Of a stretch of 64,000 nucleotides of DNA, positions 1 to 64,000 are shown piece by piece (within the stretch, counting starts at the first letter, position 1; each line of letters opens with the position of its first letter). The position numbers and the translations under genes were made by a program. Source of the DNA: Gemmatimonadota bacterium. Its GTDB lineage: Bacteria; Gemmatimonadota; Gemmatimonadetes; Palauibacterales; Palauibacteraceae. The notes under the pieces are model-generated. The model did no database searches, was not told the DNA's origin, and saw only the letters and a list, made by a program, of their open reading frames with translations. The stretch lies in NCBI GenBank assembly GCA_046484665.1, contig JAWOIN010000180.1, forward strand, positions 333-64,332, given 5' to 3'.

Positions 1-905
1 CACCCCTCGGTGCGCCCGGCCAGCAGGCCCCCGCGGCGGTCCCGGCGCGGATTGCCCCGGACGACGCAGGCGCGCGCTGGTTCCCCGACCGCTTCGTGAC
101 CTCGCCGTTCCTCGCGGCGCCGCGCGAGGTCCGGCTGCAGGGCGGCTTCTTCGCGGCGGAGCGGGACGCCGACCCGGGGTACGACGGCCGGAACGTGGAG
201 GCGGAGGTCGCGGTCGGCTACCGCGTCCCCGTCGTGCGCCTGGCGGACCGCGGGCCCGACGGCCCGGCGGTCGACCTCGGGTTCGAGGTGGGGACCTGGT
301 CGCGCTTCTACATGGAGGCCACGACGCGGGACCTCGTGGGAGTCGACTACCGGGTCGGCGCCCCGCTCGGCCTCCGCTGGCGACGGCTCGAGGGCCGGCT
401 CACGCTGCACCACACGAGCGCGCACCTGGGGGACGACTACGTGGACCGGTTCGGCGTTCCGGCCTACCAGGTCTCGCGCGAGGCGCTGGAGCTGGTGCTC
501 GCGGTCCGGCCGCTCGCCCCGGTGCGCTTGTACGGCGGCGGCGAGTGGAACGTCGGCCGCGGATCGGACTACGCCCCGGGCACGACGGAGACCTTCCACA
601 CGGTCGAGCGGTGGACGCTGAGGGCCGGGGCCGAGTACGACGCGCGCGCGTCGAGCCGGGGGAGCGTACGGCCGTTCGCCGCGGTGAACCTGGAGACGAC
701 CGACTGGACGGACCGGCTGGCCACCCAGGCGCGGGCGGGCATCGCCTTCCGGGTCCGGTCGATCCGGGTCCTGCTCGACGCGCAATGGCGGGACGGGCCG
801 TCCACGCTGGGGCAGTTCCGCACGGCCGACGAGAGCATGCTCGGCGTGGGCATGGAGGTCCAGCTCGGCGGCCTGATCCCGCCGGGACCGGCGGGCGGAG
901 GCTGA
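1..905 (+). CDS. DUF1207-like protein, 5' end probably outside window
   Basis: The frame of ORF 96..905 stays open back to base 3 (ARWFPDRFVTSPFLAAPRE). It has an HHTSAHLGDDY motif and alternating beta-strand-like pattern as in DUF1207, and high GC3. Confidence 0.6.
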   Translation, partial: PLGAPGQQAPAAVPARIAPDDAGARWFPDRFVTSPFLAAPREVRLQGGFFAAERDADPGYDGRNVEAEVAVGYRVPVVRLADRGPDGPAVDLGFEVGTWSRFYMEATTRDLVGVDYRVGAPLGLRWRRLEGRLTLHHTSAHLGDDYVDRFGVPAYQVSREALELVLAVRPLAPVRLYGGGEWNVGRGSDYAPGTTETFHTVERWTLRAGAEYDARASSRGSVRPFAAVNLETTDWTDRLATQARAGIAFRVRSIRVLLDAQWRDGPSTLGQFRTADESMLGVGMEVQLGGLIPPGPAGGG

Positions 906-927
906 GCCCCGCCCGCCTGTCTCCGGC

Positions 928-2499
928 TCACTGCTCGAGCACCTCGAGCATCAGCTCCCGCGCCCGCGGGTCGCCGGAGCGGCCGACCCAGAAGATCGCC
1001 TGCTGCCGAAGCTCCGGGTCGGTCTCCGTCCGGGCGATCTCGATCAGCGCATCGATCGCCTTCGGGTCCCGGCTCTGGGTCAGCGCGAACAGCGCCTGCT
1101 CCCTCATCCCGCGGCTCGCGGCCGCGCGGCACATCCCCCCGCGCCGCACCGGCGAGGCGGAGCAGGAGCGGGCCGCCGCGAACAGGGCCATCTCGCGGAT
1201 CTGCGGCTGCTCCGCCTCGTCGGCCGCGATTCCGAGCAGGAGATCCCCGCTCACCGAGCCAGGCATCTGCGAGAGCCCGAACAGGACCGCCTCGCGCGCC
1301 TGCGCCTGGTCCTTCGGGATCGTCCGCAGCTGCTGCTCGAGGAACCGCGCGTTCTCCGGCGACGGGTCCCGGGACAGCCCGTGCAGGGCCATCGCCCGCA
1401 CGCCGGGATCGACGTCCGTGCGGGCCGCCACATCCCGCAGCGTCTCGGAGGCGAGCGCCCCCTTCTTCCTGGTGAGGGCGACCAGGGCCGCCTCCTGGAG
1501 CTCCGGGCTCCCGCTCCCGAGCGCCTCACGGAGCGCCGCGGTGGCCCGCGGGTCGTCGGACCGGGCGAGCCAGTGCGCCGCTCCCATCCGCACCTCCGGG
1601 TCCGGGTCGTTCCGGAGCACGTCGAGCATCAGGTCGTTCGTGCGAGGCTCGGCCTCCAGCCGCGCCGCGAGGAACACGGCCTGCCGGCGGAGCTCCGCCG
1701 ACTCCCGCCTCCGATCCTGCAGCGTCTTCTCCAGGATCGGCCGGGCCGTCGCCGGGTCGGACTCGAGCAGCGCCTGGAGCGCGAACATCTTGAGCTCCGC
1801 CTCCCGCTGCGTGGCCCGCTCCTGCTCGCTCAGGCCCTTGTCGCGAGCCCGTTCGACATCGCGCGCCGCCCGTTCCGCATCGCGGGCGATCGCCTCGGCG
1901 TCGCGCTGGATCCGGACCTGCTGCTCGTGGACCCGGACCTGCTGCTCCACGGCCCGCTCCACCTGGCGCTCCATTCGCTCGGCCTCCCGCTGCAGGGCCT
2001 CCGCGGCGCGAGCGTCACCCAGCCGGGCGAGCTCGGCCTGGACGCGGATCGCGAGATCCTGCGCGTCGGGCCGGGTCGATGCGTCGGGGAACCGCGCGAG
2101 CTGGGAGTCCAGCGCCGCCAGCGACGACCGGTAGTTCGAGCGGCCGCCGATCTTGTAGAGCGCGAGCGCCTGGTAGTAGAGCGCGTCCGCCGCGTACTCC
2201 GGCTCCCGCTCGGCCGCCAGCCGGAACAGGTTCACTGCCTTCGCGTAGTCGCCCGCGTTCAGGGCCCTGCGCGCCGCCCTGTACAGCGTGTCCGCCGCGC
2301 TCGGAGCCTCCACAAGCCGCACCGCACCGACCGGACGCGCGGTCCCGTCGGGGGCCGTCGCCCAGGCAAGCGCCGCCGGCGCGGCGGGCGCGGCCGGCGG
2401 CAGCTCGCCGCCCGCCTGCGCCCGGCCCGTCGCGGGCAGCGCGAGAGCCAGTCCCGCGACCGCGGCCAGCGCCAGGATTCCCCTCTCGATCCCGTTCAT
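928..2499 (-). CDS. Secreted HEAT/TPR-repeat protein
   Basis: ATG at 2499 gives MNGIERGILALAAVAGLALALPATGRAQA, a signal peptide. Repeated HEAT-like units follow (DPEVRMGAAHWLARS, DPGVRAMALHGLS, DPELRQQAIFWVG). It is last in the operon with the sigma and anti-sigma genes. Confidence 0.75.
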   Translation of the reverse strand: MNGIERGILALAAVAGLALALPATGRAQAGGELPPAAPAAPAALAWATAPDGTARPVGAVRLVEAPSAADTLYRAARRALNAGDYAKAVNLFRLAAEREPEYAADALYYQALALYKIGGRSNYRSSLAALDSQLARFPDASTRPDAQDLAIRVQAELARLGDARAAEALQREAERMERQVERAVEQQVRVHEQQVRIQRDAEAIARDAERAARDVERARDKGLSEQERATQREAELKMFALQALLESDPATARPILEKTLQDRRRESAELRRQAVFLAARLEAEPRTNDLMLDVLRNDPDPEVRMGAAHWLARSDDPRATAALREALGSGSPELQEAALVALTRKKGALASETLRDVAARTDVDPGVRAMALHGLSRDPSPENARFLEQQLRTIPKDQAQAREAVLFGLSQMPGSVSGDLLLGIAADEAEQPQIREMALFAAARSCSASPVRRGGMCRAAASRGMREQALFALTQSRDPKAIDALIEIARTETDPELRQQAIFWVGRSGDPRARELMLEVLEQ

Positions 2500-2509
2500 C
2501 GTCCCCTCC

Positions 2510-3247
2510 CTACATCCGCACCGTGCCCGTTCCGCCCGCGGCCGTGGCCGCACGGAGACGGAACAGGAGCCGGCGCTGGTCCATTCCCTCGTCGATCCAC
2601 TCCAGCTCCTCCGAGTCGCCCTCGCGGAGCTGCGCGATCTGCGTCAGCACGATCTCCAGGTCGTCCAGCAGCGCCCTCAGCTGCGGGTCGTCCGCGGCCG
2701 GCGACCCCAGCAGCAGACGGGTCCGGGTGAGGAGCGGCCTCGCCCACTCCCGCACCTCCACCACCGACTCCTCGGCCGCTCCCCCGGCCCGGACCATCGT
2801 CAGGAAGGTCTCGCTGCGATCGAGCAGCTGCCCGGCCGCGGCGCGATACGGGAGCGACTCCGCGGCCGACTCCCGCCCGGAGTCCGGCACCGCCGTCGCG
2901 ACTCCGCCGGCGTCGGCCACGATCGAGCCCTCCGGTCCCGTCGCCGGCCGCTCGGAGATCCTGCCGAGCGCGACGCCGAGCGCCAGCGCCGCCGCGATCC
3001 CGATCCACCACGGCTTCGGCCGCAGTGCCTGACGGAAACCCCGGCCCCGGCCCGGGTCGCCGTTACTCCCGCGGCCGTCCCGGACCGGATCGCGTCCGGC
3101 CCGCGCCTCGCGGATGCCCGCCCAGATCTCCTCGCGCGGCGTCTCCGGCGGCGGGTTCCAGTGCCGCCGCGCCGCCTCGCTCAGTCCGCGCACGAACGCC
3201 TCCTCGACCTCGGGGCCGGGATCGGCGCCGCCGTTTCCGTCGCTCAT
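2510..3247 (-). CDS. Membrane-spanning anti-sigma factor
   Basis: ATG at 3247 overlaps the sigma-factor stop (ATGA). There is a single TM helix (PKPWWIGIAAALALGVALG). The upstream part of tracked ORF 2510..3931 is the antisense shadow of the sigma gene. Confidence 0.7.
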   Translation of the reverse strand: MSDGNGGADPGPEVEEAFVRGLSEAARRHWNPPPETPREEIWAGIREARAGRDPVRDGRGSNGDPGRGRGFRQALRPKPWWIGIAAALALGVALGRISERPATGPEGSIVADAGGVATAVPDSGRESAAESLPYRAAAGQLLDRSETFLTMVRAGGAAEESVVEVREWARPLLTRTRLLLGSPAADDPQLRALLDDLEIVLTQIAQLREGDSEELEWIDEGMDQRRLLFRLRAATAAGGTGTVRM

Positions 3248-3786
3248 GCCACCCACTCCTCCGCGAAGTCCGCCAGCTCGACCCGCAGCTTCGCCCGCGC
3301 CCGCGACAGCTGGGCCTTCGACGTGCCCTCGGCCACTCCGAGCGCCGCGGCGATCTCCTGGTGCGTGTATCCCTCCACGTCGTGCATCACGAACACCGTC
3401 CTGTATCCACGCGGCAGTCCCTCGATCGCCGTCCGCAGCCGGTCCCGGAGGTCCGGCTCCGCCCGCGCCCCGGCATCGCTCACGGCGCGCGCCGCCTCGA
3501 GCTCCCTCTCCCGGTCCCGGATCCGCCGCACCTTCCGCAGGCCGTTGAGCACCACCGACGCGGTGACCGAGTGCAGCCACGTCGCGAGCGACGACTCGCC
3601 CCGGAACCCGTCGATCCGGTCGAACGCACGGACGAACGCGTCCTGGGCGAGGTCCCGCGCGAGCACCTCGTCCCCCGTCATCCGGAAGGCGAGCCGGTAC
3701 ACGCGGTCCACGTGCCGCTCGTACAGGGCCCGCTCCGCCTCCGGGTCCCTTGCCTTCACGCGCTCGACCAGCTCTCGGTCGTCCAA
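3244..3786 (-). CDS. ECF (group 4) sigma-70 family RNA polymerase sigma factor
   Basis: Region 2 (DLAQDAFVRAF, ATWLHSV) and region 4 (YTHQEIAAALGVAEGTSKAQLSRARAKLR) motifs are present; 180 aa. Confidence 0.9.
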   Translation of the reverse strand: MDDRELVERVKARDPEAERALYERHVDRVYRLAFRMTGDEVLARDLAQDAFVRAFDRIDGFRGESSLATWLHSVTASVVLNGLRKVRRIRDRERELEAARAVSDAGARAEPDLRDRLRTAIEGLPRGYRTVFVMHDVEGYTHQEIAAALGVAEGTSKAQLSRARAKLRVELADFAEEWVA

Positions 3787-4010
3787 GGTCTTCCGGTCTC
3801 GAGTCTCGGAATCCGGCCTTCACACTGTCGGACACCGTCCGCGCGCAGACCGTTTCGTCGTCCGACAAGGTCGCACCGCGGCCGGTCCCGCGCGCCGGCT
3901 CCCGCGCGGCCGGCGGAGTTTGTCGCCCCACCCCCGGCTCTCTATCATTGACGGGCCGTCCGCCCGGCCGTGCCGGCCGGAACCGCGTCCGCCATCGGGG
4001 AGCCCGCGCG

Positions 4011-5648
4011 ATGTCCCTTATCCACGAGCTCGAGGCGCTGCAGGAGGAGCGCGGACACCTCGATTCCGAGGCCCTCCGGGAGCTCGCGCACCGGCTGGGC
4101 GTCCCCCCGTACCGCCTGCAGGAGCTCGTCTCCTTCTACCCGCACTTCCGCTCCGGGCCTCCCGCACCCGTCGAAGTGCACGTCTGCCGCGACATGAGCT
4201 GCCACCTCGCGGGCGGAACCGGGCTCCGCGAGCGCGTCGCGAAGGCGTTCGAGGGCCGAGGCGACGTCCGGGTGTCGGAGGCCTCGTGCCTCGGGATCTG
4301 CGAGCTCGCGCCCGCGGCCCGGGTGAACGGCGCGCCCGCACGGGCGGACCCCCCGGCGGCGCTCGCCGCGTCCGTCGCCGCCGGGGGACCGCCGGCCTGG
4401 CGGGCTCCCGACCGGAGCTGGCGGGCCGACCCCTACGGAGGAGACCGGCAGGCCGCCTACGAGACGTTCCGCGGCTTCCTCGCGCAGGCGGACCGGGTAC
4501 GGGCGGTCGACGGCCTGATCGCCGGGCTCGAGGCGAGCGGTCTGCGCGGGATGGGCGGGGCCGGCTTTCCGACCGGTCTCAAGTGGAAGATCGTCCGCGG
4601 CGAGGAGGTGACTCCGAAGTACGTCGTCTGCAACGCGGACGAGAGCGAGCCCGGCACGTTCAAGGATCGGGTGATCCTCGAGCAGCTCCCGCACCTCGTG
4701 CTGGAGGGGATGATGCTGGGCGGGCTCGCGGTCGGCGCGGAGACCGGGATCGTCTACCTGCGGCACGAGTACGGGACGGCCCGCGCGGCGCTCGAGGCCG
4801 AGATCGCGCGGGCGCGGGACACGGGCTGGCTCGGCGACGACATCCTGGGCTCCGGCTTCTCGTTCGACGTCGAGCTGTTCGTCTCCCCGGGCGGCTACAT
4901 CCTCGGCGAGGAGACCGCGCTGCTCGAGGCGCTCGAGGACCGTCGCGGAGAGCCCCGCAACAAGCCGCCCTTCCCGGGGCAGAAGGGCCTGCACGGCAGG
5001 CCGACCCTGATCAACAACGTGGAGACCTTCGCCTGGGCGACCACGATCGCGGCGCGGGGCGCCGACTGGTGGAAGGCGCAGGGCGTGAACGGCGCGGCCG
5101 GCCTCAAGGCGATAGCCGTCTCGGGCCATGTGGAACGTCCCGGCGTCTACGAGATCCCGATGGGCACGACGGTGGCCGAGCTGATCGGACTCGCGGGCGG
5201 CGTGCTCGGAGGACGGACGCTCAAGGGATTCGCGCCGGGCGGCGCCTCCTCGCACTTCCTCCCCGCTGAGAAGGCGGACACGCCGATCGACTTCGGGGCG
5301 CTCGCCGAGGCGGGAAGCATGATGGGATCCGGGGCGCTCGTGGTCGTCGCCGAGGGCACGGAGATGCTGCCGCTCGCCGCGAACGTGGTGCGCTTCTTCC
5401 GCGACGAGTCGTGCGGGAAGTGCGTCCCCTGCCGGGACGGCTCGCAGAAGGCGGTGACGATGCTGGAGCGCGCGATCGAGGACGGGACGCCCCTCGACCC
5501 GGCGGCGCTCGGGAAGCTGGAGGAGCTCCTGGTCGAGACCTCGATCTGCGGGCTCGGGTACGTCGTCCTGAACCCGCTCGTCTCGGCGGCGAGGCACTGG
5601 CCGGAAGAGTTCCCCGGCTGGGATGACGGGAAGGGAGGCGCGGCGTGA
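4011..5648 (+). CDS. NAD-dependent formate dehydrogenase beta subunit (fused NuoE-like 2Fe-2S plus NuoF-like FMN/4Fe-4S)
   Basis: ATG at 4011. N-terminal CRDMSC...CLGIC thioredoxin-like 2Fe-2S motif, GLRGMGGAGFPTGLKW FMN/NADH motif and ESCGKCVPCR 4Fe-4S motif. Its stop overlaps the start of the alpha subunit. Confidence 0.85.
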   Translation: MSLIHELEALQEERGHLDSEALRELAHRLGVPPYRLQELVSFYPHFRSGPPAPVEVHVCRDMSCHLAGGTGLRERVAKAFEGRGDVRVSEASCLGICELAPAARVNGAPARADPPAALAASVAAGGPPAWRAPDRSWRADPYGGDRQAAYETFRGFLAQADRVRAVDGLIAGLEASGLRGMGGAGFPTGLKWKIVRGEEVTPKYVVCNADESEPGTFKDRVILEQLPHLVLEGMMLGGLAVGAETGIVYLRHEYGTARAALEAEIARARDTGWLGDDILGSGFSFDVELFVSPGGYILGEETALLEALEDRRGEPRNKPPFPGQKGLHGRPTLINNVETFAWATTIAARGADWWKAQGVNGAAGLKAIAVSGHVERPGVYEIPMGTTVAELIGLAGGVLGGRTLKGFAPGGASSHFLPAEKADTPIDFGALAEAGSMMGSGALVVVAEGTEMLPLAANVVRFFRDESCGKCVPCRDGSQKAVTMLERAIEDGTPLDPAALGKLEELLVETSICGLGYVVLNPLVSAARHWPEEFPGWDDGKGGAA

Positions 5649-8584
5649 GCGGGCGCGAGACGCGAGCCGGGATGGTGCGGCTGACGATCGACGGGAAGGC
5701 CGTGGAGGTGCCGGCGGGCACCACGATCTGGGACGCCGCGAAGGCGGCCGGGATCGAGATCCCCGTGCTCTGTCACGACCCCCGGCTCCCGCCGGTCGGG
5801 GTGTGCCGGGTCTGCCTGGTCGACGTGGGCGAGAGGCGGCTGACCGCCTCGTGCGTGCGGGAGGCGGCGGACGGCATGGCCGTCGCCACGGCGAACGCGA
5901 AGATCGACGGGCTGCGGAAGGGCCTGGTCGAGCTCCTGCTCTCGGACTATCCGGTCGACGCCGGCGGCACGGGGAGGAAGACGGAGCGCGACGAGCTCCG
6001 CGGGCTGGCGGAGCGGTACGGAGTCGCGTGGCCCGGTCTCGCCGCGGAGGGCGCGGCCCGGGGGCTCACCGGCGGGCCGGCGGGCGACGGGTCCGGCCCG
6101 GGACCGCGGACGGTTGCCGTGGCCGGGATCCCGAGCGGGAACGGGCGGCCGATCGACTCCTCCTCGCCCGTGATCCGTGTGGACCACCAGGCCTGCATCC
6201 TGTGCGACCGCTGCATCCGGGCCTGCGACGACGTTCAGGTGAACAACGTGATCGGGCGGACCGGGAAGGGCTACGCGACCCGGATCGCGTTCGACCTGGA
6301 CGACCCGATGGGCGCCTCGACCTGCGTCTCGTGCGGCGAGTGCGAGAAGGCCTGCCCCACCGGCGCGCTCACCCTGGTCGAGCTCGTGGAGCGGCCGCCG
6401 TCCGCCCCGAAGACGGAGCTGACGAAGGTCGACTCGGTCTGCCCGTACTGCGGGGTCGGGTGCGCGATCTCGTACTACGTCGACGAGCCGAAGAACCGGA
6501 TCGTCTACGCGGACGGCCGGGAGAGCCCCGTGAACCACGAGCGGCTGTGCGTGAAGGGCCGATACGGCTTCGACTACGCGGCGCACCCGCAGCGGCTGAC
6601 GAAGCCGCTGGTCCGGCGCGACTCCGCCTACCCGAAGGGGCCGCTCTCGTCCGAGACCGCCTCCTCGAACGGGAAGCGGCGGAGGCCCGGCGGGCTCGTG
6701 GACTACGACGAGGTCCTGCCCCACTTCCGGGAGGCGAGCTGGGAGGAGGCGCTCGAGCTCGTCGGGCGGCGCCTGCGGGAGATCCGCGAGGAGGGCGGCC
6801 CCTCCGCGCTCGCGGGGTTCGGGAGCGCGAAGTGCTCGAACGAGGAAGCCTACCTGTTCCAGAAGCTGATCCGGGCCGGGTTCGGGACGAACAACGTCGA
6901 CCACTGCACGCGGCTCTGCCACGCCTCCTCCGTCGCGGCGCTGCTCGAGACGATCGGCTCCGGCGCGGTGACGAACGTGTTCGCCGACGTCGAGAACGCG
7001 GACGTGGCGCTGATCGCCGGCTCCAACACGACGGCGAACCACCCCGTCGCCGCCACCTTCATGAAGCAGGCGGCGAAGTCGGGGCGGACGAAGATCATCG
7101 TGGTCGAGCCGCGGCACGTCGAGATCGCAGACCACGCCGAGGTCTTCCTCCAGCTCCGCCCGGGCACGGACGTGGCGATGTACAACGCCTGGATGCACGT
7201 CCTGATCGAGGAGGGGCTGGTCGACGAGGCGTACGTCCGGGACCACACCGAGGGCTTCGGGGCGCTGAAGGATCTGGTCGCCCACTATCCGCCGGAGGTG
7301 GCGGCCGAGCTGTGCGGCGTGAGCGCCGCCGAGATCCGCCGGGCCGCCCGCCTGTTCGGGAGCGCGGAGGCGGCGATCGTGTTCTGGGGGATGGGGATCT
7401 CCCAGCACACGACGGGCACAAACAACTCGCGCTGCCTGATCTCCCTGATGCTGATGACCGGCAACGTGGGGCGGCCGGGGACCGGGCTGCACCCGCTGCG
7501 CGGGCAGAACAACGTGCAGGGCGCCTCGGACGCCGGACTGATCCCGATGGTCTTCCCGGACTACCAGAGCGTCGCCGACCCGGAGATCCGGGCGAAGTTC
7601 GAGCGTGCCTGGGGCGTGGAGCTCGAGCCGGAGCCGGGGCTCACCGTGGTCGAGATCATGCGGGAGGCGCTGGCCGGCAGGATCCGCGGCATGTACATGA
7701 TGGGCGAGAATCCGTTCCTCTCGGACCCGAACACGAACAAGGTGCGGAAGGCGCTCGCCGCGCTCGACTTCCTGGTGGTTCAGGACATCTTCCTCACGGA
7801 GACGGCCGAGTTCGCGGACGTGATCCTGCCCGCCACCTCGTTCTTCGAGAAGGACGGCACCTACACGAACACGGACCGCCGGGTGCAGGTCGGCCGGAAG
7901 GCGCTCGACCCGCCCGGCGAGGCGCGCGAGGACTGGCGGATCGTGTGCGACGTGGCGACGGCGTGCGGCTACCCGATGGCTTACGGCTCGCCGTCGGAGA
8001 TCTTCGACGAGCTCACCTCCCTCGCCCCGTCCTACGCGGGGCTCACCTACGAGAACCTGGGGCTGACGGGGAAGCTCTGGCCCTGCCCCGACCCGGAGGG
8101 CGGGGACGGGATCCAGGTCCTGTTCGGCGACCGCTTCCCGACCCCGAGCGGGCGCGGGAAGTTCGTGCCCTGCGAGTTCGAGCCCGCGAAAGAGCTGCCG
8201 GACGAGGAGTACCCGTTCGTGCTGAACACGGGCCGCCTCCTCGAGCACTGGCACACGGGAACGATGACGCGGCGGGCGCGGGCGCTGCACGCGATCGCGC
8301 CGGCGCCGAAGGTGGAGGTGCACCCGGAGGACCTGGCGGCCCTCGGACTCGCCCACGGAGATCACGTCACCGTCGCGTCGCGGCGCGGCGAGATCACGCT
8401 CGAGGCGGAGGCGTCGCACCGGATGACCCCCGGCACGGTGTTCATCCCCTTCCACTTCCGGGAGGCGGCCGCGAACGTGCTCACGATCGACGAGCTCGAC
8501 CCGTACGGGAAGATCCCGGAGTTCAAGTTCTGCGCCGTGCGGCTGGAGGCGGCGGACCACGCGACCGGAGGAGGAGCGCCGTGA
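5645..8584 (+). CDS. Formate dehydrogenase alpha subunit (molybdopterin, Cys-type)
   Basis: N-terminal 2Fe-2S ferredoxin domain, CILCDRCIRAC and CVSCGECEKACP 4Fe-4S motifs, CPYCGVGC MopB cluster, and HCTRLCHASSV active-site region with Cys rather than an in-frame TGA. The GTG at 5645 overlaps the upstream stop; an alternative ATG lies at 5672. Confidence 0.9.
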   Translation: MSGRETRAGMVRLTIDGKAVEVPAGTTIWDAAKAAGIEIPVLCHDPRLPPVGVCRVCLVDVGERRLTASCVREAADGMAVATANAKIDGLRKGLVELLLSDYPVDAGGTGRKTERDELRGLAERYGVAWPGLAAEGAARGLTGGPAGDGSGPGPRTVAVAGIPSGNGRPIDSSSPVIRVDHQACILCDRCIRACDDVQVNNVIGRTGKGYATRIAFDLDDPMGASTCVSCGECEKACPTGALTLVELVERPPSAPKTELTKVDSVCPYCGVGCAISYYVDEPKNRIVYADGRESPVNHERLCVKGRYGFDYAAHPQRLTKPLVRRDSAYPKGPLSSETASSNGKRRRPGGLVDYDEVLPHFREASWEEALELVGRRLREIREEGGPSALAGFGSAKCSNEEAYLFQKLIRAGFGTNNVDHCTRLCHASSVAALLETIGSGAVTNVFADVENADVALIAGSNTTANHPVAATFMKQAAKSGRTKIIVVEPRHVEIADHAEVFLQLRPGTDVAMYNAWMHVLIEEGLVDEAYVRDHTEGFGALKDLVAHYPPEVAAELCGVSAAEIRRAARLFGSAEAAIVFWGMGISQHTTGTNNSRCLISLMLMTGNVGRPGTGLHPLRGQNNVQGASDAGLIPMVFPDYQSVADPEIRAKFERAWGVELEPEPGLTVVEIMREALAGRIRGMYMMGENPFLSDPNTNKVRKALAALDFLVVQDIFLTETAEFADVILPATSFFEKDGTYTNTDRRVQVGRKALDPPGEAREDWRIVCDVATACGYPMAYGSPSEIFDELTSLAPSYAGLTYENLGLTGKLWPCPDPEGGDGIQVLFGDRFPTPSGRGKFVPCEFEPAKELPDEEYPFVLNTGRLLEHWHTGTMTRRARALHAIAPAPKVEVHPEDLAALGLAHGDHVTVASRRGEITLEAEASHRMTPGTVFIPFHFREAAANVLTIDELDPYGKIPEFKFCAVRLEAADHATGGGAP

Positions 8585-8826
8585 GATTCCCGGGCGAGGA
8601 GACCCAGAAGGGCGTATACGTGGTGCTGAGCCGGCCAGTCGGCGAGGCCGGCCGCGAGTTCGTACGGGACCCGGTCTCCGACCCCGAGATCCACGTCGCG
8701 CTCGACGACCTCGAGCACGAAGACCAGCTCGTGGGAAAGCTGACGGGCATGGGCTGGCGCCTCACCTTCGTCGGCGGCGGCAGTCGCACCGACGAGACCC
8801 GGCGCTTCTACTTCCGGCGGATCTGA
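8581..8826 (+). CDS. Hypothetical 81-aa protein translationally coupled to the FDH alpha subunit
   Basis: GTG at 8581 overlaps the alpha-subunit TGA (GTGA). GC3 is very high. It is visible only as the tail of shadow ORF 5623..8826. No family recognised. Confidence 0.5.
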   Translation: MRFPGEETQKGVYVVLSRPVGEAGREFVRDPVSDPEIHVALDDLEHEDQLVGKLTGMGWRLTFVGGGSRTDETRRFYFRRI

Positions 8827-9089
8827 CCCCACCCGTCCGGTCCCCGCAGGCCTCCCAGCGAGGACGCGGGCCTTGACCGGCGGCCCGCCTTCCGGCGATG
8901 CTGGCCCCAGCGCGAAGGTCTCCGAGGCCCGGGCGCCGTTCCTCAGAATACAATCGCACTACCGGGGGATCATCCCCGCCAGCAGGGGACCCGGCCGCAG
9001 GGAGGCCGGGTCCGTACCGCGGACGTACGGCGTCCCGTGGCGACTCGCGCCCGGGCTTCGCGGCGTCCGCTCACGATGTGGAGGAGTTC

Positions 9090-9521
9090 ATGGTTCGTCG
9101 CACAATCCGTCTCGCCGCTGCCGCGCTGCTCGCGCTTCCCCTCGCCGCCGTCGCGCAGGACGCGGAGGACGAGCCGCAGATGCTTCAGATCTCCGCCTGG
9201 CAGTGCCCGATGGGCGGGGACATCTACGACGCGGTCGACGCCTGGTGGAACGAGAAGAACCTGCCGATCGCCCAGCAGCTGGTGGACGAGGGCAAGATCC
9301 AGAGCGCGGGCATCTTCTACCACGCGTGGGCGGACGAGTGGAACGTCCAGACCTACGTCATCGCGAAGGACATCCCCACGATCCTGGCGGCGGTCGAGGA
9401 GATGAACGAGCGCGGAACCGCGATGTATCCGGACGATGAAGGGCTCTCGAAGTGGTGCACGACGCACCGGGACGGCTTCTACCAGTTCGGGAAGAGCACC
9501 GAGGGCAACGACGAGGGCTGA
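9090..9521 (+). CDS. Secreted hypothetical protein
   Basis: GGAGGA lies 4 nt before the ATG at 9090. Signal peptide MVRRTIRLAAAALLALPLAAVAQD. No family recognised. Confidence 0.6.
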   Translation: MVRRTIRLAAAALLALPLAAVAQDAEDEPQMLQISAWQCPMGGDIYDAVDAWWNEKNLPIAQQLVDEGKIQSAGIFYHAWADEWNVQTYVIAKDIPTILAAVEEMNERGTAMYPDDEGLSKWCTTHRDGFYQFGKSTEGNDEG

Positions 9522-9545
9522 CCCCCTTCCGACGTTCCGGGTGCC

Positions 9546-9575
9546 GAAGGGCCGGGGATCGCTCCCCGGCCCTTC
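9546..9575. terminator. Bidirectional hairpin between convergent genes
   Basis: Perfect 13-bp stem GAAGGGCCGGGGA/TCCCCGGCCCTTC with a 4-nt loop, between the stops at 9521 and 9598. Confidence 0.6.
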
Positions 9576-9597
9576 TCGCATCCCGGACGCGGTCCGC

Positions 9598-10848
9598 TCA
9601 GGGAAGCGCCGGCACCACCCAGATGTCCCAGCCGCCCGAGGAGGGCCGGGAGACCGCCAGCTGCGACCCGTCGGGCGACACGGCGGGCTCGCGGCCGCCA
9701 TCGGTGTCGGGCACCGGCCGCTCGTCCGACCCGTCCGCGGCGATCCGCCACACCTGCCCGCCTCGACGGACGTAGAGAAAGAGGCCGTCCGGCGTCCACG
9801 CGGGGTCCATGCCCGGCCCCAGCACCCGCGTCTCCGAGCCGTCCGGCCGGACGAGCTCGACCGTGGCCGCCCCGAGGCCGTGGTCCGTCGTCTCCTGGAC
9901 GCAGCGCGGAAAGTAGGTGCCGTCGGGAAGCAGGGCGAAGTTGCCGCACAGGTCCGTGACGGCCCCCGTGCGCGGGAGCCGCACGAAGGCGATCCAGGCG
10001 CCGTCCGGGCTCCAGGCCGGGCTCACGCCGTCGAGCGTGCCGGGAACCGGGGTCGAGGCCGGGTCTCCCGGACTCCACAGCCGCAGCTCGAGGCCGTCGC
10101 CGAAGACGAGCGTCGTGCCGTCCGGGCTCCAGGAGGGCCGGAAGAACAGCGCCCCGTCCCCCGCGTACAGGGCCTGCGAGGGGATCCAGTCGACGATCAC
10201 CCGGCCGACCACGGGCTCGAACAGAGGAGGGTTTACCGCGGTCGGGTCCTCGGTCCGTCCCGGGATCACGACGGGCACGAAGGGCGTGGCGTCGATCGAC
10301 CCGATCTCGCCGGGCGTCCGCACCCGCAGCGCGAGCTCCTCGAGCGCGGGGGCGGGCGGGGTCGGGTCCGTCCCGGGCACCGTTCCGAGCGTGGGGGGAA
10401 TCGGCGGGTCGCTCGACTCGCAGAGCCACGCCGCCTCGCCGCACCCGGCGGCCGGGGCAAGGCGGATCCGGTGCTGGAACGCGACGCGGCCCGACGTCGG
10501 GTCGAGGCCGGGGGACGTGAACGCCCGGCCCAGGGAGCCGTCCTCTCCCTGCAGATCCGGGAAGACGACGGCCGCCGCGCCTCCGTCCGCCGGGATCGCG
10601 AGGAGCGTCGAGGGATCCCCGAACGTCGAGAGCACGCTCCCCCGCGCGTACACGATCGTCGCGCCGTCCGCGGACCACGCGGGAGCGCGGTCGTCCCGCG
10701 CGTCGAATGTGAGCCGGCGGACCGCGGTCGGAGGGCCGGGCGGCTCGGGCGACCAGGGTTCCGGCGCATCGCGGCACCCCTGCGCGAGCGCGAGGACCGA
10801 AGCCAGGGCCGCGGCCCGTACCGTCCTTCTTCCCGCCGCTCGGTTCAT
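9598..10848 (-). CDS. TolB-like WD40/PD40 beta-propeller protein, probable lipoprotein
   Basis: ATG at 10848 gives MNRAAGRRTVRAAALASVLALAQGC. Repeated PD40 units are present (PAWSADGATIVY, PSWSPDGTTLVF, PAWSPDGAWIAF, PAVSPDGSQLAV). Confidence 0.8.
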   Translation of the reverse strand: MNRAAGRRTVRAAALASVLALAQGCRDAPEPWSPEPPGPPTAVRRLTFDARDDRAPAWSADGATIVYARGSVLSTFGDPSTLLAIPADGGAAAVVFPDLQGEDGSLGRAFTSPGLDPTSGRVAFQHRIRLAPAAGCGEAAWLCESSDPPIPPTLGTVPGTDPTPPAPALEELALRVRTPGEIGSIDATPFVPVVIPGRTEDPTAVNPPLFEPVVGRVIVDWIPSQALYAGDGALFFRPSWSPDGTTLVFGDGLELRLWSPGDPASTPVPGTLDGVSPAWSPDGAWIAFVRLPRTGAVTDLCGNFALLPDGTYFPRCVQETTDHGLGAATVELVRPDGSETRVLGPGMDPAWTPDGLFLYVRRGGQVWRIAADGSDERPVPDTDGGREPAVSPDGSQLAVSRPSSGGWDIWVVPALP

Positions 10849-11083
10849 CCCGCCTCGCTCGCACGGGGACGGCTCCGCGTCGCCGCGGCCCGCGAACAAG
10901 TTCGCCAGGGGCCCGCCGCGGGTCCAGCGCAGGGGCCGGGGGAGGTCCAGCGCCGGGTCCAGGCGCACGGCTGCGGCGGGACGGTTCACGGATGTGGAAA
11001 GGGCCGGCGCGCGGCCGGCCCCTCCTTCCTGTCGGCAGGTCGCCGTGGCGCCGCGTCGCGACGCCCGGGGTGGTCGAAACGGG

Positions 11084-11527
11084 TCAGCTGCCCTTGATCT
11101 CGATCCTCCGCGGCTTCGCCTCCGCGGCCTTCGGGAGCTTCACCGTCAGCACCCCCCTGTGGAAGCTCGCGTCGACGCTCTCCGGGTCGATCGAGTGGGG
11201 CACCGAGAAGCTGCGGGTGAACCGGCTCCAACCCCGCTCGCGCAGGTGGTACGTGCCCTTCTCCTCCCTCTCGGCGGAGTGCTCGCCGCTGATCGAGAGG
11301 ACGCCCTGCTCGAGGTTCACCTCGACCTCGTCGAGATCGAAGCCCGGCAGGTTCATCTCGAGGACGAAGTCGTCCTCCGTCTCGTAGAAGTCGGCCTCGG
11401 GGCCGCCCGGACCCATCGTGACGAAGGGCCGGCCGAGCAGCTCCTCGAACAGCCGGTCCGCGTCCCAGCGTGCATCGGGGAAGTTGCGGAGCACCGCCGT
11501 CGGCCGTCGCCTGGTCGGAAGCATCAT
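11084..11527 (-). CDS. Hsp20/alpha-crystallin small heat-shock protein
   Basis: Alpha-crystallin core (DFVLEMNLPGFDLDEVEVNLEQGVLSISGE...GVLTVKLPK). AGGAGG lies just upstream of the ATGATG at 11527/11524, which I prefer over the ATG at 11545. Confidence 0.85.
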   Translation of the reverse strand: MMLPTRRRPTAVLRNFPDARWDADRLFEELLGRPFVTMGPGGPEADFYETEDDFVLEMNLPGFDLDEVEVNLEQGVLSISGEHSAEREEKGTYHLRERGWSRFTRSFSVPHSIDPESVDASFHRGVLTVKLPKAAEAKPRRIEIKGS

Positions 11528-11795
11528 CTCGCTCCTCCTTTCCATGAGATCTCCTGTGGGCCGGGACCGCCCCGGCCCGGGCTCGATACGCCCTGTCCCG
11601 CCGTCGCCGGCGAAGGGCGTCCGTCTGCCCGGAAGGAGGTGCAACGCGCGTGCCGGGAATCCGTCGGCCGAATCTGCCAACTCTGCTCTCTCAAAAGGAT
11701 TACGAGTGTCGAAAATGCAGGCTGGTGTCAGAACGGCAGGACGGTCGGGGAAGAAGGGGAGGAGGCGTCCGGTCCGGCTCGGATCCGGTCGGCCG

Positions 11796-11824
11796 CGGGT
11801 CCCGGGGTCTGGCCCCGGGACCCG
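11796..11824 (-). terminator. Hairpin downstream of the gene at 11838..12332
   Basis: Perfect 12-bp stem CGGGTCCCGGGG/CCCCGGGACCCG with a 5-nt loop, 14 nt past the stop codon. There is no clear U-tract. Confidence 0.45.
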
Positions 11825-11837
11825 CTTCCGGGCCGTC

Positions 11838-12332
11838 CTACTTCACCGCGTAGCTGGCCTTCCAGGTACCGTGCCCGCTGGTGGGAGTCGTCACGGCGCG
11901 CCGCCACGTGCCATCGCCGGTGATGCCGGCGAACTTCCCGTATCCCGCGAAGTAGGCGAACGTCCCGCACATGTCCGGGCAGTCGGCGGTGCCTGCGGCG
12001 TCCATCCGGAACCAGTACGACAGCCCGTTCCCCGCACCGTCGTCGGCGAAGCACGTGCCGTTCGCGGCCGTCGTCTTTCCGTCGGCCCCGGACACGAACT
12101 GGCCCACGCACTCGGTGGGCAGGCCGTCCGCCGGAGAGCTTCCCTGGGTCGCGAACACCATCTGGTGATAGTGCAACAACGCCATCGTGCCACCGCCGGG
12201 CATCTCCATCTCCTCGGCGTCCGTGATGAAGTTCGCGTAGCGCCCTTCACCGGACCCGGACTTCTGGGCCTGGAGCGCGCCTGGAACGAGCAGCGCGAGT
12301 ACGAGCGTGGCGGCGGAGAGCCGTCGGATCAT
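11838..12332 (-). CDS. Secreted Cys-containing hypothetical protein
   Basis: GGGAGG RBS and ATG at 12332. Signal peptide MIRRLSAATLVLALLVPGALQAQ. Four Cys residues. No family recognised. Confidence 0.6.
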   Translation of the reverse strand: MIRRLSAATLVLALLVPGALQAQKSGSGEGRYANFITDAEEMEMPGGGTMALLHYHQMVFATQGSSPADGLPTECVGQFVSGADGKTTAANGTCFADDGAGNGLSYWFRMDAAGTADCPDMCGTFAYFAGYGKFAGITGDGTWRRAVTTPTSGHGTWKASYAVK

Positions 12333-12507
12333 CGAAACCTCCCTGGGCTGTCTGCTGTCGCGGCGCGACTCTGGATCGTCCGCGCCGCAAGAGGGGTGGA
12401 CCGCCGATAGAAAGCCGATGGACCCGTGGGTGTCAAGGTTCTCTGCGGTGTCGGCGGAGGAGCGGACCGCCGCCCGCACCGCCGCGAGCCAGGGCCCGGC
12501 GGCGACC

Positions 12508-12609
12508 TCAGTCGCCGAAGTAGGGGCGACCGCTGGAGGCCATGTCGGCCGCCAGGACGACGGCGATCACGACCGCGACCGCGATTTCGATCAGCATGAC
12601 CGTGAGCAT
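12508..12609 (-). CDS. 33-aa single-TM peptide downstream of nosY (below the ORF-track length cutoff)
   Basis: GGAGG lies 5 nt before the ATG at 12609. Translation MLTVMLIEIAVAVVIAVVLAADMASSGRPYFGD. Nearly all third codon positions are G/C. Confidence 0.5.
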   Translation of the reverse strand: MLTVMLIEIAVAVVIAVVLAADMASSGRPYFGD

Positions 12610-12689
12610 CGGGACCTCCAGCCTCCGAGGGGAGCGTCTGACTGGAGATGCCCTGCGAGGGTCACGGGGCCGTCACGCGAGGCGGCCGC

Positions 12690-13478
12690 TCAGAGGTCGC
12701 CGTGACGGAAGATGCGCCGTGCGAGCAGGTAAGGAGCGATCGCCCAGGCGGCGAGCGCCGCGAACGCTACCGCGGCGCCGGCCGCGCCCCCGAAGAAACG
12801 CCGGAACACGGCGCCCGTATAGCCGAGCAGCGCCGCCGCGTCGAGATCCATCAGCAGGAGCACCCGCGCCGTGTCCACGGGGTTGAGGAGCGTCGCCGCG
12901 AGCGCGGGGCGCTCGAGCGGCCAGCCGGCGAGCGCGGTGGCCGCGAAGAACAGGACGCCGTCGTAGACGATCGTGAGGCCGAGCCAGAGGAGGAGCGCCG
13001 TCCCCATCCCCGCCGAGCGGTCCCGGATCGCCGCCGCGACGAGGAAGGCGAGCGACAGGAAGCCGAGGGCCAGAAGCGTGACGACGGCCAGGAAGCGCGC
13101 CACGGCGGCCGCCTCGGCGGCGCCGGAGGCCGTCAGCAGCACCGGCGCCCCGAGCCCGAGCGCGGTCACGGCGGCCAGCGGCAGCGCGAGTCCGAGGTAC
13201 TGCCCGTCCAGGAGGCAGTCGCGGCCGACGGGATGCGCGAGCAGCAGCCGGTGGAAGTCCCGGGCGCCGTACAGGTAGAGCGTCCCGAACAGGACGCTCA
13301 CGAGCGGGACCACGATCAGCACGAGGTTCACGAGGCCCGTGAGCGCCCGCCGCCCGCCTCCGCCGAACGCGACGAGCGCCCCCGCGAACGCCACCAGGAG
13401 CAGGGCGTACACGACCAGCCAGCGGCTGCGGGCCACGTCCCGGAGCTGGCTGCGGGCGATCCGGAGCGTCGCGCTCAC
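12690..13478 (-). CDS. nosY: NosY, ABC-2 type permease of the Nos maturation transporter
   Basis: Polytopic membrane protein of 262 aa. Its ATG overlaps the nosF stop. It sits in nosD-nosF-nosY order. Confidence 0.8.
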   Translation of the reverse strand: MSATLRIARSQLRDVARSRWLVVYALLLVAFAGALVAFGGGGRRALTGLVNLVLIVVPLVSVLFGTLYLYGARDFHRLLLAHPVGRDCLLDGQYLGLALPLAAVTALGLGAPVLLTASGAAEAAAVARFLAVVTLLALGFLSLAFLVAAAIRDRSAGMGTALLLWLGLTIVYDGVLFFAATALAGWPLERPALAATLLNPVDTARVLLLMDLDAAALLGYTGAVFRRFFGGAAGAAVAFAALAAWAIAPYLLARRIFRHGDL

Positions 13479-14251
13479 ATCGCCTCCAGGCGCGGTCGTG
13501 GCCCCGAGCCGGCCGCGCGCCGGCCCGACCGGGGCTCCGCCCGCATCGATCCGCGCTCCATCAGCCGCACGAAGGCCTCCTCGAGCCGGCGCGCCCCGGT
13601 CCGCTGGAGCAGCTCGTCCACCTCGCCGGCGAAGCGGGACCGGCCGTCCACCAGGAACAGGAGGTCGTCGGCCAGGTCCTCGAGCTCCGTGAGGATGTGC
13701 GACGTGATGAGCACCGTCCGGCCCTCCCCGCTCGCCTCGAGCACCCGGTCCTTGAGAATCGCCCGCGCGACGGGGTCGAGCCCCGCGGTCGGCTCGTCCA
13801 GCACCAGGAGCGCGGGGTCGTAGCGGAAGGCGAGGGCCGCGCTCACCTTCTGCCGCATCCCGCCGGACAGCCCGCCGAGCGGGCGGTCCGCGAGCTCCGG
13901 GACGCCGAGGCGCGCGGCGAGCCCTCCGTCGTCGCCGGCCGCTCCGCCCCGGAGGTCGTCGAGCAGGCCCGTGAGCTCCTCCACGCGCAGGTTCTCGGGG
14001 AAGGCCGGCTCCTGCGGCATGTACCCGATCCGGGCCCGGTACCCCGGGTCGTCGCCGACCGGCGCCCCATCGATCCGCAGCTCGCCCGCGTCGGGACGGA
14101 CGAGCCCGAGCAGGACCTTGATCAGGGTCGTCTTCCCCGAGCCGTTCGGCCCGACGATCGCCGTCACCCGTCCCGCGCGGAGGTGGGCATCGAGCCCGTG
14201 CAGGGCCGTGACCCGACCGTACGTCTTCCGGAGGCCCTCGACCCGGATCAC
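13475..14251 (-). CDS. nosF: NosF, ABC transporter ATP-binding protein
   Basis: GTG at 14251 overlaps the nosD TGA (GTGA). Walker A GPNGSGKTT, signature LSGGMRQK and Walker B LLVLDEP are present. The N-terminal 280 aa of tracked ORF 13475..15106 is a shadow of nosD. Confidence 0.85.
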   Translation of the reverse strand: MIRVEGLRKTYGRVTALHGLDAHLRAGRVTAIVGPNGSGKTTLIKVLLGLVRPDAGELRIDGAPVGDDPGYRARIGYMPQEPAFPENLRVEELTGLLDDLRGGAAGDDGGLAARLGVPELADRPLGGLSGGMRQKVSAALAFRYDPALLVLDEPTAGLDPVARAILKDRVLEASGEGRTVLITSHILTELEDLADDLLFLVDGRSRFAGEVDELLQRTGARRLEEAFVRLMERGSMRAEPRSGRRAAGSGPRPRLEAM

Positions 14252-15564
14252 GATTCCGTCCCCGCGGCGCGTCCCACGCGTCCCGCGTCCCCCCGGTCGA
14301 GCCGGCGCATCGCGGGCGCCGGGTCCACGAGGTTTCCGGGCGTGAGGGACGGCACCAGCCGCTCCGTCCAGTCGAGCAGGGTGGCGAAGAAGCTGCGCAG
14401 CAGGACCGTCGCCTCCGGCGTCGACTCCACCACGAGCGCGAACAGCCGGACCGGGCGGTGCTCCACGTCCCCGATCCCGTCCCGGCCGAGGTCGTAGCCC
14501 CGGTAGCCGTCCCAGTAGTTCGCGCGGAACGCGGAATGGATGCGGCGGCTGTTCGTCGTCACGTCGAACGTGTTGTCGACGAAGTTGTTCCGCGAGAACA
14601 CGGATGCCTCCGAGTTCGCGAGCAGGCGCACGGCGCGCCCGTTCTCCACGAAGTCGTTCTCCTCGACCCGGGTCCGGTCGAAGCCCTCCGCGTGGATCCC
14701 GACCGTGTTCCGCCGGAACACGTTGCCCCGGATCTCGCTGTCCGTGATGTCCTTCAGCAGCAGCCCGAACGAGGCGCTCCCGTGGCTGTCCTCGAACCGG
14801 TTGCCGCGCATCACGACCCCCGTCGTGTACATCACGGCCACGCCGGCGCCGTTCCGGAGGAACTCGTTCTCCTCGTAGCGGCAGCGGTCGGAGAACATGA
14901 AGTGGAGGCCGTAGCGGAGGTTCTCCTCGCTTCGGTTCCCCGTCACGAGGCCGTCCTCGACGAACTCGAAGTAGATCCCGTCCCGGTGGCCGCGAACGAG
15001 GTTGCCCTCGACGGTCACGCCGCGGGAGTACCAGACGTGGATCCCGTTGCCCGAGCGCGACTCCCGGCGCGAGTTCCCGACGATCACGTTGTCCCGGATC
15101 ACGCATCCCTCGCTCCCGGCGAGGTAGATCCCGAAGAACGCGTTCTCGATCCGGTTGCCCTCGATCGTGCAGCGGTTCCCGCCGCGGACCTCGATCGCGG
15201 CGCGGTCCTCCACGAACGAGACCCCCACGTTCCGGAGCTCGAGCCCGGAGATCCGGACGTCGTCCGCCGTGACGAGGAGGAGCCCCCGCTCGTTCTCCCC
15301 GTCGAGCACCGCCCCCACTTCGCCCTCGATCCGGACCCTGCGGTCGACCTCGACGGTCGGCTCGCGGTAGACGCCGGGCCGGACGACGATCCGGGCCCCG
15401 GGCGCGGCCCGCCGTACGGCTTCCGCCAGGGTCCGCACGGGGCCGTCGGCGCCGACGACGACGAGCGTGTCGGCGGCCCGGGGCCCGGGGGCCGGCGCGA
15501 CCCCCTCCTGCGGCGGGCGCCCCGCGACGAGCGCCAGCGCGAGGACGAGCGGCGCGAAGCTCAT
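14248..15564 (-). CDS. nosD: NosD, periplasmic right-handed beta-helix copper-binding protein
   Basis: Signal peptide followed by repeated parallel beta-helix units (IEGNRIENAFFGIYL, IRDNVIVGN, VEGNLVRGHRDGIYF). Position is immediately downstream of nosZ and the NosB-like::NosL gene. Confidence 0.85.
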   Translation of the reverse strand: MSFAPLVLALALVAGRPPQEGVAPAPGPRAADTLVVVGADGPVRTLAEAVRRAAPGARIVVRPGVYREPTVEVDRRVRIEGEVGAVLDGENERGLLLVTADDVRISGLELRNVGVSFVEDRAAIEVRGGNRCTIEGNRIENAFFGIYLAGSEGCVIRDNVIVGNSRRESRSGNGIHVWYSRGVTVEGNLVRGHRDGIYFEFVEDGLVTGNRSEENLRYGLHFMFSDRCRYEENEFLRNGAGVAVMYTTGVVMRGNRFEDSHGSASFGLLLKDITDSEIRGNVFRRNTVGIHAEGFDRTRVEENDFVENGRAVRLLANSEASVFSRNNFVDNTFDVTTNSRRIHSAFRANYWDGYRGYDLGRDGIGDVEHRPVRLFALVVESTPEATVLLRSFFATLLDWTERLVPSLTPGNLVDPAPAMRRLDRGDAGRVGRAAGTES

Positions 15565-15565
15565 C

Positions 15566-16726
15566 TCAGTGGCCGGCTCCGCGATCGGCTCCGTGGCCGG
15601 CTCCGTGGCCGTGACCCGGCCCGCCGCCCCGCATCGCGGCGCGGCCCCCGGAATCCCGCACGAGCGCGAGGACCCCGTCCCAGGTCAGCGACTCGGCGTC
15701 CGCGGGGACGAACGGACCGGCCGCGGCGCCGGCCTCCGCCGGCACGGCCGCGAGGTGCATCCCCATCGGGCTCGGAATCTCCGGGCTGCGCAGGAAGCGC
15801 GCCTCCTCGACCCGGAGCCAGGCGCCGGGCGCGCGGACGTCCGTCACCCAGAGCCCCGCGTCGGCGACGAGGGGATCCTCCCCGGCGCGCTCGAGCACGT
15901 ATCCGGCCAGGCACTCGATGGCGTCGAACCGGTAGATCCTGCCGCGCTCCGTGACGAGCTCCGCCGCGAACCGCGGCTCCTCGATGGCCATCACGCAGTG
16001 GTCGCACACGTCCTCGCCGACGACGATCGGGACCGGGCCGGCCGGCCCGCACCCCGCGGAGAGCAACGTCGCCAGCGTCGCCGCGAGCCCGGCGGGAGCC
16101 GCGCGGCCGGCCCACGGGATCCCGCGACGCCGGAGGCGTCGCAGGAGACGGGGCCCGAAGCAGGCGGCCGCCGCCGCGAGCCCGGCGGCGAGCGCGATCC
16201 AGCCGCCGGCCGCCGGCCACGAGTGCGCCGTGAAGTTGAGCAGCTTCTTCGAGCCGACCAGCGGCGGCTGGTAACTCATCCCGGGGATCTTGATGATCGC
16301 GTTCTCGGCGTCGAGGTCGTGCCCGTAGTCGTAGCCCCAGCGCCAGAAGTCGGCGAGTCCGGCGAGCGCGGCGGCGGCCAGCAGCCCGAACCAGGCGCAA
16401 ATCATCCAGCGCCGGCCGGTTGCGGCGGCCGCGACGCCCCAGGCGATGAGGGCGCCCAGGATCCACGGCATGAACCGGAGCTCCGGGATCGAGTCCGGCA
16501 CGATCCGCTTCATCCCGATGTAGTGGTTCAGGTTGTTGATGTTGTTGAGGTCGTTCGGCCCGAGTCCCTCGATCGTGTTCACCCGGATCAGCATCCCGAG
16601 GCCCTCGGGATACTGGGGCGCCTCGAGCGCGATCTTCCACAGCGGGAGAGAGTAGGCGGCGAGCAGGGCGAGCGACGCCGCGAGGACGGTGATCCGGGCC
16701 CAGGCCGGAGCGGTTCGGTCGTTCAT
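15566..16726 (-). CDS. Fusion of a NosB-like polytopic membrane domain with a NosL-like copper chaperone domain and a His-rich tail
   Basis: N-terminal ~200 aa carry TM helices (LPLWKIALEAPQYPEGLGM...). An internal lipobox-like LLSAGC is followed by the NosL-type DVCDHCVMAI motif. C-terminus is GHGHGAGHGADRGAGH. I found no in-frame ATG/GTG/TTG ahead of the NosL part. Confidence 0.65.
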   Translation of the reverse strand: MNDRTAPAWARITVLAASLALLAAYSLPLWKIALEAPQYPEGLGMLIRVNTIEGLGPNDLNNINNLNHYIGMKRIVPDSIPELRFMPWILGALIAWGVAAAATGRRWMICAWFGLLAAAALAGLADFWRWGYDYGHDLDAENAIIKIPGMSYQPPLVGSKKLLNFTAHSWPAAGGWIALAAGLAAAAACFGPRLLRRLRRRGIPWAGRAAPAGLAATLATLLSAGCGPAGPVPIVVGEDVCDHCVMAIEEPRFAAELVTERGRIYRFDAIECLAGYVLERAGEDPLVADAGLWVTDVRAPGAWLRVEEARFLRSPEIPSPMGMHLAAVPAEAGAAAGPFVPADAESLTWDGVLALVRDSGGRAAMRGGGPGHGHGAGHGADRGAGH

Positions 16727-16787
16727 CGATCGGCAGACCTCCGGCCGGGAGGCCGCGCACGGCGGCCTCCCGGTCGCTCGAGTCCCG

Positions 16788-18746
16788 TCAGTCGCCCGTG
16801 CCCCACGACAGCGGCACGTCCGAGCCGCGCGGGGAGACCCGGACGTAGCCCTGCATCTCCTGGTGGAGGGCCGAGCAGAAGTCCGTGCAGTAGAACGGGT
16901 AGACGCCGGGGCGGTCGGCGACCCAGGTCAGGGTCCGCGTCTCGCCCGGCATCACGAGGAGTTCGGCGTTGTTCGCGCCCATCATCGCGAAGCCGTGCGG
17001 GACGTCCCAGTCCTGCTCGAGGTTCGTGACGTGGAAGTACACCGTGTCCCCGACCATCACGCCCTCGATGTTGTCCGGCGTGAAGTGGCTCCGGATCGTC
17101 GTCATGTAGATCCGGACCTTCCGGCCGTCGCGCACGACCTTCGCCTCCGCCTCGCTCGGCGTGAAGTGCGGGTTCGTGTTCCCGGACAGCTGGTACATCT
17201 TGACCTGCCTGTCCATGATGATGTCCGCCTTCAGCCCCTGCGCGTAGTGCGGCTCGCCCATGGTCGGGAAGTCGAGCAGCAGCCGCATCCTGTCGCCCGA
17301 GATGTCGATCAGCTGCGCCGCGTGGGCGAGCTCCGGGCCCGTCGGCAGGTAGCGGTCCTTCGTGATCTTGTTGAGCGCGACCAGGTACTTGCCCCACGGC
17401 TGCGACGAGTCGCCGCCCGGAATCATCAGGTGGCCGATCGAGTAGTAGACCGGGATCCGGTCCAGCACCTCCCAGGTCCCGAGCTTCCACTTCACGACCT
17501 CGGAGGAGATGAACACCGACGTGTAGGCGTTTCCCTTCCCGTCGAACTCGGTGTGGAGCGGTCCGAGGCCCGGGTCCTGGACCTCTCCGGCCAGGACGGC
17601 CTCGTACTCGAGGACCGGGATCCCCTCGATCACCGTCTCGTACCGCTCGTTCTCGATCGCCTCGAGCATCTTCGAGAACGAGTGGACCGGGATCACCGTG
17701 GCGAGCTTCCCGCCGCCGACGATGTACTCGCCGGTCGGGTCCACGTCGACGCCGTGCGGCGACTTCGGCGTGGGCAGGAAGTAGATCATGTCGGAGCAGT
17801 CGGCCGGCGTCAGCAGCCGGACCCCGCTCTTCATCTCGTGCCGCGCGACGCGGTCCTCGCCGACGTGGTTGTGGGCGTAGGGGGTGTTCCGCAACTCGCC
17901 CGCGCCGCCCGCGATGCACTCCTCCGCCCGCTGCCAGTTCACGGCCGCGATGAAGTCCTTGTCGTTCCGCGACGCCTGGATCTCGAGCAGGGTGTGCGCC
18001 TGCTCCGTGTTGTACGTCGTGAGGAACGCCCAGCCGTAGGACGGGCCGCGGCCCGAGTGGGAGAGGTCGTAGTTGTAGCCCGGCACCTCGATCTGGAACG
18101 CGATGTCCATCTCGCCCGGAAGGTCCGCGCGGATGAACGAGATCGTCCCCCGGAAGTTCTCCTTGTAGGAGTCGATCGAGACGTCCGCCTGCGGGATCGG
18201 AACGCTGAACCGGGTCGAGGCCACGAGGTATTTCGAGTCCGGCGTGATGAACGGCGAGGCGTGGTTCCCGGCCGAGTTCGGGATCTCGAGGATCTCGTCC
18301 GTCTCGAACGTCGTGAGGTCGATCCGGGCCACGCGCGGCGTGTTGTTGCCGTTGATGAAGATCCATCGCCCGTCGGGGACGCCGTCCGTCTGCGAGAGCT
18401 CGGGGTGATGCGAGTCGTCCCAGGGCACGAACCCGAAGCTCGTCATCAGCATCGGCTTCGTCTCTTCCGAGTAGCCCCACCCGTTCTCGGGGAACTGCGA
18501 GAACACGGGCACCGTCTTCAGCAGTCGGCCCGAGGGCAGCCCGTGCACGGTGAGGTTCCCGCTGAAGCCGCCCGACATGAACGCGTAGAACTCGTCGTAC
18601 TCGCCGGGCGCGACGTACACGGCCTGCGCGGCGTCGGCGGTGCCCGCGTCCGGCCCGGCGGTGCCGCACGCGAACGCGAACGCTCCGGCGAACGCGACCG
18701 CGACCGCGATCGCGCCGGCTCGGACCAGGGGGTCGATCCTGTTCAT
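16788..18746 (-). CDS. nosZ: Nitrous-oxide reductase NosZ, clade II (Sec-type signal)
   Basis: ATG at 18746 gives MNRIDPLVRAGAIAVAVAFAGAFAFAC, with no twin-arginine motif. Seven-bladed propeller region, then C-terminal CuA motif FYCTDFCSALHQEMQGY. Confidence 0.92.
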   Translation of the reverse strand: MNRIDPLVRAGAIAVAVAFAGAFAFACGTAGPDAGTADAAQAVYVAPGEYDEFYAFMSGGFSGNLTVHGLPSGRLLKTVPVFSQFPENGWGYSEETKPMLMTSFGFVPWDDSHHPELSQTDGVPDGRWIFINGNNTPRVARIDLTTFETDEILEIPNSAGNHASPFITPDSKYLVASTRFSVPIPQADVSIDSYKENFRGTISFIRADLPGEMDIAFQIEVPGYNYDLSHSGRGPSYGWAFLTTYNTEQAHTLLEIQASRNDKDFIAAVNWQRAEECIAGGAGELRNTPYAHNHVGEDRVARHEMKSGVRLLTPADCSDMIYFLPTPKSPHGVDVDPTGEYIVGGGKLATVIPVHSFSKMLEAIENERYETVIEGIPVLEYEAVLAGEVQDPGLGPLHTEFDGKGNAYTSVFISSEVVKWKLGTWEVLDRIPVYYSIGHLMIPGGDSSQPWGKYLVALNKITKDRYLPTGPELAHAAQLIDISGDRMRLLLDFPTMGEPHYAQGLKADIIMDRQVKMYQLSGNTNPHFTPSEAEAKVVRDGRKVRIYMTTIRSHFTPDNIEGVMVGDTVYFHVTNLEQDWDVPHGFAMMGANNAELLVMPGETRTLTWVADRPGVYPFYCTDFCSALHQEMQGYVRVSPRGSDVPLSWGTGD

Positions 18747-18778
18747 GGCTCCGCTCCCGTTACGGGTCAGGGGGGGTC

Positions 18779-19324
18779 TCATTCCGGCATCTCCGACGCG
18801 TCCGCGTCTTCCGCCTCATCCGCCTCCGCGGCGGCCTCGGCGGCTTCGTGCCGCAGGTACTCGAGGATGGCGCGGGCCTCTTCCCGCGTGAGATTCTGGT
18901 TGGGCATCGGCGTGTAGTACTGGGCGAGCATCGCCTTCACCTCGGGGTGGTCGCGGACCATGCCCTCGGGGTTCAGCATCATGTTCATCACGAACTCCGG
19001 AGCCCGGCGCTCCGTCACGTCGCCGAGCGGGGGGCCGACGTAGCGCTCGTCGAGCTTGTGGCAGGCCGAGCACTTCGACTGGAACGCCGCCTCGCCCCGC
19101 TCCGCGAGCGCCGCCTCGATCGGGCCGAGCTCGACTTCCGCGATGGGCCCGATCTTCCTCGCGAGCTCGGTCGCGTCTCCGCCTCCCGCGTCCGCCGTCG
19201 CGGGCGTATCGCCGGCGGCGCCCTCCGCCGCGTCTCCTCCCGCGCCCGCGTCCCCCCCGCAGGCCGCGAATCCGACCGCGGCGAGGAGGGCGAGTCCGGC
19301 GCGCGCGTTCCTCCGCTTCTTCAT
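18779..19324 (-). CDS. Monohaem c-type cytochrome, probable lipoprotein (NosC-like electron donor)
   Basis: MKKRRNARAGLALLAAVGFAAC signal/lipobox, a single CSACH haem motif, an acidic C-terminal tail, and position directly upstream of nosZ. Confidence 0.8.
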   Translation of the reverse strand: MKKRRNARAGLALLAAVGFAACGGDAGAGGDAAEGAAGDTPATADAGGGDATELARKIGPIAEVELGPIEAALAERGEAAFQSKCSACHKLDERYVGPPLGDVTERRAPEFVMNMMLNPEGMVRDHPEVKAMLAQYYTPMPNQNLTREEARAILEYLRHEAAEAAAEADEAEDADASEMPE

Positions 19325-19391
19325 CTCTCGATCTCCGTGTGGTGTGCCTCGGTTCCGACCGGTAGGCGCAGACTATCGACCCGCCCGATAA

Positions 19392-19430
19392 TTGTCAAGG
19401 ATAAGTCCGTTAAAACCTTTTCAGTTGACA
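19392..19430. promoter_or_regulatory. AT-rich divergent promoter region with TTGTCAA/TTGACA inverted arms
   Basis: TTGTCAA at 19392-19398 and TTGACA at 19425-19430 flank an unusually AT-rich stretch between the nos operon and its divergent regulator. TTGACA-N17-GATCTT-N7-ATG(19461) would give a leaderless regulator mRNA. Confidence 0.35.
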
Positions 19431-19460
19431 GGAGGCCGGAATCGGTCGATCTTGCGTGCC

Positions 19461-20144
19461 ATGGAATCCTGGATCGAGCCGAAGGTCCCCGGACTCGGGG
19501 AGACGCAGCGGAGGCTGCTCGCAGCCCTGAAGCGGAAGGGCGAGGGCACGATCTCCGAGCTCGCCGAGATGTTCGCGCTCTCCTCCGGCACGCTGCGGGA
19601 GCACATGAACGCGCTCTCCGCGCGCGGCCTCGTGGAGCGCTCGGGCAGCCGGCGCGACGGACCGGGACGCCCCGAGATCGTCTACGCCCTCACCGATCGG
19701 GGAGAGGGACTGTTCCCCCGCGGCGAGGCGGAGCTGCTCGCCGAGCTCGTCCGGCACCTGCTCGACACGGGGCAGGACGAGGTGCTCGAGCGCTTCTTCG
19801 AGGCGCGGGTCGAGGAGCGCCGCGCAGAGGCGGAGAGGCGGACCCGCGGGCTCGAGGGGGCGGCGCGCCGCGAGGCCGTGGCCCAGATCTTCACCGAGGC
19901 CGGCTTCCTCGCCGAGGTGGACGAGGACGAGGACGGGACGCCGCTGCTCCGCCTCTGCCACTGTCCGCTGCGGGCCGTGGTGGACGAGACGCACCTCCCC
20001 TGCCGCGCCGAGATCAGGCTCCTGCAGGAGCTGGTGGGCGGCGAGCTGGAGCGCGTCGAGCACATCCCCGACGGGGACTCCGCGTGCGCCTACCGGGTGG
20101 TCGAGCCGAAGAAGCCAGGCGGAAGCTCGCGGCGACGCTCTTAG
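19461..20144 (+). CDS. Winged-helix (ArsR/SufR-like) transcriptional regulator with a C-terminal four-Cys motif
   Basis: wHTH segment (ISELAEMFALSSGTLREHMNALSARGLVER...GRPEIVYALT). C-terminal LCHCPL...LPCRAE...SACAY cysteines. Start taken at MESWIEP; the ORF is open from 19392. Confidence 0.7.
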   Translation: MESWIEPKVPGLGETQRRLLAALKRKGEGTISELAEMFALSSGTLREHMNALSARGLVERSGSRRDGPGRPEIVYALTDRGEGLFPRGEAELLAELVRHLLDTGQDEVLERFFEARVEERRAEAERRTRGLEGAARREAVAQIFTEAGFLAEVDEDEDGTPLLRLCHCPLRAVVDETHLPCRAEIRLLQELVGGELERVEHIPDGDSACAYRVVEPKKPGGSSRRRS

Positions 20145-20168
20145 CGGACGCGGGACCGGCCGCTATAT
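20141..20168 (+). promoter_or_regulatory. Putative sigma-70 promoter of tRNA-Arg
   Basis: TTAGCG (20141-20146), 16 nt spacer, TATATT (20163-20168), about 10 nt before tRNA base 1. Confidence 0.4.
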
Positions 20169-20178
20169 TGGGCGGTCC

Positions 20179-20252
20179 TGGCCCCGTAGCTCAGGAGGAT
20201 AGAGCGTCGGATTCCTAATCCGAAGGTCGCTGGTTCGAGTCCAGCCGGGGTC
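20179..20252 (+). tRNA. tRNA-Arg (anticodon CCT)
   Basis: A 74-nt cloverleaf folded by hand: acceptor GGCCCCG/CGGGGTC, D arm GCTC-AGGAGGATA-GAGC, anticodon arm TCGGA-TTCCTAA-TCCGA, T arm GCTGG-TTCGAGT-CCAGC, discriminator A. No encoded CCA. Confidence 0.9.
20210..20252 (+). repeat. attL-like copy of the 43-bp direct repeat (3' half of the tRNA)
   Basis: ATTCCTAATCCGAAGGTCGCTGGTTCGAGTCCAGCCGGGGTCA is identical to 24011..24053. Confidence 0.85.
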
Positions 20253-20259
20253 ATGTCCT

Positions 20260-20431
20260 GCGCGAAGCGCAGATTCTCGTCGAGCCGTGGCGCAGGGAGT
20301 ACAATACGATCCGGCCGCACAGTTCCCTGGACTGACTACAGGTCGCCCGCTCCGCAGGCGATTCGGCCCGTCCCGACCTGGCTCAGACGACCCGTGCTGC
20401 ACGGGCCGGAACATGCCGCCAGATTAGCATA
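20260..20431 (+). pseudogene. C-terminal remnant of an IS3-family (rve/DDE) transposase
   Basis: REAQILVEPWRREYNTIRPHSSLD then a stop. After a 4-nt slip (TGAC) it continues YRSPAPQAIRP, matching the conserved W..YN..RPHSSLGYR.PAP tail of IS3 OrfB. It begins only 8 nt after the tRNA. Confidence 0.6.
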
Positions 20432-20482
20432 ATTCGTGGTGCCACTCTTGGAGGCAGGTCACTCCCGCGTCCGGGGTCGAGC

Positions 20483-22051
20483 ATGTCCGGCATCTCCCAG
20501 TACTTCCACGGGGAAGAGGGCCTGGTGACCGAGCTGGCGTGGATGCCTGCCGGGGACCAGCTTGTGCTCCGCATGGGCCTGGCGGGCGACCCCCACCGCA
20601 CGGTGGCCATCGACTACGGCTCGGACATCGGCATCGATCCCCTCCTGCGCCCGGGGGGGAGAGCCATCTACCTGCGCGCCAACGCCTGGAGCGGCATCTG
20701 GACCGCGGGGGCCCACCGCTACCATCCCGAGACGGACGCGGCCATGGCGCGGGCCCTGGAGACCCGGAGCCGGATGGAGGAGTACGGGGGGCTGGTGGGG
20801 GAAGGAGGAGCCAACCTCCGGCGGTGGCTCCAGACTCTGGCCACGGACACGGGCCTCCCCTTGCGTCCGCTCCAGCCGGGCGACCGGGTGTCCGATACTC
20901 CCCTGGACGCCGCCGGGGTGTTCCTGAGCTACTCCAGCCAGAACGCCCTCCTGGCCCAGTGGCTCTACCGCCAGCTCCGCTCCGAGGGAAACGTGGGGGT
21001 CTGGTTCGACCAGGGGCACCCGGGGGAGCACCCCGGCCACGAGGAGGGGATCGCCGCATGGCTGCGCGCCTCGGTGCAGGAGTGCCAGATCCTGGCCCTC
21101 CTCCTCACCGGCCCTGCTCTGGACTCGCCCTGGGTGCGCCGGGAGATCGAGTACGCCGAGGAGAAGGCGGAGCGGGAGCCCGGCTTCCATTTCGTGGTCC
21201 TGAAGCTCGAGGATGTCCCGCTTCCCGCGCTGCGGGCACGGTCGCGGGTAGTGGACTGCGCCGGAATGAACGAGGGGGAGATTCTCGAGAACACCTACGC
21301 CGCGGTCTACCGCAGGGAGAGCCACCGGGAGTGGATGGCCGAGCAGGGCCGACGTGGGTGGCCCGGTCACGAGGAGCCCTCCGTCGGTTACGGGCACCTG
21401 GCGTCGGCAGGGGGCACGGCTCGGGCGCTTCGGTGGCGGCGGTCGGCAGGGGAGGTGGGCTGGGAGCTGGAGTACGAGAGCGCCGGGGCCACGAAGACGG
21501 TGCGGGGAACTGGACCGGGAGAGGCCGTGGATCCCGGAATCCGCCCCGGGGACCGGATTGGGTTCTTCCAGTTCGCCCTGCACACGCCCTTGTGGATGCG
21601 CTCGGACCAGCTCTCCCTCACTCCCCAGGAGGTGATGGCGGACTATCTCCGGGCGCTGGCCGCGCCGCCGGCATCCCCTCGCCTGCGCTCGCTTGTGGCT
21701 GGCAGCTACACTTTCTTCCTTTTCCTCACGGTGGCCCTGCTTGCCGCCAGGAACGACTTTGCGCCGGGGGTGCCGTGGTGGCTGATCGGGGCCTCGGCGC
21801 TGGCGCTGGTGGCGACCGGGAGCGTGTGGCTCGTCTCCCCCGAGTGGGGGCCCCGTTCTCCCCTGTGGAGGAGCGGTACGGGGCAGGCCATCGGCTGCCT
21901 GGCCACTCTGATCAACGGGGCGGCGGCCATGGCCGTGGTGGTGCGGGCGTTCGGCGGGTGGGACGCTCCCTGGACCCTGATCCTGGGGGTCTGGCTGGCG
22001 CTCCTGGCCGGGGCGCACCTCGCCACGGCCCGCATACGGGACGATAGCTGA
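20483..22051 (+). CDS. Multidomain TIR protein: unknown N-domain, TIR domain, unknown middle domain, four C-terminal TM helices
   Basis: TIR motifs GVFLSYSSQN (aa 145-154) and ILALLLTGPALDSPWVRREIEYA (aa 203-225), with the Glu of the S.W...E motif at codon 21143-21145. Hydrophobic helices lie at aa ~405-423, 430-451, 466-488 and 495-514. Confidence 0.8.
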   Translation: MSGISQYFHGEEGLVTELAWMPAGDQLVLRMGLAGDPHRTVAIDYGSDIGIDPLLRPGGRAIYLRANAWSGIWTAGAHRYHPETDAAMARALETRSRMEEYGGLVGEGGANLRRWLQTLATDTGLPLRPLQPGDRVSDTPLDAAGVFLSYSSQNALLAQWLYRQLRSEGNVGVWFDQGHPGEHPGHEEGIAAWLRASVQECQILALLLTGPALDSPWVRREIEYAEEKAEREPGFHFVVLKLEDVPLPALRARSRVVDCAGMNEGEILENTYAAVYRRESHREWMAEQGRRGWPGHEEPSVGYGHLASAGGTARALRWRRSAGEVGWELEYESAGATKTVRGTGPGEAVDPGIRPGDRIGFFQFALHTPLWMRSDQLSLTPQEVMADYLRALAAPPASPRLRSLVAGSYTFFLFLTVALLAARNDFAPGVPWWLIGASALALVATGSVWLVSPEWGPRSPLWRSGTGQAIGCLATLINGAAAMAVVVRAFGGWDAPWTLILGVWLALLAGAHLATARIRDDS

Positions 22052-22080
22052 GTAACCTGCGATCCCTCCGCCGTCCGGGT

Positions 22081-22114
22081 ACAGGGGACCGCCCTGGAGC
22101 GGGCTGGCCCCTGT
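22081..22114. terminator. Shared hairpin between the convergent island genes
   Basis: ACAGGGG-ACCGCCC...GGGCTGG-CCCCTGT imperfect stem within the 65-bp gap between the stops at 22051 and 22117. Confidence 0.5.
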
Positions 22115-22116
22115 CC

Positions 22117-23409
22117 TTACGCCTCGATCTCCTCCACGAAGGTCTTCACGGTGCCGAGGTGGCGGGTCATGGTGGGTCCGTCCATGGCGAGCCAGTGCAC
22201 CACGTACTCGTTCTCGCCGGTGATGAAGCGCACCAGGTACCCGTGGCTGATGCCCTGCTGGAAGTGGCACTCGTGGCACAGCGCCCCACCGCGGCGCAGC
22301 ATCTCCTGGCGGGTGATGGTGGCGCCCCGGGCGGCGAGGTTCTGCTCGGTAGCCGCCCGGAAGGTCGACTCGTCCGTGACGGTGGGCTCCGAGTACTGGA
22401 ACACCATGAAGTCCAGGCGCGAGCGCCGCCGGAAAATCCCTCCCAGCCCCGAGCCGCCGCTCTCGGGCGGCCTGAGGAGGGCCGCGAAGCTGGTGGGCTG
22501 CTCCGCGAGCACCCGACAGTGCCAGGCGGGCGGCGCGCGAAAGGAGAAGGGGGAGAGCCCGGGGCAGCTCGGCCGCGTTCGCGGGGAAAGCGGGATCTCC
22601 GCCGGCGGGCCCGGGGTCCCCGCAACCTGCGCGGAACCCCCTTGGGACCGCTCCCGGGCCAGGACCGCCGCAGGTCGCTCGGGCGAGGGCAGGGTCTCGC
22701 GTTCCAGCAGGAGGAAGCGGAGGAGGGCAAGGGCGGTGGAGGTGTCCGGTACCGTGGTGGCCGACCGGAGAGAGGGCTCCCCCGCCGCGCCCACCACGAC
22801 GGTCTTGAAGGCGTAGCCCGCCTCGGTCAGGTGGAGGATCTCCTCCTGGACGAACGGGGTGATCCGGCGGGTGTCCAGGACGATGAGCGCGACCGAGCGG
22901 GCGAACGACGACACCGCGTCCCGCCAATCCACCCCGCGGTCGATGCGGAAGCAGTCGCCGGGGATCTTCATATCGGTGGCGAGGATCCCCGTCTGGAGCA
23001 GGCTCACGGGGCGGAAGGGAAGCACTGCGTCGCGGATGGCGGCCTGGAGCGAGATCTGCTCCTCGCCCGAGCTCCCCAGGACCAGGATCGAGGCGGGGAC
23101 CCTCTCTCGGGTCCACTGGCCCAGGCCCGTCACGAGGAGGAAGAGTGCTGCCAGGGCCGGGATTGGCCCTGCATCTCCCGCCCACTGGGCTGCCAGCAGG
23201 GCCAGGCCACCTCCCAGCGCCACCCACTTGAGCCGCGCGAGGGTACGGATACGCCCGGAATACCGGCCCAGGGTCCGGGTGATGGCGAGGCACTCGCGGT
23301 AGCGGTCGGCTCCCAGGACGCGGCGCTGCCGCCGGACGCTCCAGGCGCTCCAACCCAGGAGGAAGACGGCCACGATGACAGCGATGACGGAAGCGACAAC
23401 TGCGATCAT
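22117..23409 (-). CDS. 3-TM membrane protein with a cytoplasmic alpha/beta domain and an unknown C-terminal domain (partner of the TIR protein)
   Basis: GGAGGA lies 4 nt before the ATG at 23409 (MIAVVASVIAVIVAVFLLGW). TM helices at aa 1-21, 61-76 and 83-98. Beta-alpha-beta pattern SILVLGSSGEE / VALIVLDTRRITPFVQEEILHL / KTVVVGA, then a Pro-rich linker and a C-terminal ~100 aa containing CHECH. The tracked N-terminal extension to 23793 is rejected. Confidence 0.65.
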   Translation of the reverse strand: MIAVVASVIAVIVAVFLLGWSAWSVRRQRRVLGADRYRECLAITRTLGRYSGRIRTLARLKWVALGGGLALLAAQWAGDAGPIPALAALFLLVTGLGQWTRERVPASILVLGSSGEEQISLQAAIRDAVLPFRPVSLLQTGILATDMKIPGDCFRIDRGVDWRDAVSSFARSVALIVLDTRRITPFVQEEILHLTEAGYAFKTVVVGAAGEPSLRSATTVPDTSTALALLRFLLLERETLPSPERPAAVLARERSQGGSAQVAGTPGPPAEIPLSPRTRPSCPGLSPFSFRAPPAWHCRVLAEQPTSFAALLRPPESGGSGLGGIFRRRSRLDFMVFQYSEPTVTDESTFRAATEQNLAARGATITRQEMLRRGGALCHECHFQQGISHGYLVRFITGENEYVVHWLAMDGPTMTRHLGTVKTFVEEIEA

Positions 23410-23789
23410 GGTTCCTCCGGGAGCCCGTCGGTGCCCGCGAGACCCTCCGGCTCCAAACGGGGGATCTCCGGAGGGGAGATGACCTGCTCCTTGACCCTCA
23501 CGTAACGTAAGGCTGCATCTTCGCATCGGCCATCGGGGGAGGGAGCCGCCACCCGGCGGCCTCCCCGCGACCGGGCAAGGAAAGGGGAGCAGGGGCATGA
23601 GCGGCATGACCTGACCCCCTGAAACGAGACCGCCTGCACAGTTAGGATTGCGGTCGGTGCGGTGCCCACCTCGTTCATGGATCAGCTTGGGGGGCACGAC
23701 AGGAATCCAGACCCTCAGCTTAGAGGCGGACCAAACCCGGGGGGAAACGTCACTAGAGGTCCGACTGCATATGCATCCGGCAGATGTTT

Positions 23790-23882
23790 TCAACGGATGA
23801 TCATGATCTTGCAGTGATGCAAATGTCGGTCGATCAGAGCGGCCACCATCACGTCGTCGCCCAGTCCGAGCATCACTTTGCC
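23790..23882 (-). pseudogene. C-terminal remnant of an IS21-family IstB-like ATPase
   Basis: GKVMLGLGDDVMVAALIDRHLHHCKIMIIR-stop resembles the conserved IstB tail (FGD.V.A.A.LDRL.HH......G). No upstream Walker motifs remain. Confidence 0.4.
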
Positions 23883-24010
23883 CGTACTTTGACTGAGATC
23901 AGAGAAGGGAGGGCACGCGAGAGAAGGAGACAGGTGCGGAAAGGGCCGGATCGGCCCTATCTTCCGCGACGTGAGAGAAGCCGGGTCACGCCGGAGAAGG
24001 CGGGCCTGGT

Positions 24011-24053
24011 ATTCCTAATCCGAAGGTCGCTGGTTCGAGTCCAGCCGGGGTCA
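24011..24053 (+). repeat. attR-like partial tRNA copy (43 bp)
   Basis: Identical to 20210..20252. It lacks the 5' half of the tRNA, so it is not a functional tRNA. Confidence 0.85.
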
Positions 24054-24097
24054 CTGTGGCGAACGCCACCGCTCCTCTCGATCCGAAAGGTCGGTAC

Positions 24098-24589
24098 ATG
24101 CGACTGGCTTTCCTCTGCGTCACGGTCGGAATGCTCACGCTCGCCGCGTGCGGGGACGACGATCCGACCGGGCCCGCGGCCCCGAACCTGGTCGGCGCCT
24201 ACGACGGGACGTGGACGGTGACGGTGGAAGGGCCGGGGCTCGAGACGACCACGCAGGTCTGCGCGGGCACGGTCATGGTCACCGACCAGTCGGGAGGGGT
24301 CTTCGAGGGCACCTTCTCCCAGTCCGCGAGCGAGGACTGCGAGGCCGGGAGCGGCTTCGTCACGGGCACCGTCGCGGCGGACGGCGCGGTCTCGCTGCTG
24401 CTCGGCGCGTCCGGGGGTGGCGGGCCCGCGTTCGAGGAATCGACGGGGTGCACACTCCTGTCGGCCGACGATCGGTATTCCGGCTCCTACGCGGAGGGGG
24501 CGCTGTCGTTCGAGACCAGCCTGACCGCGCAGTGCCCGGAGTCCGGGAGCGTCACCGTGGTCTGGACGTTCGCCTTCGCCGGATCGTAG
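24098..24589 (+). CDS. Lipoprotein of unknown function
   Basis: ATG at 24098 gives MRLAFLCVTVGMLTLAAC, a lipobox. Its last ~56 codons are duplicated as a decayed copy at 31124..31327. Confidence 0.7.
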   Translation: MRLAFLCVTVGMLTLAACGDDDPTGPAAPNLVGAYDGTWTVTVEGPGLETTTQVCAGTVMVTDQSGGVFEGTFSQSASEDCEAGSGFVTGTVAADGAVSLLLGASGGGGPAFEESTGCTLLSADDRYSGSYAEGALSFETSLTAQCPESGSVTVVWTFAFAGS

Positions 24590-24622
24590 GCGACATCGCG
24601 ACCGGACGGGAGCCCGGGTGTC
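24419..24622 (+). repeat. Left copy of a ~204-bp direct repeat (3' end of the lipoprotein gene plus 33 bp)
   Basis: Aligns without indels to 31124..31327 with about 17 mismatches, counted by eye. Confidence 0.8.
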
Positions 24623-24652
24623 CCGGAGCCAGGCCGGCGGCACTCCTGCCCA

Positions 24653-25361
24653 TCACGCCGTCTGCTCACCCATGGACATGGTATCACGGGCCGGATCGAT
24701 GGCACGGCAGCGTGCACGCGCGGTGACGTCCCTCGCGTCTTCGATCCCGGCGGTGGCGTGCATGTGCGCGTGCTGCCTGGCCCGCACGATGCGCCAGCCG
24801 GTCGCGCCGAGGATAAGCGACGCGGCGATCCCGACGGCGATGTTCGCGAAGTGCCCGACCCACGCGACGATCCCGGCCACTTCCGCCGAGAACAGGTAGC
24901 CGGCCGCCGCGTAGAAGCCCGCCCAGGCCAGGAGGGCCACGCCGTCCACGAGCACGAACGCGCGGGCGCGGATGCCCGCCAGGCCGCTGGCCGCCGCGAT
25001 GAGGTTCCCCGTTCCGGGCAGGAACTTCGAGGGAAGCACGTACAGCGGGCCGACCCGGCGAACCCTCGCGGTCACCCGGACGACGCAGGCACCGGGATTC
25101 GACGTCAGGTTGCAGGCCGTGTCCACGAGACCGGGACCACGCCACCGCGTGAGCCCGTACCAGGTCAGGTCGGCGGCCAGCCCTCCGCGCGGCCGCGCTG
25201 AGCACGACGAGGGGCAGGGAGAGATCGCCCGTGGCGACGGCGGCGCCCGCGAGGACCAGGACCGGAACGCTGGCCACCGGAAGCCTGATGAATTCGATGA
25301 ACCCGAGCAGCACCAGCAGCGGATATCCCCAGCCGTGCAGCAGGTCTCCGATGGCCCCCAT
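24653..25361 (-). pseudogene. DedA/VTT-family membrane protein interrupted by a frameshift
   Basis: The N-terminal part (MGAIGDLLHGWGYPLLVLLGFIEFIRLPVASVPVLVLAGAAVATGDLSLPLVVLSAA) is in the frame of ORF 24684..25361. The remainder (GGLAADLTWYGL...YVLPSKFLPGTGNLIAAASGLAG...) is in the frame of ORF 24653..25126. The frame switch is near 25190-25200. Confidence 0.65.
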
Positions 25362-25689
25362 GATCCCCTCCCCTCGTCGTCCCGATGGCCAGCCCTCCAG
25401 CGAGCTTCACCCGGGAGAACCGGGAAGGGGCTCCGTTCGTGCCCGACGGCGCATCGGCGGACCCGCGCCGCCGGTTTCGCCGGGCGCGGGCCCGCGGCCG
25501 TGAGGCTGCCCGGACGTTCACGTCCCCGGCCGCTCCTTCCTGCATTGTCGCCGGATCGGGGATCGCGCAGGTTTCCGATCGTCGGGAGGTCGGAAGATTC
25601 CGCTGCGGGAACCTCGGCGGCCGCGGATCCGGTTTCGTCGACGGAAGAACGCCCGCAGGAGACGTCATGAGGTCATCGCACGGAAGGGT

Positions 25690-26403
25690 GTGGTGAGTCG
25701 CACGGAGCTCTGGGCCCAGGTCCGCATGGCGTGGTCCGTGCTCTCGGGCCAGGTCGCCCACGAGGTGCATCCGGGCCGCGAGCGGATCGAAGTCGCGCCG
25801 GCCCCGGACCTCGGTCCGGAGGCGGGAGGCGCGATCGCGGCCGAAGGGTTCGCCGAGGAGGCGCTTCCCTGGCTCGACGCCGTTCACGCGTTCACGCTCC
25901 GTCTCACGGGCGGCGACCGCGACGCGGCCGAGGACCTCGTGCAGGACACGTTCGTCCGGGCGCTCAGGTTCTGGCACACGTTCGAGCGGGGCACGCACGT
26001 GCGGTCCTGGCTGTTCACGATCTGTCGGAACACGTTCCTTCACGGGCGGGACAGCGCCCGATCGCGGAGGGAGAAGCCGTTGGCGGACATGGACCCGAGG
26101 GCCGAGGCGCTGGTCGGCATCCGGTCGCTGGGGCGGCCCGCGCCCGATCCGGAGGAGGAGTTCTTCTCCCGCCTCATTCACGACGAAGTCGTGGACGCGA
26201 TCGACGCGCTGCCCCCGGATTTCCGGGACGTACTCGTCCTCAGCGACCTGGGCGACCTCAACTACGCCGAGATCGCGACCGTCCTGGAGATCCCGGTGGG
26301 CACCGTGAAGAGCCGCCTGTTTCGCGCGCGGAGACAACTTCAGGAGCGGCTGCGGGAGTTCGCCGTTCGCGAGGGGTACGCAGACGTGCCGGAGGAAGCA
26401 TGA
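25690..26403 (+). CDS. ECF sigma factor (SigR-like)
   Basis: Region 2 (EDLVQDTFVRALRFWHTF, RSWLFTICRN) and region 4 (LNYAEIATVLEIPVGTVKSRLFRARRQL) motifs. Its stop overlaps the anti-sigma ATG. The start is uncertain (25690 GTG or 25726 ATG). Confidence 0.85.
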   Translation: MVSRTELWAQVRMAWSVLSGQVAHEVHPGRERIEVAPAPDLGPEAGGAIAAEGFAEEALPWLDAVHAFTLRLTGGDRDAAEDLVQDTFVRALRFWHTFERGTHVRSWLFTICRNTFLHGRDSARSRREKPLADMDPRAEALVGIRSLGRPAPDPEEEFFSRLIHDEVVDAIDALPPDFRDVLVLSDLGDLNYAEIATVLEIPVGTVKSRLFRARRQLQERLREFAVREGYADVPEEA

Positions 26404-26675
26404 TCCGAAGAGCGATGGGAATGATCTCCTGCGACGAGGCGATGCGCCGTCTCTGGGAGTTCCTCGACGCGGAGCTCGGTCCCGAGGAGGAGGCCGAGGT
26501 GCAGCGGCATCTCGAGGTCTGCGAGAAGTGCTATCCGCAGTACGACTTCCAGCGGGCGTACTTCAGGTTCATGCATCGGGTCGCGGAAGGGGAGCGCGCG
26601 ACGCCCGCGTTTCGCCGTCGCCTGTTCCGCAGGCTGCTCGAGGCGCAATCGGCGGAGGAGGACCGGAATGAGTGA
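26400..26675 (+). CDS. Cytoplasmic zinc-binding (ZAS, RsrA-like) anti-sigma factor
   Basis: 91 aa, no TM helix. Cys near the N-terminus (MISCDEA) plus the H-x3-C-x2-C motif (HLEVCEKC). ATGA overlap with the sigma gene. Confidence 0.8.
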   Translation: MIRRAMGMISCDEAMRRLWEFLDAELGPEEEAEVQRHLEVCEKCYPQYDFQRAYFRFMHRVAEGERATPAFRRRLFRRLLEAQSAEEDRNE

Positions 26676-26749
26676 TGGCGGGCCGCCGGACCGGGGCCGA
26701 GGTCGACCCCCGGCTCGGAGACTGACTCCTGCACCCGGGACGTGACGGA

Positions 26750-27712
26750 TCACGCGGACCGCGTCGCCGGGCGGGCGAGCGCGACGGCGAACAGGCCGTC
26801 GGCGTCGGTGTCCCACCTGTCCAGACGGAATTCGCCGTCCTCGAGCAGGCGCGTGGCCGACTCGCGCGTGAACTTGTGGCTCAGCTCGGTGCAGATGGAC
26901 TCCCCGGGGGCAAACGTAAGGCGCATGTCCAGCGCGGGAAGGTGAATCGTCTGGGTCCTGGTGGAGACCAGATGCATCTCGATGCGGGAATCCGCTTCGT
27001 TCCACACGGCCCGGTGAGCGAACGCCTCGGGATCGAAGTCGGAGCCCAGGTGGCGGTTGAGGACGAGCAGTGCGTTTCTGTTGAACGCCGCCGTGACGCC
27101 CCGGGCGTCGTCGTAGGCCGCCACGAGGCGTCGCCGGTCCTTCATGAGGTCGAATCCGACGAGGAACGCGTCCGCGGGCGCGAGACGCTCCCGGACGTCT
27201 CTCACGAAGGACGCGGCGGCGGCCGGGGCGAGGTTCCCGATCGTGCTCCCCAGGAACAGGACGAGCCGCGGCCCTCCGTCGGCTCGCAGGGCGAGGTCGT
27301 CGTGGAAGTCGGCCACGACGCCGTCCACCTCGAGGTCCGGGTAGAGTCCGGAGAGGCGCTCCGTGGCACCTCGAACCGCCTCCGGGCTCACGTCGACGGC
27401 TCGATACCGGCGCAGGCACCCCTGCCGCACCCCCTCGTCGAGAAGGATCTCCGTCTTCCCGGAGCTCCCGGATCCGAACTCGATCAGCGCCGCGGGTCGG
27501 ACCGAATCGATGAGCAGCGCGGCCGCGCGCTCGAGAATCGACCGTTCCGTCCGGGTCAGGTAGTACTCGGGCAGGCTCGTGATCTCCTCGAACAGCCGCG
27601 ACCCCCGGGCGTCGTAGAAGTACTTGGGCGGCAGGGTGCGCGGCGGCCGTCCCAGGCCCTCCCTGACATCGGTCGCGATGGAGCGACGCAGCGGGCCGGG
27701 GTCCGCGCTCAT
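26750..27712 (-). CDS. egtD: L-histidine N-alpha-methyltransferase (EgtD/EanA family)
   Basis: PPKYFYDARGSRLFEEITSLPEYYLTRTE, IEFGSGSSGKT and FLGSTIGN motifs typical of EgtD. ATG at 27712 overlaps the upstream stop (ATGA). Confidence 0.85.
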   Translation of the reverse strand: MSADPGPLRRSIATDVREGLGRPPRTLPPKYFYDARGSRLFEEITSLPEYYLTRTERSILERAAALLIDSVRPAALIEFGSGSSGKTEILLDEGVRQGCLRRYRAVDVSPEAVRGATERLSGLYPDLEVDGVVADFHDDLALRADGGPRLVLFLGSTIGNLAPAAAASFVRDVRERLAPADAFLVGFDLMKDRRRLVAAYDDARGVTAAFNRNALLVLNRHLGSDFDPEAFAHRAVWNEADSRIEMHLVSTRTQTIHLPALDMRLTFAPGESICTELSHKFTRESATRLLEDGEFRLDRWDTDADGLFAVALARPATRSA

Positions 27713-28455
27713 CGGTACTCCGGGTTCGGATAGTCGAACCGGCAGCCGGCGTCCCACTCCGAGCGCTGGTTGCCGTGCGCCGGGATCCCGCCCCGGTCCC
27801 TCAGCATCCGGGCGAGGTGCAGGAGGTTCCAGGTCATGAACGTGGTGTTGCGGTTCGTGAAGTCGTTCTCCGGCCCCCCCGACCCCGGGTCCAGGTACGA
27901 GGGCCCGGGCCCCGCCTCTCCGATCCAGCCCGCGTCGGCCTGTGGCGGGACCACGTAGCCGAGGTGCTGGAGCGAGTAGAGAATGTTCATCGCGCAGTGC
28001 TTGATCCCGTCCTCGTTCCCGGTGACGAGGCAGCCCCCGACGCGGCCGTAGTAGGCGTACTGGCCCCGCTCGTTCAGGATGCCGGAGCTGCCGTACAGGC
28101 GCTCGATCACCTGCGTGCACACCGAGGACTTCTCTCCGAGCCAGATCGGCGTGCCGAGCACGAGGATGTCGGCCGCCATCACCTTCTCCTGGATCTCCGG
28201 CCAGTCGTCGCGCTCCCAGCCGTGCTCGGTCATGTCCGGATACACGCCGTGCGCGATCCGGAAGTCGACGGGACGCAGCAGCTCCACGGAGACGCCGTTC
28301 CGCTCGAGGATCGCCCGGGAGATGACCATCAGGCCCTCGGTGTGCGAGAGCGTCGGGCTCGGTTTCAGCGTGCAGTTGAGGAACAGGGCGCGCAGGTCCG
28401 AGAAGTCCCATTCGTGGCGCTCGCAGTCGGCGAGCTGGCGGTCGCTCAGCGGCAT
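27709..28455 (-). CDS. Flavodoxin-fold NAD(P)H-dependent FMN reductase-like protein
   Basis: GAGGAG RBS and ATG at 28455. LFLNCTLKPSP...ADILVLGTPIWLGEKSS pattern of the NADPH-dependent FMN reductase family. Translationally coupled to the egtD-like gene. Confidence 0.65.
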   Translation of the reverse strand: MPLSDRQLADCERHEWDFSDLRALFLNCTLKPSPTLSHTEGLMVISRAILERNGVSVELLRPVDFRIAHGVYPDMTEHGWERDDWPEIQEKVMAADILVLGTPIWLGEKSSVCTQVIERLYGSSGILNERGQYAYYGRVGGCLVTGNEDGIKHCAMNILYSLQHLGYVVPPQADAGWIGEAGPGPSYLDPGSGGPENDFTNRNTTFMTWNLLHLARMLRDRGGIPAHGNQRSEWDAGCRFDYPNPEYR

Positions 28456-28717
28456 CGGTTCGCTCCTCTCGGGCGGTGAAAGTAGTTGCCCGGCCGTGTT
28501 CGTGCGTCCGCACGACGGGTCTGCGCGAGGACTCGTCCGGCAAGTCCGCACGCCCGCTCCCTCCTCAAACACCGGCCGTGGTCGGATCGGTTCCCCCGTA
28601 CGCCGAGGGACCCACGGAAACCCCCCGTCGCCATCGCGCCGGGTCGCCCGCCGGCCTACGTTTGGCTCCCGCATTCCGTCTCTTGAACATACTCGCGAGC
28701 CCCGGAAGGATCTCACC

Positions 28718-30019
28718 TTGAGAAACAGGCCGGACAGTCTTTCCACCACGGAGCTGCTCGCGCTTCTCGACGCTCCCGGCGCGCAGATCGTGGACGTCCG
28801 TCCCATCGACGCCTACAACGGATGGCGGCTGCAGGGGGAGAGCCGGGGAGGGCACATCCGCGGGGCGAGGACGCTGCCCTTCAAGTGGAGCGCCTACCTC
28901 GACTGGATCGAGATCGTCCGTGCCAAGGAGATCCGGCCGGAGCACGACCTCGTCCTGTACGGCTACGATCCGGAGGAGACGGCACGCGTCGCGGACAGGT
29001 TCCGGCGGGCGGGCTACACCCGCATCGCGGCCTATCACGACTTCGTGACGGAGTGGTGCACGGACGAGGCCCTGCCCATGGATCGCCTGGCGCGGCACGA
29101 GCACCTGGTGCCCGCCTCGTGGCTCGCGGAACGGCTCCCGGGGACGGATGCTCCGGACGCCGTCGGCGACGGTTTCGTCCTCTGCCACGCGCACTACCGG
29201 AACCGGGACGACTACCTGAAGGGGCACGTTCCCGGCGCCCTGGACCTCGACACCCTCCTTCTCGAATCCCCGGAGACCTGGAACCGCCGGGCTCCCGAGG
29301 AGGTGCACCGCGCGCTGCTCGGGCTGGGAATCACCTCGGACACGACGGTCGTGCTGTACGGCAGATACTCCTTCCCCGACAACCGCGACCCTTTTCCGGG
29401 GAGCAGCGCCGGCCAGCTGGCGGCGTTCCGCTGCGCCTTCATCATGCTCTGGGCCGGCGTGAAGGACGTCCGCGTCCTCAACGGGGGCTTCCAGTCCTGG
29501 ATGGACGCGGGTCTCGAAGTCTCGACGGACGAAGGCGAGGCACGGCCGGCGGCGGAGTTCGGGTCCCCGATCCCGGGGGCCCCCGAGCTCGCCGTGGACC
29601 TGCCCGAGGCGAGGGAGATCCTCGTCGCGCCGGACGGAAACCTCGTGAGCGTGCGCAGCTGGCCGGAGTACGTCGGCGAGGTGAGCGGTTACAACTACAT
29701 CGAGAAACGGGGCCGGATCCCCGGCTCCGTGTTCGGGAGCTGCGGAAGCGACGCCTACCACATGGAGAACTACCGCAACCTCGACCACACGACACGGGAG
29801 TACCACGAGATCGAGGCGTCGTGGCGGAGCGCCGGGATCACGCCCGCCAGGCGGAACGCCTTTTACTGCGGCACCGGGTGGCGGGGGAGCGAGGCCTTCT
29901 TCAACGCGTGGCTGATGGGCTGGCCCCGCGTCGCCGTGTTCGACGGTGGATGGTACGAGTGGAGCGCCGACGACGCGAATCCCATCGAGACCGGCGTCCC
30001 GGTCGGGCGGGTCCGGTGA
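28718..30019 (+). CDS. Multi-rhodanese sulfurtransferase, EanB-like (hercynine sulfurtransferase candidate)
   Basis: GGAAGGA lies 7 nt before the TTG at 28718; there is no in-frame ATG upstream. Several rhodanese-like segments, with the catalytic loop FYCGTGWRGSE near the C-terminus. 433 aa. Divergent from the egtD-like operon. Confidence 0.7.
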   Translation: MRNRPDSLSTTELLALLDAPGAQIVDVRPIDAYNGWRLQGESRGGHIRGARTLPFKWSAYLDWIEIVRAKEIRPEHDLVLYGYDPEETARVADRFRRAGYTRIAAYHDFVTEWCTDEALPMDRLARHEHLVPASWLAERLPGTDAPDAVGDGFVLCHAHYRNRDDYLKGHVPGALDLDTLLLESPETWNRRAPEEVHRALLGLGITSDTTVVLYGRYSFPDNRDPFPGSSAGQLAAFRCAFIMLWAGVKDVRVLNGGFQSWMDAGLEVSTDEGEARPAAEFGSPIPGAPELAVDLPEAREILVAPDGNLVSVRSWPEYVGEVSGYNYIEKRGRIPGSVFGSCGSDAYHMENYRNLDHTTREYHEIEASWRSAGITPARRNAFYCGTGWRGSEAFFNAWLMGWPRVAVFDGGWYEWSADDANPIETGVPVGRVR

Positions 30020-30471
30020 CGGGCACCCCGGCCGGCGACCGGTCCCGGTCCGTCGAGGCGGCAGGGGACGCGATCATCGCCGAGATGGCGGGTCTCGACG
30101 ACCTGATGGCGAAGTACGAGTACCTCGTCGGGCTGGGGAGGGAGCTGCGCGTCCCGGATGCGGCGATCCGCCGCGACGAGCACTCGGTCGCGGGATGCCA
30201 GTCCCGCGTCTGGATCCGCACGGAGCTCCGCGACGGTCGGCTTCACATCGTGGCCGACAGCGACGCGATGATCACCCGGGGGATCATCGCGCTCATCCTG
30301 CGGCTGCTGGACGCCCGCACGCCGGCCGAGATCCTCGCGGCCGACCTCAGGGTCTTCGACGCCGCGGGGTTGCAGACGCATCTCTCGCCGGCCCGCGCCA
30401 ACGGGCTCGCCGCCATGGTCCGACGGATCCGCCAGGAGGCGGAGAAGGCGGCGAGCCCGGGAGAACCGTAG
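30016..30471 (+). CDS. sufE: SufE-like sulfur acceptor/donor protein
   Basis: KYEYLVGLG...SVAGCQSRVWI motif with the conserved Cys. GTG at 30016 overlaps the rhodanese TGA (GTGA). Confidence 0.8.
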   Translation: MTGTPAGDRSRSVEAAGDAIIAEMAGLDDLMAKYEYLVGLGRELRVPDAAIRRDEHSVAGCQSRVWIRTELRDGRLHIVADSDAMITRGIIALILRLLDARTPAEILAADLRVFDAAGLQTHLSPARANGLAAMVRRIRQEAEKAASPGEP

Positions 30472-30574
30472 CCGCCGTCGAGCGGCAGGAGTCTGAGAGC
30501 GATGGCGTGGACGGCGAGATCCGCCCGATCGGCATGCCCCGGATGAAGCGATCGACCGGGCGGATCCCCCGAGC

Positions 30575-31021
30575 TCAGCCAGCCGTCGCGGCCGCCGCTC
30601 CCGACTCGACGTGCGTCGGGACCGCCCCGTAGACCTGCCCGACGACGACTCCGTACACAAGGTGTCCGATCAGGCTCCCCATCGCCATGACCGCGGAGCC
30701 GGAGAAGACCGGCATTCCCATCATCGGAATCACGAGGAGCTGCGCCATCAGGAACGGCGCGATCGCGTAGAGTGCTCCCCGCAGGGCCGGGGCGCCGGGA
30801 AGCCGCGGCGCGAGCACGGCGTAGCCGACGGCCAGGATCACGCCGATCATGAAGTGCGCCATCCAGCCCAGCACGAGGCTGCCGCCCATCGCGCCGGCCA
30901 GCATCTGCGCCGGGTTCATCGGCGGAATGCCCATCAGGGGCGCCATCCAGAGTCCCACGGCGGTCATCACGGCGGTGCCGATGATGCCCGCGGCCACGGC
31001 GCGTCCGGTCCGTACGTTCAT
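30575..31021 (-). CDS. Four-TM Met/Gly-rich membrane protein, unknown family
   Basis: 148 aa, hydrophobic throughout (GIIGTAVMTAVGLWMAPLMG, FMIGVILAVGYAVLAP, APFLMAQLLVIPMMGM, MGSLIGHLVYGVVVG). Confidence 0.6.
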   Translation of the reverse strand: MNVRTGRAVAAGIIGTAVMTAVGLWMAPLMGIPPMNPAQMLAGAMGGSLVLGWMAHFMIGVILAVGYAVLAPRLPGAPALRGALYAIAPFLMAQLLVIPMMGMPVFSGSAVMAMGSLIGHLVYGVVVGQVYGAVPTHVESGAAAATAG

Positions 31022-31123
31022 GTCTTCCTCCTTCGAGTGGACTCTTCAGGCGAATCCGGTTCCGTGCGTCCGTCGAGGACGCGTTCCGGAGACCGAACCG
31101 GGAGGGTCGCCGGCAGGTTCCGC

Positions 31124-31327
31124 GGCGGGCCCGCGTTCGGGGAAGCGACGGGGTGAACGCTCCTATCGGCCGACGACCGGTATACCGGCTCCTACGCGGA
31201 GGGGGAGCTGTCGTTCGACACCAGCCTGACCGCGCAGTGTCCGGAGTCCGGGAGCGTCACCGTGATCCGGACGTTCGCCTTCGCCGGCTCGCAGGCGACA
31301 TCGCGACCGGGCGGGAGCCCGGGCGTC
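31124..31327 (+). pseudogene. Decayed duplicate of the 3' end of the lipoprotein gene (right copy of the 204-bp repeat)
   Basis: About 92% identical to 24419..24622. TGC has become TGA (a premature stop) and the original TAG has become CAG. No 5' part of the gene is present. Confidence 0.75.
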
Positions 31328-31800
31328 ACTCTCGACCACCCGCCCGGGCTGAACGTCCGAGGCTGCTCGCGCAGCTGACGGCGAATCCGGCCCGGGCCGC
31401 CCCTCTTCGTATGGTCGGCTACTTGGTCGGACGTTTCTTCGATGCGGGCTTCGTGGACTTCGTCTTACCCGGAGCGGGCGGACGGGGTCTCGGCGGCGGC
31501 TGGCCCCTCTTGATCCAGCCGGGCTGACGCGGGGGGCGCTTCTCACCGGGTGGCATGATCAGCCGCCGTTCCGATCGTGGCTCCCAGCGCAACCGGCACA
31601 GACGCCGGCCGCTCGCAAGCACGCGAACACGTTACGACCCACCTGGAATCGACTCCGGTCATGGAGTGACCGACCTTCGCCCGTCAGAACGGCGGATCGA
31701 ATATCGCAGAGGTGCGAACCGGGCCGACCCCCTCTGCGCTTCTACGCCGTCCCGTCCCGACGTCCTTTCCGCTCGATCTTCCGCCCGCGATATTACGACA

Positions 31801-33627
31801 ATGTCCGACGGGACGCCTGCTTCGAGCCGCTTTTTCGCCGAACTGAGACGCCGCCGCGTGCCTCGCGTCATCGCGATGTACGGCGCGGCCGCGTTCGCCG
31901 TCATCGAGGCCGCGGACGCCGTTTTCCCCCGCCTGGCGCTGCCCGACTGGTCGGTGACGCTCGTCGTGGCCCTCGCCCTGCTCGGCCTCCCGGTCGTGGT
32001 CGTGCTCGCCTGGGCGTTCGAGATGACGCCGGAGGGGATGCGGCGGACGGCCGAAGCTTCGCCGGGCGAGCTGACGGAGATGCTCGCCGCCCCGGCGCAC
32101 AAGCAGTGGGCATCCGGTCTGCTGGCGCTCGCTGGCCTGATGGCGTTGCTCGCCGGAGCGTGGTTCGTGGGCCGCCAGTCGGCGCCCGCGGAAGACACCG
32201 AACGGGTGGAGAAGGGTCCCGTCGCGGCTTCTGTGGCGGTGCTGCCGTTCGTCAACATGAGCTCCGACGACGAGCAGGAGTACTTTTCCGACGGGATTTC
32301 CGAGGAGCTCCTCAACCTGCTGGCGAAGATCCCGGAGCTTCGGGTCGCGTCGCGGACTTCCGCGTTCTCCTTCAAGAACCAGAACCTCGAGATCCCGGAG
32401 ATCGCCCGGCGCCTCGACGTGGCACACGTGCTCGAGGGCTCGGTGCGGAAGGCGGGCGATGAGGTGCGGATCACGGCACAGCTCATCGACGGGCGCTCGG
32501 ACACGCACCTCTGGTCGGCCACGTGGGACCGGACGCTGGAGGACATCTTCGCCGTGCAGGACGAGATCGCGGCGGAGGTGGCGGCGCAGCTCAAGGTGAC
32601 TCTGCTCGGCGAGCCACCGCACGTGGAGGAGACGGACCCTGAGGCGTACGCCCTGTTCCTGCAGGCCCGCCAGCTCGGACGACAGGGCACGGCCGCGGGG
32701 TTCGAACGGTCGAACGAGCTGCTGCGACAGGCGCTCGCGATCGACTCCGCGTATGCACCGGCGTGGAGCGAGCTGGCCGCGAACCTATTCGTGCAGGCGG
32801 GCGTCATGTCCGGAGGACAGCAGCCGTTCGACGCGAGAGTCCGGCCGGCCAGGGACGCGGCGGAGCGGGCGCTCGCGATCGATCCCCGCTACGCGCCCGC
32901 CCACGCCACGCTCAGTCGGATCGCCAACGCGTTCGAGGGAGATCTCGCGGAGGCGGCCCGGCGGATGGAGCGCGCGCTCGAGCTCGCACCGACCGATTCC
33001 GACATTCTCAGCGGCGCAGCGATCCTGGCCTCGGACCTGGGACGGCTGGACGAGTCGATCGCACTCCAGGGGCGCGCGGTCGCGCTCGACCGGGTGAATC
33101 CCCGCAGCTACCTCAACCGGGGGCTCCTCTATCAGAGTGCCGGCCGTTGGGACGAGGCGATCTCCCAGTTCCGGACCGCCCTCGACCTGGCCCCGAGCAG
33201 CGTAGCCGCCCACCACAGCATCGGGCGGGCGTTGCTCGGCAAGGGCGAGTTCGAGGCGGCGCTCGCGGCCAACGAGCGGGAGCCGGACGAGGGATGGAGG
33301 CTGCTCGGGCGCGTGGCGGCATATCACGACCTGGGCCGGGCGGCGGACTCGGACGCCGCGCTCCGGGAGCTGATCGCGAAGTACGGGCAGGAAATGGCCT
33401 ACAACATCGCCGGCGTGCTGGCGTACCGGGGCGAGGCGGACCGCGCCTTCGAGTGGCTGGGCAAGGCCGTGGAGTACGGCGACCCGGGCCTGTCCGAGAT
33501 CCCCCTGGATAGGCAGTGGTTTTCCAACCTGACCGACGAGCCACGCTGGATCCCGTTCCTCGAGAGCATCGGAAAGTCGCCTGGTCAGCTCGCCGCGATC
33601 CAGTTCGAGGTCCGGCTCCCGGAGTAG
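31801..33627 (+). CDS. TM-anchored TolB-N-like plus TPR-repeat protein (paralog 1)
   Basis: N-terminus FFAELRRRRVPRVIAMYGAAAFAVIEA, a second TM helix, VAVLPFVNMSSDDEQEYFSDGISEELLNLLAKI module, then TPR repeats and C-terminal WIPFLESIGKSP. Confidence 0.8.
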   Translation: MSDGTPASSRFFAELRRRRVPRVIAMYGAAAFAVIEAADAVFPRLALPDWSVTLVVALALLGLPVVVVLAWAFEMTPEGMRRTAEASPGELTEMLAAPAHKQWASGLLALAGLMALLAGAWFVGRQSAPAEDTERVEKGPVAASVAVLPFVNMSSDDEQEYFSDGISEELLNLLAKIPELRVASRTSAFSFKNQNLEIPEIARRLDVAHVLEGSVRKAGDEVRITAQLIDGRSDTHLWSATWDRTLEDIFAVQDEIAAEVAAQLKVTLLGEPPHVEETDPEAYALFLQARQLGRQGTAAGFERSNELLRQALAIDSAYAPAWSELAANLFVQAGVMSGGQQPFDARVRPARDAAERALAIDPRYAPAHATLSRIANAFEGDLAEAARRMERALELAPTDSDILSGAAILASDLGRLDESIALQGRAVALDRVNPRSYLNRGLLYQSAGRWDEAISQFRTALDLAPSSVAAHHSIGRALLGKGEFEAALAANEREPDEGWRLLGRVAAYHDLGRAADSDAALRELIAKYGQEMAYNIAGVLAYRGEADRAFEWLGKAVEYGDPGLSEIPLDRQWFSNLTDEPRWIPFLESIGKSPGQLAAIQFEVRLPE

Positions 33628-33853
33628 GCGTCGTCCGAGTCAGTCCCCCGCGACGAGCAGAACGCCGCTTGGAATCCCGTGGCGACCCGGGTCCCGGCGC
33701 GATCAGCCATCGTGATCGGGTCCGGAGTTCCCGGCCCGTCGGTTGAAATCTGGCGCGGAGAGTGAAACCGATCCCGGGTTCACGCGGCTACACTTCCCAC
33801 GTTGCAGAGGTGAGGTGTGTCGACGGCATGGCCCACCGGAAGGCGGCAGGCGG

Positions 33854-35143
33854 TCAGGTCGGCCGCGGGTCTCCCGCCGCTGCACGTCGGAGGTCGCGCG
33901 CACGGCCCTCCACGGGACGCTCGAACGCACCCGAGGTCCCCGTGACCCAGCGCTCGATGTGTCGGACCGCCAGATCCGCGCCCCGCTCCCCCCGCACGAG
34001 CGCCCCGATCTCGCGCGCTCGCGTCGCGAACGCGTCCGTGGAGAGGAGGTCGTCGATCCCGCGGGCGATCCGATCGGGCGTGGCCTTCTGGAACGGGATC
34101 GGACCCGGTCCCATTCCGCGATCCCGGATTCGCCTGCCCCAGTAGGCGTGCGAGGGGAAGATCGAGATGACCAGTGCGGGGAGGCCGGCGCGCGCGAGGG
34201 CGTGGATGGTTCCCGCGCCGCCGTGCGCTACTACGGCGCGAACGTGCGGCAGGACGGCCGCGTGCCTCGTGTCCCTGTCCATCAGGAACAGTTCTTCGGG
34301 GATCGCGTCCGGCGGGAAGGACGGGTCGCACCAGGACGTCACGACCCTAGCGCCCGACTTCAGGAGGCTCTCGAGCACGCGGCGCATGATCTGCGTCCAC
34401 ACGTCGTTCCGAAAGCTCCCTGGCTCGACGAACACCGGCGCCGGCCCGGCATCCAGGAACTCCCGCAGATCACGCGGCATCTCGGGGTCCGATCCCTCGT
34501 CGAGATACCAGTACCCTGTGACCTGCACCCGCGAGGGCCAGTCGGCGGGACGGGGCAGGAGCTGAGGGCTCGCGCTGATCAGGACGGGAACGCGCTCGCG
34601 GCGCATCCGGGGGTGCGGTCCCCACACGGGAAGGGGGGGAAGCCCGAGGACCTCCGCGCGGGCTCGGTTCACGCTGCGAGCCACCGGAATCCAGTGCGAC
34701 AGCTTCTCGATCGCGTGCGTGAGCCTGTTGTGAGCCCGTCCCAGCGTGCGCGGGGCCCGGGCATAGACGCTCGGGAACTCGCCCGTCATGACTTCGGGCT
34801 CGAACAGCATCCGGATCGGGAGGATCCCCAGCCGCTCCGCGACGTCGTATCCGAAGAACGCGAGGTTGTTGTAGACGATCGCGTCGGCACCCCGGCAGAG
34901 CTCGAGGGCCGTCCGCATCCGAATCCGGAGGAGCTCGGCCGGGTTCTTCTCCAGCTCCCGTTGCTCCGCCGTGAACCCGCCCGGCATGATCGCGAACGGG
35001 ACGCCGGCCGAGGCCACCAGCCCCTCCGACCCCTCGTGCGCGGCGAGAACGGTCTCGTGTCCCGCCCGGGCGAGGGAGGCCGCGAGCGCCGCGTTGGGCT
35101 GTACGTCGCCCCGGCTCCCGACCGTGAGGATCGCGATCCGCAT
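33854..35143 (-). CDS. GT1-family (UDP-glycosyltransferase, GT28 N-terminal type) glycosyltransferase
   Basis: MRIAILTVGSRGDVQPNAALAASLARAGHE N-terminus and C-terminal VVAHGGAGTIHALARAGLPALVI donor-binding motif. GGAAGGA RBS before the ATG at 35143. Confidence 0.8.
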   Translation of the reverse strand: MRIAILTVGSRGDVQPNAALAASLARAGHETVLAAHEGSEGLVASAGVPFAIMPGGFTAEQRELEKNPAELLRIRMRTALELCRGADAIVYNNLAFFGYDVAERLGILPIRMLFEPEVMTGEFPSVYARAPRTLGRAHNRLTHAIEKLSHWIPVARSVNRARAEVLGLPPLPVWGPHPRMRRERVPVLISASPQLLPRPADWPSRVQVTGYWYLDEGSDPEMPRDLREFLDAGPAPVFVEPGSFRNDVWTQIMRRVLESLLKSGARVVTSWCDPSFPPDAIPEELFLMDRDTRHAAVLPHVRAVVAHGGAGTIHALARAGLPALVISIFPSHAYWGRRIRDRGMGPGPIPFQKATPDRIARGIDDLLSTDAFATRAREIGALVRGERGADLAVRHIERWVTGTSGAFERPVEGRARDLRRAAAGDPRPT

Positions 35144-35407
35144 GGTGTCCTTCCGCGTGCCGTCACCGGACATTCCGACCCCGGGAACGCAGGTACCGTG
35201 CCCGCCGGCTGCGAGACCCGCATCGGCCCGCGCCCGGGGCCTCGACGCGCGTCATGTGCGGCGATCCGATAACTCCGGCACATCCCGTCACCTCGGTCCG
35301 GTCGACCCTGTCCGCGCCGGCTCGACCGCTCACGCCGTGCGCCTGCACCTCGGCGGGCGCGAGACAGGATCGAGTCCCGGCCGGGTGTTGCGCCCGCACC
35401 GCACCCC

Positions 35408-36271
35408 TCATCCCCTCGCGACCAGCAACACGCCGATCACCGTGAGCAGGGTCCCGAGCAACCGTTTCCTGAGGTCCCGCTCGCCGAACGCGAGCGCGCC
35501 GATCAGCACCGTTACGAGCGCGCCGCTCCGCTTGATCGTGATCACGTTGGCGGCGAGGGTGAGCCGCAGCGCCTCCATCTGCAGGACGAACATCGCGGCG
35601 TGGAGGAAGCCCTGGACGGCGAGGGCCGGCCAGGGCCGCGGAACCGGAGTCCGGTCGGCCGCGCCGGAACGCGAGATCAGCGTCAGGAAGGCGACGCCGA
35701 GCACGGCCGACTGCATCGTCCCGTAGAACGCCGGCGAGGAGGCCGTGACGGCGATCCTGTCGACCACGCCCGTCACCGACCAGAGGACCGCGACGCCGAG
35801 CATCCGGCGCGCGCCGGGGTCCCGGAACGGCGCGGCGAGCGGCGCGAGCGGCTGGCCCCGGAAGTCGCGGAGGTTCAGCAAGTATACGCCCGCCACGACG
35901 AGGAGGATTCCTCCAAGGCCTCTCAGGCCGGGCACGTCGCCGAGCAGCAGCCACTCGACGGGGACGAGAAGGACCGGCGTGAGGGCGAGAAGCGGCACAG
36001 TGAGGCCCAGGTCGCTCCGCTGGATCGCGGAGGCGTACAGCGAGTAGGCGAGCAGCCCGATCCCGCTCGTCGTTGCCAGCGCGATCCAGAAGACGGGGGC
36101 CACGTCCGGGATTCCCCGCACGGCGAGGTACGCCGCCAGCAGGGGAAATCCGAGCCCGAACAGCGCCCAGGCCGCGACGACCGGCGGCACGTCTCGCGTG
36201 AGCCGTTTCGTCCACACGCCCTGCAGGCCGTAGAAGAGCGCCGCGCCGAGGGCGAGGAGCGGCCAGGTCAC
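35408..36271 (-). CDS. EamA/DMT-family transporter
   Basis: 10-TM profile, 287 aa, duplicated EamA-like halves. Confidence 0.75.
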   Translation of the reverse strand: MTWPLLALGAALFYGLQGVWTKRLTRDVPPVVAAWALFGLGFPLLAAYLAVRGIPDVAPVFWIALATTSGIGLLAYSLYASAIQRSDLGLTVPLLALTPVLLVPVEWLLLGDVPGLRGLGGILLVVAGVYLLNLRDFRGQPLAPLAAPFRDPGARRMLGVAVLWSVTGVVDRIAVTASSPAFYGTMQSAVLGVAFLTLISRSGAADRTPVPRPWPALAVQGFLHAAMFVLQMEALRLTLAANVITIKRSGALVTVLIGALAFGERDLRKRLLGTLLTVIGVLLVARG

Positions 36272-36350
36272 GGGCGCCCGGCCCCGCGGGAGCCGCGTCC
36301 CGGGACGCGGACGGCGGACACCGGCGAGGCGGACACCGACGACGCCCGTC

Positions 36351-36698
36351 TCAGAAAGGCAGGTCCTCGTCGTCGAGCGGCGGCGAATCTGACGGCGATG
36401 GCGGCATTCCGGGGTCCGCGCCCGGCGCCTTCTCCTTCTCGACCTTCCAGGCCTTCACGTCGGTGTACCAGCGGCCGTTGTACTCGCGGCTGCGGATGTC
36501 GATGTGGGCCGTGAGACGCTCGCCCTCCTGGACGCCGAATTTCTCGATGTCGTCGCCCCACTGCGTGATGCAGACCTTGGCCGCGTAATCGCCCTCGGTC
36601 TCAAGCACGAAGTCCTGCTTCCGCCACGGGCCGTTGCGGCCCTCGCCGGACTGCTCCTGGAGGATCTGGACGACGCGCCCCGCGATCTTCAGCTCCAA
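36351..36698 (-). CDS. DUF3127-like OB-fold protein with an SSB-type acidic C-terminal tip
   Basis: MELKIAGRVVQILQEQSGEGRNGPWRKQDFVLET...SREYNGRWYTDVKAWKVE matches my recollection of DUF3127. The tail ends LDDEDLPF. Confidence 0.65.
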   Translation of the reverse strand: MELKIAGRVVQILQEQSGEGRNGPWRKQDFVLETEGDYAAKVCITQWGDDIEKFGVQEGERLTAHIDIRSREYNGRWYTDVKAWKVEKEKAPGADPGMPPSPSDSPPLDDEDLPF

Positions 36699-36883
36699 CG
36701 GTCCGTCTCCCGGTTCGGGTCACGTGATGGGCGTCCCGGCGGCACGATCTCCCCGGGACGCCGATGCGCACGGGAGACGATGCGGCACGCGCGTCCGCAC
36801 GGCGAGCCCGGCCGGCGGCGCTCGACTCCTGCCGGCGTCGCGCCCACTTCCCGAACCGCCATTCGGGCACGATCTTGTCCGCC

Positions 36884-38704
36884 ATGTCGAGCGGAGCCTC
36901 CGGGTACCAGCGCTTCTTCGCCGAGCTGAAGCGCCGTCGCGTCTTCCGCGTGATCGCGGCCTACGGCGCGGTGGCGTTCCTCGTCCTCCAGCTGGCCGAC
37001 CTGCTGGGCGAGGGGCTTCGCCTGCCCGAGAGCTTCCTTCCTCTCGTCACGGCGATCGTCCTGGTCGGATTCCCGATCGCCGTCGTGCTCGCCTGGGCGT
37101 TCGAGGCCACGCCCGAGGGGATCCGCCGGACGGAGGACGCCACGGCGGCCGAGCTCGCGGAGATCCTCTCCGCTCCGCGCTCCAGGCGTTGGCCGGCGGG
37201 CGTTCTCGCGCTCGGCGGCCTGGCGGCCCTGCTCGCGGGGGCGTGGTACGTCGGCCGGTCGTCGGCTGGAAGCCCGGCGACGGACGGGGCGTCGGGCGTC
37301 CTGACAGGGGAAGTCTCGATCGCCGTGCTCCCGTTCGCCGACATGAGCCCGGACGGCGACCAGGAGTACTTCTCGGACGGGATCTCCGAGGAGCTCCTGA
37401 ACCTGCTGGCGAAGATCCCGGACCTCCGCGTCGCGTCCCGCACGTCGGCGTTCTCCTTCAAGGGCCAGAACCTCGAGATCCCGGACATCGCCGGGCGGCT
37501 CGGCGTGGACCACGTGCTCGAAGGGTCCGTTCGGAAGGCCGGCGACGAGATCCGGATCACGGCCCAGCTCATCGACGCCCGCACGGACACGCATCTCTGG
37601 TCGGAGACGTGGGACCGGACGCTCGAGGACGTGTTCGCCGTACAGGACGAGATCGCGGCGGAAGTCGTGCGCGAGCTGAAGGTCACCCTGCTCGGAGAGG
37701 CTCCGCACATCGAGGAGACGGACCCGGAGGCTTACGCTCTCTTCCTCCGGGCCAGGGAGCTGAACCGTCGAAGCTCGGTCGACGCGTACGAGCGCGCGGT
37801 CCAGCTGCTGGAGCAGTCGCTGGCGATCGACTCGACCTATTCCCCGACGTGGGCGGCCCTCGCGGTCGTCTACACGAATCAGACGGGGTTCGGTCTGCGG
37901 TCCTTCTCGGAGGGCGTCGAGCTCGCGAGGGCCGCGACGCGGAGGGCCATCGCGCTCGACTCCACGAACGCCGACGCCCACGCGATCCTGGGCCACGTCG
38001 CGATGTACTTCGACGACGATCTCGCGGCCGCCGCCCGTCACCTGGACCGGGCTCTGGAGCTCGCGCCGTCGGACGCGCGCATCCTGGGAGCCGCCGCCAC
38101 TCTCGCGGGGAATCTGGGACGCCGCGAGGAAGCCCTCGCCCTCCAGGAGTACGTCGTGCTCATCGATCCGGTGACTTCGAGCGCGCGCTCGAACCTCGCC
38201 CTCAACTACAGGAACGCCGGGCGCTGGGACGAGGCGATCGCGGAGCACCGGCTCGCTCTCGATCTCGCGCCTGACAACCTCGGCCAGCATCACGGCATCG
38301 CGCTGTCTCTGCTGGGAAGGGGCGAGCCGGAGGCCGCGCTGGCGGAGAACGAGAAGGAGCCGGACGAGGGGTGGCGCCTGCTGGGGCGGGTCGCGGCGTA
38401 CCACAGTCTCGGGAGGAAGGCCGAGTCCGATGTGGCGCTCTCTGAGCTGATCGCGAAGTACGAGCAGGAGATGGCCTACAACATCGCCGGCGCGTACGCC
38501 TGGCGGGGCGAGCCCGACCGCGCCTTCGAGTGGCTCGCGAAGGCCGTCGAGTACGGCGACCCGGGCCTCTCGGAGATACCGCTGGACGTCCAGTGGCTCT
38601 CGAGCCTCCACGACGACCCGCGCTGGATCCCCTTCCTCGAGAGCATCGGGAAGTCCCCGGAGCAGCTCGCCCGGATCGACTTCGACGTGGAGCTGCCCGG
38701 GTAG
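36884..38704 (+). CDS. TM-anchored TolB-N-like plus TPR-repeat protein (paralog 2)
   Basis: Same architecture as 31801..33627 and collinear with it (FFAELKRRRVFRVIAAYGAVAFLVLQ...IAVLPFADMSPDGDQEYFSDGISEELLNLLAKI...WIPFLESIGKSP). Confidence 0.8.
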   Translation: MSSGASGYQRFFAELKRRRVFRVIAAYGAVAFLVLQLADLLGEGLRLPESFLPLVTAIVLVGFPIAVVLAWAFEATPEGIRRTEDATAAELAEILSAPRSRRWPAGVLALGGLAALLAGAWYVGRSSAGSPATDGASGVLTGEVSIAVLPFADMSPDGDQEYFSDGISEELLNLLAKIPDLRVASRTSAFSFKGQNLEIPDIAGRLGVDHVLEGSVRKAGDEIRITAQLIDARTDTHLWSETWDRTLEDVFAVQDEIAAEVVRELKVTLLGEAPHIEETDPEAYALFLRARELNRRSSVDAYERAVQLLEQSLAIDSTYSPTWAALAVVYTNQTGFGLRSFSEGVELARAATRRAIALDSTNADAHAILGHVAMYFDDDLAAAARHLDRALELAPSDARILGAAATLAGNLGRREEALALQEYVVLIDPVTSSARSNLALNYRNAGRWDEAIAEHRLALDLAPDNLGQHHGIALSLLGRGEPEAALAENEKEPDEGWRLLGRVAAYHSLGRKAESDVALSELIAKYEQEMAYNIAGAYAWRGEPDRAFEWLAKAVEYGDPGLSEIPLDVQWLSSLHDDPRWIPFLESIGKSPEQLARIDFDVELPG

Positions 38705-38722
38705 GACCCGTCTCCGTTCCGG

Positions 38723-40069
38723 TCAGACGCCAGATTCCGCCAGGCCCGCCTCCTCGTGCTCGGCCAGCTGCTCGGCCAGGGACTCGAGGCTCCGTCCCTT
38801 CGTCTCCGGCATCAGGAAGACGACGAACAGAAGCTGCAGCACCATCATCGCCGTGAAGAACCCGAAGATCCCCTCCGGCTCGAACCGCCCGAGCAGCCAG
38901 GGTATCAGCAGCGCGATCGTCGCCGCGAACACCCAGTGCGTTCCGCTCCCCAGCGACTGCCCCTTCGTGCGGACGTTGTTCGGGAAGATCTCCGCGATGA
39001 ACACCCAGATCACCGCGCCCTGCCCGACCGCGTGCGAGGCGATGAACAGGAAGACGAACGCCACCACGAGCGCGCCGCGCGCGCCCGTGGCGAAGGCCCA
39101 GGTCACGGCGGCGAGCGAGACGATGTAGCCGATCGAGCCGAGCAGCAGCAGGGTCTTCCGGCCGGCCCGGTCGATCAGGTACATGCCGACCAGGGTGAAC
39201 ACGAGGTTCACGACCCCGATTCCCGCCGTGGAGAACAGGGCCGCGCCGCTGTCGAGCCCGGCCAGCGAGAAGATCCGGGGCGCGAAGTAGATGATGAAGT
39301 TGATCCCGGAGAGCTGGTTGAACGCGGCGACCAGGAAGGCGAGCAGGATCGGCTTCAGGTAGGCGCGCGCGAACAGCCGGTCCTGCGTGAACTCGCGCTG
39401 CCCGTGCCGGATCTCCGCGATCGTCCGGTCGACGGCCTCGGGGCCCGCGAACGCGAGGATCCGCCGGGCCTCCGCTTCGTCGTTCCTGCGCAGGATGAGC
39501 CAGCGGGGGCTCTCCGGCACCCGCGTCACGAGGAGCAGGTAGGCGAGAGCCGGGACGGCCTCCGCTCCCAGCATCCAGCGCCAGTCGAGGTGGAGCCAGG
39601 TCGCGAGGGCGAAGTTCGAGAAGAAGGCGACCAGGATCCCGAACACGATCTGGAACTGGTACAGCGCCACCAGCCGACCGCGGTGCGCCGGCGGCGAGAT
39701 CTCCGAGATCCAGGCCGGCGCCGCGATCGACGAGATGCCGACGCCGAGCCCGCCGATGAAGCGCCAGGACGAGAAGCTGTACGGGTCGGGGGCGAGGGCG
39801 GAGCCGACGGCGGAGGTCAGGTAGAGGACGCCTATCCCGATCAGGACCTTCTTCCGCCCCCAGCGCTCGCAGGGCCCGTTCCCCGTCAGCGCCCCGATGA
39901 CCGTGCCCCACAGGGCGGCGGACATGATGAACAGGCCGTGGAACAGTTCGCCCCTGTCCCACAGCGCCTGGATCGGCTGGTCGGCGCCGGAGATGACGGC
40001 CGTGTCGAATCCGAACAGGAAGCCGGCGAGGGCGACCGTCACCGCCCAGTACGCGATTCTGCCGCTCAT
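38723..40069 (-). CDS. MFS sugar-porter family transporter
   Basis: GFLFGFDTAVISGA, GRKKVLIGIG and VPESPRWLILR signatures; 12 TM helices. Confidence 0.85.
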   Translation of the reverse strand: MSGRIAYWAVTVALAGFLFGFDTAVISGADQPIQALWDRGELFHGLFIMSAALWGTVIGALTGNGPCERWGRKKVLIGIGVLYLTSAVGSALAPDPYSFSSWRFIGGLGVGISSIAAPAWISEISPPAHRGRLVALYQFQIVFGILVAFFSNFALATWLHLDWRWMLGAEAVPALAYLLLVTRVPESPRWLILRRNDEAEARRILAFAGPEAVDRTIAEIRHGQREFTQDRLFARAYLKPILLAFLVAAFNQLSGINFIIYFAPRIFSLAGLDSGAALFSTAGIGVVNLVFTLVGMYLIDRAGRKTLLLLGSIGYIVSLAAVTWAFATGARGALVVAFVFLFIASHAVGQGAVIWVFIAEIFPNNVRTKGQSLGSGTHWVFAATIALLIPWLLGRFEPEGIFGFFTAMMVLQLLFVVFLMPETKGRSLESLAEQLAEHEEAGLAESGV

Positions 40070-40185
40070 GCCGCCCGCCCTGGAACTACGGTGAGCCCGA
40101 CGTGGGGATCGGCCATTCTACGCCCGTGCCGGAGAGGGGCACAATCGACCCCGGAGGCGAGCTCGCCCCCCGAGGGAGGCGGCCC

Positions 40186-40214
40186 TTGACATTATGTGTT
40201 GTCACATTTATTGT
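40186..40214 (+). promoter_or_regulatory. Sigma-70-type promoter TTGACA-N17-TATTGT driving a probably leaderless marR, overlapped by TGTTGTCACA box 1
   Basis: TTGACA at 40186-40191 and TATTGT at 40209-40214, with the ATG at 40221 (7 nt after the -10 element). The box TGTTGTCACA at 40197-40206 lies in the spacer. A GTGATCAC palindrome lies at 40213-40220. Confidence 0.5.
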
Positions 40215-40220
40215 GATCAC

Positions 40221-40688
40221 ATGAGCCCGACCTTGAAGGCCGAGATCAAGCAGACGGCGCCGTTCGTGAGCGCCGAGGAGGAGGTGTCGCTGAACCTGCT
40301 TCGGACCGCGGCCCGGCTCGAGCACGCGGTCGCCGAGGGCCTGAAGCCTTTCGGGCTGACGCCGACGCAGTACAACGCCCTGAGGATCCTCCGGGGCGCC
40401 GGCGACGCGGGGCTGTGCCGGAACGAGGTCGGCGCGCGGATGCTGGCGCCCGTGCCGGACGCGACGCGGCTCCTCGACCGGCTCGAGGCGGCGGGGCTGA
40501 TCTCGCGCCTCAGGGGCGGCGACGACCGGCGCTTCGTCACGGCGAGGATCACGCGGGCGGGGATCGATCTTCTGGCGGAGCTCGATGCGCCGGTGGAGAG
40601 GATGCACGAGCGGCTCTACGGTCACATGCCGAAGGCGGACCTCAGGCGCCTGGCCGGCCTGCTCGAGGACGCCCGCGAGCGGATGTAG
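40221..40688 (+). CDS. MarR-family transcriptional regulator
   Basis: LTPTQYNALRILRGAG...LDRLEAAGLISRLRGGDDRRFVTARITRAG winged-helix signature. Confidence 0.85.
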   Translation: MSPTLKAEIKQTAPFVSAEEEVSLNLLRTAARLEHAVAEGLKPFGLTPTQYNALRILRGAGDAGLCRNEVGARMLAPVPDATRLLDRLEAAGLISRLRGGDDRRFVTARITRAGIDLLAELDAPVERMHERLYGHMPKADLRRLAGLLEDARERM

Positions 40689-40714
40689 AGGCCTGTTTTT
40701 TTTCGAAATGTGCG

Positions 40715-40739
40715 TGTTGTCACACTTTCTGTTGTCACA
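40715..40739 (+). promoter_or_regulatory. Two direct TGTTGTCACA boxes upstream of the yceI-like gene
   Basis: TGTTGTCACA at 40715-40724 and 40730-40739, identical to the box in the marR promoter. Preceded by a T8 run at 40696-40703. Confidence 0.45.
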
Positions 40740-40757
40740 ACTACGAGGAGTTGAGCC

Positions 40758-41327
40758 ATGAGCACGATGACGACGGAGGCACGCGGGACCACCGCCACGA
40801 CGTGGAGCATCGACCCGCAGCACAGCGAGGTCGGGTTCGAGATCTCGCACATGATGTTCGCGAAGGTCCGGGGCCGGTTCGAGGAGCTGGAGGGGACGGT
40901 GCGCCTCGGGCCCGACGGCGCGATCGAGGAGTCCTCCGTCGAGGCCGTGATCCAGGCCGGCAGCATCAGCACCGGTCAGGCGCAGCGCGACGAGCACCTG
41001 CGCTCGCTCGACTTCTTCGACGTCGAGCGGTTCCCCACCCTGGCGTTCCGTGGAACCGGCGCGAAGAGCCGCGGCGACGGCGAGCTCGTGGTGACCGGCC
41101 AGCTGACCATGCACGGGGTGACCCGGGAGGTCGAGCTCGCCGTGACCGAGACAGGCCGGGGCACCGACCCGTGGGGCAACGAGCGGATCGGGTTCAGCGC
41201 CAGGACGAAAGTGGACCGGCGCGACTTCGGGCTCGCCTGGAACCAGGCGCTCGAGACGGGCGGGATCCTGGTCGGGACGGACGTGAAGATCACCCTCGAG
41301 ATCCAGGCCGTCCGCCAGGGGGACTGA
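40758..41327 (+). CDS. YceI-family (polyisoprenoid-binding-like) protein
   Basis: WSIDPQHSEVGFEISHMMFAKVRGRF...LTMHGVTREV...FGLAWN motifs; GAGGAG RBS. Confidence 0.8.
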   Translation: MSTMTTEARGTTATTWSIDPQHSEVGFEISHMMFAKVRGRFEELEGTVRLGPDGAIEESSVEAVIQAGSISTGQAQRDEHLRSLDFFDVERFPTLAFRGTGAKSRGDGELVVTGQLTMHGVTREVELAVTETGRGTDPWGNERIGFSARTKVDRRDFGLAWNQALETGGILVGTDVKITLEIQAVRQGD

Positions 41328-41582
41328 CGGGAACGGCGGAGGAGCCGGGAGGCGGGCCGAAGACGGCGGCCTTTCGGCACCTCGCGCATTCCTCCCTCCG
41401 GTCGACGATCCGCGCTCACGCCGCGGCCGCCTTGCCGCTCCGCGGCTCCGACGTGACATTCCAACCTGCCGGATGCCTGTCCGGAAGCGCCCCCCTCCGC
41501 GAATTCCGGACCCGGGCCTCGTGTGCTCGCGCGGCGTGCGCGAACTGCGCGGCGTCTCCGGGACGGGGCGAGGAGTGTGCGC

Positions 41583-42086
41583 ATGAAATGTCCGATCTGC
41601 AGCGCCACCGTGTCCGACGGAGCGGCCTTCTGCTCCAGCTGCGGGGCCTCGCTGGCCAGCGGCAGCGAGGGACTCAGCCCTTCCGAGGTCACGCCCGAAT
41701 GGCTTCGGGGCGTCCTCGGCCGCGCCGGGTACGAGGCCACGCTTTCCACCCAGTCCGAGAACGCGGTCGTCGCCAAGCACCCGCAGCGACCCAACGTGAC
41801 GCTCACGATCCGGCGGGACCTCGGCGCGATCACCTGCGCCACCTGGTGGAGCGGCAAGAAAACCGGCTGGGGCCAGGAGAAGAACCTGATGGCGGCGCTC
41901 AACCGGGCGAACTCCAAGTCGTGGTTCGACACGTTCTGCGTCGACGGCGACGGGGACATCATGATCAGCGCCTACATCACGCTCGACACCCGGATCTCCG
42001 AGTCGGACGTCCTGGGCTTCCTCGAGCGGGAGGCGTTGTCCCAGATGGCGCTGCTCAGCTCCGAGCTGAAGGAATTCGTGCGCTAG
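41583..42086 (+). CDS. Zinc-ribbon plus YbjN-like domain protein
   Basis: ATG at 41583 gives MKCPICSATVSDGAAFCSSCG (CxxC...CxxC ribbon). The C-terminal ~130 aa resemble the YbjN/T3SS-chaperone-like family; that assignment is weak. Confidence 0.5.
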   Translation: MKCPICSATVSDGAAFCSSCGASLASGSEGLSPSEVTPEWLRGVLGRAGYEATLSTQSENAVVAKHPQRPNVTLTIRRDLGAITCATWWSGKKTGWGQEKNLMAALNRANSKSWFDTFCVDGDGDIMISAYITLDTRISESDVLGFLEREALSQMALLSSELKEFVR

Positions 42087-42198
42087 GCGCGCCGCCCCGC
42101 GATCGGCCGGGCTTCCAGCCGGCGCCGGAGTGCCGTGCCGAGTCGGCGACGGCCGTGTGGACCGGGGCGGAGCTCCGGCCCGATCCCCCGTACTGCCG

Positions 42199-42705
42199 CT
42201 ACTCGGCGGCGGGCTCCTGTGTCACCGGCGCGGGGGGCGGCGTGTCCGAGTTCCAGATCACGGAGGTCCAGAGCCAGGAGCCGTCCTCCTGCCGGCGCAC
42301 GACGACGAGGTACTTGCCCGACTCCGAGACGGGTCCGGTCACGCCCGGCGGCGTCCCGGTCCAGGTGTACGTGCCGCGGTCGTACGCCAGGCCGTCGACC
42401 CCGGTGATCTCCACCGGCGTCAGCGAAAAGGAGAATGTGGCAGGCGTGAACCCCGACCGCATTCCGGCGGCGTACCTCTCCCGGATCGCATCCCTCCCCA
42501 TCGTCGCGGGGGCGCCGGGCGGCATCTCGACCGCGGAGGCGGCGTAGACGGCGGCGAGCGCTTCGGCGTCGCCCGCCACCATGGCGCCGGCATAGACCTC
42601 GCCGAGGCCGCGGATCGCGGCGATGTCCGCGTCGGTGAGGGGGGTCGCCCCGGGCTGACACCCGAGGAGGACAAGTGTGGGAAGTAGTACGGCGAGTCTG
42701 CGCAT
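42199..42705 (-). CDS. NTF2-fold (SnoaL/DUF4440-like) lipoprotein
   Basis: MRRLAVLLPTLVLLGC lipobox. ADIAAIRGL...DAEALAAVYA...GKYLVVVRRQEDGSWLW pattern. Confidence 0.6.
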   Translation of the reverse strand: MRRLAVLLPTLVLLGCQPGATPLTDADIAAIRGLGEVYAGAMVAGDAEALAAVYAASAVEMPPGAPATMGRDAIRERYAAGMRSGFTPATFSFSLTPVEITGVDGLAYDRGTYTWTGTPPGVTGPVSESGKYLVVVRRQEDGSWLWTSVIWNSDTPPPAPVTQEPAAE

Positions 42706-42920
42706 CGGAATCCACCTCCTGCGAGGGTCGGCCGGCGCGAGCGGCTTCGGGGGCTCGCCCGGAGGCGCCGGGGCCGTAACGTCCCGAAAGCGGCCCGCAA
42801 TCTAGCGGAGCGCCCCGCGCCCCGCCCGCGTGCTTCGGGGCGTCCGCTTCCGCAACCACGACGGCGAGGTCCCTGTCCAAGCGTCAGGAACTGGATCGCC
42901 CCCTTTCGGAGAGGAAGACC

Positions 42921-44354
42921 ATGCGATCGACAACCGCCCTGGTGCTCGCGGCGACTCTCGCCGTCGCCGCGCCCGCGAGGTCCCAGGAACCGTCGCCCGC
43001 CGTTCAGCGGCTCCGCGAGTACGTCGCCCTGGTGAACGACGGCGACCCGGCGGCGGTCGCGGCCTACGTCGACACGGCGTTCAACGATGAGCTCCGCGGC
43101 ATGCCGATGGATCTGCACGTCGGGTTCTTGATGGACCTCCGGCTCCGGTCCGGCGGCCTCGACCCGCGGGGAATCCAGCGGGAAGAGGACGGCCTCGCGG
43201 TCGGGCTGCTGCGGCAGCGGCTCACCGGCGACTGGGACGCGCTCGCTGTCCGGGTCGAGCCCGACCCGCCGCACCGGATCGCGGGACTCGGCGGGCGGGA
43301 GCCCGAAGTCCCGGCCGACTCCCTGCCGCCGGCGCCGGCCACGGACGCGGAGCGGGCGACGCGGCTCCGGGAGCACGTGGACCGGCTGGCGGCGGTGGAC
43401 GCGTTCTCGGGCGCCGTCCTGCTCGCCAGGGACGGCGAGATCCTGTTCGCCGGCGCCTGGGGCGAGGCGAACAAGGACTTCGGAGCGCCGAACCGGGTCG
43501 AGACGAAGTTCAACCTGGGCTCGATGAACAAGATGTTCACGGCCGTCGCGATCGCGCAGCTCGTCGAGCGGGGCCTGGTGCGGTTCGACGATCCGCTGTC
43601 GAAGTTCCTGCCGGACTTTCCCGATCCGGACGCCGCGAAGCGGATCCGGATCGAGCACCTGCTGACCCACACCTCGGGACTCGGCAGTTACTTCAACGAG
43701 CGGTTCTTCGACGCGTCCCGGGCCCGGTTCCGGACGGTGGATGACCTGATGACGCTCGCCGGCGGCGACTCGCTCCGGTTCGAGCCCGGCACGGGCTGGA
43801 GCTACAGCAACACCGGGTTTCTCGTCCTCGGAAAGGTGATCGAAGTCGCCTCCGGCCAGGACTACTTCGAGTACGTCCGGGAGAACATCTGCGGGCCCGC
43901 CGGGATGACGGGCACCGACGCGTACGAGCTCGACCGCGTGAACCCGGATCTCGCGGTCGGCTACCAGCGCGAGTGGTCGGCCGACGGGACTGTGCTCTGG
44001 CGGAACAACCTGTTCGAGCACGTGATCCGCGGCGGCCCGGCGGGAGGCGGCTACTCGACGGTCGGCGACCTGTGGCGGTTCGCAGAGGCGCTGATGAGTG
44101 GCCGGCTCGTCGGAGCGGAGTCCGTCAGGGCGCTCACGACGGCGAAGCCGGAGCTCTCGTCGCCGGAGTACGGATACGGCTTCGTCATCGGGGACGGCGG
44201 CGGGATCGTCGGGCACGGCGGCGGTTTCCCGGGGATCAGCTCGAACCTCGACATCTTCATGGAATCCGGGTACGTCGCCGTGGTCCTCTCCAACTACGGT
44301 CGCGCCTCGGGGCCCGTCGTGTGGAAGATCCGGCGCCTCGTCGGCGCCGGCTGA
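42921..44354 (+). CDS. Serine hydrolase of the beta-lactamase/PBP (class C-like) family
   Basis: Signal peptide, SxxK motif (LGSMNKMFTA), and YSNTGF and HGGG motifs. Confidence 0.8.
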   Translation: MRSTTALVLAATLAVAAPARSQEPSPAVQRLREYVALVNDGDPAAVAAYVDTAFNDELRGMPMDLHVGFLMDLRLRSGGLDPRGIQREEDGLAVGLLRQRLTGDWDALAVRVEPDPPHRIAGLGGREPEVPADSLPPAPATDAERATRLREHVDRLAAVDAFSGAVLLARDGEILFAGAWGEANKDFGAPNRVETKFNLGSMNKMFTAVAIAQLVERGLVRFDDPLSKFLPDFPDPDAAKRIRIEHLLTHTSGLGSYFNERFFDASRARFRTVDDLMTLAGGDSLRFEPGTGWSYSNTGFLVLGKVIEVASGQDYFEYVRENICGPAGMTGTDAYELDRVNPDLAVGYQREWSADGTVLWRNNLFEHVIRGGPAGGGYSTVGDLWRFAEALMSGRLVGAESVRALTTAKPELSSPEYGYGFVIGDGGGIVGHGGGFPGISSNLDIFMESGYVAVVLSNYGRASGPVVWKIRRLVGAG

Positions 44355-44406
44355 GACGGACCGGGCGGGGCGCGGCCGGGCCGGCCGTGCCCGTCCCCGT
44401 CCCGGC

Positions 44407-44583
44407 TCAGGCGTCTCGGATCGCGGCCTTCACTTTGGCGGCCGTCGCCTCGTCCAGCTCGGCGAGGCCGTGCGCGTCGCGGGCGTGCACCGCCGCCTTC
44501 GCGAGCACCTCGTTCTCGCTCTCCGCCCGCGCCACGTAGTCGCAGCCGGGCATGAGGTCTCCGCAGCGAAGCTCCTTGGCCAT
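44407..44583 (-). CDS. DUF1059-like small protein (58 aa, below the ORF-track cutoff)
   Basis: GAGGAGAGAG RBS before the ATG at 44583. MAKELRCGDLMPGCDYVARAESENEVLAKAAVHARDAHG matches my recollection of DUF1059. Confidence 0.6.
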   Translation of the reverse strand: MAKELRCGDLMPGCDYVARAESENEVLAKAAVHARDAHGLAELDEATAAKVKAAIRDA

Positions 44584-44925
44584 TCGTCTCTCTCCTCGGT
44601 GAGAGGGGTGCCTGTGATCGGTCGTTCTCCAGAATAGGCCGATCTGTGCGACTTTTGAAGGTCCGCCGGCGCCCCGACACCGTCCCGGTCGCGCGGGGCG
44701 GGCGAGGGACGCTATATTCGGCCGTACTGAGGCGTCGGAGCCGACAGGCTCCGCTCACCCATGCCGGACCTCCTTTCTGGTGGTCGCGCTCGCTCGTCCG
44801 ATCGGGACGCGAGGCGTTCCGACGGTAACTCCATAGAACGAGCGGGAATCGTGCGCGCGCCCGGCCTTCGCGGCCGGCCGTCTGCGATGGCGCGCGCCGT
44901 GACCACGCGCAGGAAGGAGGCCTCG

Positions 44926-45393
44926 ATGCGGATCCACGACATCCTCACCCACAAGAGCCCCGACGTCTGGACCATCCCGTCCGACCGTACGGTGCGGGAC
45001 GCGATCCGCGAGATGAACAGCCGAAAGGTCGGCTGTCTCGTGGTCACGGACTCGGGCCGCGAGATCCGGGGCATCATCACGGAGCGGGACGTCCTCCGCA
45101 TGTGCGGCGAGCGCTGTGCCGAGCTGGAGGCCTCCGCGCGGCACGAGGAGGGCTGTCCCGCGCGGGTGGCCGACGTGATGACGAAGGAAGTGCTGCTCGC
45201 GGTGCCGGAGGACACCGTCGACTACGCGATGGGAGTGATGACGCAGAACCGCGTGCGCCACCTGCCCGTCGTCGACGACGGACTCCTGGTCGGGCTGGTC
45301 TCGATCGGCGACCTGGTGCGCGAGAGCCTCGGCGAGACGGAATACGAGAACCGGCTGCTCAAGGACTACATCCGGGGCGTTCCGGTATTCTGA
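44926..45393 (+). CDS. CBS-pair domain protein
   Basis: AGGAAGGAGG RBS before the ATG at 44926. Two CBS motifs (GCLVVTDSGREIRGIITERDV, HLPVVDDGLLVGLVSIGDL). Confidence 0.8.
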   Translation: MRIHDILTHKSPDVWTIPSDRTVRDAIREMNSRKVGCLVVTDSGREIRGIITERDVLRMCGERCAELEASARHEEGCPARVADVMTKEVLLAVPEDTVDYAMGVMTQNRVRHLPVVDDGLLVGLVSIGDLVRESLGETEYENRLLKDYIRGVPVF

Positions 45394-45433
45394 CGGGGCG
45401 AATCCTCCGTGTCCCGATTCCGTAGAATCGGGC

Positions 45434-45928
45434 ATGGACGCGCACGGACTCGCCCTGGCGGGCATCGGCATCATGGTCGTCTCGCTGTTCCTGATCCCGA
45501 TAGGGCTCCCGGGGATCTGGATCATGATCCTCGTCGTGGCGGCGGGGACCTGGGCGGGCGCGATCCACTGGCTCGTATTCCTCGGCCTCCTCGGCCTCGC
45601 GCTGGCGGCCGAGCTCATCGAGTGGGCGGCGGTCGACCGGCTCGGCAGGCGGTACGGGGGCACGCGCAGGACGTTCTGGGGCGCCCTGCTCGGCGGGATC
45701 GCGGGCGCGGTCGCGGGATCGCCCGTGCCGGTCGTCGGCACGCTGCTCGGCGTCCTCGTCGGCACGTTCGCCGGAGCGACGCTCGTCACCTGGCATGAGC
45801 TGCGCGACCACGGGGGCGCGCTGCGGGCCGGCTGGGGATCGATGCTCGGTCGGGCCGTCGCGGTCGCGCTCAAGGTGGCGACGGGGCTCGTGATCCTCGT
45901 GGCGGGCGGGGCGGCGCTGCTGCTGTAG
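45434..45928 (+). CDS. DUF456-like membrane protein
   Basis: Four TM helices and a GLPGIWIMILV N-terminal motif. Confidence 0.6.
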   Translation: MDAHGLALAGIGIMVVSLFLIPIGLPGIWIMILVVAAGTWAGAIHWLVFLGLLGLALAAELIEWAAVDRLGRRYGGTRRTFWGALLGGIAGAVAGSPVPVVGTLLGVLVGTFAGATLVTWHELRDHGGALRAGWGSMLGRAVAVALKVATGLVILVAGGAALLL

Positions 45929-46006
45929 GCGGCGCTTCGCGCCCCGGCGCACCTCGCTGTATCCTTCCCCGGAGCCGGCCCCTTCCACCCCGACCGGAGC
46001 GCTCGC

Positions 46007-46639
46007 ATGCCGGGCCAGCGTCCCCTCATCCTCGGCGTCGCGGGAGGCAGCGGATCGGGGAAGACGACTGTGGTCAGCCAGATCATCGGCGGCCTCGACC
46101 CGATTCCCGTCAGCGTCCTCCACCACGACTCCTACTACCGCGACCAGCCCGAGCTGACGTCAGAGGAGCGGGCGCTGATCAACTACGACCACCCGGACAG
46201 CCTCGAGACTCCGCTCCTCGCCGAGCACCTGCGCACCCTTCTCTCCGGAAGGGCCGTGGAGGAACCGGTTTACGACTTCACGTCGCACCGCCGGACGGGG
46301 GAGACGCGCCGGATCGAGCCGACCCCGATCGTGATCCTGGACGGGATCCTGATCCTCGCGGAGCCCGAGCTCCGGGACCTGATGGACATCAAGGTGTACG
46401 TGGAGACGGACTCGGACCTCCGTTTCATCCGGCGCCTGCTGCGCGACACGAAGGAGCGCGGCCGCTCGGTGGAGTCGGTGATCCGGCAGTACCAGGAGAC
46501 GGTGCGGCCCATGCACCTGCAGTTCGTGGAGCCCAGCCGCCGCAACGCCGACATCATCGTGCCGTTCGGACGCGAGAACCGGGTGGCGATCTCGATGCTC
46601 GTGGCGCGGCTGCGGGCGAGAGTTTCGGAGAGCGCATGA
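46007..46639 (+). CDS. udk: Uridine kinase
   Basis: ILGVAGGSGSGKTT P-loop, SYYRDQ, NYDHPDS and DGILIL motifs. Confidence 0.9.
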   Translation: MPGQRPLILGVAGGSGSGKTTVVSQIIGGLDPIPVSVLHHDSYYRDQPELTSEERALINYDHPDSLETPLLAEHLRTLLSGRAVEEPVYDFTSHRRTGETRRIEPTPIVILDGILILAEPELRDLMDIKVYVETDSDLRFIRRLLRDTKERGRSVESVIRQYQETVRPMHLQFVEPSRRNADIIVPFGRENRVAISMLVARLRARVSESA

Positions 46640-46671
46640 GAGACTGGACCGGCGCATGAGAGACTGGATCG
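46632..46671 (+). repeat. 20-bp tandem duplication spanning the udk stop and the next gene's start
   Basis: GCGCATGAGAGACTGGACCG followed by GCGCATGAGAGACTGGATCG (19/20 identical). Confidence 0.8.
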
Positions 46672-46943
46672 AGGAGCACGCGTGGGAGGCGCTGGCAGCC
46701 GGCTCGACCGTGATCGCCGCCGTCGCGATGCGGAACGCAGCGAAGGGCGTGTGGCGCCGGACCCGGGGCGGCGAGCCCCCCGACGACCCGACGGCGGACG
46801 ACGTGGACTGGATCGACGCGATCGCCTGGAGCGCCGCGCTCGGCGTGGCGGTGGCGCTGTCACGGCTGCTCGCCCGCCGCGGGGCGAAGGCGACGTGGCG
46901 GCTCGTCACGGGGAGCGAGCCGCCCGAGGAGCGGGAGGCCTGA
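46656..46943 (+). CDS. DUF4235-like small membrane-associated protein
   Basis: The pattern AAKGVWRRTRGGEPPDDP...WSAALGVAVALSRLLARRGAKATWRLVTG resembles DUF4235. Confidence 0.55.
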   Translation: MRDWIEEHAWEALAAGSTVIAAVAMRNAAKGVWRRTRGGEPPDDPTADDVDWIDAIAWSAALGVAVALSRLLARRGAKATWRLVTGSEPPEEREA

Positions 46944-47030
46944 GTCCGCGGGGGCGTCCGAGGTCTTCTCGGCCGTCCCGGTCAGCAGTCATGCCGCCGT
47001 CAGCGTATCAGCGCTCCCGCAGCACGCGGA

Positions 47031-47174
47031 TCACGAACGAGAGCCCGTCGACCGGATCACGAACCAGATCCCGAAGCCGATGATGAGAATCAAGAACAGC
47101 CACCAGCCCCATTGCATCCCGAACCAGTGCCCTCCGTCGTGCATTGCGTCCTGCATCTGTACCAGGCTCCACAT
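47031..47174 (-). CDS. 47-aa Trp/Met-rich single-TM peptide (below the ORF-track cutoff)
   Basis: AAAGGAGAG RBS before the ATG at 47174. Translation MWSLVQMQDAMHDGGHWFGMQWGWWLFLILIIGFGIWFVIRSTGSRS. Confidence 0.45.
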   Translation of the reverse strand: MWSLVQMQDAMHDGGHWFGMQWGWWLFLILIIGFGIWFVIRSTGSRS

Positions 47175-47229
47175 GGAGCTCTCCTTTCCTCTCCGGCGTC
47201 ACGCCTGCCTGCCGCGCCCGCCTGACCAG

Positions 47230-47371
47230 CAGCCGTGCGTGGCCGGCCGGGCCGCTCGGCGAGCAGTCGCTTCAGGTCCTCGGCCGGCACGCGTCCCTCG
47301 ACAAGGTAGCCGCCGCTCGCCGCCCGGACGACTCCGCCCACCGCTTGAGCGAGAAGGGGGACGGCCCCAGA
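47230..47371 (-). pseudogene. Truncated DUF411 (CopG-like) remnant
   Basis: GAVPLLAQAVGGVVRAASGGYLVEGRVPAEDLKRLLAERPG parallels GIPPQLSTCHTAEVGGYLVEGHVPADAIQRLLKEKPD of the intact copy at 52231..52746. The CDCC region and the C-terminal PGMP motif are missing. Confidence 0.55.
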
Positions 47372-47442
47372 TTACGCACCGTCAGCGCGGTGGCCGCGGC
47401 CCTCCACCGTCCGCTTCCTGGAAGCTCGACCCGGAGGTTCTC

Positions 47443-47718
47443 ATGCGACTCAGCGTCCGGGCGTTCGCTCTCACCTTCTCCCTCGCCTGGGGCGGTTCGC
47501 TCCTGCTCGTGGCCGTCGCCCACATCCTGTGGCCGCCGTACGGCACGGCCTTCCTCGAGATGGCGACCTCGATCTACCCGGGCTACGAGCCGGCGGGCTG
47601 GGGCTCCGTCGTCGTCGGCACGCTATACGCCCTGGTGGACGGCTGCATCGGCGGCGCCGTTTTCGCCTGGCTCTACAATCTCCTGCTCGGGAGACGGGGG
47701 AGCGAGACGACCGCCTGA
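47443..47718 (+). CDS. Two-TM small membrane protein (DUF5676-like)
   Basis: GGAGG RBS before the ATG at 47443. MRLSVRAFALTFSLAWGGSLLLVAVAHILW...IYPGY...FAWLYN. Confidence 0.55.
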   Translation: MRLSVRAFALTFSLAWGGSLLLVAVAHILWPPYGTAFLEMATSIYPGYEPAGWGSVVVGTLYALVDGCIGGAVFAWLYNLLLGRRGSETTA

Positions 47719-47839
47719 GAGCCCGCCCGGTTCAGGCTGCTCGCGGGTCGCCCGGGCGACTCAGCGGAACGCCGCCGGAAGGTCGAGCGGGGCGATCACC
47801 AGCCGCGCCGGCCATCCAGACGCGTTCCCGTCGCCGGGA

Positions 47840-48391
47840 TCAGGAACCGGTCCGGAACCGGAACACCATTCCGTACCCACCGTCGGGTCCCTGCCAGAGT
47901 CCTCCCCCGTGGGAGGAACCGCCCATCATCCCTCCGCCCATCATCCCTCCGTTGACGTGCATGCCACCCATCGCGAAGCCGTGCATCGCGTAGTTCACGT
48001 GGTGGCCATCGGCGTCCATGATCCCGCCGCCAAGGTGGAAGGCGTGCTCCGTGGCCGGCGCCATGGGTTCGGCGGGCGTGAAGATCGCGGTCCGGTGGTC
48101 GTCCGACCACGTCCAGGCTCCGGCGACGTCCGGACCGTCGATCCCCCCGACGTGCAACCTGCAGTAGGCATCGGTCCCGTCCGCCATTGGACGGTCGAAC
48201 TCGACCCGCACGGTCGAGGTCCGGCTCACGTCCGTGGAGCCGCCCGTCGGAGTCACGCTGAGAAGCTCAGCCTCCACGGTCCCTCCAGCCACCGGCTCCG
48301 ACGAGGAGTCCGAGCAGGCGGAGAGCGCCAGGATGGCCATGCCGGCCGCCCCGAGAATCATGAGGCGCATGATTCCACTCTGGTATGTCAT
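47840..48391 (-). CDS. Lipoprotein with an Ig-like domain and a Met/His/Gly-rich C-terminal tract (putative periplasmic copper binder)
   Basis: ILALSAC lipobox, LSVTPTGGSTDVSRTSTVRVEFDRPM Ig-like (SbsA-type) segment, and tail HGFAMGGMHVNGGMMGGGMMGGSSHGGG. The start is uncertain (48391 or 48370). Confidence 0.65.
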   Translation of the reverse strand: MTYQSGIMRLMILGAAGMAILALSACSDSSSEPVAGGTVEAELLSVTPTGGSTDVSRTSTVRVEFDRPMADGTDAYCRLHVGGIDGPDVAGAWTWSDDHRTAIFTPAEPMAPATEHAFHLGGGIMDADGHHVNYAMHGFAMGGMHVNGGMMGGGMMGGSSHGGGLWQGPDGGYGMVFRFRTGS

Positions 48392-48603
48392 CGTAAGAAA
48401 CTCCAGGTAGTTGTTCGAGGCGGTCGAACCGGGAGAGCCCCCAGAGTCGGCGGGACGCCCGAGCCAGTGGCCGCCCGAGCGCATTCCGCCTCGCGCTCGA
48501 GGCGCTTCACCGTCCGGGCCCTGCCTGCCGGGCCGAGCGGGCTCAACTCTGGTTCAAGGCCGCTTCCGGCCTCGTCCCGCCTCAGGTCGCACGTCCGGGC
48601 GGA

Positions 48604-48771
48604 TCAACCATTGTTTTCCGCCGTTTCCTGGAAGCGCTCGAGGCACGCCTGCGTGCAGAAGAAGATCTCGCGACCGTCGACTACGACCGTCGCGGCCGCC
48701 TTCTCGGCGCGGAACCGCATCCCGCACACCGGATCGCGCACCATGCGCACCTTCCGTTCGTGCTCCGACAT
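48604..48771 (-). CDS. YHS/TRASH-domain small metal-binding protein
   Basis: AAGGAGG RBS before the ATG at 48771. DPVCGMRF...FFCTQACLERF motif. Confidence 0.75.
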   Translation of the reverse strand: MSEHERKVRMVRDPVCGMRFRAEKAAATVVVDGREIFFCTQACLERFQETAENNG

Positions 48772-49160
48772 GACGTGCCTCCTTTCGATCCGGGCGTTCG
48801 ATGGGAGGGCCGAGCCGTTGCCTCGGCCAAGGCCCGTGCGCAGCGGGAGCCAGAGCGGCGACGCCCCGTACGCGTGTCCGCTCGCCTCTCCCGCCGCACG
48901 CACGGCATCGACCAGGTTCCTCAGATCCCTCGTTCCCCCCCGATCGAGGTGGAAGGACACGAATGCTATGCCGGAACGGAGGTTGACGGTCGCCTGAGTC
49001 ACGGCCGCATTGCCGAGCAGGGCGTTGCGCACGCGTGGGCGCAGGTGATGCAACCCATGCCGCGGATCGAGAGGAACACCGGAACCGCACCGATCAGGTC
49101 TTCCCGCGTGACCGTCTTCACGACGGGCGTGACTGCACATCCGCCTCCGCCTCCGTACAT
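48772..49160 (-). pseudogene. HMA (heavy-metal-associated, CopZ-like) gene interrupted by a 1-nt frameshift, downstream frame continuous with the YHS gene
   Basis: GGGGGAGAG RBS and ATG at 49160 give MYGGGGGCAV...FLSIRGMGCITCAH. The rest of the HMA fold (RVRNALLGNAAVTQATVNLRSGIAFVSF...LVDAVRAAG) lies in the -1 frame from about 49035 and runs without a stop into the YHS ORF. Confidence 0.6.
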
Positions 49161-49186
49161 GCTCTCCCCCTGCCAAGTCGGCCTTT

Positions 49187-49666
49187 TTACGGGCTTCCCG
49201 ATCCGCCCGTCGAGCGGGACGTGCCCCCGCCCATCATGTGGGGCTTGCTCCCACCCATCATGGAGTCCATGCTCATGCCTGCTCCGGACCCGGCCGGCCC
49301 CATGTGGTGACCCTCGGACATCCCCGGGCCCACGTTCCGCATCCCGGCGCGGAGCGTCTCCTGCTGCTCCGCCGTGAGAACGTCGCGGGCCGTCTGGCCG
49401 ATGCGCGCGTACTCCATGCTCATGGCGACCCGCTCGTCGGCCAGCGAGCGAAGCGCCGACTCGTAGGCGGCGAGATCCAGCTTCGGACTCTCCACCTGGG
49501 CGACCAGCTTCTCCCCGGCAGCGTTCATTGCCGTCGCGTGCTCATCACGAGCGTCCCCGAGCTGCTTCTGCATGCCCTCGATCTCCCCGACCTGCTCGGT
49601 CGTCAGGCCGAGCGCCTGACTCCGGGCGAGTATGATCGCGGGAAGGGGGGCAGCCATCATGTTCAT
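49187..49666 (-). CDS. Spy/CpxP-like (LTXXQ) periplasmic protein with a Met/His-rich tail
   Basis: LTTEQ and LTAEQ motifs. Tail GMSEGHHMGPAGSGAGMSMDSMMGGSKPHMMGGG. The start at MNMM (49666) is uncertain. Confidence 0.6.
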   Translation of the reverse strand: MNMMAAPLPAIILARSQALGLTTEQVGEIEGMQKQLGDARDEHATAMNAAGEKLVAQVESPKLDLAAYESALRSLADERVAMSMEYARIGQTARDVLTAEQQETLRAGMRNVGPGMSEGHHMGPAGSGAGMSMDSMMGGSKPHMMGGGTSRSTGGSGSP

Positions 49667-49961
49667 CGGGGGTCGCAGGGTGAGGGACCGGGCGCACGCG
49701 GCTTTGACGTCGCTGGACCTTCCTCGTCCAGCGACTCGCGCGCGAGGGAGCGCGTAGCCATGTTCCTCGCCCTTGATGCCAGCATCACCGTTCGCGCTGC
49801 GGCAGAGCAGATTCCGTCGTCGGGGGGTCCAGAAGGATCGGACAACGCTCCTGCGGCGCGCGATCGCTGGCCGGCGCGGGCGTCTCCGAGTTGATCGAGA
49901 CCGGGAGGCCCGGGGTAGCCGGCCGGCTGGAAACGGGAACGCGAGCGCAGGGGGAGGCCCC

Positions 49962-52109
<2,148 letters not shown>

Positions 52110-52189
52110 CCAACCGACTTCGAGGGACCGCCGGACGAGGTCGGAGAGGCGCCGGGGACCGGACACCGAAGGCTGGGATCGAGAAAAGT

Positions 52190-52217
52190 GAGCGGCCGGC
52201 GGAGGCGCCGGCCGCTC
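52190..52217. terminator. Hairpin terminator between convergent copB and the DUF411 gene
   Basis: 11-bp stem GAGCGGCCGGC/GCCGGCCGCTC. On the minus strand it is followed by CACTTTTCTC, a U-tract for the DUF411 transcript. Confidence 0.6.
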
Positions 52218-52230
52218 AGTGGCCCAACGG

Positions 52231-52746
52231 CTACCGGCGCTCGAACACGGCGACCGATCCGTCCTTCGTGAAAGACACGACGGAGTAACGCTCCGCCGGC
52301 CGCCCCGGCTCCTCCATCCCTGGGGAGCCGATCGGCATGCCCGGAACGGCGAGTCCGGCCACGTCGGGCTTCTCCTTCAGCAGCCGCTGGATCGCATCGG
52401 CCGGAACGTGGCCTTCGACCAGGTAGCCACCGACCTCGGCGGTGTGGCAGGTGGAGAGCTGAGGGGGAATCCCCTTTTCCACCTTCACGGCGGCGACATT
52501 CGCGACCTCGTGGACCTTCACGTCGAAGCCGGCGTCCTGCAGGTGCTCGATCCACTTGTCGCAGCAGTCGCAGCGGGGTCCCTTCCACACCTCGATCGAC
52601 GGCATGCTCGCGGCGGTCGTCCCGAGCGTGCCCCGGGCCTCACCACTGCCCACCTCGTTTCCGTCCAGCCGCAAAGCCCCCCACAGACCCAGACCGGCCA
52701 CGGAGAGCGCCGCTACGGTCGCCACTGCGATGTTCCGCTTGTTCAC
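52231..52746 (-). CDS. DUF411 (CopG-like) periplasmic metal-binding protein
   Basis: Signal/TM anchor, then CDCCDKW, STCHTAEVGGYLVEGHVP and PGMPIGSPGME motifs. Confidence 0.75.
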   Translation of the reverse strand: MNKRNIAVATVAALSVAGLGLWGALRLDGNEVGSGEARGTLGTTAASMPSIEVWKGPRCDCCDKWIEHLQDAGFDVKVHEVANVAAVKVEKGIPPQLSTCHTAEVGGYLVEGHVPADAIQRLLKEKPDVAGLAVPGMPIGSPGMEEPGRPAERYSVVSFTKDGSVAVFERR

Positions 52747-52784
52747 GTATTGCTCCCTTCTCTCTCGCGCGTGTGGCGCGACGT

Positions 52785-53135
52785 TCAGGACAGGGCCTCG
52801 GGGCCCGCGACCCCCGTCCGGACCTTCGTCACGTCCAGAACGGGATGAACGGAGACGATTCCGTCCCCGCGGCGGCCCGTCCGGGCCGCCTTGCAGATCA
52901 GCTCCACGTACATGGCGTTTCGTTCCCGGGCACAGATCAGGCTTACCTGCGCCTTCTCCGCATAAGCGGATCCGTCCTCGAGCGAGAAACGCGCCTTCGC
53001 CGGATCGGCGCCCGCTCCGATGGCGTGAACCCGGGTCACCGCGAGGCGGGGCGCACCGGCCTCTTTCAGCTGATGGACGACCCGGTCCAGCATCGCCAGC
53101 CGGACGATCGCCCTGATCTCCACGAGATCCTTCAC
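52785..53135 (-). CDS. P-II (GlnB-fold) family protein downstream of the RND pump
   Basis: AGGAGG lies 7 nt before the GTG at 53135. VEIRAIVRLAMLDRVVHQLKEAG...TGRRGDGIVSVHPVLDV resembles the P-II beta-alpha-beta fold with the GDGKIFV-like motif. Confidence 0.6.
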   Translation of the reverse strand: MKDLVEIRAIVRLAMLDRVVHQLKEAGAPRLAVTRVHAIGAGADPAKARFSLEDGSAYAEKAQVSLICARERNAMYVELICKAARTGRRGDGIVSVHPVLDVTKVRTGVAGPEALS

Positions 53136-53149
53136 GTAGCCACCTCCTC

Positions 53150-56100
53150 TCAGCCCCGGTGCCCCAGCGCGAGCCGGTCCCGGAGCGCTTCCACGACGGC
53201 GCGACCGGGCTTCCGCGTCAGCTGCCACCGGCGCCACACCAGGTAAATCGACGGGATCACGACGAGCGTGAGCACGGTGGACGTGATCATCCCGCCCACC
53301 ATGGGAGCGGCGATCCGCTTCATCACGTCGGCCCCGGTGCCGTGACTCCAGAGGATCGGCATCAGGCCGGCGATGATCGCGACCACCGTCATCAGCTTCG
53401 GCCGGAGCCGGCCGACGGCTCCTTCCCGCACCGCCGCGCGAATGTCCTCCTCGTCCTCGAGGCGTCCCGCGAGGCTGCGCCGGTGGTAAGCCTCGTCCAG
53501 GTAGATGAGCATCACCACACCGGTCTCGGCGGCGACGCCGGCCAGCGCGATCACCCCGACCCAGACGGCGACGCTCGTGTGGTAGCCCGCCAGGAAGAGG
53601 TACCAGATCCCCCCGACGAGGGCGAAGGGCAGGGAGAGCATCACGATCAGGCTCTCCGCCACGCCCCGGAAGTTCAGGTAGAGGAGCAGGAAGATGATCG
53701 CGAGCGTGACGGGCACGACGAGCCGGAGCTTCGCCTTGACCCGCTGCATGAACTCGTACTGTCCGCTCCACACGAGGGTGTATCCGGTCGGCAGGCTGAT
53801 CGCGGCGGCGACCGTCTCCTTCGCGTTCTCGACGTAGGTCCCGACGTCCACGCCCTCGATGTCGATGAACACGGTCGTCACCGGAAAGGCGCCCTCGGTC
53901 TTCACGGCCATCGGGCCCTGGATCACGGAGACGCGAGCCACCTGCCCGAGCGGGATCTGTGCGCCCTGCGGGGCTCGCACGAGGACCTCCCGGATCTTCT
54001 GCACGTCATCGCGCAGCTCGCGGGGATAGCGGACGTTGACGTTGTAGCGCTCGCGTCCCTCCACGGTGACGGCGGCGTTGAGTCCGCCTACGCTGGCCAT
54101 GATGGCTCCGTGGATGTCCCCCACGTTGAGGCCGTACCGCGCCGCCTCGCGGCGGTCGATCTCGATGTCCACGTAGTAACCCGAGACGCCGCGCTCGGCG
54201 AAGGCGCTGCGGGTGCCCGGGACGCCCTGCATCACCGTCTCCACCTCCTGGCCGAGGGCCTGGAGCGTGTCGAGGTCGGGACCGAAGATCTTGATCCCCA
54301 CCGGCGTCCGGATCCCGGTGGCCAGCATGTCGATCCGCCCCTTGATCGGCATCGTCCACGCGTTGGTGACCCCGGGCAGCCGCACGGCCTCGTCCATCTC
54401 GGCGACGAGGCGGTCGTAGGTCATGTCCTCCCGCCACTCCTCCTCGGGCTTGAGGGTGATCGTGGTCTCGAACATGTCGAGTGGCGCCGGGTCGGTCGCC
54501 GTGCGCGCCCGCCCCGCCTTCCCGAGCACGGTCTCGACCTCGGGGAAGGAATAGAGGACGCTGTCCTGCCATCGCAGGATCTCCCGCGCCTTGGCGATGG
54601 AGACGCCCGGCACGGTAGTCGGCATGAAGAGGATCGAGCCCTCGTGCAGCGTGGGCATGAACTCGCTTCCGAGCCGCGTCCACGGCACGACGGTGACGGC
54701 CAGCACGACGGCCGCCGCCGCGATCACCGTCCACGGGCGGCGCAGGGCGAAGTGGATCACCGGCGAGTAAAGTCGCTGCAGGAAGCGGTTGATCGGGTTC
54801 TCGGCCTCCGACCGGATCCGACCGCGGATCAGGTAGCCCATGAGCACCGGCACCAGCGTGATCGAGAGCAGCGCCGAGCCGGCCATCGCGAAGGTCTTGG
54901 TGAACGCGAGCGGCTTGAACATGCGCCCTTCCTGCGCTTCGAGGCTGAACACGGGAAGGAAGCTGAACGTGATGATGAGGAGCGAGAAGAACAGCGGTGG
55001 ACCCACCTGCTTCGCGCTCTCCGCCACGATCTCCCAGCGGTCCACCTCGCGCCCCTCCTCCGCGGCGCGCTCGAGGTGCTTGTGCATGTTCTCGATCATC
55101 ACGATCGCCGCGTCGACCATGGCGCCGATCGCGATCGCGATCCCGCCGAGGCTCATGATGTTCGAGCCCACGCCGGCGAACCGCATCACGATGAACGAGA
55201 TGAGGATCCCGAGCGGCAGGGTCACGATCGCGACGAGCGCAGAGCGGAAGTGGAGGAGGAAGAGGATCGCGACCAAAGCGACGATCAGGCTCTCCTCAAG
55301 CAGCTTTTCCTCGAGCGTCCTGATCGCCCGGTGGATGAGGTCGCTCCGGTCGTAGACGGCGCGCAGCCGGACCCCCGGCGGGAGGCCGGCCTCGATCTCC
55401 GCCAACCTCTGCTTGACCCGGGAGATCGTCGCGTAGGCGTCGGAGCCGAACCGCATCACGACGATCCCGGAGACGACCTCGCCGGTCCCGTTCAGATCGG
55501 CCGCCCCGCGGCGCGGCGCGGGTCCCACCTGCACGGTCGCGACGTCCTCGACGCGAATCGGCGTTCCGTCGGGCGTGGCGCCGACGGCCACCTCGCGGAT
55601 GTCCTCCACGCCGCCCAGGTATCCGAGGCCCCGGATCATGTACTCGCGTCCGCCCATCTCGAGGACGCGGGCGCCGATGTCCACTTGGTGGGAGCCGATC
55701 GCCTGCGCGACCCGTGCGGCGGAGATGTCGTACGCCCTGAGCCGCTCCGGGTCGACCTCCACCTGGTACTGTTTCTCGAAGCCCCCGAGGCTTGCGACCT
55801 CGGACACGCCGGGGACGGCCGTCAGCTGATAGCGGACGTACCAGTCCTGGAGCGTCCGCAGTTCGGCGAGGTCGAGGCTGTCCGACTCGAGCACGTACTG
55901 GTAGACCCAGCCGACACCGGTGGCGTCCGGCCCGAGCGTGGGCTCCACCTTCTGCGGAAGCTGCGGCCGAATTCCGTTCAGGTACTCGAGCACGCGCGAG
56001 CGGGCCCAGTACAGGTCCGTGCCATCCTCGAAGATCACGTAGACGAGGCTCAGCCCGAAGAAGGAGTAGCCCCGCACGACCCGGGCGCCCGGGACCTTCA

Positions 56101-56320
56101 GCATCTCCGAGGCGATCGGGTAGGTGACCTGGTCCTCCACGATCTGCGGCGCCTGTTCCCGGAAGTCCGTCTGGATGATCACCTGCACGTCGGACAGGTC
56201 CGGAAGCGCGTCCAGCGGCGTGGTGCTGATCGCCCACACCCCGGCCAGGACCAGGCCCGCCGTGGCGAGGAGCACCAGGAAGCGGTTTCGGAGCGACCAG
56301 CCGATGACGCGCTCAATCAT
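53150..56320 (-). CDS. CusA/CzcA-family heavy-metal efflux RND permease
   Basis: ATG at 56320 (MIERVIGWSLRNRFLVLLAT). 1056 aa, 12-TM HME-RND pattern. An 8-nt overlap with the adaptor gene. Confidence 0.9.
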   Translation of the reverse strand: MIERVIGWSLRNRFLVLLATAGLVLAGVWAISTTPLDALPDLSDVQVIIQTDFREQAPQIVEDQVTYPIASEMLKVPGARVVRGYSFFGLSLVYVIFEDGTDLYWARSRVLEYLNGIRPQLPQKVEPTLGPDATGVGWVYQYVLESDSLDLAELRTLQDWYVRYQLTAVPGVSEVASLGGFEKQYQVEVDPERLRAYDISAARVAQAIGSHQVDIGARVLEMGGREYMIRGLGYLGGVEDIREVAVGATPDGTPIRVEDVATVQVGPAPRRGAADLNGTGEVVSGIVVMRFGSDAYATISRVKQRLAEIEAGLPPGVRLRAVYDRSDLIHRAIRTLEEKLLEESLIVALVAILFLLHFRSALVAIVTLPLGILISFIVMRFAGVGSNIMSLGGIAIAIGAMVDAAIVMIENMHKHLERAAEEGREVDRWEIVAESAKQVGPPLFFSLLIITFSFLPVFSLEAQEGRMFKPLAFTKTFAMAGSALLSITLVPVLMGYLIRGRIRSEAENPINRFLQRLYSPVIHFALRRPWTVIAAAAVVLAVTVVPWTRLGSEFMPTLHEGSILFMPTTVPGVSIAKAREILRWQDSVLYSFPEVETVLGKAGRARTATDPAPLDMFETTITLKPEEEWREDMTYDRLVAEMDEAVRLPGVTNAWTMPIKGRIDMLATGIRTPVGIKIFGPDLDTLQALGQEVETVMQGVPGTRSAFAERGVSGYYVDIEIDRREAARYGLNVGDIHGAIMASVGGLNAAVTVEGRERYNVNVRYPRELRDDVQKIREVLVRAPQGAQIPLGQVARVSVIQGPMAVKTEGAFPVTTVFIDIEGVDVGTYVENAKETVAAAISLPTGYTLVWSGQYEFMQRVKAKLRLVVPVTLAIIFLLLYLNFRGVAESLIVMLSLPFALVGGIWYLFLAGYHTSVAVWVGVIALAGVAAETGVVMLIYLDEAYHRRSLAGRLEDEEDIRAAVREGAVGRLRPKLMTVVAIIAGLMPILWSHGTGADVMKRIAAPMVGGMITSTVLTLVVIPSIYLVWRRWQLTRKPGRAVVEALRDRLALGHRG

Positions 56321-57611
56321 GGCTGTCACCCTCCCCGGCGGAATCGTGCTCCATGCCCGGCATCGCTCCGGTGTCCTGCTCCATGCCCGGCATCGCTCCG
56401 GAGTCGTCCTGCGTCTCCTGCATCTCCCCGGAGCCGTGCTGCATGCCCGGCATTCCGGACATCCCACCGGCGCCGCCGGCCAGCCGCGACTCGGCGTCGA
56501 CCAGGAAATTCGCCGAGGCGACCAGCTCCTCGCCGGGCTGCAGGCCCGACAGGATCTGGACCCGATCGCCGGCCCGCGAGCCGAGCACCACCTGCCGAGG
56601 CTGGAGCATCCCGGTCGAGTCGTGGACGAAGACGAGGTTGCGCTCGCCCGTGACGATGACCGCCTCCATGGGAACGGACAGGACGTCGCCCATCGGAACG
56701 TCGAAGAACATCGTGGCGAACATGCCCGGCTTGAGGCGCCCTTCCGGGTTCCGCAGTGTGACGCGGACGTGGTTCGTCCGGCTCTGCGGGTCCACCGTCG
56801 GATACACGAAGGTGACCTCGCCCATCACGTGCTCGCCCGGATACGCGGACACCTCGATGTGGGCCTGCGAGCCCTCGTGCACGAACTGCAGGTCCTGCTC
56901 GAACACCTCGCCGAGGACCCAGATCTCGGAGAGATCGGCGAGCTTGTAGAGGAGCTGGCCCGGCATCACGCGCTGGCCCTCGAGGACGGGCTTCTCGAGC
57001 ACGATCCCGTGGACGGACGAGACGAAGGTGAGCGTGCGCGTCACCTCCCCCGTGCGCTCGAGCCGGTCGATCTGCTGTTCGGTGACATCCCACCACGAGA
57101 GACGCCGCCGCGTGGCGGCGACCATGTCCTCCGCGTTGCGTCTCGCCTCCGGCGCGTCCGCGGGAACACGCTCGAGGAGCCGGAGCGCCGTCTTCAGCTC
57201 CTCCTGCGCCGACACGAGCTCGGGGCTGTAGAGGGTCAACAGGGGCTGGCCCCGCCGGACCGCTTCCCCGGTCGTCGAGACGAACAGCTTCTCGACGTAG
57301 CCGGCGATCTTCGGAGTCACCTCGGCGACGCGGTCCTCCGAGGCCTCGATCCGACCCACGGTCCGGATCGTCTTCTGCAGGGGCAGGCGTTCCGCCGTCG
57401 TGTACGTCACGCCGAGCGCCCGCTCCTGGTCGGGCGTCAGGTGGACGGCCTGCCGGGTCTCGGCGCCGGCCCCGCCGCCGTGCTGGTGCGCGGAGTGGTC
57501 CGCCGCGGCCTGTTCGGACTGTCCTGCCCCGTCCCCGTTCCCGCAGGCTCCGAGCAGCGGAGCCGCCAGGGCGACGGCGGCCATCCATGCGGTCCTGGTC
57601 ATCGTCCTCAT
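56313..57611 (-). CDS. Efflux RND periplasmic adaptor (CusB-like) lipoprotein with a C-terminal Met-rich repeat
   Basis: APLLGAC lipobox, HlyD/MFP barrel-sandwich motifs, and C-terminal GMSGMPGMQHGSGEMQETQDDSGAMPGMEQDTGAMPGMEHDS. ATGA overlap with the upstream gene. Confidence 0.85.
   Translation of the reverse strand: MRTMTRTAWMAAVALAAPLLGACGNGDGAGQSEQAAADHSAHQHGGGAGAETRQAVHLTPDQERALGVTYTTAERLPLQKTIRTVGRIEASEDRVAEVTPKIAGYVEKLFVSTTGEAVRRGQPLLTLYSPELVSAQEELKTALRLLERVPADAPEARRNAEDMVAATRRRLSWWDVTEQQIDRLERTGEVTRTLTFVSSVHGIVLEKPVLEGQRVMPGQLLYKLADLSEIWVLGEVFEQDLQFVHEGSQAHIEVSAYPGEHVMGEVTFVYPTVDPQSRTNHVRVTLRNPEGRLKPGMFATMFFDVPMGDVLSVPMEAVIVTGERNLVFVHDSTGMLQPRQVVLGSRAGDRVQILSGLQPGEELVASANFLVDAESRLAGGAGGMSGMPGMQHGSGEMQETQDDSGAMPGMEQDTGAMPGMEHDSAGEGDSHD
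56347..56406 (-). repeat. 30-nt tandem repeat (2 copies plus a degenerate third at 56437-56464) encoding (D/G)xGAMPGME(Q/H) units
   Basis: TGCTCCATGCCCGGCATCGCTCCGGTGTCC followed by TGCTCCATGCCCGGCATCGCTCCGGAGTCG on the plus strand. Confidence 0.8.
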
Positions 57612-58930
57612 TCCTCCACCCCGCTTCCGGTGCGGGTCAGCGCGTCGATCTCCGCCAGCGCCTGCCGGTGCTCGGCGGCGAGGCGGAGCCTCTCGATTTC
57701 GTATCGGTTCACGGCCAGCTGGCTTTCGATCAGGGTCGTGGCCTCGAGCTGGCCCACGCGGTACGCCCCGAGGGCCGAGGAGACGGCGGCCTCCGCCTGC
57801 GGCAGGATGGACGTCCGGTACAGTCGCTCGAGCTCGGCCGCCCGTTCCGCGGCGGCCCGGAGGTCGGCGAGCCGGGCCCAGGTCTCGTAGTAGAGGTCGA
57901 GCGCGCGGGCCTCCGCCGCTGCCTGCTCCGCCTCCGCCTCGCGCCGCATCGGGAGCTCGCGCGAGCCCGCGAACAGGGGAAGCCGGAACCCGACCATCAC
58001 GGAGCCCATGTCGTCGAACTCCGGCCTCTGCCCGTAGCTCAGGCCCAGCGTCAGATCGGGATAGAGCTGGCGCCGGGCGAGCCGCCGGGCCGCTTCCGCC
58101 GCCCGCGTCCTCTCCCGGGCCGCCGCGAGCGCGGGCCGGCCGGCCGCCGCCGTGGCCATCAGCGAGTCGAGCGGCGGCAGCCCGGGCTCCGCGGGCGGAA
58201 GCTCGAGCGTCCCCACCGGATCGGAGCCGGGCCGTCCCATCAGGGCGTTGAGGCGCGCCGCCTGGCCGACGCGCCGCATGCGCGCCGCCGTCACGTCGGC
58301 GCGCATGCGGGCGACGGCCACCTGCGCCTGCAGCACGTCCTGCTGGAGGCCCTGCCCCACCCTATATCGCGCCTCGGTGATCTCCTCGATGTCGTCCAGA
58401 AGGTGCAGCGTCTCCTCCATCACGTCGATCGAGCGGTCGAGCGCGGCGAGGCCGTAGTAGAGCGAGAGCGCCCGGGCGACGAGACGCGCCTCGACTTCGT
58501 CGGCGTCCAGGGCCGCCGCGTTCGAGACGTGCTCGGCCCGTTCCTCCGCGAAGCCGAGCTTTCCGGGCCAGCGGAAGGTCTGGATGAGCCCCACGACGTT
58601 CATCGTCATGCGCTCGTCCGTGGCGAAGCCGTCGAGCGGACGGTTCATGAGGCCGAGCTGCAGCGTCGGATCGGGCCACGCCCCGGCCGGCGACACCCTC
58701 TCCGCGGCGGCCGCGGCCGCGAGCCGGGATGCCCGGACCGCGGGGTTGGCCTCGAGGACGCCGCGAACGACCTCGGCGACGCGCAGCGTGTCGCCCGTCG
58801 CCGGGGCCACGGGCTCCTGTCCCGCGACGGCAGGAGCGCCGGTCGCGAGAGCGACGAGGGCCGTGGTGAGACGGATCCTTCGATGTACGGTCACGGGGAC
58901 TTCCCCCCTGGATTCCGGTTCCCTCCGCAT
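57608..58930 (-). CDS. TolC-family outer-membrane efflux protein (CusC-like)
   Basis: Duplicated OEP repeats across 440+ aa, first gene of the CBA operon. The start is uncertain (ATG at 58930 or 58963, or a downstream GTG). Confidence 0.8.
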   Translation of the reverse strand: MRREPESRGEVPVTVHRRIRLTTALVALATGAPAVAGQEPVAPATGDTLRVAEVVRGVLEANPAVRASRLAAAAAAERVSPAGAWPDPTLQLGLMNRPLDGFATDERMTMNVVGLIQTFRWPGKLGFAEERAEHVSNAAALDADEVEARLVARALSLYYGLAALDRSIDVMEETLHLLDDIEEITEARYRVGQGLQQDVLQAQVAVARMRADVTAARMRRVGQAARLNALMGRPGSDPVGTLELPPAEPGLPPLDSLMATAAAGRPALAAARERTRAAEAARRLARRQLYPDLTLGLSYGQRPEFDDMGSVMVGFRLPLFAGSRELPMRREAEAEQAAAEARALDLYYETWARLADLRAAAERAAELERLYRTSILPQAEAAVSSALGAYRVGQLEATTLIESQLAVNRYEIERLRLAAEHRQALAEIDALTRTGSGVEE

Positions 58931-59024
58931 CCGGACGGTCTGCGCGACTGCGGTGTGCGGCACGCGCGGAGCGGGTCACGCGGTCGCGTGTCCCGGCCCA
59001 GATGTGCGAACTCTCAGTCGGGAA

Positions 59025-59474
59025 TCAGGCCCTGGGCGGGCGTCTCGGAAGGGAGAGGTCGGATGTGTGAAGCGTCCATTGCGCTCCGGTCGCGGGGGTC
59101 GCGTGAACGACCGGGGCTGCCGCGAGCGTCGCCGGGGCGGACGTGATCACCGTGCCCGAGCAGAGCATGCCCATCGTGCACGAGACCGGACCGGGCGGTG
59201 GAGAGGTCGGCTCCGGCGCCTGCACCGTTTCGGGCGTCCCCGACCCGGTCGCGACCGGGTGTGCCGCCGATCCGCCGTGAATCGCTTCCTGCGTCGCGCC
59301 CGCGGCGTCGCCCGTGTGGACATTGTGTCCCAGCTCGAGCGCGACGTGGCCGATCTCCCGGTGGTGCCCCGCATCCCGCCCCGAGCACGGCATCCCCGGC
59401 CCCGCCGCGAGAAGCGGGGTGAGAATCGCCAGCAGGATCAGGCCTGCCGCCGGATGTCGACGCAGTCGGAGCAC
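59025..59474 (-). CDS. Hypothetical secreted or anchored Cys/His-containing protein upstream of cusC
   Basis: GTG at 59474 with GAGGAA upstream. LRLRRHPAAGLILLAILTPLLAAG signal-anchor, then MPCSGRDAGHHREIGH...HNVHTGD...SCTMGMLCSG. No family recognised. Confidence 0.4.
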   Translation of the reverse strand: MLRLRRHPAAGLILLAILTPLLAAGPGMPCSGRDAGHHREIGHVALELGHNVHTGDAAGATQEAIHGGSAAHPVATGSGTPETVQAPEPTSPPPGPVSCTMGMLCSGTVITSAPATLAAAPVVHATPATGAQWTLHTSDLSLPRRPPRA

Positions 59475-59718
59475 GGGCGTTCGGTTTCCTCGTCGTCCTG
59501 TCTGGATTAGCGCCTCGGAGCGCAAGCCCGGCCGTTCGCCAACCGGTTTCACAGCGTACTGCTACGGCGCCGCGACGAGCAAGTTCCGGACCGGGGCGCG
59601 GTGGAGCCCCGGCCGGTCGCGAGCGCGCCCCTGTCCGACAGCTCCCCTTTTCCCTCCCGGGGCGCACCCCCCTAGATTCCCGCGTCCCGAGGCACCCTGC
59701 CCGTCACGGAGAAGACCC

Positions 59719-60714
59719 ATGCCCCGAACCGAGTTCCTCTCGACCGGCTTCTACGTCCCCGAGCGGGTGGTCACGAACGCCGAGCTCGAGACCTACATGG
59801 ACACGTCGGACGAGTGGATCCGCCAGCGCTCCGGGATCGAGGAGCGGCGATGGTGCGCGGAGGGCGAGGGCGGCTCGGACATGGCGAAGGTCGCGACGGA
59901 GCGGGCGCTCGAGAAGATGGGGATGGAGGCGGACGGGATCGACTGCATCGTCCTCGCGACGGTGAGCCCGGACCACTTTTTTCCGGGCACCGGGGTCTTC
60001 CTGCAGCGGAAGCTGGGCCTGAAGGACATCCCCTGCCTCGACGTCCGCAACCAGTGCACGGGCTTCCTGTACGGACTCGAGGTGGCGGACGCGTTCATCC
60101 GGACCGGCCGGTACCGCCGGATCCTGCTCGTGGGGACGGAGATCCACTCGACGGGACTCCAGGTGAACACGGAGGGCCGGGACACGGCGGTCCTGTTCGG
60201 GGACGGGGCGGGCGTGGCCATTCTCGGCCCGACCGACGACCCGGACCGCGGGGTGCTCGCCGTGCGGAACCACGCCGACGGAGCGCACGCCGAGAAGCTC
60301 TGGGCTCCCGCCCCGGCCTGCATCAAGATGCCGTTCATCTCGAAGGAGGACATCGACGCCGGCCTCGCCCGTCCGTACATGGAGGGCCGCGAGGTGTTCA
60401 AGCACGCGGTCAACCGGATGCCGGAGGCGATCCACGAAGTGCTCGCCGAGGCGGGGTACACGATCGACGAGGTCGCGCTCGTGATCCCCCACCAGGCGAA
60501 CCTGCGGATCTCCGAGATGGTGCAGCGGCGGCTCGGCCTGTCGGACGACCGGATCTACAACAACATCATGCGCTACGGGAACACGACGGCCGCGACCATC
60601 CCGATCGCGCTCGCCGAGGCGGTGGACGAGGGACGCGTGAAGCGGGGGGACCTCGTGGCGTTCACGGCGTTCGGCTCCGGCTTCACCTGGGGTGGCGCGC
60701 TCGTCCGTTGGTAG
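59719..60714 (+). CDS. fabH: 3-oxoacyl-ACP synthase III (FabH)
   Basis: TSDEWIRQRSGIEERR, active-site NQCTGFLYG, HQANLRI and GNTTAATIP motifs. Confidence 0.9.
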   Translation: MPRTEFLSTGFYVPERVVTNAELETYMDTSDEWIRQRSGIEERRWCAEGEGGSDMAKVATERALEKMGMEADGIDCIVLATVSPDHFFPGTGVFLQRKLGLKDIPCLDVRNQCTGFLYGLEVADAFIRTGRYRRILLVGTEIHSTGLQVNTEGRDTAVLFGDGAGVAILGPTDDPDRGVLAVRNHADGAHAEKLWAPAPACIKMPFISKEDIDAGLARPYMEGREVFKHAVNRMPEAIHEVLAEAGYTIDEVALVIPHQANLRISEMVQRRLGLSDDRIYNNIMRYGNTTAATIPIALAEAVDEGRVKRGDLVAFTAFGSGFTWGGALVRW

Positions 60715-60782
60715 GCGGGCGCCCGGGGCCCGACCGGACAACCCGCCGTCGCCGGAATCCCGACTCACTGAGGAACGCCCCG

Positions 60783-61349
60783 ATGGAACGCTGCGCCTGG
60801 CTCGGCGACGATCCGCTGATGACGGCTTACCACGACGAGGAGTGGGGCGTCCCGCTGCACGACGACCGGCGCCACTTCGAGTTCCTGGTGCTCGACGGGT
60901 TTCAGGCGGGGCTCAGCTGGCGGACCGTGCTTCACAAGCGGGAGAGCTTCCGGAAGGCGCTCCACGGCTTCGACCCGGAGCGGATCGCGCGCTACGGCGA
61001 CGGCGACCGGGCGCGGCTCCTCGCCGATCCCGGAATCATCCGCAACCGACAGAAGATCGACGCCACGGTCGGCAATGCAGGGGCCTTCCTCGACCTCGTG
61101 GAACGTGAGGGCTCGTTCGACGGGTGGATCTGGCGCTTCACGGACGGGCGCACGATCCAGAACGCATGGACGGAGCTCTCGGAGCTCCCCGCGAAGACGC
61201 CCGCGGCCGAGGCGATGAGCCGGGCGCTCAAGGCGGAGGGGTTCCGGTTCGTCGGGCCGACGATCTGCTACGCGTACATGCAGGCGGCGGGCATGGTGAA
61301 CGACCACCTCACCCGCTGCTTCCGGTGGACACAGCTCGGCGGCAAGTGA
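60783..61349 (+). CDS. tag: DNA-3-methyladenine glycosylase I
   Basis: MERCAWLGDDPLMTAYHDEEWGVP...EFLVLDGFQAGLSW...GPTICYAYMQAAGMVNDH motifs. Confidence 0.9.
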   Translation: MERCAWLGDDPLMTAYHDEEWGVPLHDDRRHFEFLVLDGFQAGLSWRTVLHKRESFRKALHGFDPERIARYGDGDRARLLADPGIIRNRQKIDATVGNAGAFLDLVEREGSFDGWIWRFTDGRTIQNAWTELSELPAKTPAAEAMSRALKAEGFRFVGPTICYAYMQAAGMVNDHLTRCFRWTQLGGK

Positions 61350-61353
61350 GTCG

Positions 61354-62784
61354 GTGAGGCCCCGAGCGGTCGTCGGGCTTCTGGTCGGCGGGCTGCTGTT
61401 CGGGCTCGTGGTCGCGCTGCCCGCGCCCCAGGGCCTGTCGCCCGCGGCGTGGCGCACGGCCGCGGTCGGCCTCCTCATGGCCTCCTGGTGGGTCAGCGAG
61501 GCGATCCCGATCCCGGCCACGGCGCTGCTCCCGCTCGTCCTCTTCCCCATCCTCGGCGTCGTCCCGATCGCCGCGGCGGCTGCGCCGTTCGCGAACCCGC
61601 TGATCTACCTCTTCCTCGGCGGCTTCCTGCTCGCGCAGGGGATGCAGGCGGCAGGCCTCCCGCGCCGGATCGCGCTCGGAACGGTGCGCGTGTTCGGAAC
61701 GAGGCCCGGGTCGGTCGTCGCCGGGATCATGGCCGCCTGCGCCTTCCTCAGCATGTGGGTGAGCAACACGGCAACGGCGCTGATGATGCTCCCGATCGGG
61801 CTCTCGCTGGTCGAGCTCCTGCCCGGAGACCGGGACGATCCGGGCCGCCGCCGGTTCGGGACCGTCCTGATGCTGGGGATCGCGTACGCGTGCAGCGTGG
61901 GAGGGATGGGCACGCTGATCGGCACGCCGCCGAACGCCTTCCTCGCGGGGTTCGTGCTGGAGAGCTACGGCGAGGCGATCGGCTTCGCGCAGTGGATGCT
62001 GCTCGGCGTGCCGCTGGTGGCGATCGGCCTGCCGCTCGTCTTCCTGCTCCTGACCCGCGTCATCTTCCCGATCCCGTTCGCGGAGATCCCGGGGGGACGC
62101 GAGATGCTCGAGCGGAGGATCGACGCGCTGGGGCCCGTGAGGACCGCCGAGCGTCGCGTGGCCGCCGTATTCGCCCTCACGGCGCTCGCCTGGATCACGC
62201 GGCCGATCACGGAGCGCTGGGTACCGGGGCTCAGCGACGCCGGGATCGCGATCGCGGCCGCGACGGCGCTCTTCCTGATCCCGTCGGGCGACGGTCGGGG
62301 CAAGCGGCTCCTGACCTGGGAACTGGCGGAGAACGCGCCGTGGGGCGTGCTCGTGCTGTTCGGGGGCGGGCTCAGCCTCGCGGGGGCGATCGAGCGGACG
62401 GGGCTCGGCGACTGGCTCGGCGGTCAGATGCACGCGTTCGCTGGATGGCCGCTGCCGCTTCTCGTCGTCGTGGTGGTCGCCTCGATCATCGCGCTCACGG
62501 AGCTGACCAGCAACACGGCGACCGCCGCCACCTTCCTGCCCGTGCTCGGCGCCGTGGCGATCGCGTTCGGGAGGGACCCCCTCGTCCTCGCCGTTCCCGC
62601 CGCGCTCGCGGCGAGCGGGGCGTTCATGCTCCCCGTCGCCACGCCCCCGAACGCGATCGTCTACGGGAGCGGGGCGCTCGAGATCGGGGACATGGTCCGG
62701 GCCGGCATCTGGATGAACGTCGCCTTCACGGTTCTGATCACGGCGTTGACCTGGGCGCTCGTGCCGGTCGTGTTCGGGCTGTGA
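61354..62784 (+). CDS. DASS/SLC13-family anion:sodium symporter
   Basis: WWVSEAIPIPATALLPLVLFPILGV and SNTATA (twice) hairpin-loop motifs. About 13 TM helices, 476 aa. Confidence 0.8.
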   Translation: MRPRAVVGLLVGGLLFGLVVALPAPQGLSPAAWRTAAVGLLMASWWVSEAIPIPATALLPLVLFPILGVVPIAAAAAPFANPLIYLFLGGFLLAQGMQAAGLPRRIALGTVRVFGTRPGSVVAGIMAACAFLSMWVSNTATALMMLPIGLSLVELLPGDRDDPGRRRFGTVLMLGIAYACSVGGMGTLIGTPPNAFLAGFVLESYGEAIGFAQWMLLGVPLVAIGLPLVFLLLTRVIFPIPFAEIPGGREMLERRIDALGPVRTAERRVAAVFALTALAWITRPITERWVPGLSDAGIAIAAATALFLIPSGDGRGKRLLTWELAENAPWGVLVLFGGGLSLAGAIERTGLGDWLGGQMHAFAGWPLPLLVVVVVASIIALTELTSNTATAATFLPVLGAVAIAFGRDPLVLAVPAALAASGAFMLPVATPPNAIVYGSGALEIGDMVRAGIWMNVAFTVLITALTWALVPVVFGL

Positions 62785-62845
62785 AGAAAGGAAAGATTGC
62801 GAGTATGTTCCGGGCTCCCGCATCCCCGAGACCGGATCGTGGACC

Positions 62846-64000
62846 GTGAAGCAGACCGAGGAGCAGCTCGTCGTGATCGTCGCCACCGAGGCGTTCGGAG
62901 AGCTGTGGGACGATCTCGCCGCCTCGGCCGGGCTCGCGCTACGGCGGCTCGACGCGCCCGAGGCTCCGCGCGGCGGGCGCGTGGCAGCGGTGATTCTCGC
63001 CTGCGGGGGCGCCGAGGACCGTGCCCTCGATCTGATCCACGCCGCGAACCGTGCGGGGATCGACGGGGCGCTCGTCGTGGGCGCGGAGCCGGACCACCGG
63101 CTCGCCGTGGAGCTGATGCGCCGCGGAGCTGGCGGCTACTTCGCGCTCCCGGCCGACGTGGAGCGGCTGCACGAGGAGATCGCCTCGATCGCCGAGGGCG
63201 CGCGGGAGCCCGACGACGACGCGCTCGAGCGCTTCCGTCGGCGGTCCTACGACTTCTCGGCGATCCTCGGCGAGGACGGGTCGCTGCGGGATTCGCTGGA
63301 GCGGGCCGCGAGGGTGATCCCCGGCGGGAAAGCGACGGTGCTCATCGCCGGAGAGACGGGGACGGGGAAGGAGCTCCTCGCGCGGGCGATCCACTACAAC
63401 GGGCCTCGGGCCGGGGAGCCGTTCGTGGCGGTGAACTGCTCGGCGATCCCGGCTAACCTGCTCGAGTCCGAGCTGTTCGGCCACGAGAAGGGCTCCTTCA
63501 CGGGGGCAACGTCGTCCAAGCCCGGCCTGTTCGAGGTCGCTGACGGCGGCACCCTGTTCCTGGACGAGGTGGCGACGCTCGCCGTCGAGCTGCAGGCGAA
63601 GCTCCTTCGCGTCCTCGAGACCCGGGAGGTCCGCCGGGTCGGCGGGGTGCGAGATGTCTCCGTGGACGTGCGGATCCTCGCGGCCGCGAACGTGGACCTC
63701 GCCGAACGAGTGGCGGCCGGCGAGTTCCGCGAAGACCTCTACTACCGACTCGCCGTGGTCCCGATCGTCCTCCCTCCCCTGCGGGAGAGGGGAGACGACG
63801 TCATGCTCCTCGCCCGCCACTTCCTCGCGCGGCTCTCGGAGGAGTACGGGATGGACCCGCCCTCGCTGTCGCCACAGGCGGTAGCGGCGCTGCGCCGGCA
63901 CGCGTGGCCCGGCAACGTGCGCGAGCTCCGGAACGCACTGGAGAGAGCGCTGCTGCTGGCGGGCGGCGCGGTGATCGGTCCGGAGCACCTCGCGCTCGGT
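62846..64000 (+). CDS. Sigma-54-dependent transcriptional activator with a degenerate receiver domain (3' end outside window)
   Basis: It has no stop in the window, so it is absent from the ORF track. GTG at 62846. AAA+ motifs GETGTGKE, EKGSFTGA (GAFTGA variant), GGTLFLDE and WPGNVREL are present. Confidence 0.8.
   Translation, partial: MKQTEEQLVVIVATEAFGELWDDLAASAGLALRRLDAPEAPRGGRVAAVILACGGAEDRALDLIHAANRAGIDGALVVGAEPDHRLAVELMRRGAGGYFALPADVERLHEEIASIAEGAREPDDDALERFRRRSYDFSAILGEDGSLRDSLERAARVIPGGKATVLIAGETGTGKELLARAIHYNGPRAGEPFVAVNCSAIPANLLESELFGHEKGSFTGATSSKPGLFEVADGGTLFLDEVATLAVELQAKLLRVLETREVRRVGGVRDVSVDVRILAAANVDLAERVAAGEFREDLYYRLAVVPIVLPPLRERGDDVMLLARHFLARLSEEYGMDPPSLSPQAVAALRRHAWPGNVRELRNALERALLLAGGAVIGPEHLALG

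What the first reader, a model, noticed from the sequence alone, without database searches (positions are those of the whole stretch)
27709..30471. Accessory genes translationally coupled to the ergothioneine genes: a flavodoxin-fold reductase (ATGA overlap with egtD) and SufE (GTGA overlap with the rhodanese)
Both accessory genes overlap their partners by 4 nt, which implies stoichiometric co-expression. SufE (GCQSRVW motif) is a persulfide shuttle, so a dedicated SufE next to an EanB-like enzyme suggests a private sulfur-delivery route to the catalytic cysteine. The FMN-reductase-like protein upstream of egtD has no role that I know of in ergothioneine synthesis. It could supply reducing equivalents for persulfide or polysulfide turnover, or for ergothioneine disulfide recycling. 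I am not aware of this four-gene arrangement having been described.
Basis: inference. Interest (0 to 1): 0.55.

Follow-up and report, generated by a model that had tools for sequence, protein, structure and literature searches.

The report
Ergothioneine synthase with docked SufE carrier
This bacterium makes the antioxidant ergothioneine by the known oxygen-independent route; the small sulfur-carrier gene glued to the sulfur-inserting enzyme probably hands it sulfur directly (how the enzyme gets sulfur in cells is still debated), while the flavin-enzyme gene next door travels with ergothioneine makers of all kinds and is probably not part of that hand-over.

Summary
Both 4-nt overlaps are real, but the pairs are divergent: flavoprotein-egtD (minus), eanB-sufE (plus), in a Gemmatimonadota genome. 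EgtD and EanB keep the catalytic residues checked; no egtB was found. The SufE link is strong. SufE lies by eanB in 35 of 80 related loci, in every sufficiently long locus on one side of the EanB tree; SufS is lost there at least twice, SufE never. EanBs without local sufE sit in genomes with a housekeeping sufS-sufE (5/5). Here housekeeping SUF uses SufU. A predicted EanB-SufE complex scores 0.73 (best control 0.00), with the Cys61 loop at the interface. What loads SufE here is unknown. The flavoprotein is a RosB relative, not RosB. It is rare near eanB (2/80), also sits beside aerobic egtB/egtD, and its hosts nearly always have egtD (40/43 against 31-43% background). It looks ergothioneine- or stress-linked, not EanB-specific; EanB chemistry needs no reductant. 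The four-gene layout was seen only here. The scan already reported eanB-(sufS)-sufE on other DNA; the papers searched do not mention it. New variant of a known pathway.

The parts
26750..27712 (-). egtD/eanA, histidine N-alpha-trimethyltransferase, 320 aa
   Evidence: TIGR03438 345 bits against cut-off 291; PF10017; 14 of 14 substrate-site residues of M. smegmatis EgtD kept, list from memory, Met246/Glu276 checked against the 4PIP variant
27709..28455 (-). Flavodoxin-fold flavoprotein (PF03358), uncharacterised sister family of RosB, 248 aa, six conserved Cys (11, 28, 113, 142, 154, 238)
   Evidence: Pfam 44.6 bits; only PDB sequence hit RosB 5MJI, E 1.5e-38, RosB residues 3-205; Foldseek top hit 5MJI, TM 0.77, 34% identity; conservation
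27709..27712 (-). ATGA overlap, flavoprotein stop / egtD start
   Evidence: sequence
28456..28717 (.). Divergent intergenic region; holds a GGAAC-N19-GTT match (28568-28594, minus) facing the flavoprotein gene, possible ECF-sigma promoter
   Evidence: motif not enriched upstream of homologues, 6/114 against 6/114 on the opposite strand, so only a lead
28718..30019 (+). eanB, three-domain rhodanese-like ergothioneine synthase, 433 aa, inferred TTG start behind GGAAGGA
   Evidence: 624 bits to C. limicola EanB 6KTV against 277 to E. coli YnjE; Tyr325, Cys384, Thr386, Arg389 match Tyr353, Cys412, Thr414, Arg417 and are invariant
30016..30019 (+). GTGA overlap, eanB stop / sufE start
   Evidence: sequence; same -4 junction in 11 of 15 Gemmatimonadota loci
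30016..30471 (+). sufE, sulfur-acceptor protein, 151 aa, Cys61 and Arg127
   Evidence: PF02657 134 bits; aligns to E. coli SufE and CsdE; Cys kept in all 35 eanB-linked copies; predicted complex with EanB
25690..26675 (+). Context: ECF sigma factor (25690-26403) and soluble HxxxCxxC anti-sigma (26400-26675), convergent on egtD
   Evidence: Pfam and NCBIfam sigma-70 ECF hits; anti-sigma by motif only
30575..31021 (-). Context: DUF6789 membrane protein, convergent on sufE
   Evidence: PF20587; also next to flavoprotein homologues in 3 Bacteroidota loci and a Mesorhizobium plasmid

Best explanation
The locus makes ergothioneine without oxygen. EgtD trimethylates histidine to hercynine; EanB adds sulfur at C2 from a persulfide on Cys384, with Tyr325 as acid/base (established for C. 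limicola EanB; residues shown here). SufE is EanB's own persulfide carrier (inferred): it docks with its Cys61 loop on a patch made of EanB residues 57-66 and 344-357 and passes sulfane sulfur towards Cys384, possibly through the invariant Cys342. SufE is reloaded by a sulfur donor encoded elsewhere, most likely the housekeeping SufU-type SufS, otherwise the IscS-like enzyme or the SseA-like rhodanese (inferred, unresolved). The flavoprotein is outside this relay. It is a RosB-related flavoenzyme tied to ergothioneine producers of either pathway; my best guess is NAD(P)H-driven re-reduction of oxidised ergothioneine or its mixed disulfides in a thiol-stress response. Component odds: ergothioneine pathway 0.9; SufE binds EanB 0.75; SufE is the sulfur donor 0.6; flavoprotein not needed for EanB turnover 0.85; flavoprotein acts on or with ergothioneine 0.45.
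For: Identity; no egtB found in a 95.8% complete genome. SufE within 6 kb of eanB in 35/80 loci: 22 directly downstream, 13 as sufS-sufE. The EanB tree splits (FastTree support 96) into 39 rows of which 35, the window's included, have sufE (the other 4 are loci cut short) and 39 rows with none. On the sufE side SufS is lost at least twice. In 401 Gemmatimonadota genomes this SufE type (59% identity; next best 45%) occurs only in the two genomes with eanB. Five of five genomes from the sufE-less side carry sufS-sufE elsewhere. In this genome and 9 of 10 others with direct eanB-sufE the SufS found is SufU-type, His342 equivalent kept (none found in the tenth), so this SufE is not needed for housekeeping Fe-S assembly. 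Predicted complex: score 0.73, best of 3 controls 0.00; this mark was reached by 58 of 80 solved complexes and 2 of 110 mismatched pairs; runs agree in at least 92% of contacts; partner pLDDT at least 85. Flavoprotein: hosts have egtD in 21/22 Gemmatimonadota (background 78/200), 13/13 Bacteroidota (others 35/142), 6/8 Acidobacteriota (others 61/147); within 1.5 kb of egt/ean genes in 4/24 phylum genomes against about 0.06 expected; nine such copies are scattered over its tree, 8 changes, at least 4 forced.
Against: No experiment. In vitro, C. limicola EanB takes sulfur from polysulfide, needs only Cys412, and its site lies at the end of a 13 A tunnel thought closed to protein donors (PMC9103826). 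Cys384 is not among the listed interface residues. E. coli and B. subtilis SufS did not cross-react with each other's acceptors (PMC13066941), so the loader of SufE here is a real gap. C. limicola EanB differs at part of the predicted patch (Asp for Tyr60). The eanB-sufE link may be a single ancestral event, so the 35 loci are not independent. The flavoprotein is adjacent to egt genes in 0/22 Bacteroidota and Acidobacteriota genomes, most egtD genomes lack it, and no lifestyle-matched control gene was run.
Confidence: 0.55

Rival explanations
1. SufE binds EanB as an activator or sulfur acceptor, as Rv3284 does for the rhodanese SseA of M. tuberculosis; the sulfur itself comes from cellular polysulfide.
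For: [quoted passage not shown]
Against: Thirteen loci bring their own SufE-type SufS, without the SufU-binding His, next to sufE, which makes sense only for sulfur flow from cysteine; SufE Cys is kept in all 35 copies.
Confidence: 0.17
2. SufE only speeds a cysteine desulfurase so that diffusible polysulfide builds up; EanB uses that and never touches SufE.
For: Polysulfide is the direct donor in vitro and IscS was reinterpreted as a polysulfide source (PMC9103826); SufE raises SufS turnover up to 100-fold (PMC13066941).
Against: SufE, not SufS, is what stays beside eanB when one is lost; a specific complex is predicted.
Confidence: 0.12
3. (Concerns the flavoprotein only.) It is a general oxidative-stress flavoenzyme, for example a quinone or flavin reductase under a redox-sensing ECF sigma; it shares hosts and neighbourhoods with ergothioneine genes because both serve stress-exposed aerobes, with no chemical link.
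For: About 95% of its loci show no egt gene; plasmid copies sit among unrelated redox genes; an ECF/anti-sigma pair and GGAAC-GTT matches lie in this window; next structural neighbours are ArsH, SsuE and WrbA.
Against: Co-occurrence holds within Gemmatimonadota families (exact stratified P 2e-5, kin not independent); adjacency appears in several gene orders, with egtB and with eanB.
Confidence: 0.45
4. The first reader's module: all four genes form one unit and the flavoprotein supplies electrons for persulfide or polysulfide turnover on EanB/SufE.
For: Flavoprotein directly upstream of eanB on the same strand in two other genomes (L017/G167 and L085).
Against: 2/80 eanB loci; found beside oxygen-dependent egtB in G258, G267, G221 and L127; hercynine sulfurisation by a persulfide needs no external reductant (established mechanism, PMC10903977), and a reductase would rather drain persulfide.
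Confidence: 0.06

Closest known systems
EanA/EanB anaerobic ergothioneine pathway of Chlorobium limicola (PDB 6H98, 6KTV; reviewed in PMC10903977, PMC9103826)
   Same: Histidine methyltransferase plus three-domain rhodanese with Tyr353/Cys412/Thr414/Arg417 equivalents; no egtB found.
   Different: eanB is coupled to sufE and divergent from egtD; host encodes heme-copper oxidases; part of the predicted SufE-binding patch differs in C. limicola EanB; donor described there is polysulfide or IscS in vitro.
SufS-SufE and CsdA-CsdE persulfide relays of E. coli (PDB 8VBS, 4LW4)
   Same: SufE fold, catalytic Cys (61 for 51) and Arg (127 for 119); the same face is at the predicted EanB interface.
   Different: Proposed acceptor is a C-S bond-forming rhodanese, not SufB; no cognate SufE-type SufS in this genome, whose suf operon is sufC-B-D-ferredoxin-sufS-sufU.
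SseA-Rv3284 (SufE) of Mycobacterium tuberculosis (PMC12375888)
   Same: A rhodanese gene next to a sufE gene outside the suf operon; binding through the N-terminal rhodanese domain.
   Different: Two-domain thiosulfate sulfurtransferase, not an ergothioneine synthase; different SufE type (this genome's second, SseA-linked SufE is only 26% identical to the eanB-linked one).
Metallopterin-dependent ergothioneine synthase MES of Caldithrix abyssi (PMC9516567)
   Same: Cysteine-derived sulfur reaches hercynine by a protein-bound persulfide relay.
   Different: MES fuses the desulfurase to an unrelated molybdopterin module; here the relay would run between separate proteins.
RosB, 8-amino-FMN synthase of Streptomyces davaonensis (PDB 5MJI)
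   Same: Closest solved relative of the flavoprotein: flavodoxin core, 34% identity in the structural alignment, shared GNEDG motif.
   Different: No match to RosB's 52-residue C-terminus; own conserved C-terminal arm with Cys238; Cys28 and Cys154 where RosB has Thr and Val.

Membership tests
EanB ergothioneine synthase | Three rhodanese domains, closer to EanB than to YnjE | tested here: met
   3 PF00581 stretches; 624 against 277 bits
EanB ergothioneine synthase | Tyr353, Cys412, Thr414, Arg417 equivalents | tested here: met
   Tyr325, Cys384, Thr386, Arg389
EanB ergothioneine synthase | Encoded with a histidine-specific methyltransferase | tested here: met
   egtD 1.0 kb away, only copy in the genome
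EanB ergothioneine synthase | Converts hercynine to ergothioneine without oxygen | not testable with these tools
   needs an assay
EgtD/EanA histidine methyltransferase | Equivalog score above cut-off and histidine-specificity residues Met252/Glu282 | tested here: met
   345 > 291 bits; Met246, Glu276
SufE/CsdE sulfur acceptors | PF02657 domain with catalytic Cys and conserved Arg | tested here: met
Housekeeping SufE of the SUF Fe-S system | Cognate SufE-type SufS (no His342) in the genome, SufE in or serving the suf operon | tested here: not met
   operon has sufU and a His342-type SufS; below the NCBIfam SufE and CsdE cut-offs
SufE/CsdE sulfur acceptors | Accepts and passes on a persulfide | not testable with these tools
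   needs an assay
RosB (roseoflavin pathway) | Specialised 52-residue C-terminus and over 89% identity (PMC11039241) | tested here: not met
   alignment ends at RosB residue 205 of 257; residues 195-248 have no PDB match
NADPH-dependent FMN reductase family (PF03358) | Flavodoxin fold and Pfam score above cut-off | tested here: met
   44.6 > 24 bits; model pLDDT 87, Foldseek hits
NADPH-dependent FMN reductase family (PF03358) | Binds FMN and oxidises NAD(P)H | not testable with these tools
   needs an assay; RosB shows that this fold can do other chemistry
Iron-sulfur flavoproteins (Isf) | Compact four-Cys cluster motif (from memory) | tested here: not met
   the six Cys are spread out

The most novel reading that the evidence does not exclude
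SufE is an obligatory, directly docking persulfide donor for a large branch of EanB enzymes, here loaded by a SufU-type SufS (a cross-talk not reported in the papers read) and relaying through EanB's second invariant cysteine; and the RosB-related flavoprotein is a dedicated bacterial ergothioneine-recycling or ergothioneine-dependent enzyme.
Probability: 0.2. Interest if true: 0.75.

Novelty: new variant of a known kind. Interest (0 to 1): 0.52.

Why it matters
The in-cell sulfur donor of EanB is unsettled: the published work uses polysulfide or IscS in vitro. A small carrier that follows EanB across many phyla, stays when SufS is lost and docks in a model gives a direct test and would extend SufE beyond Fe-S assembly into small-molecule C-S bond formation. 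It could also help cell-based ergothioneine production with EanB. Separately, a widespread uncharacterised RosB-related flavoprotein gets a first functional lead, a tie to ergothioneine producers.

Tried and rejected
Four-gene conserved unit: rejected, seen in no other locus. Flavoprotein as RosB or roseoflavin gene: rejected. SufE as displaced housekeeping gene: rejected, suf operon has sufU. Hidden egtB: only partial FGE-domain hits, 72 bits against cut-off 360. Interface residues as markers of local sufE: no difference between the two groups, consistent with both having SufE somewhere but not discriminating. Conserved ECF promoter before the flavoprotein family: not enriched. Sigma-70 promoters and terminators: none found. 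Recent foreign origin: GC flat at 68-72%. Literature: no held paper has EanB with SufS; the search for ergothioneine, EanB and SufE listed none with both EanB and SufE among its top 20; the primary EanB papers are not held, so a remark there on SufE cannot be excluded. The second homologue search of EanB returned only the same branch. Not done: lifestyle-matched control gene for the flavoprotein-egtD correlation (genome cap), SufS-SufE complex prediction (one job only), Cys-Cys distances (no coordinates returned). The careful flavoprotein tree did not finish; the quick tree was used.
Full report
Observation. The four reading frames are intact. On the minus strand a 248-aa flavodoxin-fold gene (27709-28455) ends in ATGA, whose ATG starts egtD (26750-27712). 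On the plus strand a 433-aa rhodanese (28718-30019; TTG start inferred from a GGAAGGA 7 nt upstream) ends in GTGA, whose GTG starts a 151-aa SufE (30016-30471). The pairs diverge across 262 bp, so they are two units. A 4-nt overlap is ordinary in this genome (about 24% of close pairs by a crude count), but the eanB-sufE one is conserved in 11 of 15 Gemmatimonadota loci. The host is a 3.1-Mb, 95.8% complete genome whose closest EanB relatives are all Gemmatimonadota.

Core pathway. EgtD passes the TIGR03438 cut-off and keeps the substrate-site residues, including the Met and Glu changed in the 4PIP variant. The rhodanese scores 624 bits to C. limicola EanB and 277 to E. coli YnjE. Tyr325, Cys384, Thr386 and Arg389 correspond to the Tyr353, Cys412, Thr414 and Arg417 named in PMC10903977 and PMC9103826 and are invariant. 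No egtB was found, although the genome has heme-copper oxidases and egtD sits by egtB in 27 of the 30 loci examined in the phylum. So this lineage pairs EgtD with EanB in place of EgtB.

SufE neighbourhood. Of the 80 closest eanB loci, 35 have sufE within 6 kb: 22 directly downstream and 13 behind a SufS. They span Gemmatimonadota, Bacteroidota, Ignavibacteriota, Calditrichota, Bacillota, Spirochaetota, Planctomycetota, Fibrobacterota, Omnitrophota, Elusimicrobiota, Aminicenantes and Thermoplasmatota. On the EanB tree a branch with support 96 separates 39 rows, 35 with sufE (the window included) and four loci cut short, from 39 mostly Bacteroidota rows with none (three loci with a frameshift or fusion were left out). 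The link may therefore have arisen once, and the counts are not independent. What matters is the pattern of loss: SufS drops out at least twice, SufE does not. In 401 genomes of the phylum the close SufE type is found only in the two genomes that have eanB.

Complementary distribution. Five of five genomes from the sufE-less side have sufE next to a housekeeping sufS. This genome's suf operon is sufC-B-D-ferredoxin-sufS-sufU, and its SufS keeps the His that aligns with B. subtilis His342, the mark of SufU partners (PMC8918507). The same type was found in five other Gemmatimonadota and four of five other genomes with direct eanB-sufE. The SufS copies inside eanB cassettes lack that His. Thus every EanB of this branch that I tested has a SufE at hand, and brings its own where housekeeping uses SufU. 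The gap is the loader: E. coli and B. subtilis pairs do not cross-react (PMC13066941). Candidates here are that SufS, an IscS-like enzyme and an SseA-like rhodanese beside a second, distant SufE.

Predicted complex. EanB with SufE scored 0.73, best of three controls 0.00; the mark was reached by 58 of 80 solved complexes and 2 of 110 mismatched pairs (counts hold only roughly with my own alignments); runs agree in at least 92% of contacts; partner pLDDT at least 85. SufE uses residues 29-37, 57-64 (with Cys61) and 119-137 (with Arg127), the face known from SufS complexes, so memory of those may shape it; I know of no solved EanB-SufE complex. EanB uses 57-66, 321-322 and 344-357. Trp57, Tyr60 and Trp63 are invariant in both EanB sets (one search pattern covered this stretch in the first set), while C. 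limicola EanB differs at 60-62. Cys384 is not a listed contact, in line with the buried site described in PMC9103826. Cys342, two residues from the interface, is the only other invariant Cys; a relay role is a guess, since only Cys412 is needed with polysulfide in vitro. The SseA-SufE pair of M. tuberculosis (PMC12375888) is a precedent for SufE binding a rhodanese, and also the basis of the activator rival.

The flavoprotein. Its nearest solved relative is RosB, but it lacks RosB's defining C-terminus (PMC11039241) and has its own conserved cysteines. It is near eanB in 2 of 80 loci. I expected it to be incidental; the data say more. In Gemmatimonadota 4 of 24 other copies lie within 1.5 kb of egtB, egtD or eanB, against about 0.06 expected; so do 3 of 80 metagenome copies and one Clostridia copy. 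Gene orders differ, and the nine copies need eight changes on the tree, four forced by strong branches. Its hosts have egtD in 21/22 Gemmatimonadota (background 39%), 13/13 Bacteroidota (31%) and 6/8 Acidobacteriota (43%, P 0.08). The dependence is one-way: most egtD genomes lack it, and it was adjacent in none of 22 genomes of the two other phyla. That fits an enzyme that uses or recycles ergothioneine, or a stress gene of the same lifestyle; I could not run the control that separates these. It does not fit a part of the EanB reaction, which needs no outside electrons. Oxidised ergothioneine is known to be repaired by ascorbate, glutathione reductase or thioredoxin reductase (PMC9816654), so a dedicated enzyme is not required. 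An ECF sigma with a soluble zinc anti-sigma lies next to egtD, and GGAAC-GTT matches precede the sigma, the flavoprotein and the DUF6789 genes; the motif is not enriched before homologues.

What is known. EanA/EanB is established. No held paper links EanB with SufS and none surfaced for SufE, but the primary papers were unavailable. Earlier notes of this scan report eanB-eanA-sufS-sufE on other DNA; these are unchecked AI notes and I retested the claim. Added here: the SufS-less form in SufU-type genomes, the complementary distribution, the docked model, and the pathway-independent link of the RosB-related family to ergothioneine producers.

Verdict. Observation confirmed; interpretation partly supported. 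New variant of a known pathway, interest 0.52: nothing breaks a rule, but an open question becomes testable with a handful of proteins.

Noticed in passing
L065:6001-8247 and L067:6001-8250 (Bacteroidales): EanB and EgtD are one continuous frame of about 749 aa: natural single-chain anaerobic ergothioneine synthases.
   Followed up: no
L054, L055, L068, L087 (e.g. L055:8346-8924): A different PF03358 FMN-reductase subfamily (about 190 aa) sits inside or beside eanB-eanA clusters in Bacteroidales, a possible non-orthologous counterpart of the flavoprotein.
   Followed up: partly
L026, L050, L053, L054, L056, L061, L064, L066, L068, L070, L078, L087, L089; also L127, L208: DUF427 recurs next to eanB/eanA (13 of 80 loci) and next to egtB/egtD.
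   Followed up: partly
L023, L026, L034, L070, L121, L208, L263: A pyridine-nucleotide disulfide oxidoreductase recurs beside ergothioneine genes of both pathways: another candidate for ergothioneine recycling.
   Followed up: no
window 25690-26675, motif matches at 25608-25634, 28568-28594, 31096-31121: ECF sigma plus soluble zinc anti-sigma (also an ATGA overlap); a GGAAC-N18/19-GTT match lies before the sigma, flavoprotein and DUF6789 genes. The same sigma pair lies about 3 kb from the flavoprotein and egt genes in G267 (L263).
   Followed up: partly
L002:487-1947 (G000 contig C85): Second SufE, 26% identical to the eanB-linked one, divergent from an SseA-like two-domain rhodanese, like the M. 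tuberculosis pair.
   Followed up: partly
G408 (L021 and L273): One Gemmatimonadales genome carries both egtB-egtD and eanB-sufE, so possibly both aerobic and anaerobic routes.
   Followed up: no
genus g17 genomes, e.g. G198:C1:1350377-1355106, G137:C20:23133-26197: A distant SufE type lies 2-12 kb from egtD in about a dozen genomes of one genus; may be shared synteny only.
   Followed up: no
window 31555-33627 and 36764-38704: Two paralogous TolB-like/TPR membrane proteins; a DNA stretch of the lipoprotein gene at 24056-24589 appears repeated near 31150-31330.
   Followed up: no
window 30575-31021; L284, L286, L291, L303: DUF6789 lies next to flavoprotein homologues in three Bacteroidota genomes and a Mesorhizobium plasmid.
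   Followed up: partly
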